DNA of 64,000 nt from Tubiluchus corallicola (lineage: Eukaryota; Animalia; Priapulida): contig JAQGDQ010000440.1 of NCBI GenBank assembly GCA_030141605.1, forward strand, positions 58,429 to 122,428. Direction: 5' to 3'. The notes under the pieces were generated by a model that saw nothing but the letters and a program-made list of their open reading frames with translations, made no database searches and was not told where the DNA came from. The translations under genes and the position numbers were made by a program. Positions 1-64,000 of the stretch are shown one piece after another (position 1 is the first letter of the stretch; each line of letters begins with the position of its first letter).

Positions 1-936
1 TCCGCGTGACAAATCATTGATAGGCGCCGCCATGCCCTGAAGCACCGGACCTACAGCCTCAGCCCCAGCCAACCGCTGCACCAGCTTGTAACCTATATTG
101 CCGGCACCAAGATTGGGGAAAACAAGAACATTGGCCCTACCGGCCACATCACTATCCGGAGCTTTCAGCGCACCCACCTCAGGAACCAGAGCAGCATCAA
201 CCTGCATCTCCCCATCAATCAAAAGCGCAGGAGCCATACCCTTGGCTATACGAGTAGCCTCCTTGACCTTGTCAATAAGCTCGTGGCTGGCACTGTCCCT
301 CGTCGAAAAAGATAACATCGCAACACGAGGCTCAAGACCCACAATAGACCGAGCTGTATTTGCAGTAGTAACAGCAATCTCCGCAAGCTGATTAACATCG
401 GGAATAGGAACAGCTGCACAATCGGCAAAAACAACTATACCGTTATGCCCAAAACTCTTGTCCTTCAAAATCATAATATACGCCCCAGACACCAGACTGA
501 CCCCAGGTGATGTCCTCACAAACTGAAACGCAGGACGCAAAACATTACCCGTAGAGTTAACAGCCCCAGCAACCTCGCCGTCAGCATCACCGCTCTTAAC
601 CATCATGGGACCATAATATAGAGGATCATCAAGCAGATTTAACGCATCATCACGACTAAGACCCTTACCCTTGCGAATATCAACCATCAGGTCGGCATAA
701 CTCTCACGCATACCACAACTCTTGGGATCAACAATATCAACCCCCGTAAGACAAACACCCTCACGCCTAGCAATAGCCTCTATCTCCCCCGGAGAACCCA
801 ACAAAGTTATACGAGCAATTCCCTCCTTCAATATAACCTCTGTCGCTCTCAAAACCCTGACCTCCTCCCCTTCGGGAAGAACGATCATCCTGTCAAGACC
901 TCTTGCACTATCCTTTATCTTATCAAGTAGTTCCAT
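1..936 (-). CDS. pta: phosphate acetyltransferase, 3' end runs off the window (not in the ORF track)
   Basis: Manual translation from ATG at 936: MELLDKIKDSARGLDRMIVLPEGEE...FADCA...DGEMQVDAAL...GNIGYKLVQRL...PINDLSRG, which are Pta motifs. Confidence 0.95.
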   Translation of the reverse strand, partial: MELLDKIKDSARGLDRMIVLPEGEEVRVLRATEVILKEGIARITLLGSPGEIEAIARREGVCLTGVDIVDPKSCGMRESYADLMVDIRKGKGLSRDDALNLLDDPLYYGPMMVKSGDADGEVAGAVNSTGNVLRPAFQFVRTSPGVSLVSGAYIMILKDKSFGHNGIVVFADCAAVPIPDVNQLAEIAVTTANTARSIVGLEPRVAMLSFSTRDSASHELIDKVKEATRIAKGMAPALLIDGEMQVDAALVPEVGALKAPDSDVAGRANVLVFPNLGAGNIGYKLVQRLAGAEAVGPVLQGMAAPINDLSRG

Positions 937-1090
937 AACCCTGGTATATCGCAATCATTTTATATTAATACGACTTTTCGAATATAATTATCAATTATAC
1001 CACAAAAATAGCAAAATCGTTCCGTTTTACACATGGGATAAAATCATGTTTATGTAAAATTATTGCAAAAAATCGCTCGCTAAATAAAAT

Positions 1091-1221
1091 AAGGCCTTCC
1101 AAAGCGAAAAGAGCTGACTCAGACGGAAGAAAAACTCAACGATAAAACCACAACTTAATTGGCGTAAATGGAAATCTCAGCGAGAGTGTCAAATAATAAA
1201 AATGTGCTTAACAAAAACCTC
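1091..1221 (+). mobile_element. degenerate MITE-like repeat copy
   Basis: Aligns by eye to the 36127-36261 copy (aaggccttccaaagcgaaaag...aaaactc...gtaaatg...ataataaaaatgtgcttaacaaaaacctc). Confidence 0.6.
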
Positions 1222-1271
1222 AAGCTGTATAATGTTAAAACATCAAAAGCGTAGCTGGTTGGCAGGTAAGC

Positions 1272-1360
1272 AAAAAAAACCCTCGCTAATGCGAGGGTAC
1301 AGGCTATTTTACTAACCTTCGGCATAAAGCCTTATTGTGATAAGAACTCAAATTTAAAAA
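1272..1360 (-). ncRNA. tracrRNA of the type II-C system
   Basis: Minus strand reads AUUUGAGUU-CUU-AUCACAAU, which pairs with repeat GUUGUGGU..GACUCAAAU around a bulge. It is followed by a nexus-like AAGGCUUUAUGCCG and a terminal hairpin CCCUCGC-AUUA-GCGAGGG plus U8. Confidence 0.9.
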
Positions 1361-1401
1361 ACTGTTTCTCTCAAAACCGTTTTTTTCTTAGAAACTTACG
1401 T

Positions 1402-1435
1402 CAAATATACTACTTTTTTAAAAAAAAAACACAAA
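1402..1435 (-). promoter_or_regulatory. putative Bacteroidota sigma70 promoter for the tracrRNA
   Basis: TATATTTG (-7 element, 1409-1402) with TTTG 22 nt upstream; spacing is slightly longer than the usual 19-21. Confidence 0.5.
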
Positions 1436-1578
1436 AAATATGTAATTTTACTTTTAATAATCTTTTTTAAACTAATTTTTTTTAACTACACCTATATTAA
1501 CACATTCGCCTGGAAGGGCCACCTTACTACTAACGAACATACATTTACACACATAAGACAACTCAAACTATCTTCAAT

Positions 1579-4500
1579 ATGGGCACAAAAATTTTAGGAC
1601 TGGACTTAGGCACAAACAGTATCGGATGGGCTGTTATCGATAAAGAGAATGAAAAGATTTTAGATACAGGGGTACGAATATTTCCCGAAGGGCTGGAATT
1701 GAATAGCATCGGAAAAGGAGACAAAGAGCAGTCCAAGAACAAAACACGAAGGGATAATAGGCAGATGCGAAGGCAGTTTTACAGAAAGCGGCTACGCAAA
1801 ATAAAGCTTCTGGAGGCGCTTATAGACCAACAAATGTGCCCTCTTAAACATGACGAACTAAACAGTTGGAAAAAATGGGACAGGCAGGGCAAAGCTGAAG
1901 CCAGAAAATTCCCAAACTCCGAAAAGTTTGCCGAATGGATAAAACTCAACCCATACGACCTGAGGGAAAAAGCTATCACAGAGCAGGTATCCCATTTTGA
2001 ACTGGGAAGGATACTGTACCATATGATACAGAGGCGCGGGTTTCTGAGCAACAGAAAAGAAAAAAAGGACCCGGCATCCATGAAAATATTTACAACAGGA
2101 AACTCCGATGAAAACATCCTGCCGATAAGCAAGACCAAAGAAAAAATAGCAAACTCATCATTGGGCAGCTATCTGAAGAGTATCACCCCTGTCGACGGAG
2201 AACCATTCAGGCAGGTAACCGATGAAAACGGCAGCGACCTAAGGGCAAGGGGGCGATACACCTCCAGGGATATGTACATATCCGAATTTGAGAAAATATG
2301 GCAAACACAAAAAGCCTTCTCCGATATAGACAGGCGTAGTGTGGAGGCCCGAAAAGTGAGAGAGCTAAAAGGAGATATAAACGGAAGCAGAAATCGCAAA
2401 AAAATAGCACACCTATGGGAAAAATACGGAAACAGCAATGTTACCATTGGCGAAAAAGACTCAAAAGGAGTAACAAAAGTAACCACTCTCTCCCGTGTGC
2501 CGCTAAAGCAGTTCCTCGCAGGAAACATTAAGGAGGTGGAGAATGAAAACGGAGAAAAAATGCTTCAGTTCAAAAGCAACGAAAGCGTGCTCTTCTGGCA
2601 ACGCCCGCTACGATCACAAAAAGAGCTGCTCTCCAACTGCAAATATGAAAACCAGCTGCCGGTTATCAATGCCGACGGTAAATACCTGAAAAAATCAAAT
2701 GGGGATATACAGACACGAAGTAAAAAACCGTGTGCCCTGTCACACCCCGAATTTGAACTATTCAGAGCACACAAATTCATAAACAACATAAAGTACGGAA
2801 TAGAAAACAGACCCCTGAACAGGGAGCAGAAAACAGAGGTGCTTGCCCTGATAAACAGCAAAGCAGGAAACTTTAACTTCTCGGAAATACCAAAAAAACT
2901 AAGCCTGACTTACGAAAAATTCAACTACAATGATACGGACAAGGTGCCCGGAAGCACAACCATAAAACAGCTCAAACCACTCTTTGATACCCAGGTGTGG
3001 GAAAACAGCTACAAGGAGATATGGCACTGCTTCTACAACTACGAAGACAGCGATAAGCTGCTGGAAAAACTGCAAAAAGATTACGGCTTTAAAAAGGGGC
3101 TCGATACGGTAGAAAAGATTAACCTCAAGGATGGCTACTGCAACATATCCCTGAAAGCGATACGCAACATGCACCCTTTCCTTGAAAAAGGGTATATGGA
3201 AGACCGTGCAGCAATACTCGGAGGTGTAAAAAACGCCTTCGGCAAAAAATACCTGGACAAATTTAACAACCATGCCGACAGTATAGAGCGTGATATTATC
3301 GACATACTAAACGAAAAAAATGAGGATGGCGAAGCAATTGAAAAAATTAGAGCATATCTGTCGTCACCTATATACAGCTACGGATTCTCGGAAAACGACC
3401 CCCGATTCTCTCACCTCTATCACCACAGCCGGGATATAGAAACAGAAAAAACACTGAGCGAATGGGTGCCTGAGGTGGAAAACCTGAGAAACCCTGTTGT
3501 TCAGCAGGGGATAAATGAGACAAGGAGGCTGGTAAACTCTCTGATGAGAAAGTACCGAAAACAGTTTGGAAAAGAGTTCCGTTTCGACCTGATTAAAGTC
3601 GAAATGGGGAGAGACCTGCGCAACAATAAAAAAGGGAGGCAGGAAATGTATAGAAAAAACAGAGATAACGAAAAGAAAAACGACGAAGCGCGCGAGTGCC
3701 TTCGCAGCCACGGATTACAACCGCTCCGCTCAAACATCCATAAATTCCTGCTGTTTAAAGAGATAGAGGAAAAATCAGGAAAAGCAGCCTGCCCCTATAC
3801 AGGGAAAACCATATCCATAGCCCAGCTGCTCGGAGATCACAACCACAACGACAGTATACAGATAGAACACATAATACCGCGTAGCGTGTCGCTGGACGAC
3901 AGCTTTGGCAACAAAACACTCTGCGAAGCCAACTTCAACAGGGAAAAGGGAGAAAAAACACCCTGGCAGTTCTACTGTGAAAACAGCGACCCCAACCTCT
4001 GGAACGCATCATCATGGGAAGAGGTGAAAGAGCGAGCCTTCAGCCTGCTGCCATACCCCAAAGCAAAGCGCTTTACCTCAAAAAAAGAGCTTGAATCATC
4101 ATCTTTTATCGAGAGACAGCTAAACGACAGCAGATATATTGCAAGAAAGTCTGTAGAGCTACTCTCCCATATATGCGATGATGTAAGAGTGATGCCAGGA
4201 CGACTAACAGCCGAGCTGCGACACCTGTGGGGGCTAAACAGTATACTTCAGCCTGTAAAAAACATAGATAAGCACAGCTTTGACTTTAACAATGACAATG
4301 CCATATCATGCTACTCAGTTGTCAACAAGGAGGATGAGGTGCTGTCTGTACACCCCAAAACAAACCCCCGCCCGGAAACATCCGATAGCGAGATACTCAT
4401 ACCGGGCAGGATATCGAAAAACAGGTTCTCATCAAAACTCTATAAAGTGGAGCTTCAGACACCCGACCTGAAGGACGGAAACTACTGGGCTAAATTTAAA

Positions 4501-6234
4501 GTATCGGGCACGGCAGGGCTGGTTCCCATGTTTAATAAAAAACCCCAGATTGATGAAAAGAGCATTGTCCTCAAAGGCAGTGTTGACAATGAAAAATTTA
4601 AAAGCGACACAATAAAGAATGTAGAAGCAACAGAGCCGGAGGGCAAGTACTGGGCAAGGTTTGAGATCGAAGATAAAAAATTTGAAGAGCCGCAAAAAAG
4701 CAAACAGCCCAGATTCAGCAAAAAAAACCAGATTCTGCTATACGGTACAGTAACCGGGGGTGAGTTCAAAAGCTACATCTACAGATGCAGCACCAACCTT
4801 CCCGATGGCAACTACTGGATAGTACTGACCCTCAACACAGAAAACACAAAGTTTACCCGCATACTAAATGATGCTCCCGAAATAAATGGCAACCAACTGC
4901 TAATCACAGCCACGGTAGACGACTCGGGAGAGCTAAGCGCCGATGAAGACAAGGGCTTCAACATGGAAACATCTGAAGAGTCAGGAAAATACTACGCAAC
5001 ACTGAATATTGAGTCGGCAACGCCCGATCTGCACAAAATGGATAACCCCCCTCCCGAGACGGGCAAAGGGGAAAGAGTTGTAGAGGGAAACATCTGGGCA
5101 GACAGTGACACCGGAGATATCAAATTCGACCCCGTAAAAAACAGGGAAGATCACCGCCACCACGCTATAGATGCAATCACTATAGCACTTACAGAGCGGG
5201 GATTTCTACAACGCCTGAGCACAGAAAACGCCAGAAGAGAGGAGAAAAAACGGGGTAACTTCACAAACAGCACAGAAAAGTACCCCGAACCGTGGCAGGG
5301 GTTTGTGTCGGATGCCAAAAATGCTGTAGAGACCATCCTGACATCTCATAAAAAGAGCTATAAAGGGATCACAAAAAACAGAAAAGGGTACAGCGTGCGA
5401 GGGCCGCTGCACAAAGATACTGTGTATGGCAAAAGGCAGGCTCCCGGCCAGGAAGAAGGCTTTCACCAAAGAGTGAAAATCACCAGCTTGGAAAACAATA
5501 AGCATATAGGTAAAATCGTAGACAAAACCATTCAGAAACTGGTTAGAGACCACCTGCAAGACAAGCTCGGTATCGATGTTGCCAACCCCAAAGGGTTCAA
5601 AATACCCAAAGATGCATTCTTTAAAGATGGAAAGTGGAGGCTCTCCCTCTGCAATAAAAAAGGTGGAGAGAGAGTACCCATAAAGAAGGTGCGCATAAAG
5701 AAAACTATAGGCAATGCAGTTAAGCTAAAATCCGATATAAACCAACACGTTAATCCTCAAAATAACCACCACACACTTATCTATAAAGATAGTGAGGGGA
5801 ACCTGCATGAGGATGTAGTGCTGTTCTGGACAGCAGTGGAAAGAAAGCTCCAAAAAATGCCGGTGTACCAGATGCCCCGGAAAGGTAAAGAGATCGTTAC
5901 AGTTATGGAGATCAACGATATGTTCCTGCTGGGCATATCAGATGAGGAGTTTGAAGCAAACAGGCACAACTATAGATACCTGAGCAAACACCTCTACAGG
6001 GTTCAGAAGTGCTCATCCGGCAACTATAATTTCAGGCACCATCTGGCTTCAACCATCAACAACGATGAACAGCTGGTGCGTATAAGTAGCTTTAAAAGCT
6101 GGGAAAAGGTAAACCCTATCAAAGTAAAAGTAAATGAGCTTGGAGAGATTGTAGAGGCACAGCACAAAGAATGCGGTCAGAGGCGGGTATACTCTGCACA
6201 CCCTCCATCCAAAAAAACCGTCAGCACCATGTAG
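1579..6234 (+). CDS. cas9: type II-C Cas9 (1551 aa) with a large repeat insertion in RuvC-III
   Basis: GLDLGTNSIG (RuvC-I), Arg-rich bridge helix, LRNPVV..VEMGRD (RuvC-II), CPYTG..IEHIIPRS..NKTLC..N..KG (HNH), RQLNDSRY, DHRHHAIDA (RuvC-III); followed by cas1-cas2 with no csn2 or cas4. Confidence 0.98.
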   Translation: MGTKILGLDLGTNSIGWAVIDKENEKILDTGVRIFPEGLELNSIGKGDKEQSKNKTRRDNRQMRRQFYRKRLRKIKLLEALIDQQMCPLKHDELNSWKKWDRQGKAEARKFPNSEKFAEWIKLNPYDLREKAITEQVSHFELGRILYHMIQRRGFLSNRKEKKDPASMKIFTTGNSDENILPISKTKEKIANSSLGSYLKSITPVDGEPFRQVTDENGSDLRARGRYTSRDMYISEFEKIWQTQKAFSDIDRRSVEARKVRELKGDINGSRNRKKIAHLWEKYGNSNVTIGEKDSKGVTKVTTLSRVPLKQFLAGNIKEVENENGEKMLQFKSNESVLFWQRPLRSQKELLSNCKYENQLPVINADGKYLKKSNGDIQTRSKKPCALSHPEFELFRAHKFINNIKYGIENRPLNREQKTEVLALINSKAGNFNFSEIPKKLSLTYEKFNYNDTDKVPGSTTIKQLKPLFDTQVWENSYKEIWHCFYNYEDSDKLLEKLQKDYGFKKGLDTVEKINLKDGYCNISLKAIRNMHPFLEKGYMEDRAAILGGVKNAFGKKYLDKFNNHADSIERDIIDILNEKNEDGEAIEKIRAYLSSPIYSYGFSENDPRFSHLYHHSRDIETEKTLSEWVPEVENLRNPVVQQGINETRRLVNSLMRKYRKQFGKEFRFDLIKVEMGRDLRNNKKGRQEMYRKNRDNEKKNDEARECLRSHGLQPLRSNIHKFLLFKEIEEKSGKAACPYTGKTISIAQLLGDHNHNDSIQIEHIIPRSVSLDDSFGNKTLCEANFNREKGEKTPWQFYCENSDPNLWNASSWEEVKERAFSLLPYPKAKRFTSKKELESSSFIERQLNDSRYIARKSVELLSHICDDVRVMPGRLTAELRHLWGLNSILQPVKNIDKHSFDFNNDNAISCYSVVNKEDEVLSVHPKTNPRPETSDSEILIPGRISKNRFSSKLYKVELQTPDLKDGNYWAKFKVSGTAGLVPMFNKKPQIDEKSIVLKGSVDNEKFKSDTIKNVEATEPEGKYWARFEIEDKKFEEPQKSKQPRFSKKNQILLYGTVTGGEFKSYIYRCSTNLPDGNYWIVLTLNTENTKFTRILNDAPEINGNQLLITATVDDSGELSADEDKGFNMETSEESGKYYATLNIESATPDLHKMDNPPPETGKGERVVEGNIWADSDTGDIKFDPVKNREDHRHHAIDAITIALTERGFLQRLSTENARREEKKRGNFTNSTEKYPEPWQGFVSDAKNAVETILTSHKKSYKGITKNRKGYSVRGPLHKDTVYGKRQAPGQEEGFHQRVKITSLENNKHIGKIVDKTIQKLVRDHLQDKLGIDVANPKGFKIPKDAFFKDGKWRLSLCNKKGGERVPIKKVRIKKTIGNAVKLKSDINQHVNPQNNHHTLIYKDSEGNLHEDVVLFWTAVERKLQKMPVYQMPRKGKEIVTVMEINDMFLLGISDEEFEANRHNYRYLSKHLYRVQKCSSGNYNFRHHLASTINNDEQLVRISSFKSWEKVNPIKVKVNELGEIVEAQHKECGQRRVYSAHPPSKKTVSTM

Positions 6235-6279
6235 CTGCAACCAACTGTAAAACCCTTAAAACGGAGCTCCGGCCGGATT

Positions 6280-7173
6280 ATGCTTAAACGCACCATTTTC
6301 ATCACAAACCCCGCATATATCAGCACCCGCAATGAGCAGCTGATTATACGGCTCGACAAGCACAAAACAGAGGCTACCATACCTATTGAGGATATAGGCT
6401 TTGTGGTGATGGAGCACCCGCAAACCACCATAACCCTGCCCGCTGCGCAAAAGCTGAATGCAAACAATGTGGCGGTGGTGCTGTGCGATGAAAAACGCCA
6501 CCCCAATGCAATGCTGCTAAACCTCGACGGGCACCACCTGCAGGGAGAGCTATTCAGGCAGCAGATAGCAGCATCCCTGCCCCTGAAAAAACAGCTGTGG
6601 CAACAAACAGTCAGACAGAAGATAAAAAACCAGGCCGGCACGCTCACATCTCTAAACAAAAGTGCCGGGGCGCTACCCTCTTACGCTGCCGGGGTAAAAA
6701 GCGGAGACAGCTCCAACAGGGAGGGGGCTGCAGCAGGAGAGTACTGGAAACGGCTGTTTGGCAATGGGTTTACACGCGACAGATACGGCAGCAACCCAAA
6801 CCCGTTCCTAAACTACGGATACGCCATACTCAGGGCAGCGGTGGCAAGGGCGCTAACAGGCTCAGGACTGCTCCCAACACTCGGCATACACCACCACAAC
6901 AGGTACAACGCATTCTGCCTCGCAGATGATATAATGGAGCCATACCGCCCATTTGTAGACATAGCCGTACACAACCTCTGGAAACCACACCAGAACAGCA
7001 AACAGACCCTCGACAAGCAGATAAAAAAACATCTGCTGCAACTCCTGTCTACAGATGTGGAGATCGGCAATATAAAACGGCCGCTTATGATAGCCCTCTC
7101 CTCTACAACAGCGTCGCTGGCACGCTGCTTCGACGGTAAAGCAAAACAGATAACATACCCCGCAATAAACTAA
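6280..7173 (+). CDS. cas1: type II CRISPR-associated endonuclease Cas1
   Basis: IPIEDIG, N.EG.AA..YW, LNYGYAILRA, GIHHHNRYNAFCLADDIMEPYRP. Confidence 0.97.
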   Translation: MLKRTIFITNPAYISTRNEQLIIRLDKHKTEATIPIEDIGFVVMEHPQTTITLPAAQKLNANNVAVVLCDEKRHPNAMLLNLDGHHLQGELFRQQIAASLPLKKQLWQQTVRQKIKNQAGTLTSLNKSAGALPSYAAGVKSGDSSNREGAAAGEYWKRLFGNGFTRDRYGSNPNPFLNYGYAILRAAVARALTGSGLLPTLGIHHHNRYNAFCLADDIMEPYRPFVDIAVHNLWKPHQNSKQTLDKQIKKHLLQLLSTDVEIGNIKRPLMIALSSTTASLARCFDGKAKQITYPAIN

Positions 7174-7186
7174 CATCCCGCCCGGC

Positions 7187-7528
7187 ATGAACTCTTACAA
7201 ACGACTAAACGCATATCACATCATGTGGCTATTTGTACTCTTCGACCTACCAACCACCACCACAAAAGAGCGAAAAGACGCAGCACGGTTCCGCAAAGGC
7301 CTTATACAGGACGGGTTCACCATGATGCAGTTCTCCGTATACACACGCCACTGCGCCAGCAAAGAAAGCAGCGAAATACACATAAAACGTGTAAAGTCGA
7401 TAATACCGGAAAGAGGGAAAATAAGCATACTGTCTATCACCGACAAACAGTACGGCAACATTGTAAACTACTGGGGTGCCAAATCAAAAAAACTGCCCGA
7501 AACACCAAGGCAACTCGAGCTGTTCTGA
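7187..7528 (+). CDS. cas2: CRISPR-associated Cas2
   Basis: MWLFVLFDLPT...FRK.LI.DGF.M.QFSVY.R...ITDKQY...QLELF. Confidence 0.97.
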   Translation: MNSYKRLNAYHIMWLFVLFDLPTTTTKERKDAARFRKGLIQDGFTMMQFSVYTRHCASKESSEIHIKRVKSIIPERGKISILSITDKQYGNIVNYWGAKSKKLPETPRQLELF

Positions 7529-7829
7529 CCACAAACAGAAAAGAGAATGAAAAACCTTCTACACCCCCCCAAGCACACCGACACACACCGAAAAAAACCG
7601 GTGAAAACTTTCAGGCCGCTCACGTAAACAGTGATTTACAAAAAGGGGTTCGCAAAAACCTCAGTACGCTGCCCCTTTTCTATTAAAAATTGCTACATTT
7701 ACCCTCCGTTCCTTGACACTAAGGATAGCAAAACTGTAATAAAATCGGATCAGACCGCTTCTGTGTTACCATTTTTCTATAAACAAAATGCAGCACAAGC
7801 CCCGTAGATAGAGGGGTAACTAGCGCGCA
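7529..7829 (+). promoter_or_regulatory. probable CRISPR leader
   Basis: Non-coding stretch between cas2 and the first perfect repeat; degeneration is seen at the opposite end of the array. Confidence 0.55.
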
Positions 7830-9975
7830 GTTGTGGTTTGACTCAAATAAAAGATAAGATATACCAGCACAGCCAAAAATATACCGTGCCAAAATGTTGT
7901 GGTTTGACTCAAATAAAAGATAAGATATACCATAATAATTATACTGGCACATTTGATATTAGTTGTGGTTTGACTCAAATAAAAGATAAGATATACCAAC
8001 GAATTTGAAAGGCAAGTAACTAATAATGTTGTGGTTTGACTCAAATAAAAGATAAGATATACCTAAAACTGCTGCCACCTGTGTAAGCTCAAGTTGTGGT
8101 TTGACTCAAATAAAAGATAAGATATACCAGTTGGCGACGGCGCAACACCTTCTAACCCGTTGTGGTTTGACTCAAATAAAAGATAAGATATACCCCCCAT
8201 TCCGAGTTCCAAAAAATTATGACTGTTGTGGTTTGACTCAAATAAAAGATAAGATATACCAAACAGCACCCAGAGTAATAGCCATAGAGAGTTGTGGTTT
8301 GACTCAAATAAAAGATAAGATATACCCCCGAAGTTATTCAAGATATTTTACAAGTTGTTGTGGTTTGACTCAAATAAAAGATAAGATATACCGTTTGGGG
8401 ATATAGGCAGAGCGACGGCGTCGTTGTGGTTTGACTCAAATAAAAGATAAGATATACCTATTATCATTACGAATATTTATAATTTCGTGTTGTGGTTTGA
8501 CTCAAATAAAAGATAAGATATACCTAAATTTTTATATGAAGTTAAACAAGAGCTGTTGTGGTTTGACTCAAATAAAAGATAAGATATACCGATTATTCTG
8601 CGCGGGGACGGGAATGCCCTGTTGTGGTTTGACTCAAATAAAAGATAAGATATACCTAATAATGAACGTTATAATGTTGATTGTTTGTTGTGGTTTGACT
8701 CAAATAAAAGATAAGATATACCTTTAGAAATTGCGAAGCAACAGGCTGAAATGTTGTGGTTTGACTCAAATAAAAGATAAGATATACCATTGAGTTCCGA
8801 ATTGTCGTCCGAATTGTTGTTGTGGTTTGACTCAAATAAAAGATAAGATATACCAGAACTTAAAGAAGCAATGAAGTCAATTGAGTTGTGGTTTGACTCA
8901 AATAAAAGATAAGATATACCGCTGAAATTTACGGCAATGCTGAAATTTACGTTGTGGTTTGACTCAAATAAAAGATAAGATATACCTTAAATATTCTGCA
9001 AAATGTTCATCAATTTGTTGTGGTTTGACTCAAATAAAAGATAAGATATACCTCAGGACAATACAGGGAGCTTAAGTTTTCAGTTGTGGTTTGACTCAAA
9101 TAAAAGATAAGATATACCAATGATTCTATCATTACAACAAATGCTGCGGTTGTGGTTTGACTCAAATAAAAGATAAGATATACCATGGGGTAGATATGGA
9201 GATGGCGGAAGAATGTTGTGGTTTGACTCAAATAAAAGATAAGATATACCTGGCGCACCCGAATTATATGCATTAATTATGTTGTGGTTTGACTCAAATA
9301 AAAGATAAGATATACCGGATGTATCATGGATAGATGAAAGAGGTATGTTGTGGTTTGACTCAAATAAAAGATAAGATATACCCCCCATTCCGAGTTCCAA
9401 AAAATTATGACTGTTGTGGTTTGACTCAAATAAAAGATAAGATATACCGAAAAATGATAACGGGCACATGATGCGATAGTTGTGGTTTGACTCAAATAAA
9501 AGATAAGATATACCATAGTTTTTGTTGATTATTATGCTCGGGGAGTTGTGGTTTGACTCAAATAAAAGATAAGATATACCGAAAGATATAGAAAAATATT
9601 CGAACAGCAGTTGTGGTTTGACTCAAATAAAAGATAAGATATACCAGATAGCACCAATAGTTGTATCGGGTTCTGGTTGTGGTTTGACTCAAATAAAAGA
9701 TAAGATATACCGGCAAAAACACCCCGCCCGATTGCACTACCGTTGTGGTTTGACTCAAATAAAAGATAAGATATACCTATTTTCCGTCACAACGTATTTG
9801 GCATTTGGTTGTGGTTTGACTCAAATAAAAGATAAGATATACCTTTTGTAGGGGTAAAATTGTAAAATCTGATGTTGTGGTTTGACTCAAATAAAAGATA
9901 AGATATACCTTTTGTTAAAACTTAACGTTGGGTTAATATGTTGTGGTTTGACTCAAATAAAAGATAAGATATACC
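7830..9975 (+). CRISPR. CRISPR array: 33 identical 36-bp repeats GTTGTGGTTTGACTCAAATAAAAGATAAGATATACC and 32 spacers (30 bp; two are 29 bp)
   Basis: 66-bp period read directly; + orientation inferred from complementarity to the tracrRNA anti-repeat. Confidence 0.98.
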
Positions 9976-9994
9976 GGCGTGTAACAAGGTGTAA

Positions 9995-10012
9995 GTTGTG
10001 GTTTACCAAAGC
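9995..10012 (+). repeat. truncated, degenerate terminal CRISPR repeat after a 19-nt spacer
   Basis: gttgtggttt-ac-caaagc follows ggcgtgtaacaaggtgtaa (9976-9994). Confidence 0.75.
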
Positions 10013-10058
10013 AATGTTTATTGGGCTCTATCTATTGCTTCGCTTCACCCTGTTTTTT

Positions 10059-10838
10059 TTATATCTCTTTTTTACAATGAGGACAAACCTGTTTCTCTTT
10101 TTTGACTCTCTCCAAAAATCCGAAACTAATAATACCTGTAGGCAAAGCAACTATCCCTATACTCAATACAGCAATAATACCACTTATAAGCTTACCCCAA
10201 CCTGTAACAGGTGTTACATCTCCATAACCTATCGTAGTCAAAGTAATAACAGCCCACCAAAGCGTACTCAACACATTAGGGAAAACATCAGGCTGAGCCT
10301 CTCGCTCAACGTGATACATCAAAAATGAAGATAATGCCAATACAAATACAATAACAAACAGTATCGTTCCCAGCTCCGACCTTTTTGCCTTTACCACATC
10401 CCATATAACTATCATAGAACTATTGTATTTGTTCAGCTTTAAAAGCCTAAAAAGCCTTGAAAGTCTTAAAACCTCCAACGACTTTAAATTCATCCTAGTA
10501 AACAAGAACAAATAAAAAGGGAAAATGGCAAGTAAGTCTACAAGACCATAAAATGAAAATACAAACTTTAACACTGAGCGCAACCTGCTTTTCGAAGGAT
10601 GTGTCAAATCTGAAATATACAACCGAAGCAAATACTCAATAGAAAATATTACAGAAGCTATAATCTCAGATACAATAAAAAACCTGACAAGGGATTCATT
10701 ATCACTTTGCATCGTAAGAATAGCGATAGAAATAACATTGAAGAGAATAAGCCCAATAATAAAATAATCAACGTACAAATTATACTTAGAGCTGTGAGAA
10801 CCTTTTTCTAATAGTTTATATATTTTGTATTTTAACAT
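10059..10838 (-). CDS. 6TM voltage-gated potassium channel (ion transporter)
   Basis: S4-like LRLSRLFRLLKL, pore WWAVITLTTIGYGDVTP, C-terminal CPHC. Confidence 0.92.
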   Translation of the reverse strand: MLKYKIYKLLEKGSHSSKYNLYVDYFIIGLILFNVISIAILTMQSDNESLVRFFIVSEIIASVIFSIEYLLRLYISDLTHPSKSRLRSVLKFVFSFYGLVDLLAIFPFYLFLFTRMNLKSLEVLRLSRLFRLLKLNKYNSSMIVIWDVVKAKRSELGTILFVIVFVLALSSFLMYHVEREAQPDVFPNVLSTLWWAVITLTTIGYGDVTPVTGWGKLISGIIAVLSIGIVALPTGIISFGFLERVKKEKQVCPHCKKEI

Positions 10839-10927
10839 TATATAATGTAAGTATAAAATTTCCGAAATACTACTGTTAACCAGGCATTTATATCAAAACT
10901 CAAACCTGCACCTCTTCACTAAAGCTT

Positions 10928-11797
10928 CTACTCAAAAATAATTGTCTTATTCTTAAACGTAAGAATCTTCCTTGTAATATGTTTCTGTACAGCATCCGAA
11001 AGCACTATCTTCTCTAAATCCCTACCCTTTTCAATCAACCTACTCACATCATTCTTATGCGATATATGAGCTATATCCTGCCCTATAATAGGCCCTGCGT
11101 CCAACTCATCTGTCACATAATGACTTGTTGCACCTATCAGTTTTACTCCTCGCTCGTGTGCAGCGTGATAAGGCTTTGCCCCTACAAACGCAGGCAGAAA
11201 CGAATGGTGTATATTGATTATTCTATTCGGATACCTACTTATTACTTTATTGGTAAGTATCTGCATATACCTTGCCAACACTATAAAATCTACTCTATAG
11301 CTTTCTAACAATTTTAAGATTTTTCCCTCCTGATCTTCCTTGTTTTCTTTTGTTATAGGAAAACAATGGTAATCTATATTGAATCGCTTAGCTACTTCCT
11401 CTAAATCAGGATGATTGCTCACTACGAGTGGAATCTCCACGCTCCACTCACAGTTTTTATAACGTGCCAACATATCATACAAGCAGTGAGACATCTTAGA
11501 TACAAAGACCGCCATACGCGAAGCATTTTCGGAGAAGTAAATACTACAGACCATTTTGTACTTAGCAGAAAACTCCGCATCAAAAACCTCCTCAATTTTT
11601 TCTTTGGATATACAAAACTCTTCCAACTCCCACTCCACCCTCATAAAAAAAGCCTTTTCTGGTATATCTACATGCTGGTCGAGATAAATGATATTACCCC
11701 CATTTTGATTAATAAAATCAGTAATAGAAGCAAGAATACCTTTCTGGTCGGGACAAGACAGTAACAAAATAGCCGTGCTCTTTTGCCTATTTACCAT
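10928..11797 (-). CDS. purU: formyltetrahydrofolate deformylase
   Basis: ACT domain CPDQKGI, VSKMSHCL, VLARYMQIL, INIHHSFLPAFVGAKPY, GATSHYVT.ELD.GPII. Confidence 0.96.
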   Translation of the reverse strand: MVNRQKSTAILLLSCPDQKGILASITDFINQNGGNIIYLDQHVDIPEKAFFMRVEWELEEFCISKEKIEEVFDAEFSAKYKMVCSIYFSENASRMAVFVSKMSHCLYDMLARYKNCEWSVEIPLVVSNHPDLEEVAKRFNIDYHCFPITKENKEDQEGKILKLLESYRVDFIVLARYMQILTNKVISRYPNRIINIHHSFLPAFVGAKPYHAAHERGVKLIGATSHYVTDELDAGPIIGQDIAHISHKNDVSRLIEKGRDLEKIVLSDAVQKHITRKILTFKNKTIIFE

Positions 11798-11934
11798 ACT
11801 CTTTAATTAATTTTTATAGTAATTCTCAAAACAACTATTCATTCATTTAATCCAGCTCTACTTCTAAATATATTAGGTAGTTACAGGCTAAATTGCTTTA
11901 TAAAGAACATAAGCTCACACTCTTGCAAAAAAAA

Positions 11935-12428
11935 TCAGACTGTACTATCCATCTCCTTTTTACATCGGGAGCAAACCTGCTGTTGCTTATTAAGCTTCCC
12001 CAAAAAACCCGCACTTATAATCCCTGTGGGTAACGCAATTATTCCAATGCCTAAAATAGCAATTATTCCCTTAATAAGTTTACCTGAGCTCGTTATTGGA
12101 ACCACATCAGTTCCTGCTTTTGTTAATGTTGTAAGAGACCACCACAATGAACTCAAAGTATTAGGGAAAGCTTCAGGCTGCACATCACTCTCTATATAAT
12201 AAATTAGAAATGACGCTACTACTATAATCAATAATACTAAGAACAAAGTCATTGCCAACTCTAATCTTTTTTCTTTTATCACCGTTGTTATAATATCCAC
12301 TGACCTACTATATCGTTCTAATTTCAAAACCCTTAGAAACCTTATCAATCTTAATATTCTCAGAAATTTTAAATCCACTTTTATAAGAAACGGAATATAA
12401 AAAGGCAAAATGGCAGCAAATCTACTAC
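11935..12428 (-). pseudogene. 5'-truncated paralog of the K+ channel with an altered pore motif
   Basis: S3-S6 homology to 10059-10838; a 1-nt frameshift in VDLLAILPF near 12415; homology stops near 12428 at low-complexity DNA; pore reads TTLTKAGTD. Confidence 0.8.
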
Positions 12429-12589
12429 ACCTACTCCCCACCTACACTACGCACCTCCACACCCTCAAACACACCTAAAAACGTAGTCTCACCTATCGCC
12501 TTGAACATATCTGCCATATCTTTCCCCCAAGCAATATCTCCTAAACTTGTTGAGCCGTTGTAAGCTGCTCTTCACCGTGTGTCATCACA

Positions 12590-12626
12590 GTTATGATTTG
12601 ACTCAAAGCAAAAGACAAGATACACC
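12590..12626 (+). repeat. orphan degenerate CRISPR repeat
   Basis: gttatgatttgactcaaagcaaaagacaagatacacc matches 31 of 36 repeat positions, with one insertion. Confidence 0.85.
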
Positions 12627-12857
12627 CTTGCTACTTGTCGCCACGCGATCTGGAAAGATCATAAAATGAAACCTTCCCCAAATCGAAACAACTTTACCCA
12701 TACTGAAAATAGATACTGAAAATTTTCAGCCCACTCACTCAAGCAAAGCATGCAACAAAGAGCATCACAAAAACATCAGTAAAAAAACAACCCGATAAAA
12801 ACCGCCATTAAAAACTCTTAACTGAAAAACAGCGAAAAAAAGAACTGCCATTAAAGA

Positions 12858-12895
12858 CTTGATCTTTTGGTTCTTTTGTGTCAAAACAAAAGAAC
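12858..12895. repeat. REP-like hairpin repeat, with related copies near 56835 and 62362
   Basis: cttgatcttttg-gttcttttgt-gtcaaa-acaaaagaac forms a 10-bp stem. Confidence 0.6.
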
Positions 12896-12918
12896 TTAAA
12901 AAAAAACTTAATTAAAAA

Positions 12919-14275
12919 CAATAGTTCGTTAAACATTTACATAAATATCTGACAATCAATAAAATAAATGTTGAAAAAATTAGGATAATCCCCCTGATAA
13001 TCAGTATCTTAAAGTTGTTTTTGACCGACAATTTTAGACATGATTATCAAGGAAATATCAAGATATAAAGATCAGGTAAAAATGATTTTAAACCAAATGG
13101 AAGGAATAAATAAGTGGCAATTCGATTTTATGCTAGACATCTTCGGACTATTTCTTAGTATCAAAGGAAAGATGAACTTTTTTCAATTTGGTAGATATGG
13201 AAATCACTGTGAGCAACGTTATAGATATCAATTTGAAAAAGGGTTTGATTTTATGACTTTTAACAAAGAGTCGGTAATCCATTACGCAAGCAACCATCAA
13301 GCCATAGCCTTTGATCCAAGCTATATAAGCAAGTCAGGAAAGCATACATCTGGGGCTGGTTACTTTTGGTCAGGATGTGCCGGCAAAACAAAATGGGGCT
13401 TAGAGATTGCAGGAATAGCAGCCGTTGATATTGATAATCATACAGCTTTTCATTTAGAAGCTATTCAAACCCCTAATAATCTTGAAGCAGAAAGTCTGGT
13501 TGATCATTACGCAAATGTTTTGATTCAACGCAAGGACAATCTGTTATGTGTATCAAAATACGTTTTGGCAGATGCCTATTTTTCAAAGAATAAGTTTGTA
13601 ACCAAGCTTTGCGAAAATGGATTTGAAGTGATTAGTCGCCTGAGAGATGATGCTAACTTACAATACAAATTTTATGGTCAGCAAAAAGCTGGTAGAGGAA
13701 GACCTAGAAAATATGAAGGAAAGATTGACTTTGATAATTTAAAATCAAAATATTTTGAATGCTTTGAGCAAAACGAAAAATGCAAAATATACGGAGCAAC
13801 AGTTTATGCAAAATCATTAAAACGAGATGTTAATCTTGTTGTTGTTTTTACAAAAGGAACATCCCGAAAGTGGTCTCACAAGTTATACTTCTCTACTGAT
13901 TTGCAAATGAAAGCCGAGACGATTCTTGAATATTATCAAGCCAGATTCCAGATTGAGTTCATTTACAGAGATGCAAAACAATATACCGGATTGAAAGACT
14001 GTCAGGCAAGAAGTGAAAATAAATTACATTTTCATTTTAATGCGTCTCTTACTGCAGTCAATTTGGCCAAGATTAACCACTGGTTAGCTATACCAAAAAT
14101 CAATAGAAATGCTTTTTCTATGGCCGATATAAAAACAATGTATCACAATGAATTACTGCTAAATAGATTTTTTAGCGTGTTCGCGGTGAGACCAAACTTA
14201 ACCAAAAATAAATCCAAAATCAGAGAATTAATAACTTACGGCACTATCGCTGCATGATTATTTAACGAACTATTG
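12919..14275 (+). mobile_element. IS4-like insertion sequence, apparently intact
   Basis: Perfect 15-bp terminal inverted repeats CAATAGTTCGTTAAA (12919-12933 and 14261-14275), 6-bp target duplication TAAAAA, single DDE transposase. Confidence 0.9.
13040..14257 (+). CDS. DDE transposase (IS4/IS701-like)
   Basis: AFDPSYISKSGK, LADAYF, GRGRPRKY, Y..RFQIEF.YRDAKQ (YREK-like motif). Confidence 0.92.
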   Translation: MIIKEISRYKDQVKMILNQMEGINKWQFDFMLDIFGLFLSIKGKMNFFQFGRYGNHCEQRYRYQFEKGFDFMTFNKESVIHYASNHQAIAFDPSYISKSGKHTSGAGYFWSGCAGKTKWGLEIAGIAAVDIDNHTAFHLEAIQTPNNLEAESLVDHYANVLIQRKDNLLCVSKYVLADAYFSKNKFVTKLCENGFEVISRLRDDANLQYKFYGQQKAGRGRPRKYEGKIDFDNLKSKYFECFEQNEKCKIYGATVYAKSLKRDVNLVVVFTKGTSRKWSHKLYFSTDLQMKAETILEYYQARFQIEFIYRDAKQYTGLKDCQARSENKLHFHFNASLTAVNLAKINHWLAIPKINRNAFSMADIKTMYHNELLLNRFFSVFAVRPNLTKNKSKIRELITYGTIAA

Positions 14276-14501
14276 TAAAAAGACAAACCTTACAAAACCT
14301 TGCTAACATATATTTTATATACCTTAGCGGTTTTTTTAAAGGCAAAAATCATACTTGAAAACAACAAAACCAAAACAAAGCACCCTGGGCTCAAAGTGAG
14401 GGGAAACCCGATAAGGAATCACCTCTTATCAGTATAAACAAAGGCTTTAAGGAGGACTTTGGCAAAAATGTTAATTTGCAAAACTCACACACTATCAAAC
14501 A

Positions 14502-16838
14502 ATGAAAAACAAAAATATACTTCTTACCCTCCCTTTTCTCCTTTACACATCTATCCTATTTGCAACCAACAACTACATAACAGGCACCATAAAAGACGCA
14601 GAAGGGAAACCCCTGGCATACTCCACCGTAGCCATATATAAAGACTCTCTCATCATAACGGGGGTATCTGCCAACAAAGATGGAATCTTTATCATAGAAA
14701 ACCTGGAAAAAGACAACTACACATTAGCAGTAAGCTTTGTGGGATATGAAACCGTAGAGCGCAATGTAAACCTGCAAACCTCTATTGATATCGGCGCAGT
14801 AGTTCTGAAAGAGAGCAGCACAACACTGGAGGATATAAAAGTGGTGGGAGAGCTAAAACTGGTAAGTAGCGACGCCTCAAAAACAACCTTTGAAGTAACT
14901 GAAGCCATAAAAAACAGATCAAAGGATGTCTACGACATACTTCAGAATATCCCAAACCTGACAGTCAATAACCTAAACAAAAGTATAGAGCTGGACGGGC
15001 AAAAAAACATCCTAATACTTATTAACGGGAGAAAAAGAGACAGCAATGACCTAAACAGCATAGACCAAAAAAAAATTGAAAAAATAGAGATAATGAACAA
15101 TCCGCCTGTCAGATACCTAAACGATGATATCTCTGCCGTGATCAACGTTATTGTAAAAAGAGACAAAGAGCACGGCTTCTCCGGCGGAGTAACGGGAGTT
15201 GCCGATCCAGGCCTGCTTGTTCAGAATCTCGGATTGCGACGCTTTACATATAACTATGGAGACGTAAGCCTCTACTCCAGCCTCTGGATAAACAACAACC
15301 CCAGACTAAGCATGGAAAGCGACATCACCAAAACATACCTCCAGGAAGATGGCTCCATTCGCAAAATAGAACGTAAACCCTTTGGTGAAAACATGGCCTA
15401 CTTTAACAGTACCTGGACAAACGCCGGATTGGACTTTTTCATAACTGATAAAAGCCTTTTGAATACGGAAGTTTCATTTTGGAGATCACAGGACAATCTC
15501 AAATTTAACCAGAAGGGCTTGGAGACAATAGACGGTAACACAATAAACACCTTTCACACCACCGACATATTGCACCAAAACTACAACAACTTATCCTATA
15601 AGCTGTACTACCAATACAGCAACACCAAAAAGGGTCAAACACTGGTGGTGGATGCCAACTACTCCGTATATGGAGACAATAGTGATAAAAAATTTGAAAC
15701 AGACACCCAGGGCGAAGTTGCCTCCATAGAACAACAACTGGAAAACGCAAAACAATCAGGTGTTCTACAGGTAGACTACAATCAGAAAATCAACAACCTC
15801 ATATCCATAGAAGCAGGAAACAGAAGCTACTACCAATACCTGGAAATGGAGGAGGAAAATGCAGCGAGAAAAAACAATCTAGACTACAGAGATTTTCAAA
15901 ACTACACCTACCTTGGGGTATCGGGAGAACTCCTGGACCGCTTTACATATCAGCTGGGAGCAGGATACGACTACTCCGGCACAACACTAGACACTGCAAC
16001 TTACACTTACCATAACTTCCTGCAAAGTGTAAACCTGCAATACAAACCGCACACAAACCACAATATAAATGCGGGATACTCAAAAAAGCGCAAAAACCCA
16101 TCTGTCAATAACATAAACCCATACGCACGCTACATAGACAGCACCTATATAGAGCAGGGAAACCCCGAAGTAACCCCATACTTTATCAACCAGCTTAAAC
16201 TTAGCTACTCCTTCTCCAAAGGGAAAATATATGTATCTCCTCAAACATCCTTCAACTTTATAGATGGTGTAATAGGAAAGCGGGGAAGCCTGGACGATGA
16301 TGGTGTGTATACAGCAACCTACGACAACATTGCCGAATACAGACAACTATACTCCTCACTAAATGTCAACCTCAAACTTTTTGAATGGTGGAACCTTAAA
16401 GTGGATGGCATTCTCAATTATGAAGAGTATGACGACCCTGTCAATAACCTGCACAACAGCTCCTCTTCGTGGGGAACAAATGCTCAAAGCACATGGATAT
16501 ATAATCAAAGCTTGAGCCTTACTTTTGAGTACCAGAAAAAAGTGAACAACGTAATGGCAAACGGATGGTCGACACAACCACAGGAAGTACACGTATGGCT
16601 AAACTGGAACATAAGTGACAACTGGAACACCACGGTAGGGGCAGCATATCTATTAGGCTATAAAGAAAAGGCCTACATCGAAGAGCCCAGCTATAAAGAA
16701 AAAAGAGAGACCACTATAAATGGGGTCCCGCTGATATTATGCATAATCAACTACAGGTTTAACATAGGAAAACAGGGAAAAAGAATAGAGCGTAAAATAG
16801 ACAACCAGGAGGAGCAAAAAACAGGTGGGGGATTTTAA
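14502..16838 (+). CDS. TonB-dependent-receptor-like outer membrane beta-barrel protein
   Basis: Signal peptide, carboxypeptidase-regulatory-like N-domain (VSFVGYET), plug (IEKIEIMNNPPVRY...VINVI), GNPEVTP, amphipathic strands. Confidence 0.85.
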   Translation: MKNKNILLTLPFLLYTSILFATNNYITGTIKDAEGKPLAYSTVAIYKDSLIITGVSANKDGIFIIENLEKDNYTLAVSFVGYETVERNVNLQTSIDIGAVVLKESSTTLEDIKVVGELKLVSSDASKTTFEVTEAIKNRSKDVYDILQNIPNLTVNNLNKSIELDGQKNILILINGRKRDSNDLNSIDQKKIEKIEIMNNPPVRYLNDDISAVINVIVKRDKEHGFSGGVTGVADPGLLVQNLGLRRFTYNYGDVSLYSSLWINNNPRLSMESDITKTYLQEDGSIRKIERKPFGENMAYFNSTWTNAGLDFFITDKSLLNTEVSFWRSQDNLKFNQKGLETIDGNTINTFHTTDILHQNYNNLSYKLYYQYSNTKKGQTLVVDANYSVYGDNSDKKFETDTQGEVASIEQQLENAKQSGVLQVDYNQKINNLISIEAGNRSYYQYLEMEEENAARKNNLDYRDFQNYTYLGVSGELLDRFTYQLGAGYDYSGTTLDTATYTYHNFLQSVNLQYKPHTNHNINAGYSKKRKNPSVNNINPYARYIDSTYIEQGNPEVTPYFINQLKLSYSFSKGKIYVSPQTSFNFIDGVIGKRGSLDDDGVYTATYDNIAEYRQLYSSLNVNLKLFEWWNLKVDGILNYEEYDDPVNNLHNSSSSWGTNAQSTWIYNQSLSLTFEYQKKVNNVMANGWSTQPQEVHVWLNWNISDNWNTTVGAAYLLGYKEKAYIEEPSYKEKRETTINGVPLILCIINYRFNIGKQGKRIERKIDNQEEQKTGGGF

Positions 16839-16891
16839 AAAAACACAACCCCTCTCTTCTTCATCCCGGAAATCTTGCAAAACGAAAACAT

Positions 16892-17728
16892 TTAAAAAAA
16901 AGCGAAACTACCCCGCCTGGCACGCGCTTTACATCCCTGGCGAGTAGACATAACAATAACAGACAACCCCAGTAAAAGAAGCAGACCATTAAAAAGATAG
17001 CTGACACCTGCCCCATACTGCGAAAATGTAACCCTGCTAAACTCTTCAGGAAACCATATGCTCAGTAAAACAAACCCGTTATAAATGGCGTGGCCTGTAA
17101 TACACGCCAGGGTAGAACCCGTTCGCACCTTCACTACGCCAAGCACCAGCCCAAGAAAAAAGGTAGAGGGTAGCTGCCACGGATTTAAATGAAAAAGAGA
17201 AAAAAGAAGCGCTGAATATAAAACAGCTCTCAACCTGGAGTAGTTTCTTAAAAAACCATCCATTATCACCCCTCTAAACATAAGCTCCTCAACCACCGGG
17301 GCTATAATCACAACACGTAGAATACTCCCCAAAGCACTCTTTTTAGGCCCCACAACATGCTCCAGAAGCTCAATAAACCACACAGGAGCAGGCAAAAAAC
17401 TATCCAGTACGGTGTTTATACCAAAGAGAAAGTGTTGCAAACCAACAAAAACAAAGACCATTCCAGCTATTGACAACGCCGGAAATGGCCTGGCTGTAAA
17501 TACGCTGCGAACGGGAGTATTCGAAAAACGGTACCCCAGGTAAAGAATAAAAGCAGTAATCCCAAAAAACAGAGGAGCTTTGATTGCCACAGAGTGGAGC
17601 CAGTCAGTACCATTATAATAATCGTATAACGACAGTGGAAAATCCACCAGCGAGTGTAGAAATATGTAGAGCACTACCAAATGTACTGCCGCCCAAAAAG
17701 TCGGATAATGTCTATTACCTTTCAACAT
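16892..17728 (-). CDS. CPBP/CAAX-family intramembrane metalloprotease
   Basis: APVVEELMFRG, FSLFH, HAIYN motifs; hydrophobic. Confidence 0.9.
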   Translation of the reverse strand: MLKGNRHYPTFWAAVHLVVLYIFLHSLVDFPLSLYDYYNGTDWLHSVAIKAPLFFGITAFILYLGYRFSNTPVRSVFTARPFPALSIAGMVFVFVGLQHFLFGINTVLDSFLPAPVWFIELLEHVVGPKKSALGSILRVVIIAPVVEELMFRGVIMDGFLRNYSRLRAVLYSALLFSLFHLNPWQLPSTFFLGLVLGVVKVRTGSTLACITGHAIYNGFVLLSIWFPEEFSRVTFSQYGAGVSYLFNGLLLLLGLSVIVMSTRQGCKARARRGSFAFF

Positions 17729-17785
17729 ACTGATACAGGTTTATGCACTCTTCACATTAAGACCATCTATTCCACCAGCCTGCCG

Positions 17786-18943
17786 TCAACCAACACCTCT
17801 TTTGCGCCCCCTCCCCGATCCCTCAAACAGTTCGTATGAGCAGTAGCTGCACTTAAGAGCCCCATTATACAGTACAACCTTATTTGATGGCTTTAAGCCA
17901 ATGCTCTTGAGCCCTTCCGTAGAACTGGAAATAATCCACGCAACATAACCGGCAAACTGCCGCTTAAGGGTGTCCCCAATCATCGAGTACAGCCCTCGCA
18001 CAGCTCCCGGCATCATCCTCTGCCCGTAAGGGGGATTTATAATAACCACTCCGCCATTAGAGGGAGCTTTCAGTGTTGCAAAATCCTTTGTGCTCAGACC
18101 TACCTTTTTCAGAAGCCCGGCATTTCTAATATTTGACTTTGCTATAGTAATATTTTTGGCAGAAATATCATACCCAAATAGCTCTGCAGACGAACACCTC
18201 TCATAATCGTCATTGTAAATCTCCTCAAACAACTTACTATCAAAATCATTCCACTTCTCAAATGCAAACGCTTTGCGGTATATCCCCGCAGGGATGCCAT
18301 GTGCTATCATGGCTGCCTCTATAAGCAGCGTTCCCGAACCGCACATCGGATCAACAAAGCTCTTCTCCTTATCCCACCCCGACAACATAATCATACCGGC
18401 AGCAAGCACCTCATTAATGGGAGCCTCATTCTGTGCAAGCCTGTAGCCTCTTCTATGCAGCGACTCCCCTGAACTGTCCAAAGATATAATACACTTTTTG
18501 CCAGAAAGATGTACATTAATCCTAATATCCGGGTTCTCCGTATCTATAGACGGCCTCCTCCTCGTCTTGTTGCGAAACATGTCAACAATTGCATCCTTAA
18601 CCTTCAATGACACAAACATCGAATTTAAGAACATATCAGAGTTCACAACACTATCTACGGCAAATGTTTTCCCAAGTTCCATATACTCCATCCAATCCAC
18701 TCCGCTCGCACCCTCATACAATCCCTCCCTGCTAGCTACATCAAATACGGCTATAGGCTTTAGCACCTTCAAAGCCGTACGGCAACAGAAATTTGACCTG
18801 TAAAGCAGCTCCTTATCTCCCTTAAACGTGACAGCACGATGCCCCTGCACAACATCAGCCGCACCAAGCTGTGTCAGCTCCATAGCCAAAATATGCTCCA
18901 ACCCTGCAAAGGTTTTAGCTGTCATACTAAACTCTTCCATCAA
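17786..18943 (-). CDS. THUMP-domain RNA methyltransferase (RlmL-like)
   Basis: SLHRRGYR, APINEVLAAG, DPMCGSGT, NPPYG. Confidence 0.92.
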   Translation of the reverse strand: MMEEFSMTAKTFAGLEHILAMELTQLGAADVVQGHRAVTFKGDKELLYRSNFCCRTALKVLKPIAVFDVASREGLYEGASGVDWMEYMELGKTFAVDSVVNSDMFLNSMFVSLKVKDAIVDMFRNKTRRRPSIDTENPDIRINVHLSGKKCIISLDSSGESLHRRGYRLAQNEAPINEVLAAGMIMLSGWDKEKSFVDPMCGSGTLLIEAAMIAHGIPAGIYRKAFAFEKWNDFDSKLFEEIYNDDYERCSSAELFGYDISAKNITIAKSNIRNAGLLKKVGLSTKDFATLKAPSNGGVVIINPPYGQRMMPGAVRGLYSMIGDTLKRQFAGYVAWIISSSTEGLKSIGLKPSNKVVLYNGALKCSYCSYELFEGSGRGRKRGVG

Positions 18944-19159
18944 AATAGCTTATACAAATTATGAGGCCGCCGTATAAAAACCCATATTCCTGTTAATATT
19001 CTCCTAAAACCATCATTCACACCGGTAAACCGCGGCTCCCCGTCGAACCTCTACTCAACCTGAAAAAATAATTTTTCACCTTGCAAAGATTTCACCCTGA
19101 CAGCCAGAAACTCTCAAAAACAAAAAAGAGAAATCAATACTCCCGAACAGATACCTTTA

Positions 19160-20488
19160 TCAAACAATTCCCTGCTCAAGCATGGCATCAGCAACCTTTA
19201 CAAAACCACCAATATTGGCACCCCTCACATAGTCTATCCGGCTTTTGCTCTGCCCATGCCTCTTGCACGTTTTGTGAACTTCGCGCATAATTAAATGTAG
19301 TCGCTTATCCACCTCTCCCTTTGTCCAGCTATGCCGCATACTATTTTGCGACATCTCCAGGCCTGAAACAGCTACACCTCCCGCATTTACCGCCTTACCT
19401 GGCGCATATGCTATACGCTCAGACAACAGACCAACAGCCTCAGGCGTACACCCCATGTTGGACACTTCACACACCATAAAGCAGCCATTCTCTAGCAACT
19501 GCCTCGCATCACTCTCATCCAGCTCATTCTCAGTAGCACAGGGTAGAGCAATATCCACAGGGCACCCCCAAGGCTTCGCTCCGGGGGTAAACTCTGCTCC
19601 AAACTCCTCCGCATAGGGAGACACCACATCATTGTTGGTCATCCTCAACTCAAGAAGATAATCAACCTTATCTCCTGAAATACCATCTTTGTCATACACA
19701 AACCCATCAGGGCCCGAAACTGTAACAACCTTCCCTCCCAACTCATTTATCTTGGTTATAACACCCCACGCTACATTGCCAAACCCGGACACAGCAAAAC
19801 TGTGCCCCTCTATATCTTTCCCCTGCTCATTAAGCATGTGCCGGGCAAAATAAACGGCACCAAAACCTGTAGCCTCCGGACGTATTAACGAACCACCCCA
19901 GTCCAGCCCTTTACCGGTAAGAACTCCTGAAAACTCATTCTGCATCCTCTTATATTGGCCAAAAAGATATCCAATCTCACGCCCCCCAACACCTATATCC
20001 CCCGCCGGAACATCTGTGTCCGGACCAATATGACGGCTCAACTCCATCATAAATGACTGGCAAAAACGCATTATCTCGGCATCGCTTCTCATCCTAACAC
20101 TAAAGTCAGACCCCCCCTTTCCACCTCCAAGCGGCAACGTGGTAAGGCTGTTCTTAAATGTCTGCTCAAACCCAAGAAACTTGAGAATACTCAAATTAAC
20201 CGTGGAGTGAAAGCGCAGCCCTCCCTTATACGGGCCAAGCGCACTATTGAACTCAACCCTGTAGCCACGATTAACCTCAACATCCCCATTATCCTTTGTC
20301 CAAGGAACCCTGAACATAACCACACGCTCCGGCTCAACCATGCGCTCAAGTATCCTCGCTTGCTTATACCTGGGATTTGAATCATAAATATCCCAAACCG
20401 ACTCTACTACCTCTAAAACTGCCTGATGAAACTCTATCTCCCCTGGAGTACGACTCTCCAGAGCACTCATAAACTTACCAATACTCAT
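19160..20488 (-). CDS. gdh: glutamate dehydrogenase, paralog 2
   Basis: GPYKGGLRFH, GGGKGGSDF, DVPAGDIGVG, RPEATGFG, SGFGNVA. Confidence 0.96.
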   Translation of the reverse strand: MSIGKFMSALESRTPGEIEFHQAVLEVVESVWDIYDSNPRYKQARILERMVEPERVVMFRVPWTKDNGDVEVNRGYRVEFNSALGPYKGGLRFHSTVNLSILKFLGFEQTFKNSLTTLPLGGGKGGSDFSVRMRSDAEIMRFCQSFMMELSRHIGPDTDVPAGDIGVGGREIGYLFGQYKRMQNEFSGVLTGKGLDWGGSLIRPEATGFGAVYFARHMLNEQGKDIEGHSFAVSGFGNVAWGVITKINELGGKVVTVSGPDGFVYDKDGISGDKVDYLLELRMTNNDVVSPYAEEFGAEFTPGAKPWGCPVDIALPCATENELDESDARQLLENGCFMVCEVSNMGCTPEAVGLLSERIAYAPGKAVNAGGVAVSGLEMSQNSMRHSWTKGEVDKRLHLIMREVHKTCKRHGQSKSRIDYVRGANIGGFVKVADAMLEQGIV

Positions 20489-20626
20489 ACCTTTACAAAC
20501 ATAAACTGTACGTGCCTGTAAAAATACCGGCTACAGTAACTAAAATAGTAGAGCTAAAGGATACCAACCCGGACACCTTCTCTCCCCGGTAGCATCTCTA
20601 TATGCGCTCTTATAATAATTATAGTG

Positions 20627-21994
20627 TCACACTAGTCCCTGGGCCATCATAGCATTGGCAACCTTTATAAACCCTCCGATATTGGCACCAATCTCATAAT
20701 TAACATGCCCGTTGCTCTGCTTGCCATACCTGACACATGTAGCATGAATATTCTTCATAATAGAGTTAAGCTTCGTATCGACCTCCTCGCGCGTCCACTG
20801 CATCCTCATGGAGTTTTGCGCCATCTCCAGCCCCGAAACAGCTACGCCCCCTGCATTTGATGCCTTACCCGGAGCATACAGCACATTATGCTTATGAAAC
20901 AGGAGAATAGCTTCAGGTGTACACGGCATATTGGCACCCTCAGAAACACAAAAGCACCCTCCCTCCAGCAAGCTCCGCGCATCATCCTCATTCACCTCAT
21001 TCTCTGTTGCAGAAGGTAAAGCTATATCACACTTCTCACCCCACGGCCTGGCATCGGATACAAACTTTACCCCAAACTCCCGGGCATACTCCTCTATCCG
21101 ACCTCGCCTAACATTCTTCAGCTCCATTAAAAACTCAAACTTCTCACCCTTAACCCCATCGGGATCATATATGTAACCACTGGAATCGGAAAGTGTGACA
21201 ACCTTTCCACCCAGCTCATTAATCTTCTCCGTAGTGTACTGGGCTACATTCCCCGAACCGCTTACAGCAACCATCTTTCCTTTAAATGTTTTATTCACAC
21301 TATTTAGCATCTCCCGGACAAAATACACATTGCCATACCCTGTAGCCTCTGGCCGTATAAGCGAACCACTCCAGTTAATACCCTTACCGGTAAGCACCCC
21401 AGTAAACTCATTCTTAAGGCGCTTATACTGCCCAAACAAAAAACCGATCTCTCTACCCCCAACACCTATATCGCCGGCAGGAACATCTGTATAAGGACCT
21501 ATATGCCTTGAAAGCTCAGTCATAAACGACTGACAAAAACGCATTATTTCTCCGTCCGTCTTCTCTTTGGGATCAAAGTCGGACCCCCCCTTTCCCCCTC
21601 CCATTGGAAGATTTGTAAGACTGTTCTTCAGCACCTGCTCAAAAGCAAGAAACTTCAGAACACCAAGGTTAACGCTCGGATGAAACCGCAACCCACCTTT
21701 ATAAGGACCGATAGCACTATTCATCTCCACCCTGTAACCGCGATTGATATGCACATTACCCTGATCATCCGCCCATGGCACTCTAAACTGTATAACCCTT
21801 TCCGGCTCGGCCATACGCTCCAATACCCTGGACTTGAGATAGATAGGGTGATTGACAAGGAAAGGCGCGAGGGACTCCACTACTTCACGAACAGCCTGAT
21901 GAAATTCCGCCTCATGAGGGTCACGCTCCATTATTCTGTTCATAAACCCTTCAATAAACTGTGTAGTCGACTTTTGAGAAATAATTGTTGTCAT
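20627..21994 (-). CDS. gdhA: NAD(P)-dependent glutamate dehydrogenase, paralog 1
   Basis: GPYKGGLRFHP, GGGKGGSDFDPK, RPEATGYG, SGSGNVAQY, EGANMP. Confidence 0.96.
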   Translation of the reverse strand: MTTIISQKSTTQFIEGFMNRIMERDPHEAEFHQAVREVVESLAPFLVNHPIYLKSRVLERMAEPERVIQFRVPWADDQGNVHINRGYRVEMNSAIGPYKGGLRFHPSVNLGVLKFLAFEQVLKNSLTNLPMGGGKGGSDFDPKEKTDGEIMRFCQSFMTELSRHIGPYTDVPAGDIGVGGREIGFLFGQYKRLKNEFTGVLTGKGINWSGSLIRPEATGYGNVYFVREMLNSVNKTFKGKMVAVSGSGNVAQYTTEKINELGGKVVTLSDSSGYIYDPDGVKGEKFEFLMELKNVRRGRIEEYAREFGVKFVSDARPWGEKCDIALPSATENEVNEDDARSLLEGGCFCVSEGANMPCTPEAILLFHKHNVLYAPGKASNAGGVAVSGLEMAQNSMRMQWTREEVDTKLNSIMKNIHATCVRYGKQSNGHVNYEIGANIGGFIKVANAMMAQGLV

Positions 21995-22334
21995 TATATA
22001 ATAAAGTTTAGTTGTAAACTACAAAGCTACATAAAAATAGTTAGCCAAAAGCCTATTACAATCAAAAAAAAACCTAGCCTCACACTAAGAAATACAAAGG
22101 GGGAAATGCTATCTGGTCCCGGCTGGATAAAAGTTTGATAGAAACCCACAATTTACCAGTATAAATAAGAGGGATATGAGGTATAAGCACATTGAAGAGT
22201 ATAGGAACAAAAAGTGGTGATTTGCAAAAACCTTAGCATCCACAATGCAGGTGACACCATAAAAGAATACAGGCAATCTCTAAAGTAAGGCTTGAATTAT
22301 GCCACTATTCTAAGAATCCTTGAAAATAAAACTC

Positions 22335-22342
22335 TATTTTTG
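22335..22342 (+). promoter_or_regulatory. putative -7 promoter element for leuS
   Basis: TATTTTTG matches TAnnTTTG, about 80 nt before the ATG. Confidence 0.5.
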
Positions 22343-22419
22343 CAATCTTAATTTTGAAGAAAAAGCGCTTTGCTTAAAATAACAGTTTGTATTCAAATCC
22401 GTAAAAAATCAAGAACTGC

Positions 22420-25083
22420 ATGAGCTATAAATTCAGGGAAATAGAAAAGAGGTGGCAGGAGTACTGGGATAAAAATAAAACCTTCAAAACAGAAGACAAC
22501 CTCTCCAAACCAAAATTTTACTGTCTTGATATGTTTCCATACCCGTCAGGCGCCGGCCTGCATGTAGGACACCCCGAAGGGTATACAGCAACTGATATTA
22601 TATCGCGATACAAGCGCGCAAAAGGATTTAATGTCCTGCACCCAATGGGATGGGATGCTTTCGGGCTCCCCGCAGAGCAGTTTGCAATCGAAACAGGAAC
22701 ACACCCTGCAATAACAACACGCAAAAACAGTGACACCTTTCGCAGGCAGATCAAATCACTGGGGCTTGCATACGACTGGGACAGAGAAATAAACACTACC
22801 GATCAAAACTACTATAAATGGACTCAATGGATATTTATAAGACTATATAACACATGGTTTGACAAGAAACAGCAAAAAGGGCGCCACATCAAAGAACTGC
22901 CCATACCAGCAGAGATAAAAAATAGTGGAGAAAAAGCTGTAAAAAAATATATTGAAGGGAAAAGGCTTGCCTACTACGGCAACGCTCAGGTGTGGTACTG
23001 CCGCAATTGCAAAACTGTATGTGCAAATGAAGAGGTGCTAAACGATGGCTCACATGAAAAATGCAACACCAAAGAGGTTGAGCGCCGATCACTGAAACAG
23101 TGGATGTTGCGCATCCCTCTTTATGCCGAAAGACTGCTGAAAGGGCTTGATGACCTGAACTGGCCGGAAGGAGTGAAAGATATGCAACGCAACTGGATAG
23201 GACGCTCAACAGGCGCTGAGATCAACTTCGAAATAGAGGGGCTAAACAAAAATCTGAAAGTTTATACCACACGCCCCGACACACTATTCGGAGCATCATA
23301 CATGGTATTGGCACCCGAGCACGAAATGGTAGGTGAGATAACAGTTGATGAGCACAAAAGCGTTGTTAACAAATATATAGAGGCGTCTGCATTAAAAAGC
23401 GACCTGGATCGTACCGACCTTGCAAAAGAGAAAACAGGAGTTTTCACAGGGCGATACGCTATCAACCCGGTTACAGAGAAAAAAATTCCGATATGGATCG
23501 CCGACTATGTCCTGATAGACTATGGGTCTGGAGCAATAATGGCTGTCCCTTCGCACGACACACGTGACTTTGAGTTTGCTCAAACCTTTGGGCTGCCCGT
23601 TGTCTGCATCCTCAACCCCCAGGAAGCGGATGAGGACACCAGAAAAAAAGTACTGAAAGGTGAAGCATGCTGGGCAGAAGACGGTGAATATATCAACTCC
23701 GCAAACACAGAGCTGGGGATTACAATCAATGGGATGAATAAAGAGGAAGGAATTGCGACAGTTACCCGGTGGCTGGAAAAAAACAGCCTGGGTAAGACCA
23801 CTGTAAACTATAAAATGCGGGACTGGTTATTTAGCCGGCAACGATTTTGGGGGGAACCCTTCCCTGTTATCCACTGGGAAGATGGAGAAATAAGCGTTTT
23901 GGATGATGGAGACCTCCCCTTACAACTACCGGACGTTAAAGAGTATAAACCCGCCGAATCGGGTGAGTCGCCACTATCTCTGGCAGGAGATGACTGGCTA
24001 AATATCGTTGATAAAAACGGGAGAAAAGGGCGCCGAGAAACAAACACAATGCCACAATGGGCAGGATCCTGCTGGTACTACCTCAGATATATAGACCCTA
24101 AAAACGACAGCGCCCCGTTTGACCGAGAAAAAGAAAAATACTGGATGCCGGTAGACCTCTATGTGGGAGGGGCCGAACATGCAGTGCTACACCTGCTTTA
24201 CAGTAGATTTTGGCATAAGGTGCTCTTTGATCTCGATATAGTGTCAACCAATGAGCCCTACACTAAACTATATAACCAGGGAATGATACTGGCATTTGCC
24301 TACGAAACAGGATCCGGGTCAAAGGTCCCTTCCAACCTCGTTGAAGAAAGAGATGGAGAATACTATAGTACAAAAACAGGTGAAAAGCTGGAGCAGATAG
24401 TAGCCAAAATGTCTAAAACACTAAGAAACGTAATCAACCCGGATGACGTTGTCGAAGAGTATGGAGCAGACTCTCTCCGCCTCTATGAAATGTTTATGGG
24501 ACCTCTCGATGCAGCCAAACCATGGAGCAAAACAGGGGTGAAAGGGGTGTTTAACTTCTTACGGCGCGTACACTTCTTTTTTTCCAACCATGCCAACCTT
24601 GTAAAAGACGTGGAAGCAGATGAAACACTAAAAATGCTACATCTGACAATTAAAAAAGTGGAAGAGGATATCAACGATATGAAATTTAACACTGCAATAT
24701 CACAGATGATGGTGTTCACAAACCACTGCTACAAAGTGGGAACCATTACTAAAAACACAGCCGAAAAGTTTGCACAGATATTGGCTCCGTTTGCGCCACA
24801 CCTTGCTGAAGAACTGTGGCACATGTACGGCAACAAAAGTAGTATTAGCGCCCATCTGTGGCCAGAATTCGAAGATAAGTACCTGAAGGAAAACACCTTT
24901 GAATACCCTGTCTCTTTCAACGGTAAAATGCGCTTCAAAATAGGCTTACCCGTTGATATGCCTGCAAAAGAGATAGAAAAAACAGTCTTAAACAACCCAA
25001 ATGCTCAAAAATGGATTGATGGTAAAAACGTGATCAAAACAGTTGTTGTCCCAAACAAAATAGTTAACATAGTGATAAAATAA
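22420..25083 (+). CDS. leuS: leucine--tRNA ligase
   Basis: MFPYPSGAGLHVGH, TTRPDTLFG, SRQRFWGEP, GGAEHAVLHLLY, KMSKT. Confidence 0.98.
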   Translation: MSYKFREIEKRWQEYWDKNKTFKTEDNLSKPKFYCLDMFPYPSGAGLHVGHPEGYTATDIISRYKRAKGFNVLHPMGWDAFGLPAEQFAIETGTHPAITTRKNSDTFRRQIKSLGLAYDWDREINTTDQNYYKWTQWIFIRLYNTWFDKKQQKGRHIKELPIPAEIKNSGEKAVKKYIEGKRLAYYGNAQVWYCRNCKTVCANEEVLNDGSHEKCNTKEVERRSLKQWMLRIPLYAERLLKGLDDLNWPEGVKDMQRNWIGRSTGAEINFEIEGLNKNLKVYTTRPDTLFGASYMVLAPEHEMVGEITVDEHKSVVNKYIEASALKSDLDRTDLAKEKTGVFTGRYAINPVTEKKIPIWIADYVLIDYGSGAIMAVPSHDTRDFEFAQTFGLPVVCILNPQEADEDTRKKVLKGEACWAEDGEYINSANTELGITINGMNKEEGIATVTRWLEKNSLGKTTVNYKMRDWLFSRQRFWGEPFPVIHWEDGEISVLDDGDLPLQLPDVKEYKPAESGESPLSLAGDDWLNIVDKNGRKGRRETNTMPQWAGSCWYYLRYIDPKNDSAPFDREKEKYWMPVDLYVGGAEHAVLHLLYSRFWHKVLFDLDIVSTNEPYTKLYNQGMILAFAYETGSGSKVPSNLVEERDGEYYSTKTGEKLEQIVAKMSKTLRNVINPDDVVEEYGADSLRLYEMFMGPLDAAKPWSKTGVKGVFNFLRRVHFFFSNHANLVKDVEADETLKMLHLTIKKVEEDINDMKFNTAISQMMVFTNHCYKVGTITKNTAEKFAQILAPFAPHLAEELWHMYGNKSSISAHLWPEFEDKYLKENTFEYPVSFNGKMRFKIGLPVDMPAKEIEKTVLNNPNAQKWIDGKNVIKTVVVPNKIVNIVIK

Positions 25084-25084
25084 C

Positions 25085-25225
25085 AGAGCCTTTTGCGGAG
25101 CGAAATAATTTGATTCAAATCTGGAAAAATTCAGCAAAAAGCCGTAACTTACCATTGCAAGTAGCAGTTTTGAAGAAAATTTATGACAGAAATACCAATA
25201 AAAAGATAAGTTTAGCAAAGGCCTC
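25085..25225 (+). mobile_element. MITE-like repeat copy
   Basis: agagccttttgcggagcgaaa...aataaaaagataagtttagcaaaggcctc, immediately after the leuS stop. Confidence 0.7.
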
Positions 25226-25311
25226 ATAGCAAGTAAAAGCAACCTTTGCCAACTTGTAACTTATCAAAAATGTTTTAAAAATCTAAAAACACAAACCCAT
25301 TTTAGACAGTT

Positions 25312-26628
25312 ATGAGAAAACACCTTCCCGAATTACTTTTAGCACTAACATTAGTATTTATTATTACATACAGATTGAAACCAAAAAAGAGTTGCAGTAA
25401 CAACAGTATTGACAATGTTGCAACTTTAATATCCGAGCATGTTCCCGAATCCATTCCTGAACCCGTTTTAAGATATGGACTAGTAGCTGACTCCTTTTAC
25501 ATTGAGGATGCCCGCATAAAAAAGCATCAAAACATTTCGGAGGTACTCTCCTCAAGGGGTGTCTCCCACACATCTATTGCCAGCCTTGCCAAAAACCTGA
25601 AACCTCTCTTCGATGTAAGAAAAGTAAGGTCCGGCAATAAATACTCCATCTTTTACACACCAGATTCCGCAAGGAAGGCGAAGTACTTTGTGTACGAGAA
25701 CAATCCAGTTGATTTTTTTGTATGCGAGCTGGACTCAGACTCAATGAAGGTAACACCCGGAACAAAAGAGATAGTAAAAAAAAGGTTTAAAGTGTCAGGG
25801 GAGATCACCTCATCATTATGGAATACAATGAACGAAAACAGCCTTAATCCTACACTCGCAATAAAACTATCGGAAATTTATGCCTGGACCATTGACTTTT
25901 TCAGTATACAAAAAGGGGATAAGTTTAAAATTGTATATACAGAAGATTTTGTAGAGGAGAAGAGCGTCGGAATATCCAACATATACGCAGCTCACTTTAC
26001 ACATGCAAATGAGGATTACTTCGCATTCCAATTTAACCAGGACGAGAAAGACGATTACTTTGACGACAAAGGACAAAACCTTAGGAAAGCATTTTTAAAA
26101 GCTCCATTAAGATTCTCACGCATCAGCTCACGATTCTCTTACAGCCGTATGCACCCTGTACTGCGTATCAGACGGCCTCACTACGGAGTTGACTATGCAG
26201 CCCCTACAGGAACACCGGTATACTCTATTGGAGACGGTACAATAGTTAGCAAGGGATATCAAAAGAAAGGGGGAGGAAACTATGTGAAAATTAAACATAA
26301 CTCTGTCTACTCCTCCGTTTACATGCACCTCTCACGATTTGGTAAAGGGATTAAGCCAGGAACTAAAGTAAAGCAAAAAGACGTTATAGGATATGTTGGC
26401 GCTACAGGGCTTGCAACCGGCCCTCATCTGGACTTTAGAATTTATAAAAACGGCAGCCCTGTTGATCCGCTAAAAATAAAAGCCCCGTCAGTAAAACCTG
26501 TACAAGAGTCAAACATGCCTGAATTTACAGCTATAAAAGACTCTTTGATGAACAAGTTAGCCCTAATTCCCTATATAGATAATAATATAACCAGCTTTAG
26601 CATCATGCCTGGCACTACTGCAGAGTAA
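25312..26628 (+). CDS. M23-family peptidoglycan endopeptidase (MepM-like)
   Basis: HYGVDYAAPTGTPV, YMHLS, TGPHLDFR. Confidence 0.92.
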   Translation: MRKHLPELLLALTLVFIITYRLKPKKSCSNNSIDNVATLISEHVPESIPEPVLRYGLVADSFYIEDARIKKHQNISEVLSSRGVSHTSIASLAKNLKPLFDVRKVRSGNKYSIFYTPDSARKAKYFVYENNPVDFFVCELDSDSMKVTPGTKEIVKKRFKVSGEITSSLWNTMNENSLNPTLAIKLSEIYAWTIDFFSIQKGDKFKIVYTEDFVEEKSVGISNIYAAHFTHANEDYFAFQFNQDEKDDYFDDKGQNLRKAFLKAPLRFSRISSRFSYSRMHPVLRIRRPHYGVDYAAPTGTPVYSIGDGTIVSKGYQKKGGGNYVKIKHNSVYSSVYMHLSRFGKGIKPGTKVKQKDVIGYVGATGLATGPHLDFRIYKNGSPVDPLKIKAPSVKPVQESNMPEFTAIKDSLMNKLALIPYIDNNITSFSIMPGTTAE

Positions 26629-26667
26629 AACAGGCTTAACCACCCCTCTGCACTGTTAGGATTCAAT

Positions 26668-27237
26668 TTAATCTATCTGGCCTATAAGCAACTTCTCTAT
26701 AACTTCAGGGAAGTGCTTATGCTCCAGCTTATGTATCTTTTGGACAAGCTTCTCCGGGGTGTCACCAGGCAAAATAGAGCACTTGGCTTGAAAAAGGTGC
26801 TTGCCTTTATCATACTCCTCATTAACTAAATGAATAGTTATACCGGACTCCGTTTCACCGTTCTCTATAACCGCCTTGTGAACATGATCACCATACATAC
26901 CTTTACCTCCATATTTTGGAAGAAGGGCAGGATGTATATTTATAATTTGAAACTCGCCTATATACTGCGTGGGAACAAGCCATAAAAAGCCAGCAAGAAC
27001 AATAAGGTCTATTTTTCGATTTCTCAACTCATCTAGAACGCTAAAAGACTCGTAAAAGTCACATCTACTAAAACTTCCGTGATCTACAGCAAGTCTTCCA
27101 GCTTTCTGCAAAACTAAAGAATCTTTTTTATTAGACCATACCGAGTCGATAATAATACTCTTATGACCTCTAAAATACTTAATTATGTTCTCAGCGTTAG
27201 AGCCAGATCCTGAGGCAAGAATAGCCACTCTCTTCAT
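26668..27237 (-). CDS. purN: phosphoribosylglycinamide formyltransferase
   Basis: ASGSGSNA, LAGFL, INIHPALLPKYGG, SGITIHLV.EEYD.G. Confidence 0.96.
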   Translation of the reverse strand: MKRVAILASGSGSNAENIIKYFRGHKSIIIDSVWSNKKDSLVLQKAGRLAVDHGSFSRCDFYESFSVLDELRNRKIDLIVLAGFLWLVPTQYIGEFQIINIHPALLPKYGGKGMYGDHVHKAVIENGETESGITIHLVNEEYDKGKHLFQAKCSILPGDTPEKLVQKIHKLEHKHFPEVIEKLLIGQID

Positions 27238-27471
27238 ATTACATAGTACTTAAAACGTTTTAATAACTAAATAATCGAACGTAATGTTCGAAAAATATTC
27301 AAAAAATGATTGAAATTTATCAATAAATGTCATATGCGGCATATTACATCTTAAAATATTTGGAATTTATTTTGGTTTCTTTATTACTTTGCAGCCATTA
27401 ACTCATACGAAAAAAGAATGAGTACAAAACTAGTTCATAAATAAGTATTAACAATTAAAATTTAGAAAATC

Positions 27472-27708
27472 ATGTCTGACATTTTAGCCAAAGTTACTTC
27501 AATAATTGTAGACAAACTTGGTGTTGACGAGAGTGAAGTTACAGATAAAGCATCGTTTACCAATGATTTGGGAGCTGACTCTCTTGATACAGTTGAGCTG
27601 ATAATGGAATTTGAAAAAGAGTTCAATATTTCGATCCCCGACGATCAAGCCGAAAAAATCGGAACCGTGGGTGAAGCTATCTCTTATATTGAGAAGAATA
27701 CAAAGTAG
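27472..27708 (+). CDS. acpP: acyl carrier protein
   Basis: [20 protein letters not shown]. Confidence 0.98.
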
Positions 27709-27758
27709 ATAAAATTTAAAAGTACTTATTTCACTTTAATTAAGGGGTATATCTTTCT

Positions 27759-29006
27759 ATGGAACTGAAACGAGTTGTCGTAACAGGACTGGGAACAATT
27801 AATCCGCTGGGCAAAAATGTTCACGAATTTTGGGAAGGGCTTTCTAATGGCGTTAGCGGTGCTGACTCTATTACCAGCTTTGATGCCTCAAAGTTTAAGA
27901 CACATTTTGCCTGTGAAGTAAAGGATTTTGACCCTACTGCATACATCGGTAAAAAGGATGTGCGTAAGCATGACCTCTATGCACAGTTTGCGTTCATTGC
28001 CGCAGACCAGGCTCTTACAGATTCAAAAATTGATCTGAATACTATTGATAAGGATAAGGTGGGTGTTATTTGGGGTGCAGGTATCGGCGGGCTGGACACT
28101 TTCTTTAAGGAGGTGACCGAGTTTAATAAAGATCCTGACGTGCCAAGATTTTCCCCATTTTTTATTCCTAAAATGATTGCCAACATGGCAAGCGGAAACA
28201 TTGCTCTTAAATATGGTTTTCGCGGCCCTAGTATAACTACTGTTACTGCGTGTGCTTCGGCAACACATGCGCTGATTGACTCCGCGACCTACATTCGCTT
28301 GGGGAAAGCAGTAATGGTTGTAACAGGAGGCTCAGAAGCTGCAATAAACCCTGCAGGAATGGGTGGCTTTAATGCCATGCGGGCTATATCTACACGCAAT
28401 GATGACCCTAAAACAGCATCAAGGCCTTTTGACAAGGATCGTGATGGGTTTGTCATGGGTGAAGGAGGAGGAGCACTTATTCTTGAAGAGTATGAGCATG
28501 CTGTTAAGCGTGGCGCCACCATATATGCTGAATTTGTGGGCGGAGGAATGTCTACAGATGCATACCACATGACTGCTCCCGATCCAGAAGGTGGCGGTGC
28601 AGCTTTGGTTATGCAACGTGCACTTGAAGATGCAGATCTTAAGCCTGAAGATGTTGACTATATAAATGTACATGGAACATCAACAGGACTCGGAGATATT
28701 GCGGAGCCAAAAGCGATAAAAAAGGTGTTTGGTGAGCACTCATATAAAGTGAGCGTAAGTGCAACAAAATCGATGACAGGCCACCTTCTTGGCGCAGCAG
28801 GCGCAATCGAATCGATTGCCTCAATCTTGGCAATGCAAAACGGAATTGTACCACCCACAATAAACAATTTCACGCTCGACCCTGAAATTGATTCTAAAAT
28901 CGACTTTACTTTTAACAAAAGTAAAAAACGTGATATAAAAGTTGCTCTTAGCAACACATTTGGATTTGGGGGGCATAACGGAACTGTAATTTTTAAGAAA
29001 ATCTAG
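27759..29006 (+). CDS. fabF: 3-oxoacyl-ACP synthase II
   Basis: RVVVTGLG, TACASA, INVHGTST, KSMTGHLLGAAG, SNTFGFGGHN. Confidence 0.97.
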   Translation: MELKRVVVTGLGTINPLGKNVHEFWEGLSNGVSGADSITSFDASKFKTHFACEVKDFDPTAYIGKKDVRKHDLYAQFAFIAADQALTDSKIDLNTIDKDKVGVIWGAGIGGLDTFFKEVTEFNKDPDVPRFSPFFIPKMIANMASGNIALKYGFRGPSITTVTACASATHALIDSATYIRLGKAVMVVTGGSEAAINPAGMGGFNAMRAISTRNDDPKTASRPFDKDRDGFVMGEGGGALILEEYEHAVKRGATIYAEFVGGGMSTDAYHMTAPDPEGGGAALVMQRALEDADLKPEDVDYINVHGTSTGLGDIAEPKAIKKVFGEHSYKVSVSATKSMTGHLLGAAGAIESIASILAMQNGIVPPTINNFTLDPEIDSKIDFTFNKSKKRDIKVALSNTFGFGGHNGTVIFKKI

Positions 29007-29028
29007 CAGAAACCAGTATACCCTAATA

Positions 29029-29078
29029 AAAATAAAAGGGCTGCCTCAAAATCACTTCTGAGGCAGCCCTTTTATTTT
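29029..29078. terminator. strong bidirectional hairpin / intrinsic terminator after fabF
   Basis: aaaataaaagggctgcctca-N10-tgaggcagcccttttatttt, a 20-bp inverted repeat. Confidence 0.85.
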
Positions 29079-29682
29079 ATACTAGCCATTATTTGCAAAG
29101 CCCACCTGTATCCGCACCGAGAAGCTGTGATTTTTTCTAACCCAGGCACGCACCTCTCACCTTGATATACTTGCAAAAAAGCCAGATATGCTGTTTTTTT
29201 TAAAACAGATCACTACCGGCTCTGTTCCATCAAGTAAAAGTATACCGGTAAAACTTCCCCGGGAAAGCGAAAACAACACGCACTTTTAAATGCTATTTTC
29301 TTGAGAAAGATGACAAAAAAGGAAAGAAAAGAGGAGAGGCTAAAAGCACAAAAAATAAAGGCGGGAACCACCCCGCCTTTAAAACCAAAACCTAAATTCA
29401 CCTTGTGAAAACTCAGTTAATTCTGAAAACTTTCTAAAAACCCTAAATTAACTTACGTTTACACTACAAATTTAATTTTTTTATCCCAAAATACAATAGC
29501 CTATTATGACTTATTATTTAATATCCCTCAAATTTTCACACCAAAAAACTCAACATAAAAGATGTAATCACCTAAATATTCGCTACTTATTAGGCACACT
29601 ATACAGCTTCAAAAATAGAGTGTTAAATATTGTTAAGGATGAAAGGGTACTCACGTATTAAAAATTATCTTTGTTTATAATT

Positions 29683-31221
29683 ATGAGCCGAAAAATTATA
29701 TATCTTCTCAACTTCGTTATGGTAGCCGCTATTGCTGCCTTAATGTGGTTTCAGGCTATAATAATTATTCGCACTGTCAAATTAAATAAAGAGCATTTTA
29801 ACATATTAGTGACAAGGTCTCTGACTGATGTTATTGAGAAGATTGAGTCGGAGGAGATGAAACAGTTCATTTCCAGTAATGGCAAACAAAATAGTAAGCA
29901 GGAACCTTCAGTACTATTCCCGGAGTCAGACCCTTCATTTGCACTGATCGAGCACTTTAGAAAAGGGAAGCTGCGCCTCTCTTCCTCTGCTCCAAGCAAC
30001 GCCCTAAAGCGCAACTTTAATATGCAGACTACAGTAGACCTATATAAGCTATTTGAAGGGGCAAGCGCTACTGATATACACAGCTTTAACAATATATATC
30101 ACCAGGAGTATTCAAAGACATATAACCGCTATAAACTAGTGCAGTTCAAACAGGCTCAAGAGGAAATACCGTTAGACGAAAGAGTCGACTCCATACTTCT
30201 CAACAACCTGATAAGAAGAGAGTTTCTGAATAGGAATATAACTTTGGATTACACCTACAGCGTTCAATCGCAACTGGAGAATAAGACAACACACATATTT
30301 GGGGAGACAGTCCAAACAGAGATACAGAAGTGCCAACATAAGAGACTTCTATTCCCTAACGATCTGGTCGTTAAACCAATCTACCTGTGTATATCTTTTT
30401 TAAATGAGAAAATGTATCACCTGAGGTCTATTGGCTTTCTGGTGATCCCATCAATAGTATTGACGCTTATTATAATTGGGGTATTTGTAGTGACGCTACA
30501 GATTATCTTGAGGCAAAAAAAGCTAGGACAGATAAAAAACGATTTTATAAACAATATGACTCATGAATTAAAAACCCCAATCTCTACTATCTCTCTTGCT
30601 TCTCAGATGCTTAAAGACTCATCTATTTTTAACACCCCCAAAACGGTAAATCATGTGTCAAATGTTATTTTAGATGAAAGTAAAAGGCTAGGACACCAAG
30701 TAGAAAAGGTGTTACAAATGGCTGTTTTCAATGAGGGAAGGCTAAAACTTAAACTTAGCCTGATTGACATGAACAATCTTTTAGATGGAGTTGCATCCAA
30801 TTTTGAACTACAAGTATCAAGCAAAGGGGGTAGAATTAATACAAATTTTAAAGCACTCAATTCCCATATCAGGGGAGATGAGATTCACATCACCAATGTT
30901 ATATCCAATCTGCTTGATAATGCTGTTAAATATAGTAGTGACAATCCACCAGTCATAAGCATTACAACAAAAAATAAAAAAAAGTGGCTAATAATCAACG
31001 TAATTGACAATGGTATTGGAATTAGCAAAGAACATCAAAAACAAATATTTGAAAGATTCTATCGTGTGTCTACTGGCAATGTGCACAATGTCAAAGGCTT
31101 TGGCCTTGGATTGTCTTATGTAAAACGCATTATTGAAGCTCATAAAGGACATATCAGGATCGATAGCACTATTGGCAAAGGAACACGTTTTAGGATCTAT
31201 TTTCCCATAAAAAATCTTTAA
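29683..31221 (+). CDS. sensor histidine kinase (RprX-like); start moved to ATG 29683
   Basis: Two TM segments, NNMTHELKTP, NLLDNAVKY, DNGIG, GFGLGL; the TTG start at 29671 overlaps a TATCTTTG promoter element (29666-29673). Confidence 0.92.
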   Translation: MSRKIIYLLNFVMVAAIAALMWFQAIIIIRTVKLNKEHFNILVTRSLTDVIEKIESEEMKQFISSNGKQNSKQEPSVLFPESDPSFALIEHFRKGKLRLSSSAPSNALKRNFNMQTTVDLYKLFEGASATDIHSFNNIYHQEYSKTYNRYKLVQFKQAQEEIPLDERVDSILLNNLIRREFLNRNITLDYTYSVQSQLENKTTHIFGETVQTEIQKCQHKRLLFPNDLVVKPIYLCISFLNEKMYHLRSIGFLVIPSIVLTLIIIGVFVVTLQIILRQKKLGQIKNDFINNMTHELKTPISTISLASQMLKDSSIFNTPKTVNHVSNVILDESKRLGHQVEKVLQMAVFNEGRLKLKLSLIDMNNLLDGVASNFELQVSSKGGRINTNFKALNSHIRGDEIHITNVISNLLDNAVKYSSDNPPVISITTKNKKKWLIINVIDNGIGISKEHQKQIFERFYRVSTGNVHNVKGFGLGLSYVKRIIEAHKGHIRIDSTIGKGTRFRIYFPIKNL

Positions 31222-31224
31222 GCT

Positions 31225-31920
31225 ATGGAAGAAAAAGAAATAAAAATTTTATTGGCCGAAGATGATGAAAATCTTGGCATGTTGTTAAAGGAGTATTTGG
31301 TTGCAAAAGGTTTCTATACCGAGATTTACCCCGATGGTGAAGTGGCATACCAAGCCTTTTCAAAGAATAAGTTTGACCTATGTATTTTTGACGTAATGAT
31401 GCCTAAAAAAGACGGGTTCGCGCTGGCAAAAGATGTAAGGGCAATAAATGCAGAGGTCCCCATTATCTTTCTAACAGCAAAAAATATGAAGGAGGATGTC
31501 TTAGAAGGGCTCAGGCTGGGAGCCGATGATTACATCACTAAGCCGTTTAGCATGGAGGAGCTCATCTTAAGGATCTGGGCAATACTGCGCCGAACCACAG
31601 GAGATAATAATGATGATGATAAGGATTTTGTTTTTAAACTTGGCAAGTTTACCTTTAATGCAAGAAAGCAGTCCCTGCTGGAAGGTGAAAAAAAGAAAAA
31701 GCTTACAACAAAAGAGTCTGAGCTGCTACGCTTACTATGTGCAAATGCAAATAAAGTACTGGAGCGCAACTATGCACTAAAAACAATATGGATTAACGAC
31801 AACTACTTTAATGCCAGAAGTATGGATGTGTATATCACGAAGCTGCGCAGACATCTGAAAGATGAACCAGGTGTCGAAATCATTAATATTCATGGAAGAG
31901 GGTACAAGCTAATTGTCTGA
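31225..31920 (+). CDS. OmpR-family response regulator (RprY-like)
   Basis: LLAEDD, DVMMP.KDG, FLTAK, KPF, RSMDVYITKLR, HGRGYKL. Confidence 0.94.
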   Translation: MEEKEIKILLAEDDENLGMLLKEYLVAKGFYTEIYPDGEVAYQAFSKNKFDLCIFDVMMPKKDGFALAKDVRAINAEVPIIFLTAKNMKEDVLEGLRLGADDYITKPFSMEELILRIWAILRRTTGDNNDDDKDFVFKLGKFTFNARKQSLLEGEKKKKLTTKESELLRLLCANANKVLERNYALKTIWINDNYFNARSMDVYITKLRRHLKDEPGVEIINIHGRGYKLIV

Positions 31921-31968
31921 TTGCAGTTGGGAAATGTGCCCCTGCCTTTCTCCTTACAGCAATTAAGC

Positions 31969-33762
31969 TTAGTCAAGTTTTAAAACAGCAAGAAAGGCTT
32001 TTTGAGGAACCTCCACATTTCCTACCTGCTTCATCTTCTTTTTTCCCTTTTTTTGCTTCTCAAGCAGTTTTCGCTTGCGTGAGATATCACCACCATAGCA
32101 CTTAGCTGTAACATCTTTTCGAACAGCCTTAACTGTTTCTCTTGCTATAATCTTCGCGCCGATTGCAGCTTGTATAGCTACATCGTATTGCTGACGAGGT
32201 ATAAGCTCCTTCAGTTTTTCACATATCCTCCTTCCAAAAGAGTAGGCATTATCCAGATAAATAAGAGCTGAGAGCGCATCAACCGGCTCTCCATTGAGCA
32301 GTATATCGAGCTTAATCAATTTTGTCTGCCTATAGCCTATCTGGTGGTAATCAAATGAAGCATAACCTTTCGAAATGCTTTTTAGTTTATCATAAAAGTC
32401 AAATACTATCTCACCAAGAGGCATGTCAAAAGTCAACTCTACACGGTCGGACGTCAAGTATTCCTGCTTCTCAAGTGTTCCCCTTTTATCCAGGCAGAGG
32501 GTCATAATGGGCCCTATATAATCCGACCCGGTAATGATCTGCCCTCTTATATACGGCTCTTCTATACTGTCTATATGAGTAGAGGTAGGCATCCCGGAAG
32601 GGTTGTAAACCTCAAATGTCTCTCCTGTCTTTGCATGTACATTATACGAAACATTTGGTACAGTAGTAATAACGCTCATGTCAAACTCACGATCCAGCCT
32701 CTCCTGAATTATCTCCATGTGGAGCAGTCCCAAAAATCCACACCTAAATCCAAAACCAAGAGCAACAGACGACTCAGGGGAGTAGGTAAGGGAAGCATCA
32801 TTTAGCTGTAGCTTCTCCATGGCCACTCTTAAATCTTCGTAATCGTCGCTATCGACCGGATAAACTCCCGCAAACACCATCGGCTTTACCTCCTCAAAGC
32901 CCTCAATAGCCTTATCACACTCATTTTTTACATGCGTTATGGTGTCCCCCACTTTCACTTCGCTGGCCATTTTAATGCCTGAAATAATATAGCCAACATC
33001 TCCGGCTTTCAGCAAATCTCTTTTCTCCATTCCAAGCTTAAGCACTCCTATCTCATCAGCATGATACTCCTTCTCGGTAGCAACAAATTTAACAAGGTCG
33101 CCTTTATTAATTGTGCCATTAATAATCTTGAAATAAGCTATTACCCCTCTGAAAGAGTTAAAAACAGAATCAAAAATCAGTCCCTGCAAAGGAGCGCTAA
33201 CATCTCCTTGTGGCGGAGGAATTATTGATACTATCCTGCGTAAAATATCTTCAATACCATCCCCTGTTTTTCCTGATGCACGTATTATATCCTCCCGCTT
33301 GCAACCAATCATGTCAACAATCTGATCCTCCACCACCTCAGGCATTGAATTGGGCAGATCCATTTTATTCATTACGGGAACAATCTCAAGGTCATGCTCC
33401 AATGCCAGATAAAGATTTGAAATGGTCTGTGCCTGGATTCCCTGGGTAGAATCTATAATCAATAACGCCCCCTCACATGCCGCTATTGAGCGCGAAACCT
33501 CATATGAAAAATCAACATGCCCGGGAGTATCTATCAAGTTTAATATATACGTCTGCCCATCATGCATATACTCCATCTGTATTGCATGGCTTTTTATTGT
33601 TATCCCCCTCTCTTTCTCAAGCTCCATATTGTCAAGAACCTGATCCTTCATATCCCTCTCATTCACAGTATGTGTGAACTCCAGCAACCTGTCGGCAAGA
33701 GTGCTTTTCCCATGATCAATATGGGCAATTATGCAAAAATTTCTGATATTATTCATGGGCAC
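31969..33762 (-). CDS. lepA: elongation factor 4
   Basis: [50 protein letters not shown]. Confidence 0.98.
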
Positions 33763-34018
33763 AATACCTCCCTGGTACTCTTTTTATGTCTCTTTACTAC
33801 AGTAAAACTTTTAATTAGTTCGCAAAGATATCAATTTTAGGCGGTATGCTTCGACTCTCCTGCCACAATTCTATCCATTCTACAAAGCTCATCTTTTTTT
33901 AGATTATTCAAAGAAAGCAAACTAACTTTGTCACAGTTTTATCAATCGTAGGTCATGCATACTATCCTGTATCTTTAATTATGCAGATAAAAACCGGGAA
34001 ACTGTAAAGCTTTTCAAA

Positions 34019-34690
34019 GTGGAAGATAGTATTTTAACATTTCTTGTTGGGTTCTTGGCACAACTACTCTTCTTCGGTAGAATGCTCGTGCAGTGGTTTC
34101 ATTCAGAGAAAGCCGGAGAGTCTGTCTCTCCCTCCATTTTTTGGAAACTGAGCCTTCTGGCATCTATTTTGATGTTTGTGTACGGAATATTGCGCATAGA
34201 CTTTGCCATTATTTTTGGGCAACTGCTGGTCTATTTTATTTATATAAGAAACCTGCAGCTAAAACACAGATGGAAAGAACTGCACTTAGCACTTAAAATA
34301 TTTGTACACCTTATGCCCATCTTAGGTATTGCTTACCTTCTATCAGGAGCCCCAAACAGCTTACATGACGTTTTCAATAATGAAGATGTGCCTGTAAAAC
34401 TGTTATTGTGGGGAAGTGCCGGACAGGTTGTGTTTACATCTCGCTTTGTGTATCAATGGATAAGCTCTGAGAACAAGAAGGAATCTGTACTACTACCCAC
34501 TTTTTGGATTATAAGTTTGTGCGGAGCATTAATGATACTTAGTTACGCTGTTATCCGAAAAGATCCGGTGCTTTTTTGCGCCCATGCTTTTGGAGTCTTT
34601 ATCTATGCTCGCAACCTGTTGTTGATAGCAAACAATAAAAGAGCCTTAAATGACTCTAAGAGGGTTAACCAGCAAGGCCAGACGAACTAG
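34019..34690 (+). CDS. lipid-A-disaccharide synthase N-terminal (LAB_N) double-domain membrane protein
   Basis: Two copies of G..(A/G)Q..F..R..(V/Y)QW..SE....S..P..FW..SL...Y.RNL. Confidence 0.88.
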   Translation: MEDSILTFLVGFLAQLLFFGRMLVQWFHSEKAGESVSPSIFWKLSLLASILMFVYGILRIDFAIIFGQLLVYFIYIRNLQLKHRWKELHLALKIFVHLMPILGIAYLLSGAPNSLHDVFNNEDVPVKLLLWGSAGQVVFTSRFVYQWISSENKKESVLLPTFWIISLCGALMILSYAVIRKDPVLFCAHAFGVFIYARNLLLIANNKRALNDSKRVNQQGQTN

Positions 34691-34713
34691 TTAACGGTTT
34701 AAACACATAAGTT

Positions 34714-34793
34714 GAGGCGCTTACAAAGGCGAAAGATTTTGAAGAGGGTCTTAACTAAAATATTAGAAGAAAGATGAGCCTCGCAAAGGCTTT
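34714..34793 (+). mobile_element. internally deleted MITE-like copy
   Basis: gaggcgcttacaaaggcgaaagattttgaagagggtc...aagatgagcctcgcaaaggcttt. Confidence 0.65.
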
Positions 34794-34829
34794 TAGTTTT
34801 AAAAAGAGTTCGTAATATTTCAGATAATC

Positions 34830-35804
34830 ATGATAGGAAAAAACATATTAATTACAGGCTGTGCCGGATTTATAGGCTCAAACCTTGTGAATCATTTGCT
34901 CAATAAAGGATATAGGGTGTTTGGCATAGACAACTTTGATCCATTCTATGGACGTAAAATAAAAGAGAGAAATATCTCAGAGTTTACACAACATAAGAAT
35001 TTCCACTTTTCCAAACTTGACATAGCTGATAGCCATTCTCTGAATAAATACTTCAGCAGTATAGTAGATATCGATATGGTTATTCACCTGGCGGGAAAAG
35101 CGGGAGTAAGGCCATCAATCGAGTTTCCTTCCGAATATATTAAGGCAAATGTGATTGCTACTCACAACATTCTGGAAAACATGAGAAAAAATGACACGAC
35201 TAAGCTTATATTTGCCTCGTCCTCATCTGTTTACGGAAACAGCAAACAGATGCCTTTCCGTGAATTAACAAATATACCGAACCCTATCTCTCCATATGCC
35301 GCCACTAAAAAAAGCTGTGAACTCATAAATCACACATACCACTACCTGTACGGTATAGATATTTTAAACCTTCGTTTTTTCACTGTCTATGGCCCAAAAC
35401 AACGACCAGACCTCGCTATTCACAAGTTTACAAATATGATGAAACATGGACAGGAAATAACAATGTTTGGAGATGGTACCACTGCCCGCGATTATACTTA
35501 TATAGACGATACACTGTCGGGCATAGAGGCGTCTGTGGAATATCTTTTAAAAAATAGTGGAGTGTTTGAAATTGTGAACCTCGGGAATAACCACCCTGTA
35601 AAACTTACTGATATGATTAATATTATTGGTGAGGAGGCAGGTGTTACACCAATTGTGAAAAGACTCCCCATGCAGCCCGGTGATGTAGACATCACCTACG
35701 CTGATATCTCCACTGCCAAAAAACTACTCAACTATAACCCTCAGGTTAAATTCAGAGATGGGATACGGAAATTTATAAGCTGGTACGATAAGGTTAACAA
35801 TTAA
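34830..35804 (+). CDS. NAD-dependent nucleotide-sugar epimerase (UDP-glucuronate 4-epimerase-like)
   Basis: TGCAGFIG, AGVRPS, ASSSSVYG, YAATK, RFFTVYGP.QRPD, QPGDV. Confidence 0.92.
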   Translation: MIGKNILITGCAGFIGSNLVNHLLNKGYRVFGIDNFDPFYGRKIKERNISEFTQHKNFHFSKLDIADSHSLNKYFSSIVDIDMVIHLAGKAGVRPSIEFPSEYIKANVIATHNILENMRKNDTTKLIFASSSSVYGNSKQMPFRELTNIPNPISPYAATKKSCELINHTYHYLYGIDILNLRFFTVYGPKQRPDLAIHKFTNMMKHGQEITMFGDGTTARDYTYIDDTLSGIEASVEYLLKNSGVFEIVNLGNNHPVKLTDMINIIGEEAGVTPIVKRLPMQPGDVDITYADISTAKKLLNYNPQVKFRDGIRKFISWYDKVNN

Positions 35805-35865
35805 ATAAATAACCAATATCCATTTTTTCAGTACATAGTTTAATGCTACACTAAAAGAAGCGATT

Positions 35866-35996
35866 GAGACCTTTGCATGGCAAAAGAGTTTGGCTTGGAG
35901 TGAAAAAAAGTTTCAATAAAAAACCACATCTTACTGACGTAAATAAGGGTTTTAACGAAAATACTTAATAGAAAAGATGAGCTCTGGAGAGATATC
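35866..35996 (+). mobile_element. MITE-like repeat copy
   Basis: Starts gagacctttgca; shared core gtaaataagggttttaacgaaaata...aaagatgag. Confidence 0.75.
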
Positions 35997-36126
35997 AGGG
36001 CGTAAAGTCGCCTTAAAGTGTAAGTTTTAAATTGCCAATACTATTCATATTGGGTCAATAGAATAACTTTATTCTCAATTTACTTATATTTGCGAAGGTA
36101 ATTATAGCCCTTCATTGTAATGTAAG

Positions 36127-36261
36127 AAGACCTTTGCAAGGCGAAAGACTTTAGCTTACGAAGAAAACTCGATGATAGCTGCAGTTTGCTGATGTAAATG
36201 AAGATTTTGAGGAGGGCTTTGACGAAAATATTAATAAAAAGATGAGTTTTGGCAAGGTCTC
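36127..36261 (+). mobile_element. MITE-like repeat, best-preserved copy
   Basis: aagacctttgcaag...ttttggcaaggtctc form imperfect terminal inverted repeats; 135 bp. Confidence 0.8.
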
Positions 36262-36280
36262 ACTTTATGACTCTACTGCT

Positions 36281-36775
36281 GTGCGTGTAGGATATCGAAT
36301 ATTTTTAATAATCTGTATAGTGATGATTATCTGGTCGTGTAACAGCGAAAGCCGCTGCTATGAGGCAAGAGATAGCTTATTGGTAGCACGGTTTGCCGAA
36401 AGCAAGCAAGCAAAGATGGGTAGGTTGTCAGTATGGGGAGTTGGAAGGAGTGAGGAGGATATTATTGCAAAAGATACTATATTGGCTGAAGTGAAGCGCT
36501 TACCACTTCCTCTTTCACTCTCATTGGATTCTACAGGCTTCGTGCTGCATATAAACGAGAGTACAGATACAGTATACGCTTATCATAAGATGTCAGTCAG
36601 GATGGTGTCGGAGACATGTGGCTTTGCACCACACTATATGCTGGACTCTGTAACTTTTAAAGAAGGAAGAATAGACTCGATAATAATCCATGACCCACAT
36701 GTAAAGCCTGTGTCTTTTGATAAAGAAAAAGATGAACAAAATATTTCAGTATACTTTAATCTTTCTGATAATTAG
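36281..36775 (+). CDS. putative lipoprotein (DUF6452-like); start moved to GTG 36281
   Basis: Hydrophobic signal plus lipobox IWSC, LPLSL, VSETCGF; the track's ATG at 36242 lies inside the MITE. Confidence 0.7.
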   Translation: MRVGYRIFLIICIVMIIWSCNSESRCYEARDSLLVARFAESKQAKMGRLSVWGVGRSEEDIIAKDTILAEVKRLPLPLSLSLDSTGFVLHINESTDTVYAYHKMSVRMVSETCGFAPHYMLDSVTFKEGRIDSIIIHDPHVKPVSFDKEKDEQNISVYFNLSDN

Positions 36776-37487
36776 TCCCTTAACGGTGCTTTCCCAAAAT
36801 AATAAGGAGGAGTGGCGTTATGAAGGGCTAAGGGTTGGTATTGACCTCTCCCGGTTCTTATTGGACTCTTATCAACCTGCTGATAGAGGAGGATGGGAGG
36901 TGCAAATGGATTTTCCTGTCAAAGACTATCTTTTCCCCACTATAGAGCTGGGTACAAGCTGGGTAGACGACAAGAAAGATAACTTTCATTATAAATCTAA
37001 CGGAGGATACGGTCGGCTAGGGCTCGATGTAAATATATTAAGCTACTCATCACTAAGTGACGGGGATATGCTTTTTGTGGGACTTAGGTATGGCTATAGC
37101 CAGCTTACACATGAAGCTACAGATGTCTCCTATCCAAACTATTGGGGAAGTCTGGAGACACATATACCTCAACGTACAGCTAAGGTGCACTGGGGAGAGT
37201 TTGTTTTTGGCCTGAAAGCAGAGGTGATTAAAAATGTTTTCTTGGGTTGGTCAGCCAGAATGAAGCTTATTTTCTCCCAGACAGATGATACGACTATGAA
37301 GCCATACATTGTTCCGGGGCTAGGAAAAACAACTGTCGATGTTCCAATGGACTTCACATTGGGCATTTACTATAGGTTTCCAATGCGCAAAACAAAAGAA
37401 ATGCCTGGTAAGTTCAGTGTAAGCAAAGTGCAGCATATAGATGAATCCCAAGAGCGCCCCCGGGATGACATGGAAGGGGAGTTTTAA
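36732..37487 (+). CDS. outer membrane beta-barrel protein (DUF6048-like)
   Basis: Signal peptide, GLRVGIDL, G.YGRLGLD.N, HWGEFVFGLKAEV, YIVPGLG. Confidence 0.75.
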   Translation: MNKIFQYTLIFLIISPLTVLSQNNKEEWRYEGLRVGIDLSRFLLDSYQPADRGGWEVQMDFPVKDYLFPTIELGTSWVDDKKDNFHYKSNGGYGRLGLDVNILSYSSLSDGDMLFVGLRYGYSQLTHEATDVSYPNYWGSLETHIPQRTAKVHWGEFVFGLKAEVIKNVFLGWSARMKLIFSQTDDTTMKPYIVPGLGKTTVDVPMDFTLGIYYRFPMRKTKEMPGKFSVSKVQHIDESQERPRDDMEGEF

Positions 37488-37874
37488 CTTCGCACTAAGA
37501 AAGTTATTGTCTTTGTAAGCCATAAACTCAGAAATGTCTACAGTTTTCGCTATATAGGGAGTAGCTGCAAATCTTATTTTTCACACCCCGTGAGATCTTT
37601 ACAGTACAAGATATTTTACCCCTCACTGAAAAGGGTCGATGAAAATTTTCAGCTCGCTCACAAAATAAGCAGCTTCCGAAAAGGACCTTCGCAAGCAGGA
37701 CAGGCAAAAAAGATGATGTCTGTAAAGTCCCCCCTTCATAACTTTAGAAACATTCGGGGGCATAAAAAAAACCCAATCTAGGGCGACCTCTGCCCTTTCT
37801 CGGGGGTTTATATCATGTCCTAAGGGAAATGCCTATCTCAAAATAGGTGTATCCGGCTGCTTCTTAGTGACCTT

Positions 37875-39053
37875 TTAGTTTAGACCCATTAGCATTACAA
37901 TCTTTTTCGGGATATCTGTATTATCCATAAAGCCTGTAAAGTGCTCTGCTCCCGGGCCAAAAGCAAAAACAGGAACAGGAACGGCGGTATGCCCCGTTGA
38001 TGTATACTTACCGATTACTTCACCCGTCTCAAAGTTCCCCCCATTTACCGACATACCTCCTGTATCGTGGTCAGCAGTTACAATAACCAAAGTCTCCTCA
38101 TTTTTCGATGCAAAGCTAAGCGCAGCCCCTACGGCCTTATCCAGGTCCATAGTCTCAAGCACAACGTAAGTTGTTGAGTTGGAGTGTCCTCCCCAGTCTA
38201 TCTGAGAGCCCTCCACCATCAGGAAAAAACCTTTGTCGTTATTAGATAGTATGTTTATAGCTGTCTTAGTAGCAGGGACAAGCACTTCGCCTCGTTCCGG
38301 CTGGGGAGGGTTGTCTTTGGGTGAGGTAAACCCCGCCAGTTTTCCCTTCTTCACTTTCGATATCTTATTGATGTCGTATAAAACTTTATAACCCTTTGCC
38401 TTCAGTTTTTTGCTTAAATTCACCCCATCCTCTCTTTTCTCAAAATAGTCCGAACCACCTCCTATAAAAACATCAATATCTGTTTTCAGAAAGTCTTCCG
38501 CTATCTCTTTGTACATTTTCCTTTGTGGCTGATGAGCAACAAAGGAGGCAGGAGTAGCATGTGTTATAGCAGATGTAGACACAACGCCTGTAGATAAGCC
38601 CTTCTCTTCGGCCATCTCCCTTATGTTTTTTATCGGCTTTTTATCATTATCAACCCCAACAGCTCCATTATAGGTTTTTTGTCCCGACGCAAGAGCTGTC
38701 CCGCTAGCCGCAGAATCTGTCACATATCTGTTAGATGAGTGGGTCTTGGCAAATCCGGTATATTTTAAGTTCTCTATAAACAAAGAGCCCCTATTGGCTG
38801 TCATTGCCGAATAAATATGAGATATCCCCATGCCATCCCCAATAAACAAAATAACATTCTTAGGACGGTCTGTCTTTGTTGGTTGTTCATACTTTGTAAC
38901 TGCGTATGATTCGCCACCCTGATACTTCTCAAGAAGCTGTTTTTCCTCACTGTCATTATAGTCTTGCGAGTAAGAAACCTCAACCAGGGCAAATACAGAA
39001 AAGAGTAGTAAGAACGCTACTTGTGACACCTTAAATAAAATACGTTTCATCAT
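37875..39053 (-). CDS. alkaline phosphatase
   Basis: KNVILFIGDGMG, VTDSAASGT, THATPASF, VEGSQIDWGGH, VTADHDTGG, GHT. Confidence 0.95.
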   Translation of the reverse strand: MMKRILFKVSQVAFLLLFSVFALVEVSYSQDYNDSEEKQLLEKYQGGESYAVTKYEQPTKTDRPKNVILFIGDGMGISHIYSAMTANRGSLFIENLKYTGFAKTHSSNRYVTDSAASGTALASGQKTYNGAVGVDNDKKPIKNIREMAEEKGLSTGVVSTSAITHATPASFVAHQPQRKMYKEIAEDFLKTDIDVFIGGGSDYFEKREDGVNLSKKLKAKGYKVLYDINKISKVKKGKLAGFTSPKDNPPQPERGEVLVPATKTAINILSNNDKGFFLMVEGSQIDWGGHSNSTTYVVLETMDLDKAVGAALSFASKNEETLVIVTADHDTGGMSVNGGNFETGEVIGKYTSTGHTAVPVPVFAFGPGAEHFTGFMDNTDIPKKIVMLMGLN

Positions 39054-39201
39054 CTATTTTTTTATAAGTACAATAAAATTAAGCATTTAGACTGTTAAAT
39101 ATATTTAAATTTTTTAACTACACCAAATCATTATGATAGGTTAAAAACATGTAATGATAAAAAAATTGTTAATAACTGCATGTAAAATATTTTCATATAG
39201 C

Positions 39202-39323
39202 GAAGCTTTGTAAAGCGAAAGATTTTGAATCAGGTTGGTGAGAAACTCGAAAAACTGCAGCTTATCGATATAAATAAGGGTTTTAAAAAGGATTTTAATA
39301 AAGATGAATCTTACAAAAGCCTC
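39202..39323 (+). mobile_element. MITE-like repeat copy
   Basis: gaagctttgtaaagcgaaagatttt...ataaataagggtttta...aagatgaatcttacaaaagcctc. Confidence 0.7.
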
Positions 39324-39616
39324 ATAACTGTATTCCAGGAGTAATAGCACAAAAAACACCTCTCCACAAAATCTTTAGCGAGCATCAAAAAATAAAAAAC
39401 CTACAATAGCTTCAAACTTTCCAATTTTCAACTATCTTCATATTTGAATAATAAAGTAGATACCTAAATATCCCACACATAAACAAGAAGTTTTTAAATG
39501 GAGCTTTGACAAAAAACAGCAGCCCAACAGACGGTTTTTGCTTACAAAGTACCCCGGCTTGCAGGCAGACCGCTCCAAATGTGTATACCATGCACAGGTT
39601 TAAATATTTATAAATA

Positions 39617-41143
39617 ATGAAAGTTTTCACAACAGCACAAATTGCACAAATTGATAGATATACTATAGAGCATGAACCTGTTAGTGATATTAACCTGATG
39701 GAGAGAGCCTCTGTCGCTATCGCCGACTGGATATGTTCCAATTTTTGTAATTTATTGAGAGTAGTCGTGCTTGTTGGCCCCGGTAATAATGGAGGAGATG
39801 CTCTGGCCGTTGCCCGTATACTTGCCGGCTCGGGATTCAATACCAAAGTGTATATTTTTGACTTTGAAAGGGAACTGACCGGGTCACCACTTATCAACAA
39901 ACAACGCCTGGAAAAACAGGGGGCAGTAAAGTTGCATAAAGTCAATAATAGCAGCCTCCTTCTGAAAATAAAGCCGGATGACTTAGTTATTGACGGGCTG
40001 TTTGGTGCCGGAGTATCCCGTCCACTGTCCGGATTTTCAAAAAAGATTGTGTACCACGTCAATAGTTCTGGTGCAAAAGTAATATCTATAGACCTTCCAT
40101 CCGGGCTTATGGGTGAGGATAATGATAGCAATGACAAGGAAGCTATAATACAAGCAAACAAGACTCTCACATTTGAATTTCCAAAGCTGAGTTTTTTCTT
40201 TTCTGATAATGAAAATTATGTAGGGAGCTGGGGAGTCTTACCTATAGGGCTGCATCCGGATATTATAGCCAAAACAGATACGCCATGGCACTATCTGGAC
40301 AAGGCCTCTGCTGCCACACTGCTAAAAAAAAGAGCACATTTCTCGCATAAAGGCAGCTATGGACACGCTTTGATAATTGCCGGCAGCTTTGGCAAAATGG
40401 GAGCAGCAGTACTTGCTTCAAAAGGGTGTTTAAAAAGTGGTGTCGGACTGCTGACAGTTCATATCCCTGGCAAAGGATACGAAGTAATTCAAAGCTCGGT
40501 TCCCGAAGCTATGGTAGAGACCGACCTGTCTGATCAGATGTTCAGCCTCTCAAAAAATCCTGAAAAGTTTAACGTGGTAGGCGTTGGCCCGGGTATTGGC
40601 TTAGAAAACAGTACAGAAGACGGGTTCTATAAACTACTGAAGAGCTGCAAAACACCAATGGTTATTGATGCTGATGGCATCAATATTCTCGCCAGAAATA
40701 TAAAATGGATAGAGGATGTGCCCAAGAACTCTATTCTTACGCCTCACCCCGGGGAGTTTGCCCGATTGGTAGGAGAGTATAAGAGTGATTATAAAAAAGT
40801 TGAAGGGGCTCGTGAGTTTGCCTCCAGACACGGTATATATCTGGTCTTGAAGGGAGCTCATACATCAATCTCCTGCCCTGATGGAAGATGCTGGTTCAAC
40901 AGCACAGGAAATCCGGGGATGGCCACCGCAGGTAGTGGAGATGTATTGACAGGAGTAATTACCGGTCTGCTGGCGCAAGGCTACACTCCTGAGCACGCCG
41001 CCCTGCTGGGAGTGTTCCTTCACGGATCTTCTGCCGACATTGCAACAAAGAATATAGGAGAAGAAGCGCTTGTTGCAAGCGATATAGCCAGCAATTTAGG
41101 AAAAGCTTTTCTTCATCTCCGACAGAAGCATCAGTCGCTTTAA
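39617..41143 (+). CDS. nnr: bifunctional NAD(P)H-hydrate epimerase/dehydratase
   Basis: LMERAS, GPGNNGGD, DGLFGAG, SIDLPSG, HKGSYG, VIDADG, LTPHPGEF, ATAGSGDVL. Confidence 0.96.
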   Translation: MKVFTTAQIAQIDRYTIEHEPVSDINLMERASVAIADWICSNFCNLLRVVVLVGPGNNGGDALAVARILAGSGFNTKVYIFDFERELTGSPLINKQRLEKQGAVKLHKVNNSSLLLKIKPDDLVIDGLFGAGVSRPLSGFSKKIVYHVNSSGAKVISIDLPSGLMGEDNDSNDKEAIIQANKTLTFEFPKLSFFFSDNENYVGSWGVLPIGLHPDIIAKTDTPWHYLDKASAATLLKKRAHFSHKGSYGHALIIAGSFGKMGAAVLASKGCLKSGVGLLTVHIPGKGYEVIQSSVPEAMVETDLSDQMFSLSKNPEKFNVVGVGPGIGLENSTEDGFYKLLKSCKTPMVIDADGINILARNIKWIEDVPKNSILTPHPGEFARLVGEYKSDYKKVEGAREFASRHGIYLVLKGAHTSISCPDGRCWFNSTGNPGMATAGSGDVLTGVITGLLAQGYTPEHAALLGVFLHGSSADIATKNIGEEALVASDIASNLGKAFLHLRQKHQSL

Positions 41144-41358
41144 GCACTTCCGGATCACCTTCCCAAAATCCACCGTGAGTGGGTTTCCCTGTTAGGGAGA
41201 GGTTGTTTCTGATTTTCTATGTGAGCCGGCTTTGTGACACAGCTGGTTTGTTTGTGCGTTTTATGAGGTGATATTTGCTTCAGGTTGCATTCTGAGTTGG
41301 TCTGTTTTCCAAGTGTTACTCAAAGAGAGGCCCGCTTGAAGACTAGACTATATGCCCC

Positions 41359-41382
41359 CGCATAAGCACAGGCGCTTATGCG
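41359..41382. terminator. hairpin between convergent genes
   Basis: cgcataagc-acaggc-gcttatgcg, 9-bp stem. Confidence 0.5.
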
Positions 41383-41450
41383 GAAAGATAAGTGAGCAAA
41401 AAAGTTCGGAACAGGTTGAACTGGTGTAACACTCTTCGTTTTTACACCTC

Positions 41451-43169
41451 CTACAAGCAACCTGTAATTTCATCAGGGCTTGAGGGATTAAAAGCATTAT
41501 AGAGTATGAAAACACTTCCTTCTATACCACCACTCTCCCATACAGATTTGATACCACAAAAATCGCTTAACACAATATTATTTCCTATTTCCATATACCC
41601 TCCAATAGATTCTAGAACATCTAGCGATAAAGATGTAAGAGCATAGTTGCCATATATACTCATATACCCTCCAATAGATTCTAGAACATCTAGCGATAAA
41701 GATGTAAGAGCATCGTTGCCATATATAGTCATATCCCCTCCAATAGATTCTAGAACATCTAGCGATAAAGATGTAAGAGCATCGTTGTCATATATACCCA
41801 TATCCCCTCCAATAGATTGTAGAACATCTAGCGATAAAGATGTAAGAGCATCGTTGTCATATATACCCATATCCCCTCCAATAGATTGTAGAACATCTAG
41901 CGATAAAGATGTAAGAGCATCGTTATAAGATATACTCATATTCCCTCCAATAATAGATTCTAGAACATCTAGCGATAAAGATGTAAGAGCATCGTTATAA
42001 AATATTCTCATATCCCCTCCAATAGATTCTAGAACATCTAGCGATAAAGATGTAAGAGCATTGTTGCCAGATATATTCATATACCCTCCAATAGATTCTA
42101 GAACATCTAGCGATAAAGATGTAAGAGCATCGTTGCCATATATAGTCATATCCCCTCCAATAGATTCTAGAACATCTAGCGATAAAGATGTAAGAGCATC
42201 GTTGTCATATATACCCATATCCCCTCCAATAGATTGTAGAACATCTAGCGATAAAGATGTAAGAGCATCGTTATAAGATATACTCATATTCCCTCCAATA
42301 ATAGATTCTAGAACATCTAGCGATAAAGATGTAAGAGCACTGTTGTCAGATATTCTCATAGAGCCTGCAATAGTTTCTATTCTACCCAAAACTTCCAAAG
42401 AGGTAAGAGCACTGTTGTCAGATATAGATATGGTACCTTCTATAAACTCCAGATTGTGTAAGTCTGACAACGAAGTCAATGAGGATCCTGAAACAGTAAA
42501 ACCACCCACCTGTGTTAAGTCCGACAAGGATTCTAATGATTCAATATCTTTACCGATTAAGGCAAGCGCTCCCAAAATCCTGGTGTAGCCTTTTGACCCA
42601 AAATTATTTACTGCATCTTGAGAATACAGCGACACATTACCATAAAATATGGTGCCACTAGACTGTCCGTCAGTTCCACTTTTCAGATCTTCTATTTCTT
42701 GTAGTAGTGCTTCTACCTGCTTTTCTAATTCACCTATTTTATCAGCATTACCACTTACATCAGTTCCCAAACTTTGTATCTCCCCCTGTAGATCGTCTAT
42801 TAAATCTATTTTTTCTCCAATAGCTACCACAAGTTTATCTAAATCGTCAATTTGTTCGTTCACACCTTCTATGGCTTGCTCTAACTCACTGATTCTCTTA
42901 AGCATATCATCACTGGAGTTTTTATAATCTTCTAACTCCTCCTCTAATTCTTGTTTTTGCTGTTTGAGGCTGGATACTTCGCTATTTAATAAATCAATGG
43001 TCTGTTGCAATTCTCTTTTTTCTTCTTCCCACTGTGACAATCCATCGTCCAACTGTGACAATCCATCGTCGTTGAGTGAGCTTTTATCTTTTTCACAGGA
43101 AGAGGAAGAGAGTACAACTAACAAAATAAGTATACTGCTTTTTAGAACTAACAAGTGTGACTTTTTCAT
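41451..43169 (-). CDS. surface lipoprotein with a coiled-coil stalk and a receptor-L-domain/LRR-like solenoid
   Basis: Signal peptide with SSSC lipobox, heptad-rich region, SQDAVNNFG cap, xLTSLxL repeats, LSDFCGI...NAFNP C-cap. Confidence 0.88.
   Translation of the reverse strand: MKKSHLLVLKSSILILLVVLSSSSCEKDKSSLNDDGLSQLDDGLSQWEEEKRELQQTIDLLNSEVSSLKQQKQELEEELEDYKNSSDDMLKRISELEQAIEGVNEQIDDLDKLVVAIGEKIDLIDDLQGEIQSLGTDVSGNADKIGELEKQVEALLQEIEDLKSGTDGQSSGTIFYGNVSLYSQDAVNNFGSKGYTRILGALALIGKDIESLESLSDLTQVGGFTVSGSSLTSLSDLHNLEFIEGTISISDNSALTSLEVLGRIETIAGSMRISDNSALTSLSLDVLESIIGGNMSISYNDALTSLSLDVLQSIGGDMGIYDNDALTSLSLDVLESIGGDMTIYGNDALTSLSLDVLESIGGYMNISGNNALTSLSLDVLESIGGDMRIFYNDALTSLSLDVLESIIGGNMSISYNDALTSLSLDVLQSIGGDMGIYDNDALTSLSLDVLQSIGGDMGIYDNDALTSLSLDVLESIGGDMTIYGNDALTSLSLDVLESIGGYMSIYGNYALTSLSLDVLESIGGYMEIGNNIVLSDFCGIKSVWESGGIEGSVFILYNAFNPSSPDEITGCL
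41574..42338 (-). repeat. 11 in-frame tandem repeats of 69 or 72 bp (ALTSLSLDVL[EQ]SI(I)GGxMxIxxNx)
   Basis: Core tagaacatctagcgataaagatgtaagagc is identical in all 11 units. Confidence 0.95.
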
Positions 43170-43277
43170 TTCAATTTCAGACTTTTTATATAAATTAAAT
43201 AATAGTTAGTAAACTGGAATAATTATGAGGCTAAAGATACAAATAAAATATCTAATTTATTCCAGATCTTTTGGTAA

Positions 43278-43414
43278 AAGGTCATCTCAAGGAGAAATTT
43301 TTTGGTTTGCGTTGATGAAAATTAATGAAAAATTTTCAGCGCGCTGCGAATAAAAGTTTGGCGTAAAATCCCTACAAAAATACTAATGAAAAAAATGAGT
43401 TTTGCTAAAGCCTC
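43278..43414 (+). mobile_element. degenerate MITE-like copy
   Basis: Right end aaaatactaatgaaaaaaatgagttttgctaaagcctc; left end is weak. Confidence 0.55.
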
Positions 43415-43426
43415 GCTATATCAACC

Positions 43427-45889
43427 TCACCTTAGTGTAACAACTGTAATTCCAGAGCCTCCCTGTCTCACATCCTCATCACGAAAGTGCTTTACAACAG
43501 GTTCCGTATTCAGATAGTCACGAATAGACTCACGTAACGCACCGCTTCCCTTGCCATGCAGTATGCGTAACTCCTCAGCATCAGATATCACGGCGCTATC
43601 AATAAGGCTCTGTATTTTAGGTAAGGCTTCATCTGCACGCATACCGCGTACATCAATACTCGAATTAAATGCTACCTGCCTGTTAACAGTATCACCGTGT
43701 CTCTTTATCCTGCTTTTATCACGGCGCCTGGCTCTATTGTTCGATACCCACTCCAGGTCATCATGCTTAACCACCGACTTTAGCTGGCCAAAAGCAACCA
43801 CAGCACTTTTTCCTTTTATCTCTACCACTTCACCAATCACCTCACCCTCTTTGACCCTAACCATATCCCCCTTCCCTACTCTTGCAGGCTTAGCTGTCTC
43901 CTGCTGCTTATCATCAGGCAAACGCTTCCCTCGCCGACCCTTCTCTTTACGTATCTTTTTCATTTTACGCCGTACCTCACCCTCTTCCTCAAATGGCTCC
44001 TCGGAAATACTCTCTTTGAATTTATTCAGTTTCTCACGTGTACTTCGGGTACGCTCCTTCTCCGCCTTCGACTCCTTTATCTCCCGTATCGTATTTTCAA
44101 TAATACGATTAGAGCTTAGTAATATCTCATTAGCCTCCCTGCGAGCCTTCTCAAGTATCCTCTCCCTCATTTCACTTATATCCTTAAGCCCCCTCTCATA
44201 CTGCTCCGAAAGCTTATCAAAATGGCGTTCAGCACCCTTTATCTGTTTGCGCTTCAACTCCCAGTAGCGCTTATCTCTTATTATATCACGCAAATGCCTG
44301 TCAAAATGAATATGATCTTTCCCCACCTTCCCGGTAGCCTCCTTCAGTATATCTTCAGACAATCCTATCTTGCGCGCTATCTCAAAGGCAAATGAACTGC
44401 CCGGTTTTCCTATCTCCAGTTGAAACATTGGCTCCATTTTATGCACATCATAAAGCATGGCACCATTCTCTATCCCCTCCGCCAAAGATGCAAAATGCTT
44501 GAGGTTAGTATAATGAGTTGTAATAACACCGTATGTACCAGAGAGGTTCATATGGTTTAATATCGATTCAGATATTGCACCCCCCAGCATAGGCTCTGTT
44601 CCCGTTCCAAACTCATCAATCAGTATCAATGTTTGCGGGCTACAATTTTTTATAAAGAACTTCATACTTAGAAGATGTGAGCTGTATGTACTAAGATCGT
44701 TCTCCATAGATTGATCGTCGCCTATATCCACAAATATTTTATCAAAAATACCTGCACGGCTATCCTCACTCATGGGAACAGGTATACCACACTGAAGCAT
44801 ATATTGTAACAGACCCACCGTTTTCAGGCAAACCGATTTCCCTCCCGCATTAGGTCCTGAAATCAAAAGTATTCGCCCCTCCTTATTGAGGGATATGCAG
44901 AGGGGGACAATTTTGCGCTTTTCGCCTGCCAGAGCCCTCTCCAGTAGCGGATGTCTTGCCTCGTCCCACTCCAGCTCAGGAGTAGATGAAACATGAGGGT
45001 TAACCGAATCCATTTGAATCGAAAGCGAAGCTTTTGCACGAATAAAGTCAAGCTGCGCCAAAACAATATAGGAAAAAGACAACTCACCAGCATAAGGGCG
45101 CACATCATCCGTAAAAGCTATAACTATTTTGTTTATCTCACGCTTCTCCAATGACTCCAGCTCCCTGATACAATTATTTATTTCAACAACCTCAGCTGGT
45201 TCAATATATGATGTTTGTCCGGAAGCCGATTCATCATGCACAATGCCTTTCAGCTTCCTCTTATTGGATGAGGCAATGGGAATAACAGCCCTCCCGTCCC
45301 TTATCGAAACAGAAACACCCCTCTCTACCAGTCCGCTTGCTTGTGATTTACGCAATATACCCTGTATCGTCCTTGATAGCCCCGACTGTTTCGAAAGTAT
45401 ATCACGCCGTATTTTTGATAGATTGGGAGATGCACTATCTTTTATCTTTCCATGCTTGCTTATTATTTGATTGAGCCTGTCATAGATAAAAGGGAAAGCC
45501 TGCATATCTTTTACAACCTCTTTTAAACGAATAAACTCCTCTTCTTCCCTCTCATTAAAAAAGGATATAACGGCCTTTAATGTTTCTAATGATCGTTTAA
45601 AATCAAATAGCTCCTGTATCTCAAAAAATGCCCCTTCTATTTTTATTCTTTGAAGTGACGGCCTCATATCAAAATAAAAGCTCGCCGGAAAGCTTATCCC
45701 TTTGCGGAGTATATCCATAAACTCAACTGTCTCCTCCAGCCTCCTTACCACCTCTTCATGCTCTACTGAGAACCCTTCATTCTCAACAATATCTCTACCC
45801 AAAGAGCTAAGGCACTTTTCATACAACAGCTCTCTGATCTTATCAAAGCCGATTTTACTTTCAAAATTTGAGGGGTATACACCTTTCAT
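43427..45889 (-). CDS. mutS2: MutS2 with Smr domain
   Basis: GIVHDESASGQT, SGPNAGGKS, DLSTYSSHL, DEFGTGTEP, TTHY, IDVRGMR..LHGKGSG. Confidence 0.96.
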   Translation of the reverse strand: MKGVYPSNFESKIGFDKIRELLYEKCLSSLGRDIVENEGFSVEHEEVVRRLEETVEFMDILRKGISFPASFYFDMRPSLQRIKIEGAFFEIQELFDFKRSLETLKAVISFFNEREEEEFIRLKEVVKDMQAFPFIYDRLNQIISKHGKIKDSASPNLSKIRRDILSKQSGLSRTIQGILRKSQASGLVERGVSVSIRDGRAVIPIASSNKRKLKGIVHDESASGQTSYIEPAEVVEINNCIRELESLEKREINKIVIAFTDDVRPYAGELSFSYIVLAQLDFIRAKASLSIQMDSVNPHVSSTPELEWDEARHPLLERALAGEKRKIVPLCISLNKEGRILLISGPNAGGKSVCLKTVGLLQYMLQCGIPVPMSEDSRAGIFDKIFVDIGDDQSMENDLSTYSSHLLSMKFFIKNCSPQTLILIDEFGTGTEPMLGGAISESILNHMNLSGTYGVITTHYTNLKHFASLAEGIENGAMLYDVHKMEPMFQLEIGKPGSSFAFEIARKIGLSEDILKEATGKVGKDHIHFDRHLRDIIRDKRYWELKRKQIKGAERHFDKLSEQYERGLKDISEMRERILEKARREANEILLSSNRIIENTIREIKESKAEKERTRSTREKLNKFKESISEEPFEEEGEVRRKMKKIRKEKGRRGKRLPDDKQQETAKPARVGKGDMVRVKEGEVIGEVVEIKGKSAVVAFGQLKSVVKHDDLEWVSNNRARRRDKSRIKRHGDTVNRQVAFNSSIDVRGMRADEALPKIQSLIDSAVISDAEELRILHGKGSGALRESIRDYLNTEPVVKHFRDEDVRQGGSGITVVTLR

Positions 45890-45987
45890 ATATTCTATTT
45901 TGCCTTACAGAAATAAGCATATATAAGCGCGGAAATTTTCTAAATCATTTTTTTACCACAAGCTACAAAAAGCTGAACTTTACGCTG

Positions 45988-47709
45988 TCACCCCCTGGGC
46001 ACACCCTTATCTTCAGGGAAGCGATTGGAATACTCTATCCAGAAATTATGAACCTCCTGCTTCATATCCTTCCTCAGAAGAAGAATACCCAGCAGATTAG
46101 GTATAGTCATTAAAGCAATAGCCAACCCAGCAAAAGTCCACACAATGGTTGTATCAACAAAGGAGGCAACAAAAAACCCTGCAACATAAACTATACGATA
46201 GAAAAGAACGCCTCCACTCCCAAATATAAATGTAACTGCACGCCCTCCATAGTACGACCACGAAATAGCAGTTGAAAACGCAAAAAGCAGTAACCCAATA
46301 GAAACAATGTAGCGCCCATATTTCCCCAGTAAACTGTGCGTAAAAGCCTCTGCCGTGAGAGGTGCACTGTGAAGCAGTGACCTCCCCTCTATGTAGTAGG
46401 TCCCATCTCTGATTTTACCGCTATAAACATCTATCGTCCCGCTAACTTTCTCCCCTTTTTGGTTGTAAATAACAACATCCTCCGCTATTGAGCGTGCGTT
46501 AAGTACAGTAACGTCACTCACTATTTGTCCATTTAAGACCTCCATCATCCCGGAAAATAGCTCTATAGTTTTATCCCCGGATATATGATCTCTCAAAAGC
46601 AACAGATCAGAATCATTCTCGTCACTGTACTCTCCAGACAAAATAACCATATCAGCTTTCTGAAAGCGATTAAGATGCTTTTCCGTCCATACCCCTGACG
46701 ACAGTAGCACAAGCCCTGTAAGGGTACAGATAATAATAGTGTCTATGAAAGGCTCCAGCAGAGCTACCAACCCCTCGGAAACAGGCTCGTGAGCACGCGC
46801 AGCAGCATGAGCAATTGGTGCTGAACCTTGGCCTGCCTCATTAGAAAAGAGCCCTCTGTTTACGCCATTGTTAAATGCAAAAGATATCCCCGCACCTAAA
46901 AATCCCCCAGTGGCAGCAGTGCCGGTAAACACGCTCCCAAAAATTGCAAAAAAGGAGGGTATAATATTTTCATAATTACTAGTTATAACAGCAACTGCCC
47001 CCAAAAAATATATAAGCGCCATAGCGGGCACCAGACGGGCAGTAACCTTTGCAATTCTTTTTATTCCTCCTACAATAACAAGTGCCAGAAAAACGGACAG
47101 TATGCCACCAGTAAGCATTTTGTTAATACCCCATGTGGAAAAAACAGAGTTGGAAATGCTATTAATTTGAGGCAGGCAACCTGTACCGAAAGAGGAAATA
47201 ATGGTGCAAAATGAAAAAATCACTGCCATAATCTTGGCTGTTGTCCCCAATTTATACCTGTTGAACAGCCTGAAAGAGGTAAGGCGGTTTTTCATGTAGT
47301 ACATAGGCCCACCGGCAATCATCCCATCTTTGCCCTTCTCCCTATGCCTGTGAGACAAAGTTACCTCTACAAATTTCGTTGTCATGCCAAATAGCGCCGT
47401 TACCAGCATCCAAAAAAGCGCAGCAGGCCCACCCAGATGCACTGCCAACGCAACACCGGCTATATTCCCTGTGCCAACAGTGCCTGAAAGGGCAGTAGTT
47501 AGTGCCTGAAAATGCGAGGTGTCCCCTTCATCACCTTTTTTATCAAATTTACCTCTGACAATCTTTAACGAGTATTTTAGATATCGAAATTGAGGGAACT
47601 TCAAGTATATTGTAAAAAACAGTCCTGTACCAAGAAGAAGGTAGACAAACCACTGTGCTCCTCCTATAAAACTATCAACAGTTTTCAGAAAATTATTTAA
47701 CTCCTCCAT
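45988..47709 (-). CDS. alanine/glycine:cation symporter (AGCS family)
   Basis: [57 protein letters not shown]. Confidence 0.94.
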
Positions 47710-47753
47710 GCACCTAAATAATCAAATCATTAAAATGAGCCCATAAATATAGA

Positions 47754-47874
47754 GAGACCTTTGCAAAACTCACCTTTTTATTAATGTTTTCGTCAATTTT
47801 TTCTTCAAAATTCTCATTTATGACGATAGTTTATAGCTTTTCATCAACATTCTTCACCTTACAAAAGGCTCCTC
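47754..47874 (-). mobile_element. MITE-like copy, reverse orientation
   Basis: gagacctttgcaaaactcacctttttattaatgttttcgtc is the reverse complement of the right end of the 36127 copy. Confidence 0.75.
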
Positions 47875-48216
47875 ACTTAAAGTCATTGAGAGGAGTGAGA
47901 CCAGTTTAAGTTTACGTGAAGACTTCCATCGCAAAGGATGTTCTCAGCTGTGAAAATGTTAATCTTTAAAAAAAAAAATTAACTTTAGGGCCGCATATGT
48001 TAAAAAAAGAGAAAAATTATTTAAAAGTTATGTATGACTTTATTTTTTCTCTGTGTTTCAAAAAAAGCTTTAGCTCTGCTATATGGTGTGTACAATAGGC
48101 TCATCTGATGAAATAGTTCTAATTAATAAAAATATAAAAAAAAACGGAGCACTAAAAAAACTTTAAGGTGTAACAAACTACACCGAAAAATATTAATTTT
48201 TTATTGAAAAATACTA

Positions 48217-51200
48217 ATGAAAAAGGTACAAGTACACTGTGATGGTTTCCAAGATAATATTTCGCGAAAAATCCTATTAACAATACGAGTAGGTGTTGTG
48301 TTACTGTTTAGCTCATTTTATCATGTTTCTGCTACCACTCCAACTTCTCCCGAAGCAGAGATGAGCTACACTGTCAAAAAACCCAGTAAATATGCACAAG
48401 CTACTACTCATCAAGAGCGGAAGAGTGTGTCCGGGGTAGTAAAAGATGTGGAAGGGGAGCCACTGCCCGGTGTATCCGTTCTGATTAAAGGCGCTACAAC
48501 CGGCACTGTAACAAATGCTAACGGGGATTATACACTTTCCAACCTGAAAGGTGATGAGACACTTATATTTTCTTTTATAGGTATGTCTTCACAGGAGGTT
48601 TGGATCAATAACAGGAGTGTAATCAATATTGTATTGGAAGAGAGTGCTGAAATACTGGCCGAAGCAGTAGTTGTTGCATATGGTACAGTCAAGAGAAGCA
48701 CCATGACAGGTGCCGTTGGGATTATAGATGAAGAGAGGATACAGCAGGCACAGGTTTCCAATATCTCCAGTGCATTGGAAGGTACAAGTTCCGGATTACA
48801 GGTGATTACCCCTTCCGGACAGCCGGGCTCAGGTGCATCGATAAGAATCAGAGGTGTAGGGTCTATTACCGGTTCCAGCGAACCCCTCTATGTGGTAGAT
48901 GGTGTTCCTTTTGACGGGAATCTAAGCTCAATAAACCCAAGCGATGTCGAATCGGTATCTATATTAAAAGACGCTGCATCTGCATCAATCTACGGTTCCA
49001 GAGCCGCCAATGGCGTGGTGGTAATTACAACACATCAGGGTAGAAAAGGAGAAGAGCCTACTATAAATATAAGAAGTACTGCTGGGATATCAGGCAGGGC
49101 GGTAGCTCCGGTAGAAAGAGTCTCTACAAATGACTGGATGGAGATGAAGTGGGAAGCTTTCTTCAATAGCAACCTGGATAATGGCCAAGATGCGCAAGCT
49201 GCGGCAGAGAATGCCTCTAAATCATTGATAAGCTCTATTGGTATAAACCCCTATGGAAGTAGCAATCCCGAACCGGTTGGGCACGATGGAAAGCTAAAAG
49301 AGGGGCTAACCCCTCTCTGGGATGATGACTGGGATAAAGCCATTATCGGACGTGGGGAGAGATATGAAACCAATGTTAATGTGCGAGGCGGAAGCGATAA
49401 AACAAGGTACTATTTCTCCTTCGGTCGCCTCGATGAAAAAGGGATTATGCTGGGATCTGCCTTTCAAAGAACATCAGCAAGGTTAAACATAACCAACGAC
49501 ACAAAGAGATGGCTAACGCTTAACTTAAATATTAGCTATTCAAATTCCAAGCAAAATTTTAACGACAGCCAGGATAGTAATGTTAATAATGGGGCTACTT
49601 ATGGTTTGAGTATGCCCAACTTCTACCCAATATATAAGCGGGACTGGGAGACAGGCGAGTATCTACTGGATAATAGCGGCAATAAGCAGTACGACTGGGG
49701 AACATACCGGACATCATCTTTTGCCACCAGCAATTTAATAGATCAGCTTAACAACCATATTATTGACGAAAGAAAGAGGGATCTAATCTCGCTAAGAGGC
49801 TATGCCGAAATTGACATAGCCCAAACTCATAATAGTTTAAATGTACTGGAGGGACTGGTTTTTAAAACAAGCTATAATACAGATGTTAGTTTTAGGAATA
49901 ATCACACCTACTCACCTCTATTTAAAGCCGTTAGCTCAGGGGAAAATGATATTGTTCAGGATTTGCAAAACACATCAGCGTTAAGAACATCAATGATAAC
50001 CAGGAGTTATACATTCAACAACCTGTTGTCATATAAAAAGAGGATTGCAGGTGATCATAACATATCTGCTCTTTTGGGGCAGGAGATGTATGAGTACCAT
50101 TACACATACAACGGGGGAAAAAAAATTAACTTTCCCGTACCAGGAGTAAATGAACCTACATTTGGAGCGCAAATCAGCTCTTATAATGCTTATACTAACC
50201 TTTACAGGCTACAGTCCTATTTTGGCCGGGCAGAGTATAACTTCAGTGAAAAATACAACTCCTCCTTCTCCATAAGAAGAGATGGCTCGTCAATATTTCA
50301 CCCTAACAATAGATGGGGCACATTCTGGTCAGCAGGTCTGGCATGGAATATTCATAGAGAAGACTTCTTTCATCCCGTAAGAGATGTTGTTGATATTCTT
50401 AAACTAAGAGCTAGCTACGGCAGTTCAGGAAATCAAAATATTGGCACCTATTATGCCTATCAGGATCTGTACACGTCGAACCAGATTGGGGGCCTCCCTT
50501 CGCTGACACTCTCCAGGCTAGGAAACAAAGATTTAAGGTGGGAAGCCAATATATCCACAAACATTGGTGTTGATTACGGTTTATTTAACAACAGGCTAAG
50601 AGGTACAATAGAGTGGTTTCAAAGAGTATCAGATGATCTAATCTATAACCTTCCCCTGCCAAACTCTTCCGGTTTTTCAAGTATCCTGTCCAATGCAGGC
50701 ACCATGAAGAACACCGGTTTTGAGTTTGATATAAAGGGAATGATCATAGATAAAGACGATTTTAAATGGGAGTTGGGTTTTAATGCAACAACAGTAAAAA
50801 ATAAAATTACCCAGTACCCTGTTGAGGAAGGAAGTATCGTCGGTACAAAAAGGTATATAACAGGTGGTGATATCTACACTTTCTATATCAGAGAGTGGGC
50901 AGGCATGTCAAAAATAGATCAACAGCTGTATAACAGGGTGTATGATTCCGAAAGTCCGGATGGCAGGATAGAAGAGGTGGCCTCACTCTCCAGAGGAGGA
51001 GAGCCAACCTGGTACCTGATTGATCCTGATACCGGCGAAAAATATGCCACAACCAATTATAATGAAGCAGACAGAATAGATGCAGGTAGCGCTCTGCCCG
51101 ATTTTTATGGAGGGGTCAACACCTATATAAAGCTTCATAATTTTGAAATTACGGCGCTTATTTCTTATAGAGTAGGTGGACAAATATATACAAGTGGTGA

Positions 51201-51591
51201 TTATACCCGCTGGTTTGGAACAGGTAGTACTAATGCACGTCCGTGGGCTACAGATATGCTTGACCGATGGACACCGGAAAACCAGGACTCCGATTTGCCA
51301 AGGCTACAAAGTACTGCCCCTCAAAATGGATGGGGAAGTACTTCAACCAGACATCTGTATAGCGGCAGCTATGCCCGGTTAAAAAACCTCACTATTACCT
51401 ATAATGTGCCTAAAGATTTTATTTCCAGAATGGGCATGGAAAACCTGAACCTGTTTGTACAGGGAGAGAACCTGTTTACCCTGTTTAGCCTGGATGGTGT
51501 CGATCCTGAGTTAGGGGGCTTAGATGGTGTTACCGGATATAACTACCCGGCGGCTAAGGTGTTTTCAGGTGGCATAAATTTAACCTTTTAA
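48217..51591 (+). CDS. susC: SusC/RagA TonB-linked outer membrane protein
   Basis: GEPLPGVSV, IRIRGVGS, PLYVVDG, LKDAASASIYGSRAANGVVVITT, LRWE, terminal Phe. Confidence 0.96.
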   Translation: MKKVQVHCDGFQDNISRKILLTIRVGVVLLFSSFYHVSATTPTSPEAEMSYTVKKPSKYAQATTHQERKSVSGVVKDVEGEPLPGVSVLIKGATTGTVTNANGDYTLSNLKGDETLIFSFIGMSSQEVWINNRSVINIVLEESAEILAEAVVVAYGTVKRSTMTGAVGIIDEERIQQAQVSNISSALEGTSSGLQVITPSGQPGSGASIRIRGVGSITGSSEPLYVVDGVPFDGNLSSINPSDVESVSILKDAASASIYGSRAANGVVVITTHQGRKGEEPTINIRSTAGISGRAVAPVERVSTNDWMEMKWEAFFNSNLDNGQDAQAAAENASKSLISSIGINPYGSSNPEPVGHDGKLKEGLTPLWDDDWDKAIIGRGERYETNVNVRGGSDKTRYYFSFGRLDEKGIMLGSAFQRTSARLNITNDTKRWLTLNLNISYSNSKQNFNDSQDSNVNNGATYGLSMPNFYPIYKRDWETGEYLLDNSGNKQYDWGTYRTSSFATSNLIDQLNNHIIDERKRDLISLRGYAEIDIAQTHNSLNVLEGLVFKTSYNTDVSFRNNHTYSPLFKAVSSGENDIVQDLQNTSALRTSMITRSYTFNNLLSYKKRIAGDHNISALLGQEMYEYHYTYNGGKKINFPVPGVNEPTFGAQISSYNAYTNLYRLQSYFGRAEYNFSEKYNSSFSIRRDGSSIFHPNNRWGTFWSAGLAWNIHREDFFHPVRDVVDILKLRASYGSSGNQNIGTYYAYQDLYTSNQIGGLPSLTLSRLGNKDLRWEANISTNIGVDYGLFNNRLRGTIEWFQRVSDDLIYNLPLPNSSGFSSILSNAGTMKNTGFEFDIKGMIIDKDDFKWELGFNATTVKNKITQYPVEEGSIVGTKRYITGGDIYTFYIREWAGMSKIDQQLYNRVYDSESPDGRIEEVASLSRGGEPTWYLIDPDTGEKYATTNYNEADRIDAGSALPDFYGGVNTYIKLHNFEITALISYRVGGQIYTSGDYTRWFGTGSTNARPWATDMLDRWTPENQDSDLPRLQSTAPQNGWGSTSTRHLYSGSYARLKNLTITYNVPKDFISRMGMENLNLFVQGENLFTLFSLDGVDPELGGLDGVTGYNYPAAKVFSGGINLTF

Positions 51592-51604
51592 GAATATTTT
51601 AAAG

Positions 51605-53176
51605 ATGAAAAATACAGTTTTAGCAATAGTACTATTTTCAGCATTCACATTCTGGGGGTGTAGTGGCTATCTGGATGTTACTCCGCCAAGCAATATAACA
51701 GGCGATGTTCTTACAGAAGATGCTTTGGAAGAAGTGTTATATGCAGGAGCATATAGGAACCTAACAACCTATTTCAATAGTTATGCATACCCCGGATATC
51801 GTTCTTTCTTAACACTGTCTGAGGCAATAGGACAGGATGTTATTGGGACGCAAGGTATATACGGAGGAGTTGTTACACAATACAGATACCTGAGTGTCAA
51901 TAGCATTACAAGTGGTATTGTTAGAAACTACTGGAATAAATTTTACAGTACCATAGCCAACTGTAATAACGGTCTCGGCATTATCAATAATATAGAGAGC
52001 GAGAGGTCGGAAGCAGCAAAAGTAGCAGAAGCTCAGCTGCGAGCGCTACGTGCATTTTGCTACTTCGACATTGTCAGAACATGGCAAAAAACATATGAAA
52101 GCGGTAAGGATTTATTGGTTTGCCCCATTTATGATAAGCCAACAACAGCTGAAAATGCTAAGGAAGGCGCTGAGTTATCAACAGTAAAAGAGGTTTATGA
52201 TTTTATAATTGCCGACCTGAATGAAGCTATTAGTCTCTTTGAGGAGGTTAACTACAAAAGGCCATCTAAAGAGTATATAGATAAAAGTGTTGCCTACGCT
52301 ATTGCTGCACGTGTGCACCTAACACGAGGTACTCAAAAAGATGGTTCAGGCATAATTGAAGATATGAATAGTGCTGCGAAATATGCCTATAACGCAAGGC
52401 AGGGCTACACACTAATGGATGCAGAGAGTTTTAAAGCAGGATTTAATGAAGAGAGTAACCCAGAATGGATGCTCTGTTTAACACAGTCCGCTGACAACAG
52501 TGATATGTCTTACTACTTTAACTACTGGGACACACGAAGTGATGACACCAGGGCTTACTATAAAAATGCGGTGCCCGACCCCTATCTTAAAAAACTATTT
52601 GATTACGGCAGCGGTTACGATACAGACGATGTACGCTATCAACTATTCCAGGAACCAGGTACAACAGGCGCACAAAGGGTTCAGGGGATACTGACCTATC
52701 CCAAGTTCAGGTACAGAGACTCCGAAAAAACAGGTGATATCCTCTACTTGAGAGCATCTGAAATGTACCTTATAGAAGCGGAGGCCATTCTTAGAGGTGG
52801 CAGTGATAATGGGCAATCGCCCCAAGCTATTATTGACGAACTAAGGAGTGCCAGAAATGCAGGGGCAAGTATAACAGTCAGCTTAGAGGAAACATTAAAG
52901 GAAAGAAGAAGAGAGCTGTGGGGTGAAGGCGTTACGGGTATATTCGATATTAACCGCTTACAAATTACACCGGAAAGGAAAAAGGTTGATTTTGACGATT
53001 TTGAAGAGTACACTTCTGGCGCAGACAATATCCATCCGACCTACTTTGGCCATGCCATTCGTCAATATGCAGACGGCTCTGCATTACAAGCCGAAAGCCC
53101 GTATCACTATCTTCAAATCCCAGAAGCAGAAATATCGAACAATCCTAAAGTTAACGGCCCGTTGCTGAGAGATTAA
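51605..53176 (+). CDS. susD: SusD/RagB lipoprotein
   Basis: Lipobox FWGC, W..FY..IANCN, RAFCYFD, RASEMYLIEAEA, ERRRELWGEG, IP..E...NP. Confidence 0.94.
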   Translation: MKNTVLAIVLFSAFTFWGCSGYLDVTPPSNITGDVLTEDALEEVLYAGAYRNLTTYFNSYAYPGYRSFLTLSEAIGQDVIGTQGIYGGVVTQYRYLSVNSITSGIVRNYWNKFYSTIANCNNGLGIINNIESERSEAAKVAEAQLRALRAFCYFDIVRTWQKTYESGKDLLVCPIYDKPTTAENAKEGAELSTVKEVYDFIIADLNEAISLFEEVNYKRPSKEYIDKSVAYAIAARVHLTRGTQKDGSGIIEDMNSAAKYAYNARQGYTLMDAESFKAGFNEESNPEWMLCLTQSADNSDMSYYFNYWDTRSDDTRAYYKNAVPDPYLKKLFDYGSGYDTDDVRYQLFQEPGTTGAQRVQGILTYPKFRYRDSEKTGDILYLRASEMYLIEAEAILRGGSDNGQSPQAIIDELRSARNAGASITVSLEETLKERRRELWGEGVTGIFDINRLQITPERKKVDFDDFEEYTSGADNIHPTYFGHAIRQYADGSALQAESPYHYLQIPEAEISNNPKVNGPLLRD

Positions 53177-53369
53177 GTCATCTGAAAAATGTGACTAGAG
53201 ATAAAGTTGCTATCTTGTAAAGGTACTTCCGTTAATAAAAAGTAACTTTACTTTTAACACATTACAGTATATTTCCCAAAAAATATCTCGCTTTTTACAT
53301 TTTCATTAAAAAGTGGGGTATTTTGCTTTTTAGGCTAAAATGAGTTTTAACAAGGCACTAAAAATATCA

Positions 53370-53409
53370 CTTATAGTTGGCTATTAATGCTATAATAGCC
53401 AACTATAAG
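53370..53409. terminator. perfect 17-bp inverted repeat between convergent genes
   Basis: cttatagttggctatta-atgcta-taatagccaactataag. Confidence 0.6.
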
Positions 53410-53527
53410 AACACTAATGTTCCCAGCAAATTAATAGGACTATAAAGCAGTAGGTATTTTTAGTTTTTTCGCTTACATACGAAAGTGCCTAGATAAAAAA
53501 CACTAATATAAAAGCTCCATACTCTTT

Positions 53528-54073
53528 TTAGAATGTATATCTCATCCCTATTAATAAATTTCTGCCATCAACTCGAATAACAGATACCTCAAGCGGGCTC
53601 TTTTCATAGGGTTTTGTAAATAGATATGCGCTCCCGGTGCCAATTATCGCACCCGCTAAAACATCCCAATAATCATGTTTGTCGGCATATACTCTTGTCC
53701 ATCCAGTATAACCGGCCAATAAATAGGCAGGAATGCCAATCTTCCACCCGTACCTCCTCTCTAAAAAAGCAGCACTTGAAAATGCAAGAGATGTATGCCC
53801 GGATGGGAAACCATACCTCTCTCCATTCGGCCTCTCCTTGTCAATAGCATACTTCAAAACATATGTAACTACAGCAGTTACCCCCACCGTCTTAACAAAC
53901 TGCAAAGCGGGCTTTGAATCATCTTTCCAGATAAAAGTTGAAGAGAAGGCAGCCACAGGCAGTATAGCTGCAAAAGCATCACCCGATAGCTCTATATTAT
54001 TACTCTGGGCATAGCTATAATCAAAACCAACCACCAAAATAAAAACCATCAATAAAATAGCTATTCTTATCAT
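53528..54073 (-). CDS. PAP2-family phosphatase (LpxE-like); start moved to ATG 54073
   Basis: K......RP, FPSGHT, R...KH...DV..G; signal peptide begins MIRIAILL. Confidence 0.88.
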   Translation of the reverse strand: MIRIAILLMVFILVVGFDYSYAQSNNIELSGDAFAAILPVAAFSSTFIWKDDSKPALQFVKTVGVTAVVTYVLKYAIDKERPNGERYGFPSGHTSLAFSSAAFLERRYGWKIGIPAYLLAGYTGWTRVYADKHDYWDVLAGAIIGTGSAYLFTKPYEKSPLEVSVIRVDGRNLLIGMRYTF

Positions 54074-54154
54074 TATTCCTTTAGTTATAATAATTATGCT
54101 ACCACCTGTAACACCTTGCCCTAACCACAACTAAGCTCTCTTTATGAGCAAGCC

Positions 54155-54283
54155 AAGGCTTTTGCAAAACTCACCTCTTTCTCTTAATATTCTTGCCAAA
54201 ATCTTCTCTTACACCAGTAAACTATGGTTTACCATCTAATTCTCTCTAAACATGAACCTACATGTTCGCTTTGCGAAGATTTC
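54155..54283 (-). mobile_element. MITE-like copy, reverse orientation
   Basis: aaggcttttgcaaaactcacctc...ttcgctttgcgaagatttc. Confidence 0.7.
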
Positions 54284-54319
54284 AAACTTTGCCTTAACTG
54301 AGGATTTGAGGCACATCTA

Positions 54320-56362
54320 CTACCGGTAACTGAGCTCTTCCGGCTTTCTTCCAAGAAAATCCATAAACTCCGATTTAGGGTAACCAAGGCTTCTAAAAGA
54401 CCACGAATCCGCATTTGGTGGAGTTATAGGGTACCACGCAAAACGAAACTCAAATGTATTAAAAACCAAGGACTCATTTCTTATACGTAACCCAAACCCA
54501 ACTCCAGCATAAACATCCGTATTGAAAATCAACTTATGCGAGTCACCAATGAATCCTACATCGGAAAACAGATATGGAGCAAATCGAAACTCATAAAACT
54601 TACGGTTAATAAAGTTTACAGTCTCCATGCTCAGAGTGAGTCTTTGACTCCCCCTCACCTCATCCGTGGGAAACCCACTAATTCCATCATGCCCGCTTAA
54701 TGTCAAATACTCATAGCTAAATCGGTTTATCCCCGCCAGATACTTGATATTAAAAAATTGTCTCACCTGAAGATTATTAAACCTCATCAGCCTTGAAAAA
54801 AAACTCCCTTCCAAAAGTAGCGCTCCCTGCTCTATCTTACTATTCCTGAAAAACCCGCCAATCTCTGCTGTCAAACCCATATACCCATCACTCCTTAAAA
54901 TTTTTGAGCCTGACAGGCATAAATGTGCATAAGGACGGCTATAAAACTCCGCCTGGTCGTAGCCGACAGCAACTTCAAGATAGTTACCATAAGGAATATC
55001 CTCGGTAATCCCATACCCATACACAAGGTTGCTCCTGAACAGGCTACGCACACCAGTACCAATTGTCCCTAAAAAAAAGCTACGATCATGATACCGTTGA
55101 TTTTGGTAAGGTGATACCGGAGGCTTGTCCAGATAATTAACATAGGAGCACCTCCCTGCCAGGTTTATATTTCTTATTCTTCCTTTCCTTGTAAGTATAG
55201 AAAATGCACGCCCATACCAGAGATCAATATCCGAAATAGAAATAGGTGTATCTCCATATATATACTCTTTGTCTTCATACGGTATATAGCGAATAATATG
55301 CCTGGCACTCAGCGCCCCAGCATTTGCTGTGCTCAGTGTTAAAAAGTCCTTCTCTACCTTCATATTATACCCCTTCATCCTAAATGTATTGGTATACTCC
55401 AGAGAGGTATTTACAAAAATCCCCGCAATATTACTCATTTTGTAGAAAAAAGCGCTCCCAAGCTGGGGTTGCTTCTCCACATGATAAACAATATTGGTAG
55501 AAAGTTCGTGCCCCAGCCCAAACATATTGCTGTTAAAAATTCCGACATCAACATACTCTCCACCTAAACCTGCCGACACACCCCACGCAAACACATCTTT
55601 GGTAATTATTAAAACATCAACAACGTCAGGATTACCAGGATCAGGAGTTAGTAAAATAACCGCATCTGTGACACTGGGCATATCACGAATAATCTTCTCA
55701 TTTTCCGCCATCTGGGTTGGATGCACAGTATCCCCCTCTCTAAAAAGCAAATTCTTCTCCAGAACCCTTTTTCTTGTATTTATGTGAGTATGATTCCCTG
55801 CACGAACCAGCCAGCTCTGCTCCAATACACTAGAGGTATCTGTAATAGAAGGACCAAAAACATCAAGCTGCTTAAACTTTATTGACCTGACAACCTTTCC
55901 ACTAAAAGCTTCAAAATACTCTTCACTACCCACTCTTAATAATGGCTTGGGCTGCTGAGGCTGTACTATAAATTTGCTCCATACATTTTTTACCCAAAAA
56001 CTGTCCTCACCATCTTTCCAAAAAACCAGACTGTTCGAATTAATAGAATCAAGTGACTCGATGGAGTCATTAAGGATTATTGCTCCCTGTGATTGATCCG
56101 TGAGTACGGTACTTTCAACATATAACGAGCGAGGATGTAATAAGTCAGGAATATCCCTTTTTGAGGAAATAGTATCCGGCCACTCAACTATCTCATCCTC
56201 ATGATACACAGTATTATAGGTCACACCCCCCCGATGCAGGCCAGAACTACTATAAAAGCACTCTTCCCCCATCCCCGTGCAAGGAAAGCAAAGAAGAAAT
56301 ATTAATATGTATTGCCTTAAATCAGTCAAAACTTCTTGTAATAAATAAGCTTCTTTACACAA
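54320..56362 (-). CDS. Omp85/BamA-TamA-like outer membrane protein with a POTRA-like domain (start uncertain)
   Basis: HINTRKRVLEKNLLFREGD...ENEKIIR, NMFGLGH, YGYGITEDIPYG, GVGFGLRIRNE. Confidence 0.78.
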   Translation of the reverse strand: MCKEAYLLQEVLTDLRQYILIFLLCFPCTGMGEECFYSSSGLHRGGVTYNTVYHEDEIVEWPDTISSKRDIPDLLHPRSLYVESTVLTDQSQGAIILNDSIESLDSINSNSLVFWKDGEDSFWVKNVWSKFIVQPQQPKPLLRVGSEEYFEAFSGKVVRSIKFKQLDVFGPSITDTSSVLEQSWLVRAGNHTHINTRKRVLEKNLLFREGDTVHPTQMAENEKIIRDMPSVTDAVILLTPDPGNPDVVDVLIITKDVFAWGVSAGLGGEYVDVGIFNSNMFGLGHELSTNIVYHVEKQPQLGSAFFYKMSNIAGIFVNTSLEYTNTFRMKGYNMKVEKDFLTLSTANAGALSARHIIRYIPYEDKEYIYGDTPISISDIDLWYGRAFSILTRKGRIRNINLAGRCSYVNYLDKPPVSPYQNQRYHDRSFFLGTIGTGVRSLFRSNLVYGYGITEDIPYGNYLEVAVGYDQAEFYSRPYAHLCLSGSKILRSDGYMGLTAEIGGFFRNSKIEQGALLLEGSFFSRLMRFNNLQVRQFFNIKYLAGINRFSYEYLTLSGHDGISGFPTDEVRGSQRLTLSMETVNFINRKFYEFRFAPYLFSDVGFIGDSHKLIFNTDVYAGVGFGLRIRNESLVFNTFEFRFAWYPITPPNADSWSFRSLGYPKSEFMDFLGRKPEELSYR

Positions 56363-56642
56363 GTTTAATAGCTGGTCTCGACTTTTTTAAATATTTCTTA
56401 TACAAATATTCTTCAAATATAAGTCAGATTCCCAATTACTACAACTTTATTGCATATATTGCTGCATAATACAGCACTTTATCAAAAATATGTTTATCCG
56501 AAATAGGCTGCTAACTCCTAACTTTTATATAGTGACAGCAGCATAGCTACCCACCCCTAAACAACTCCATGAACACTTTTGTACCTAAAAATACTTCTTA
56601 AGCTCGTCTGTCGCATAATTTTCAGGCATAAAATATCACTGC

Positions 56643-56746
56643 GAAACCTTTACAAGACTAAAAAATTTGGTTCAGATCAAAAAAAACTGCTCTTTAATAA
56701 AGGATTTTGATAGAAAAGCAACAAAAGGCGGAGCAAAAAAACTTTC
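56643..56746 (+). mobile_element. degenerate MITE-like copy
   Basis: gaaacctttacaagactaaaaaatttggttcaga...ataaaggattttga...caaaaaaactttc. Confidence 0.5.
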
Positions 56747-56825
56747 ACACTGTTTGTGCCTTTTTATCAAAAGGAGGATCTTGAGAAGGTAGCGAAGCCA
56801 AAAGGCGTAGCTTCTCATCAAAAGC

Positions 56826-56992
56826 ATTTACACGCTTGATCTTTTGCCTCCTTTGTATCAAAACAACAGAGCTTAAAAAAAACGGTACACTTTTTTTAAG
56901 CCTCAGAAGGGTTTTGCTGTATACCAGATCAAAGTATGCAAATAATAAAACTTTATCTCAACAAAAATTAACTCTTAAGGGACGACTAAGTA
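56826..56992 (+). repeat. dispersed repeat shared with 62353-62541
   Basis: Colinear blocks tttacacgcttgatcttt, gtacacttttttt..aag, cagatcaaa, cttaa.g.acgactaa. Confidence 0.75.
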
Positions 56993-57160
56993 GGGATCTT
57001 GAATAAAGCATTAACAAACAGATGAGTTTTACAAAAGACCCATTGCGCTTCCCACACTTTTTTGCTACATCTTTCCAAACTGAATTCTCAAATCGTATTG
57101 CAATAGAAAAGCTTTATCCAATTTCTTTTTAACTTTGTATGCCAAGTAAATAGTTCAATA

Positions 57161-58030
57161 ATGGTTCGAAAAAAGAAAACGAAAAGATTTTGGACAAAAA
57201 TAAACAACCTATACAGGGTTACAATCTTAAATGAAAACGATCTAGATGCTATAAAGCAATTAAAATTTTCTATACTGTCAATAAGTATCATTGCTCTAAT
57301 AGCTATATTGGTTTTCAGTTCGGGAATTGTCTCGCTTGTTTTTTTTACATCAATAAAAAAGCATGTGCCGGGATACCCCTCTGATGAAACAAGGACCGCC
57401 ATAATAAGAAGTGCGATACTAGCCGACTCATTGGAGCGCGAACTGGAAATTCGAGACGTATATTTTGAAGATTTGAGATCAGTAATATCCGGAGAAACCC
57501 CTGCTGCTGATAGACCTTTCGACATTAACGATACGTCTATAGTGCTGGAAAATATAAAAATAAAAGAATTTAATCATGATAGTGTCTTTAAGGAAAAGCT
57601 GGATAGAGAACAGTTAAGCTTTTCGATAGAGGCAGAAAATAAAATTAACGGCACGCTCTCAAATGTACTGCTTTCATCCCCTCTAAAGGGAATTATAACA
57701 AGCCGGTTTGACCCGATAAATGGACATTATGGCATAGACATTGTAGCAAAGCTTAATGAGAGAATATCATCAATTATGGATGGGACTGTAATATTTTCCG
57801 AATGGACCATACAAACTGGATATGTGATACAGATACAGCATGAGCATGGCTTAGTTTCAGTGTACCGACATAACGCTGAACTGTTGAAAAAACCTGGAGA
57901 TAGAGTACACGGAGGAGAGGCTATAGCCCTAATGGGAAACTCCGGGCAGGAGACTACCGGGCCACACCTCCACTTTGAAATGTGGTTGGCAGGAACTGCC
58001 CTGAATCCGGAAGATTATGTAAGCTTTTAG
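57161..58030 (+). CDS. M23-family metallopeptidase
   Basis: HYGIDIV, YRHNA, TGPHLHFEMW; TAACTTTG promoter element at 57130-57137. Confidence 0.92.
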   Translation: MVRKKKTKRFWTKINNLYRVTILNENDLDAIKQLKFSILSISIIALIAILVFSSGIVSLVFFTSIKKHVPGYPSDETRTAIIRSAILADSLERELEIRDVYFEDLRSVISGETPAADRPFDINDTSIVLENIKIKEFNHDSVFKEKLDREQLSFSIEAENKINGTLSNVLLSSPLKGIITSRFDPINGHYGIDIVAKLNERISSIMDGTVIFSEWTIQTGYVIQIQHEHGLVSVYRHNAELLKKPGDRVHGGEAIALMGNSGQETTGPHLHFEMWLAGTALNPEDYVSF

Positions 58031-58166
58031 CCGGACAACTATATGAAAAGTGTCCCGAAATAAAACAATTAAATATTTTGATTGCAAAAATGATCGCAGA
58101 GAGGAGTGAATTAGAGTTTCACTATTCATTCCTTTATTTAATAATTTACTTAAAGACATCAGGAAG

Positions 58167-59318
58167 TTGAAAAATATTGCCATTCTGGGCTCAACAGGAT
58201 CAATAGGAAGACAAGCTTTAGAGGTGGTAAGACACAACCCTGAGCTATTCTCTACTGAAGTTCTAACAGCAAATAATAACAGTAAGCTGCTTATTAAGCA
58301 GGCAAAAGAGTTTCGCCCCAATGCCGTTGTAATAGCAAATGAATCAAAATATGAAGAGATATCCACAGCACTACAAAACGAACCCATAAAAGTTTATGCC
58401 GGAAGTACTGCCATAGCACAAATAGTATCTATGGATAGTATAGACCTGATACTGGCTGCAATGGTTGGATATTCAGGAATGATTCCAGTTGTTAACGCAA
58501 TAAAAGCAGGAAAGCACATTGCTCTGGCCAACAAGGAAGCACTGGTAGTAGCAGGTAATCTTATAACAGCTCTTGCCAAAAAGAAGGGAGTTAACATCAT
58601 ACCTGTCGACTCTGAACACTCGGCAATCTTTCAGTGCCTTGAAGGTGAATCGGTAAACAAGGTTGAAAAAATAATACTCACCTGTTCCGGAGGGCCGTTT
58701 TGCCAAATGAGTATGGAGCAAATCAAGAAAGTTACGCCAGATGATGCTCTCAGGCACCCAAACTGGAAGATGGGGAGTAAAATAACCATTGACTCAGCCT
58801 CATTGATGAATAAAGGGTTTGAAGTAATAGAAGCACACTGGCTATTTGGGCTAAAACCAGAGCAGATAGATGTAGTTATCCACAAGCAAAGTATTATTCA
58901 CTCTATTGTCCTGTTTATAGACGGCTCAATGAAATCTCAAATGGGACTGCCGGATATGAGGCTGCCCATTCAATATGCAATGGGCTATCCGGAAAGAATA
59001 AAAAACGCCTTCCCACGTCTAAGTCTTACAGATTCACCGACTCTGACTTTTTCAAAGCCTGATACAAAAATTTTTCGTAACCTTGCACTTGCTTTTGAAG
59101 CTCTTGACAGAGGAGGAAATCTTGCTTGTGTACTAAATGCATCAAATGAAGTAACAGTTAACGCATTTTGCGAAGGACAAATATCATTTCCCGATATGGC
59201 ATGTTTTAACGAAAATGTGATGAAGCAGGCAACATTTATTGAGCACCCGGAACTGGAAGATTACATTGAGTCTGACCGGGAAGCAAGAGCCATAGCAAAA
59301 GAGTTGATAAAAGCATAA
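58167..59318 (+). CDS. dxr: 1-deoxy-D-xylulose-5-phosphate reductoisomerase
   Basis: ILGSTGSIG, LANKE, PVDSEH, HPNW.MG.KITIDSA, NKGFEVIEA. Confidence 0.97.
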   Translation: MKNIAILGSTGSIGRQALEVVRHNPELFSTEVLTANNNSKLLIKQAKEFRPNAVVIANESKYEEISTALQNEPIKVYAGSTAIAQIVSMDSIDLILAAMVGYSGMIPVVNAIKAGKHIALANKEALVVAGNLITALAKKKGVNIIPVDSEHSAIFQCLEGESVNKVEKIILTCSGGPFCQMSMEQIKKVTPDDALRHPNWKMGSKITIDSASLMNKGFEVIEAHWLFGLKPEQIDVVIHKQSIIHSIVLFIDGSMKSQMGLPDMRLPIQYAMGYPERIKNAFPRLSLTDSPTLTFSKPDTKIFRNLALAFEALDRGGNLACVLNASNEVTVNAFCEGQISFPDMACFNENVMKQATFIEHPELEDYIESDREARAIAKELIKA

Positions 59319-59354
59319 ATAAAAAATGCTAATAAGTAAAAAAACAAATAGCTT

Positions 59355-60683
59355 ATGACTATTTTAATAAAAGCGACACAGCTAATTCTAAGTTTATCTA
59401 TACTTGTCATACTACACGAACTGGGGCATTTCGTTTTTGCAAAAGCATTTAAATGCAGAGTAGAGAAGTTTTACCTGTTCTTTAACCCCTGGTTCTCTCT
59501 TTTTAAATACAAAAAAGGTGAAACAGAGTATGGCTTGGGATGGTTACCACTAGGAGGATATGTTAAGATCTCTGGGATGATAGATGAATCAATGGATATA
59601 GAGCAAATGAAAAAACCAGCTCAACCATGGGAATTTCGTTCAAAACCGGCAATACAACGATTGCTGATAATGCTCGGAGGAGTAATTTTCAACCTTCTGT
59701 TTGCGATACTTATATACTCAATGTCGCTGTCTGTCTGGGGTGAGCAATATTTGCCCAATTCAAATGTGAAGTATGGTATTGTTGTAGGAGAAGTAGGGCG
59801 AAATATGGGGCTACAAAACGGAGATAAAATAATCAGCGTAGGAGAAAAAGAGATTGAAGATTTTCACAAAATAGCTCCCGCCATATTGCTAAATAGTGTA
59901 AACTCTATCAGAGTTGAGAGGAATGGCCGGATCATAGATATCCCCGTTAAACATGAACATATAGCCTCCCTGTTAAAAAGCAAAAATGAAATCTCTCCCC
60001 GCTATCCATACAACTTTGTAATATCTAAATTCACAGAAGAATCCGCCGCTAAAGCTGCCGGACTGAAAACAGGAGACGAAATCATTTCAGTAAACAACAA
60101 CCATTTCAAATTTCAGGATGAGTTCTATAAATTTATGCAGTCATTGAAGGGAGAGGAGGTAAATGTATTAATAAAAAGAAAAGGAGAGGAGGTGTCCTAC
60201 AACCTTACCCTTTCTGATGATGGGAAAATGGGAGTATATCCAAGCTATATTGACCTTTCCGACTATTTTGAAACAAAAAAACTCAAATATAGATTCCTCA
60301 ACGCATTCCCCGCTGGCGCACGAAAAGGGGTAGATACAATAAATAGCTACCTTAAGCAATTCAAACTGCTATTTACTCCCAAAACAAAAGCCTATGAATC
60401 ATTAGGAGGATTTATTTCGTTTGGCAGTATCTTCCCTCCCGTATGGGATTGGCAATCTTTTTGGAATCTCACAGCGCTAATATCAGTAATACTGGCCATA
60501 ATGAACATGCTCCCTATTCCTGCTCTTGACGGAGGACATGCTCTTTTTGTTATGTTTGAAATAGTGTCGGGAAGAAAACCGGGTGATAAATTTATGGAAT
60601 ATGCTCAAATAGCAGGAATAATATTGATTTTTTCACTACTATTGTTGGCAAATGGTAACGATATTGTCAAGTTATTCAAATAA
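59355..60683 (+). CDS. rseP: RIP metalloprotease RseP
   Basis: HELGH, PLGGYVK, PDZ segments, NMLPIPALDGGH. Confidence 0.96.
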   Translation: MTILIKATQLILSLSILVILHELGHFVFAKAFKCRVEKFYLFFNPWFSLFKYKKGETEYGLGWLPLGGYVKISGMIDESMDIEQMKKPAQPWEFRSKPAIQRLLIMLGGVIFNLLFAILIYSMSLSVWGEQYLPNSNVKYGIVVGEVGRNMGLQNGDKIISVGEKEIEDFHKIAPAILLNSVNSIRVERNGRIIDIPVKHEHIASLLKSKNEISPRYPYNFVISKFTEESAAKAAGLKTGDEIISVNNNHFKFQDEFYKFMQSLKGEEVNVLIKRKGEEVSYNLTLSDDGKMGVYPSYIDLSDYFETKKLKYRFLNAFPAGARKGVDTINSYLKQFKLLFTPKTKAYESLGGFISFGSIFPPVWDWQSFWNLTALISVILAIMNMLPIPALDGGHALFVMFEIVSGRKPGDKFMEYAQIAGIILIFSLLLLANGNDIVKLFK

Positions 60684-60723
60684 TATTCTTTGCATCAGAA
60701 CAAACTTAAAAAAATAATATATT

Positions 60724-60933
60724 ATGAACTTACTTATGATTGCCGCTTTCGTTGGGCCGCAGGAGATTATTATCATATTGATCATCGTGCTTCTGCTATT
60801 TGGTGGGAGAAAAATACCTGAATTAATGAAAGGATTTGGAAAAGGGATGAAGGAGTTTAAAAAAGCCACCAAAGATGATGATGATGACACTGATACCAAG
60901 GAAAAGAAGAAAAAAGAGCCTCTTGATGGGTAG
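60724..60933 (+). CDS. tatA: twin-arginine translocase TatA/E subunit
   Basis: G.QEIIII...[25 protein letters not shown]. Confidence 0.93.
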
Positions 60934-60982
60934 ATTTTAGGCCTTAGGTCTCATTCTAAAAGCAATAAAACAATCCAAAACC

Positions 60983-61981
60983 ATGAAAAAATATGGTTTT
61001 CTACTGTCTGCTATTATTGGAGCCGTATTCTTTATCTCGTGTAAGGGAGACAGTACTGCCCTTATGAAAAAAGCTACCGGGAAACCTGGTGAAACAGTTA
61101 TAGTCATTGGCAGTAAATACTGGGAGGGGCTTCATGGTGATACTATCTCAAAACTTCTCGCGTATCCACAATTAGGGCTCCCGCAAGAAGAGCCCGTTCT
61201 TGACCTGATAAGTATTCCGCATTCTGCTTTTACAAATGTATTCAAAACATGTAGAAATATTATTATCACCAAAATAGCGCCATCTGTAACAGAGCCCGGC
61301 GTTAAAGTCCTAAAAAATGTCTGGGCTGCCCCACAAGTAGTAATCAATATACAAGCTCCTGATGAATCTTCCTTTACTGAACTTTTTAGTAAAAGTTCGG
61401 ACCTGATAGCAAGCACTTTTATAAAAGCAGAAAAGAAGCGCCTGATGGACACATATAAAGACAGAAAATTTCAAAATAAACTGGTGCTAAACACAGTAAA
61501 AAGTAAATATGGCCTTACTATCAATGTCCCAAAAGGATATATTATAGCTAAAGATACAACCGACTTTTTGTGGGTGAAGTATGAAACTCCACACACCAGC
61601 CAAGGACTGTTTATATACAAATATTTATACCGCTCAGATAGTACATTTACTGCCAAATATATCCTAGACAGACGTGACTCTGTTTTAAGAAAATATGTTT
61701 CGGGACCATCTGCTAACTCGTGGATGACATCAGAGCGCCAGGTAGATCCCACTCTGAAAACACTCCAACTGAATGGGAACTATACAGCCGAAACACGTGG
61801 GCTCTGGAAAGTAAAGGGAGACTTCATGGGTGGCCCATACGTTAGTCTCACAACACTCTCACCAGATAAACAATGTATAATCACAGCAGAAGGGTATGTA
61901 TACGCTCCTAAATATAATAAGCGTGAATACCTTAGACAGTTGGAGGCAATGATCTACTCAGTAAGCTTTCCATCACAGTAA
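60983..61981 (+). CDS. lipoprotein, DUF4837-like
   Basis: Lipobox FISC, GLPQEEP, WAAPQ, RGLW....DFMGGPY, YAP...KR. Confidence 0.8.
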   Translation: MKKYGFLLSAIIGAVFFISCKGDSTALMKKATGKPGETVIVIGSKYWEGLHGDTISKLLAYPQLGLPQEEPVLDLISIPHSAFTNVFKTCRNIIITKIAPSVTEPGVKVLKNVWAAPQVVINIQAPDESSFTELFSKSSDLIASTFIKAEKKRLMDTYKDRKFQNKLVLNTVKSKYGLTINVPKGYIIAKDTTDFLWVKYETPHTSQGLFIYKYLYRSDSTFTAKYILDRRDSVLRKYVSGPSANSWMTSERQVDPTLKTLQLNGNYTAETRGLWKVKGDFMGGPYVSLTTLSPDKQCIITAEGYVYAPKYNKREYLRQLEAMIYSVSFPSQ

Positions 61982-62352
61982 CCTTATTACATCTTATAAC
62001 CCTTATATTTATATACCGGGTCTAGAACTTACTCAAGCCGTACTTATTTTACCAGGAGCAACACTTCAGATGAAAAAAAAGCATTTATACTGGGTGATAC
62101 AGCCTGAATCAGCACTTTTTGAAAAAAGAACTTAGCGAGGCCCTTTAGACAAAAAGCTACTAAATAGACACTCCTTAAATCAAACTTAATTCATTAATAT
62201 CAGTAATGTAAAATCAAGAGCCTAACGGATTGTAGCGACATAAACTGCAAGGACTACTGTAACCTCCATGCAAAATCTTGCAGATTATAATAGGAAAATC
62301 GCCAAGTCAAAACCGAATGAACCTTACAAACTATGCGAAATAGAAAAACTGC

Positions 62353-62541
62353 CTTTACACGCTTGATCTTTAACTCTTTTGTGCCAGGAAGAGACCACTT
62401 CAAGAACAACTGTATAATCGTCAATACGAGTTGTACACTTTTTTTTAAGACTTCGGAAGGACCTATTGTATCTCAGATCAAAATATACAAATGGTGAAAT
62501 TTTATTTCAATAAAATTAATCCTTAAAGAACGACTAAATAA
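62353..62541 (+). repeat. dispersed repeat shared with 56826-56992
   Basis: Same colinear blocks as the 56826 copy. Confidence 0.72.
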
Positions 62542-62648
62542 GTATACCAAGTGTGTTTAACTTCAAAACTTATTGGACAAATTGATGCTTAAAGTTAAGA
62601 GATAGTTTTATAATTCAAATTCTCTTTTTTATGGTGATGATAATTCAC

Positions 62649-64000
62649 TGTTGACTTGTTCGAAACTCGCAGAGTTTTCAATAAATCAAAAGTGATACAC
62701 TGCGATTTTCTGATTCCTTTTTCTTCTTTCATTTAGCGTTTTTATTTTAATATTTTCACGATTGCCCAGTAACTGTTTTTGCCTTCCAAAATACACGTCG
62801 GCAGGTGTAACATTCTTGAGTGATTCATGATACCGGTGGTTGTTGTAATTATATACAAACTCCTGTAGAACCGTCATTAGTTCATCAGGAAAGTAGTAGT
62901 TATCCAACTTTACCTGATTTTTTATGGTGCGGTGGTAACGCTCAATTTCCCCTTGTGTTTGAGGGTGGTATGGGGCTCCACGTACATGTCCCATTTTGGT
63001 ATCTTTTAAAAAGCTTTGAAACTCGTTTGATATGTAGCACGCTCCATTATCGGAGAGTAACCTGGGACAATCGTCTGCAGGTATTTTGGCCGTATAAAGC
63101 CTTTTGAATAACATGCTTGGCATCGGCCGACTCAATGCTTTGGCAAAGCTCCCAGGTGACGATATACCTTGAATAATCTCCATTACGGTAGCCAAATAAT
63201 ACCAGCCCCATCCAATGATTTTAAAGTAGGTGAAATCGGTTTGCCATTGCTGGTGCACACGCGTGGTCTTATCTTTAAAATCATCGGATGCAGCCATTAA
63301 AAGCCACGCAGGAGATGTGATTAGCACTTGCTCTTTGAGAATCCGATATGCGCTGGATTCGCTGATAAACCACTTTTGATGGTCGGTGATGTGGTGGGCT
63401 AGTTCCCTAGGCGATAAGTCTGTACGTTACAAAGCGGTGTCTAAAACCAGTTCTCGTTCTTTGTTGGATATCTTGTCCCAGAACTTTTTGCGTTTTACCG
63501 GCTTGGGCTTGAGTGAATCATATCATCCCTCAAGGAAGCGTTTGTACCACTCGTAAAAGGTACTTCGGCTGATGTCAAGTTCTTCAAGTGTGCGCTTAAC
63601 TCCGAATTCCGAATCTTGAACAATACGGATAATTTCCATCTTTTCACTGGCGCTTCGTCTCATATATTTATAAGTTACTCGGTTCCAGTTAAGCTTTTTT
63701 TAAGCATGCGTACTTCCAAACTCAACTCTGCTAAAAGCTGCTTTAGGTCGTGGTTCTCGTTCTTTAATCCGTTTACTTCGCCCGATGTAGCTTCCCGTTT
63801 AATGTCACCTGCAAGGCGTTTTTTGCCAGCTTCCATAAAATCTTTACTCCACCTGTAATAAAGGTTCGCGTTGATGCCTTCTTTTCAGCATAACTCGGCA
63901 ATGCTATATTCGCCACGCATGCCCTCTAGTACAATCCTGATTTTTTCTTCAGCTGATTACTTCTTCCTCGGGTGTCTCTTAATCTATTTTACCTTTTGTT
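62649..64000 (-). mobile_element. decayed IS3-family insertion sequence; its left end lies outside the window
   Basis: orfA (SAEEKIRIVLEGMRGE..IAELC*KEGI..LYYRWSKDF) has in-frame stops; A7G slippery site at 63701-63694; orfB integrase core (WQTDFTY, SDNG, HPQTQG.IER) has a stop and a frameshift; likely right end TG at 62649. Confidence 0.88.

Follow-up and report, generated by a model that had tools for sequence, protein, structure and literature searches.

The Cas9 encoded in the window (the whole 64,000-nucleotide stretch of DNA analysed here) carries an insert of 296 residues in its RuvC-III loop (Cas9 residues 891–1186; 4249..5136, forward strand), which consists of five units of about 55 residues, four of them whole and one split over both ends of the insert, and is predicted to be all beta. 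This insert marks a group of Bacteroidota and Chlorobi Cas9 proteins, within which its length is nearly constant at 280–334 residues. Discussion of domain growth in Cas9 centres mostly on the recognition lobe (PMC11871365); in this case a domain of about 300 residues is embedded in the nuclease itself, only a handful of residues away from a catalytic histidine, and the enzymes that carry it seem to be active. We propose, while giving it slightly less than an even chance, that the insert may be a non-catalytic accessory arm that, at the RuvC site, holds either the DNA strand that has been displaced or duplex close by.

The cas9 locus and the repeats of its insert

Judged by its gene and repeat content the locus is an ordinary type II-C cas9-cas1-cas2 operon with a tracrRNA and an array. 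The cas9 gene (1579..6234, forward strand) encodes 1551 amino acids and matches TIGR01865 (499 bits), PF18541 and PF13395. Also on the forward strand are a type II (NMENI) cas1 (6280..7173; TIGR03639, 298 bits) and cas2 (7187..7528; TIGR01573 and PF09827), both passing the profile cut-offs, and a CRISPR array of 33 exact 36-nt repeats and 32 spacers of 29–30 nt (7830..9975). A degenerate last repeat copy is situated just past 9975, and none of the spacers matches elsewhere within the window. The operon lacks csn2 and cas4, and the succession of cas9, cas1, cas2 and array leaves no space for a further gene. A tracrRNA is predicted on the reverse strand (1272..1362, with inferred ends), comprising an anti-repeat at approximately 1334–1362, a 3' hairpin at 1279–1298 and a U-run at 1272–1279; its duplex with the repeat has a sequence-predicted energy of −20.6 kcal/mol. 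These components agree with those described in an earlier, sequence-only reading of this DNA, as do the RuvC and HNH catalytic residues, all of which are present (D9, E675, H764, N778, N787, H1195 and D1198). From these residues, together with the activity of GheCas9, a probable relative (PMC7606464), we infer RNA-guided cutting of both DNA strands. That reading had also put the locus forward as a new system, which does not hold for an ordinary type II-C locus in which no conserved partner gene is found across 46 related loci, the intervening genes differing at each. The best PDB sequence matches are type II-C Cas9s (CbCas9, 8iyq; Nme1Cas9, 6jdq; and the GeoCas9-type 9ar4; E 1e-35 to 1e-31), although these have no sequence match to the insert.

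Exactly 296 residues separate HLWGLNSIL from KNREDHRHHAIDA, as previously stated, and the insert ends 8 residues N-terminal of the catalytic H1195. Both insert junctions are bridged by contigs from another sequencing run, which used the same sample and is therefore not independent. On the forward strand the insert divides into the first half of the split unit (insert residues 1–40; 4249..4368), module 1 (41–97; 4369..4539), modules 2 and 3 (98–208; 4540..4872), module 4 (209–267; 4873..5049) and the second half of the split unit (268–296; 5050..5136). The G[NK]Y[WY] motifs of modules 1 to 4 start at 4477, 4642, 4807 and 4984 respectively, with the periods of 55, 55 and 59 residues reported before. 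The internal repeats are significant: self-alignment of the insert gives a best off-diagonal score of 157, compared with 32.7 ± 5.2 (maximum 58) for 100 shuffled sequences, none of which reaches 157, and all six pairs of whole modules match at 97–99% probability in profile-profile comparison. For the split fifth unit, suggested from the letters, an initial alignment gave little support (at most 85% for the front piece and 13% for the back piece), but it is supported with 185 rows, where the N-terminal back half matches the other back halves at 95, 85, 68 and 12% and the C-terminal front half matches the other front halves at 83, 75, 47 and 13%.

Similarity between modules at the DNA level is limited to one 26-nt match, and the GC content of the insert (0.457) is close to that of the rest of cas9 (0.445), which argues against a recent duplication. 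The view that the repeats are old and have been retained is supported.

No described domain was found for the insert among Pfam and NCBIfam families, PDB sequences or whole folds. It matches no Pfam family at E 1, TOBE included, and its sole NCBIfam row scores 15 bits where the cut-off is 370; no PDB sequence is retrieved with its profile at E 10, and none of the 39 Cas9 matches in the PDB is best in the insert. The ESM Atlas gives no usable match to the insert, and for a single unit only weak unnamed phage clusters (0.91–0.93) with low recognition. As to an Ig or cadherin origin, there is a lone adhesin match (E 1.8e-6 summed over 8 stretches), which does not recur with the pooled unit profile, and no Pfam match. 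No description of the insert was found in a literature search whose coverage was incomplete for one key Nature paper.

Distribution and conservation of the insert

The insert is found in Cas9 only and always within cas9; as a stand-alone gene on a mobile element it is absent from the viral contigs, phage records and plasmid records searched, in keeping with a restriction to Cas9. Within a sample of the phylum Bacteroidota the five-unit form is present at 2 of 70 Cas9 loci, and the distance from W to HH is 310 residues in the window Cas9 versus 12–97 in other Bacteroidota Cas9s where it is measurable. Misassembly is rejected because more than 100 homologs carry the same insert. Among new relatives retrieved by the core alone, 100 of 101 have the full insert, five units are retained between proteins as far apart as 36% identity, and the catalytic residues are kept in 126–127 of the 127 full-length five-unit members. 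Pairwise dN/dS within the insert is 0.10–0.15 in 9 of 12 pairs, which overlap, the remaining 3 being saturated; this indicates purifying selection, and in most pairs the value is lower than that of the C-terminal region. Divergence has been quicker in the insert, at 43% identity, than in the nuclease core, at 63–76%. Its best conserved residues are glycine, proline and aromatic residues that appear structural, and the last hairpin, in the second half of the split unit, is the best conserved hairpin in close relatives but is variable in distant members; some loci had been retrieved via that very motif.

Other Bacteroidota Cas9s (L060, L112 and P0165–P0167) carry a single unit of about 64 residues at the same RuvC-III site and with the same motif order. 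In profile comparison they match a whole unit (94%, E 8.5e-8), although each single-unit sequence taken alone falls below significance against the pooled unit profile, and the proteins are shorter, mostly 1167–1213 residues. No two-, three- or four-unit forms were seen, the search from the single unit having given 3 proteins, so that the repeat number is not freely variable, as had been envisaged, the forms seen having five units or one. Nested beside the five-unit group are relatives that have a single unit or lack units altogether. A single origin of all inserts, that of L112 included, is rejected (p-AU 0.016), and a single clade of five-unit proteins is compatible with the data without being proof of monophyly (p-AU 0.37). 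The anti-repeat motif of the window tracrRNA recurs in 64 of 91 five-unit loci; the repeat/tracrRNA type is nonetheless rejected as a group marker because short-linker Cas9s share it. In 13 of the 27 loci having cas9 and cas1 on one strand, cas1 follows within 50 nt.

The insert was earlier taken to define an uncharacterised Cas9 clade. It does mark a Cas9 group, but that group appears to have a characterised member, GheCas9, which according to PMC7606464 has 1525 residues, belongs to clade IX and cut a PAM library in vitro with PAM NARWAC. Its length is close to the group median of 1526, it has an N-terminal motif present in 91 of 127 five-unit proteins and in none of 64 others, by eye it closely resembles P0033 over its first 400 residues, and its PAM-domain group includes two database fragments bearing the insert. 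We therefore place GheCas9 probably in the five-unit group, a judgement made on those 400 residues, with the insert region lying outside them; the passages of PMC7606464 covered here name neither Ghe nor any insertion. As GheCas9 is active and probably a member, cutting is likely compatible with the insert. Fp2Cas9 (1548 residues, PMC12609912) is probably not a member, judged on its tracrRNA alone, which is of another type.

Predicted fold and structural likenesses

The AlphaFold model of the insert is all beta (pLDDT 89, pTM 0.71), in accord with the beta-rich domain beside the RuvC site that had been anticipated. The insert is predicted to be a nested rod of small beta-barrels, in which both ends of the insert would form a five-stranded base barrel and the four whole units would lie between strands 3 and 4 of that barrel. 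In this model units pair 1 with 4 and 2 with 3, the latter two being intertwined and placed at the rod's distal end, and the chain would therefore go out and then return. The nesting is deduced from the first and last aligned residues and from weak covariation rather than from coordinates; at 129 effective sequences covariation is mostly noise, with a few top pairs linking modules 1 and 4 and modules 2 and 3.

All structural matches to the insert have Z below 8, a range in which the comparison tool warns of possibly common arrangements, and Foldseek returns no PDB match at E 0.001 or better for the whole insert or a single unit. The matches differ along the rod. For the whole insert (range 1..296) the anti-CRISPR protein AcrIIC1 ranks first (Z 6.0 and 5.5, rmsd 2.1–2.4, 58 residues aligned). 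For modules 2–3 (range 96..206) the matches are TOBE/Mop pairs of intertwined small OB barrels, as in ModE (1h9r), ModG (1h9j) and ABC ATPase regulatory domains (Z 4.4–5.3, rmsd 3.6–4.7, about 100 residues). OB-like matches over range 45..267 have Z 3–3.8, as do those of the inner parts to the OB domains of cold-shock proteins, S1, EF-P and ligases. The beta-barrel insertion in Cas7 of types III-D and III-E (8s9t_E, 7wah_A) also matches in part (Z 5.2, 4.0 and 3.0), 8s9t_E ranking fourth for the whole insert (Z 5.2) and third for the single unit (Z 4.0). These systems, however, belong to another effector class, target RNA and show no sequence similarity to the insert, and the likeness may be convergence. 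Sliding clamps and RNA polymerase, the top Foldseek rows for the whole insert, were set aside at TM 0.15 or less.

Possible roles

The RuvC-III loop borders the non-target strand in Cas9 structures. If the insert is an arm that holds DNA there, it may have grown by duplication of one barrel like that of the single-unit Cas9s (or the direction may be the reverse), the enzyme would still cut, and the distal OB-like barrels, with their conserved basic residues, would grip nucleic acid and thereby influence how stable the R-loop is, where the cut falls or how the product is released. Consistent with such an arm are the position beside the RuvC histidine, the all-beta model (pLDDT 89), the many OB-type matches of the inner parts, the low dN/dS with catalytic residues kept, and the in vitro activity of GheCas9. 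The most basic segment lies in the region of modules 2–3; module 2 has a positive net charge (family mean +2.3), and lysine or arginine is retained at positions 98, 109, 111, 114 and 155 of the insert. The insert as a whole, however, is acidic (net charge −10 in the window protein, family mean −5.2), as is module 4 (family mean −5). A DNA grip is also disfavoured by the known ligands of TOBE domains, which are small anions or partner proteins and not DNA. PMC11026444 supports an arm in that the III-Dv Cas7 insertion binds guide RNA, F307 and I355 within the matched range 267–366 holding the crRNA end, but there the comparable type III-E insertion is dispensable. The low Z scores, the indirect basis of the nesting and the existence of close relatives that have a single unit or lack units altogether also weigh against the arm, as does the best match of the base barrel, which is an inhibitor that binds protein instead of nucleic acid.

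This last match raises the unlikely alternative of a built-in dock for the HNH domain, in which the AcrIIC1-shaped base barrel would weakly bind the enzyme's own HNH and either keep it parked while the R-loop is still forming or cover the surface used by AcrIIC1-type inhibitors, the outer barrels being a later scaffold. Two separate models rank AcrIIC1 first, that of the single unit of L060 doing so with Z 6.7 and 6.6 (rmsd 2.4–2.6, 60–63 of 71 residues); its next match has Z 4.0 and all others are at most 2.7. With the whole insert, MoeA and gephyrin, which share the AcrIIC1 fold, score only 2.8–2.9. AcrIIC1 is a beta-tulip (5vgb_B, 9j1y_B, 9j2g_B, 7x31; 7X31 and 7X4B are described in PMC9674691), and the base barrel and single unit are both predicted to have its strand order of three strands, a helical linker or insertion and two strands (PMC5859409), the extra units falling between strands 3 and 4, a common insertion place in this fold (bioRxiv 10.1101/216911). 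AcrIIC1 chains also make up 8 of the top 10 Foldseek rows for the single unit, although at E-values of 0.21–0.98. Against a dock, AcrIIC1 is a free phage protein with 7–14% identity to the insert in the structural rows; no AcrIIC1 chain is found at E 10 or better with the insert or single-unit profile against PDB sequences, no useful phage match was obtained, and the single unit has none at E 0.001 among viral models. The fold is also known in capsid and metabolic proteins, and the conserved hairpin, which would favour a dock in close relatives, is subject to the variation and retrieval bias noted above. As a probable member cuts DNA, any such dock would not be a strong inhibitor. It is equally doubtful, on these models, that Cas9 and AcrIIC1 share a domain, such that an AcrIIC1-type barrel beside HNH and RuvC was amplified in a Bacteroidota branch into a five-unit tower docking on its own HNH as a brake or anti-inhibitor shield, Cas9 having captured an anti-CRISPR or AcrIIC1 having arisen from a piece of Cas9. 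If the likeness stems from ancestry or from binding to HNH, it would inform views of how anti-CRISPR proteins originate and of how Cas9 can regulate or protect itself.

We regard as similarly improbable a protein-facing role, in which the rod would keep out phage inhibitors that bind close to RuvC/HNH, bring in Cas1-Cas2 or a different host partner, or link one Cas9 molecule to another. The net acidic stem and large rigid surface would suit it, the barrel fold has been described as a protein-interaction motif (10.1101/216911), and PcrIIC1 provides a precedent for accessory regulation of a Bacteroidota II-C Cas9 (PMC13153721). However, the window has no PcrIIC1-like PIN-domain accessory gene, no partner recurs in the 46 loci, the genes between cas9 and cas1 vary, and the steady, low pairwise dN/dS gives no sign of an arms race.

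Least probable is a tolerated elaboration, a barrel that landed in a permissive loop, duplicated, at most stabilises the protein, and is kept only since a nested rod that lost some of its units would no longer fold properly; its absence from 68 of the 70 sampled loci, the neighbouring one-unit and no-unit relatives, the structural look of the conserved residues and the faster divergence would fit, but not the retention of five units down to 36% protein identity and in nearly all core-retrieved relatives, nor the clean route of loss that single-unit relatives suggest and that is seldom taken.

Zero, one and five units form a natural series at a single site. The series opens the function to direct testing and points to a place for cargo alongside the displaced strand of DNA, on which base editors work.

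The repeated insert and its locus

The cas9 gene (1579-6234) encodes a product of 1551 aa, and the window also encodes Cas1 and Cas2 and contains a CRISPR array of 33 repeats (7830-9975). A tracrRNA is predicted upstream of cas9, on the minus strand. Apart from the insert, the system is an ordinary type II-C one. The same spacer is present twice in the array (about 8196-8225 and 9384-9413), and the protein ends in a C-terminal tail of about 25-30 residues (about 6150-6234), many close relatives being 1514-1530 aa long. The array is directly followed by two similar ion-channel genes with a formyltransferase-ACT gene between them (10059-12441 and 13040-14257), and a DDE transposase is found downstream of these genes.

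The HLWGLNSIL helix and the motif with the catalytic H1195 are separated by 296 residues (4249-5136), which the sequence-only reading had described as a tandem repeat, suggesting a fifth module split across the ends. We confirm this extent, and all four G[NK]Y[WY] motifs lie exactly where they had been placed. The internal repeat is significant, scoring 157 in self-alignment where none of 100 shuffles exceeded 58, and profile-profile comparison relates the whole modules to one another in all six pairs at 97-99% probability. When 185 rows are aligned, both end pieces match module halves, at best with 95% and 83% and at weakest with 12% and 13%, and the insert therefore consists of five units, one of them split, as had been supposed.

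Distribution, relatives and origin

A word search with the insert as query found 24 Cas9s, and pattern scans gave 46 genome loci, nearly all titled Bacteroidota or Chlorobi, and 43 metagenome loci; because a motif from the insert was the query, these scans are biased towards close members. The harmless, cultured Gelidibacter maritimus (L019) is among the carriers. Searching 1.84 billion representatives with the insert profile returned 39 proteins, 37 of which match Cas9 outside the insert and one of which is a 60-aa piece with the RuvC motif at its end. The other, a cadherin-repeat adhesin matched weakly over 8 stretches, was not recovered by a later search. When the nuclease core alone was the query, 101 of the best 120 of 616 matches were new, and in 100 of these 101 the insert covers 250 or more profile positions, the remaining one being 1005 aa long and covering 117. 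Insert length, measurable in 119 of 125 proteins, is 280-334 aa (293-302 in 115), and the N-terminal part of members shows identities down to 36%. Among 400 genomes sampled evenly from the phylum, Cas9 was above the cut-off in 69 (70 loci), a count that leaves out the centre genome; two loci have the five-unit insert, two have a single unit, and the others have short linkers wherever the linker pattern gave a measurement. The insert was not found in viral contigs or in phage or plasmid records.

Catalytic residues are intact in 126-127 of 127 full-length members, and dN/dS of the insert is 0.10-0.15 in nine of 12 pairs (the other three being saturated), the core being lower at 0.03-0.09. The insert is a real, conserved domain. 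In four assemblies (L028, L037, L043 and L044) cas9 is broken across several frames, by sequencing error or decay.

Some Cas9s have about 64 aa at the same RuvC-III site, namely those of the loci L060 (insert 2551-2763, minus strand) and L112 (4529-4744, plus strand) and three database relatives of L060 (P0165-P0167). In these single-unit inserts the back-half motif precedes the front-half motif. Compared as a profile, they match one entire unit of the larger insert (94%, E 8.5e-8); individual single-unit sequences gave no significant match to the unit profile. In a core tree built without the insert from 43 rows that we chose out of 93, the five-unit proteins cluster with three single-unit and two short-linker proteins (support 82/93), and the cluster contains an open fork. 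The topology test does not reject a single clade of five-unit proteins (p-AU 0.37), and it rejects a clade that unites all insert bearers (p-AU 0.016). The simplest reading is that the insert grew from one unit to five, a collapse from five to one being possible instead. Because L112 sits outside this cluster, in another branch (98/94), its position hints at a possible exchange of the domain among Cas9 lineages.

Five short-linker Cas9s (L086, L103, L108, L109 and L114) resemble the five-unit group in repeat start and tracrRNA motif, which agrees with a report that cas9 genes are swapped in place in Flavobacteriales (PMC12669027). A segment of REC1 (about 2030-2600, aa 150-340) mostly measures 165-195 aa between two motifs in the five-unit group and 104-105 aa in the single-unit relatives, a second expansion in the five-unit group.

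Predicted fold and proposed role

The insert is modelled with beta structure only (pLDDT 89, pTM 0.71), and Foldseek gave no match for the whole-insert model. A wide structural search with this model gave three nested match ranges: residues 96-206 resemble TOBE/Mop OB pairs in tandem over about 100 residues (Z 4.4-5.3, rmsd 3.6-4.7), 45-267 resemble single OB domains over about 50 (Z 3-3.8), and 1-296 resemble the phage anti-CRISPR AcrIIC1 (Z 6.0 and 5.5, 58 residues, rmsd 2.1-2.4) as well as a type III-D Cas7 insertion (Z 5.2). From these ranges we infer that the insert may be an out-and-back rod standing on a base barrel made from both ends, for which covariation gives slight support.

The L060 single unit, modelled separately from 5 sequences (pLDDT 81), again has AcrIIC1 at the top (Z 6.7 and 6.6; next 4.0, then at most 2.7), and AcrIIC1 chains make up eight of its ten top Foldseek rows (E 0.21-0.98). 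Its element order agrees with that of AcrIIC1 (PMC5859409). The AcrIIC1-type fold is reported to accept insertions between strands 3 and 4 (10.1101/216911), which is where the four extra units would be placed in the model. Counting against homology are Z values that all lie below 8, an identity of 7-14% and the failure of every sequence search run to link AcrIIC1 to the insert.

No published description of the insert was found in titles and abstract openings on Cas9 RuvC insertions, repeats or OB folds; Zhang et al. 2024 (Nature), reportedly a survey of Cas9 domain growth, or its supplements may mention it. The domain is apparently undescribed so far, and the AcrIIC1-like base together with the natural series of zero, one and five units makes it worth experimental test.

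We tentatively favour a non-catalytic arm that would hold nucleic acid, because the insert begins next to the RuvC site, the distal barrels are predicted to be OB-like and have conserved basic residues, and in type III-D guide RNA is held by a comparable barrel (PMC11026444). The chief objection is that the net charge of the insert is acidic. It is unlikely that the insert would instead be a built-in dock for HNH, and a role as shield or partner scaffold seems equally improbable, the scaffold having against it that no partner gene recurs in the 46 loci. A merely tolerated elaboration is a still fainter prospect.

Genes resembling IS200-type (REP-associated) transposases often lie between cas9 and cas1 (L001, L003, L005-L007, L011, L014, L021, L033 and L039), one with a weak PF01797 score and another without a Pfam match, and proteins of about 217 aa from another, unnamed family are encoded 3' of cas9 in six loci (e.g. 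L007:5382-6035).

Activity of a probable five-unit member

GheCas9, a published active nuclease of 1525 aa (Gasiunas et al. 2020), very probably belongs to the five-unit group, judging from its length, about 400 characters of its sequence in the supplement and its PAM-domain group. It has a motif that 91 of 127 five-unit proteins share and none of 64 others has, its REC1 segment is 181 aa by our own count, and its PAM-domain group includes insert-bearing fragments. GheCas9 gave a PAM in a cleavage-based assay (PMC7606464), and it is therefore likely that a five-unit Cas9 cuts DNA.
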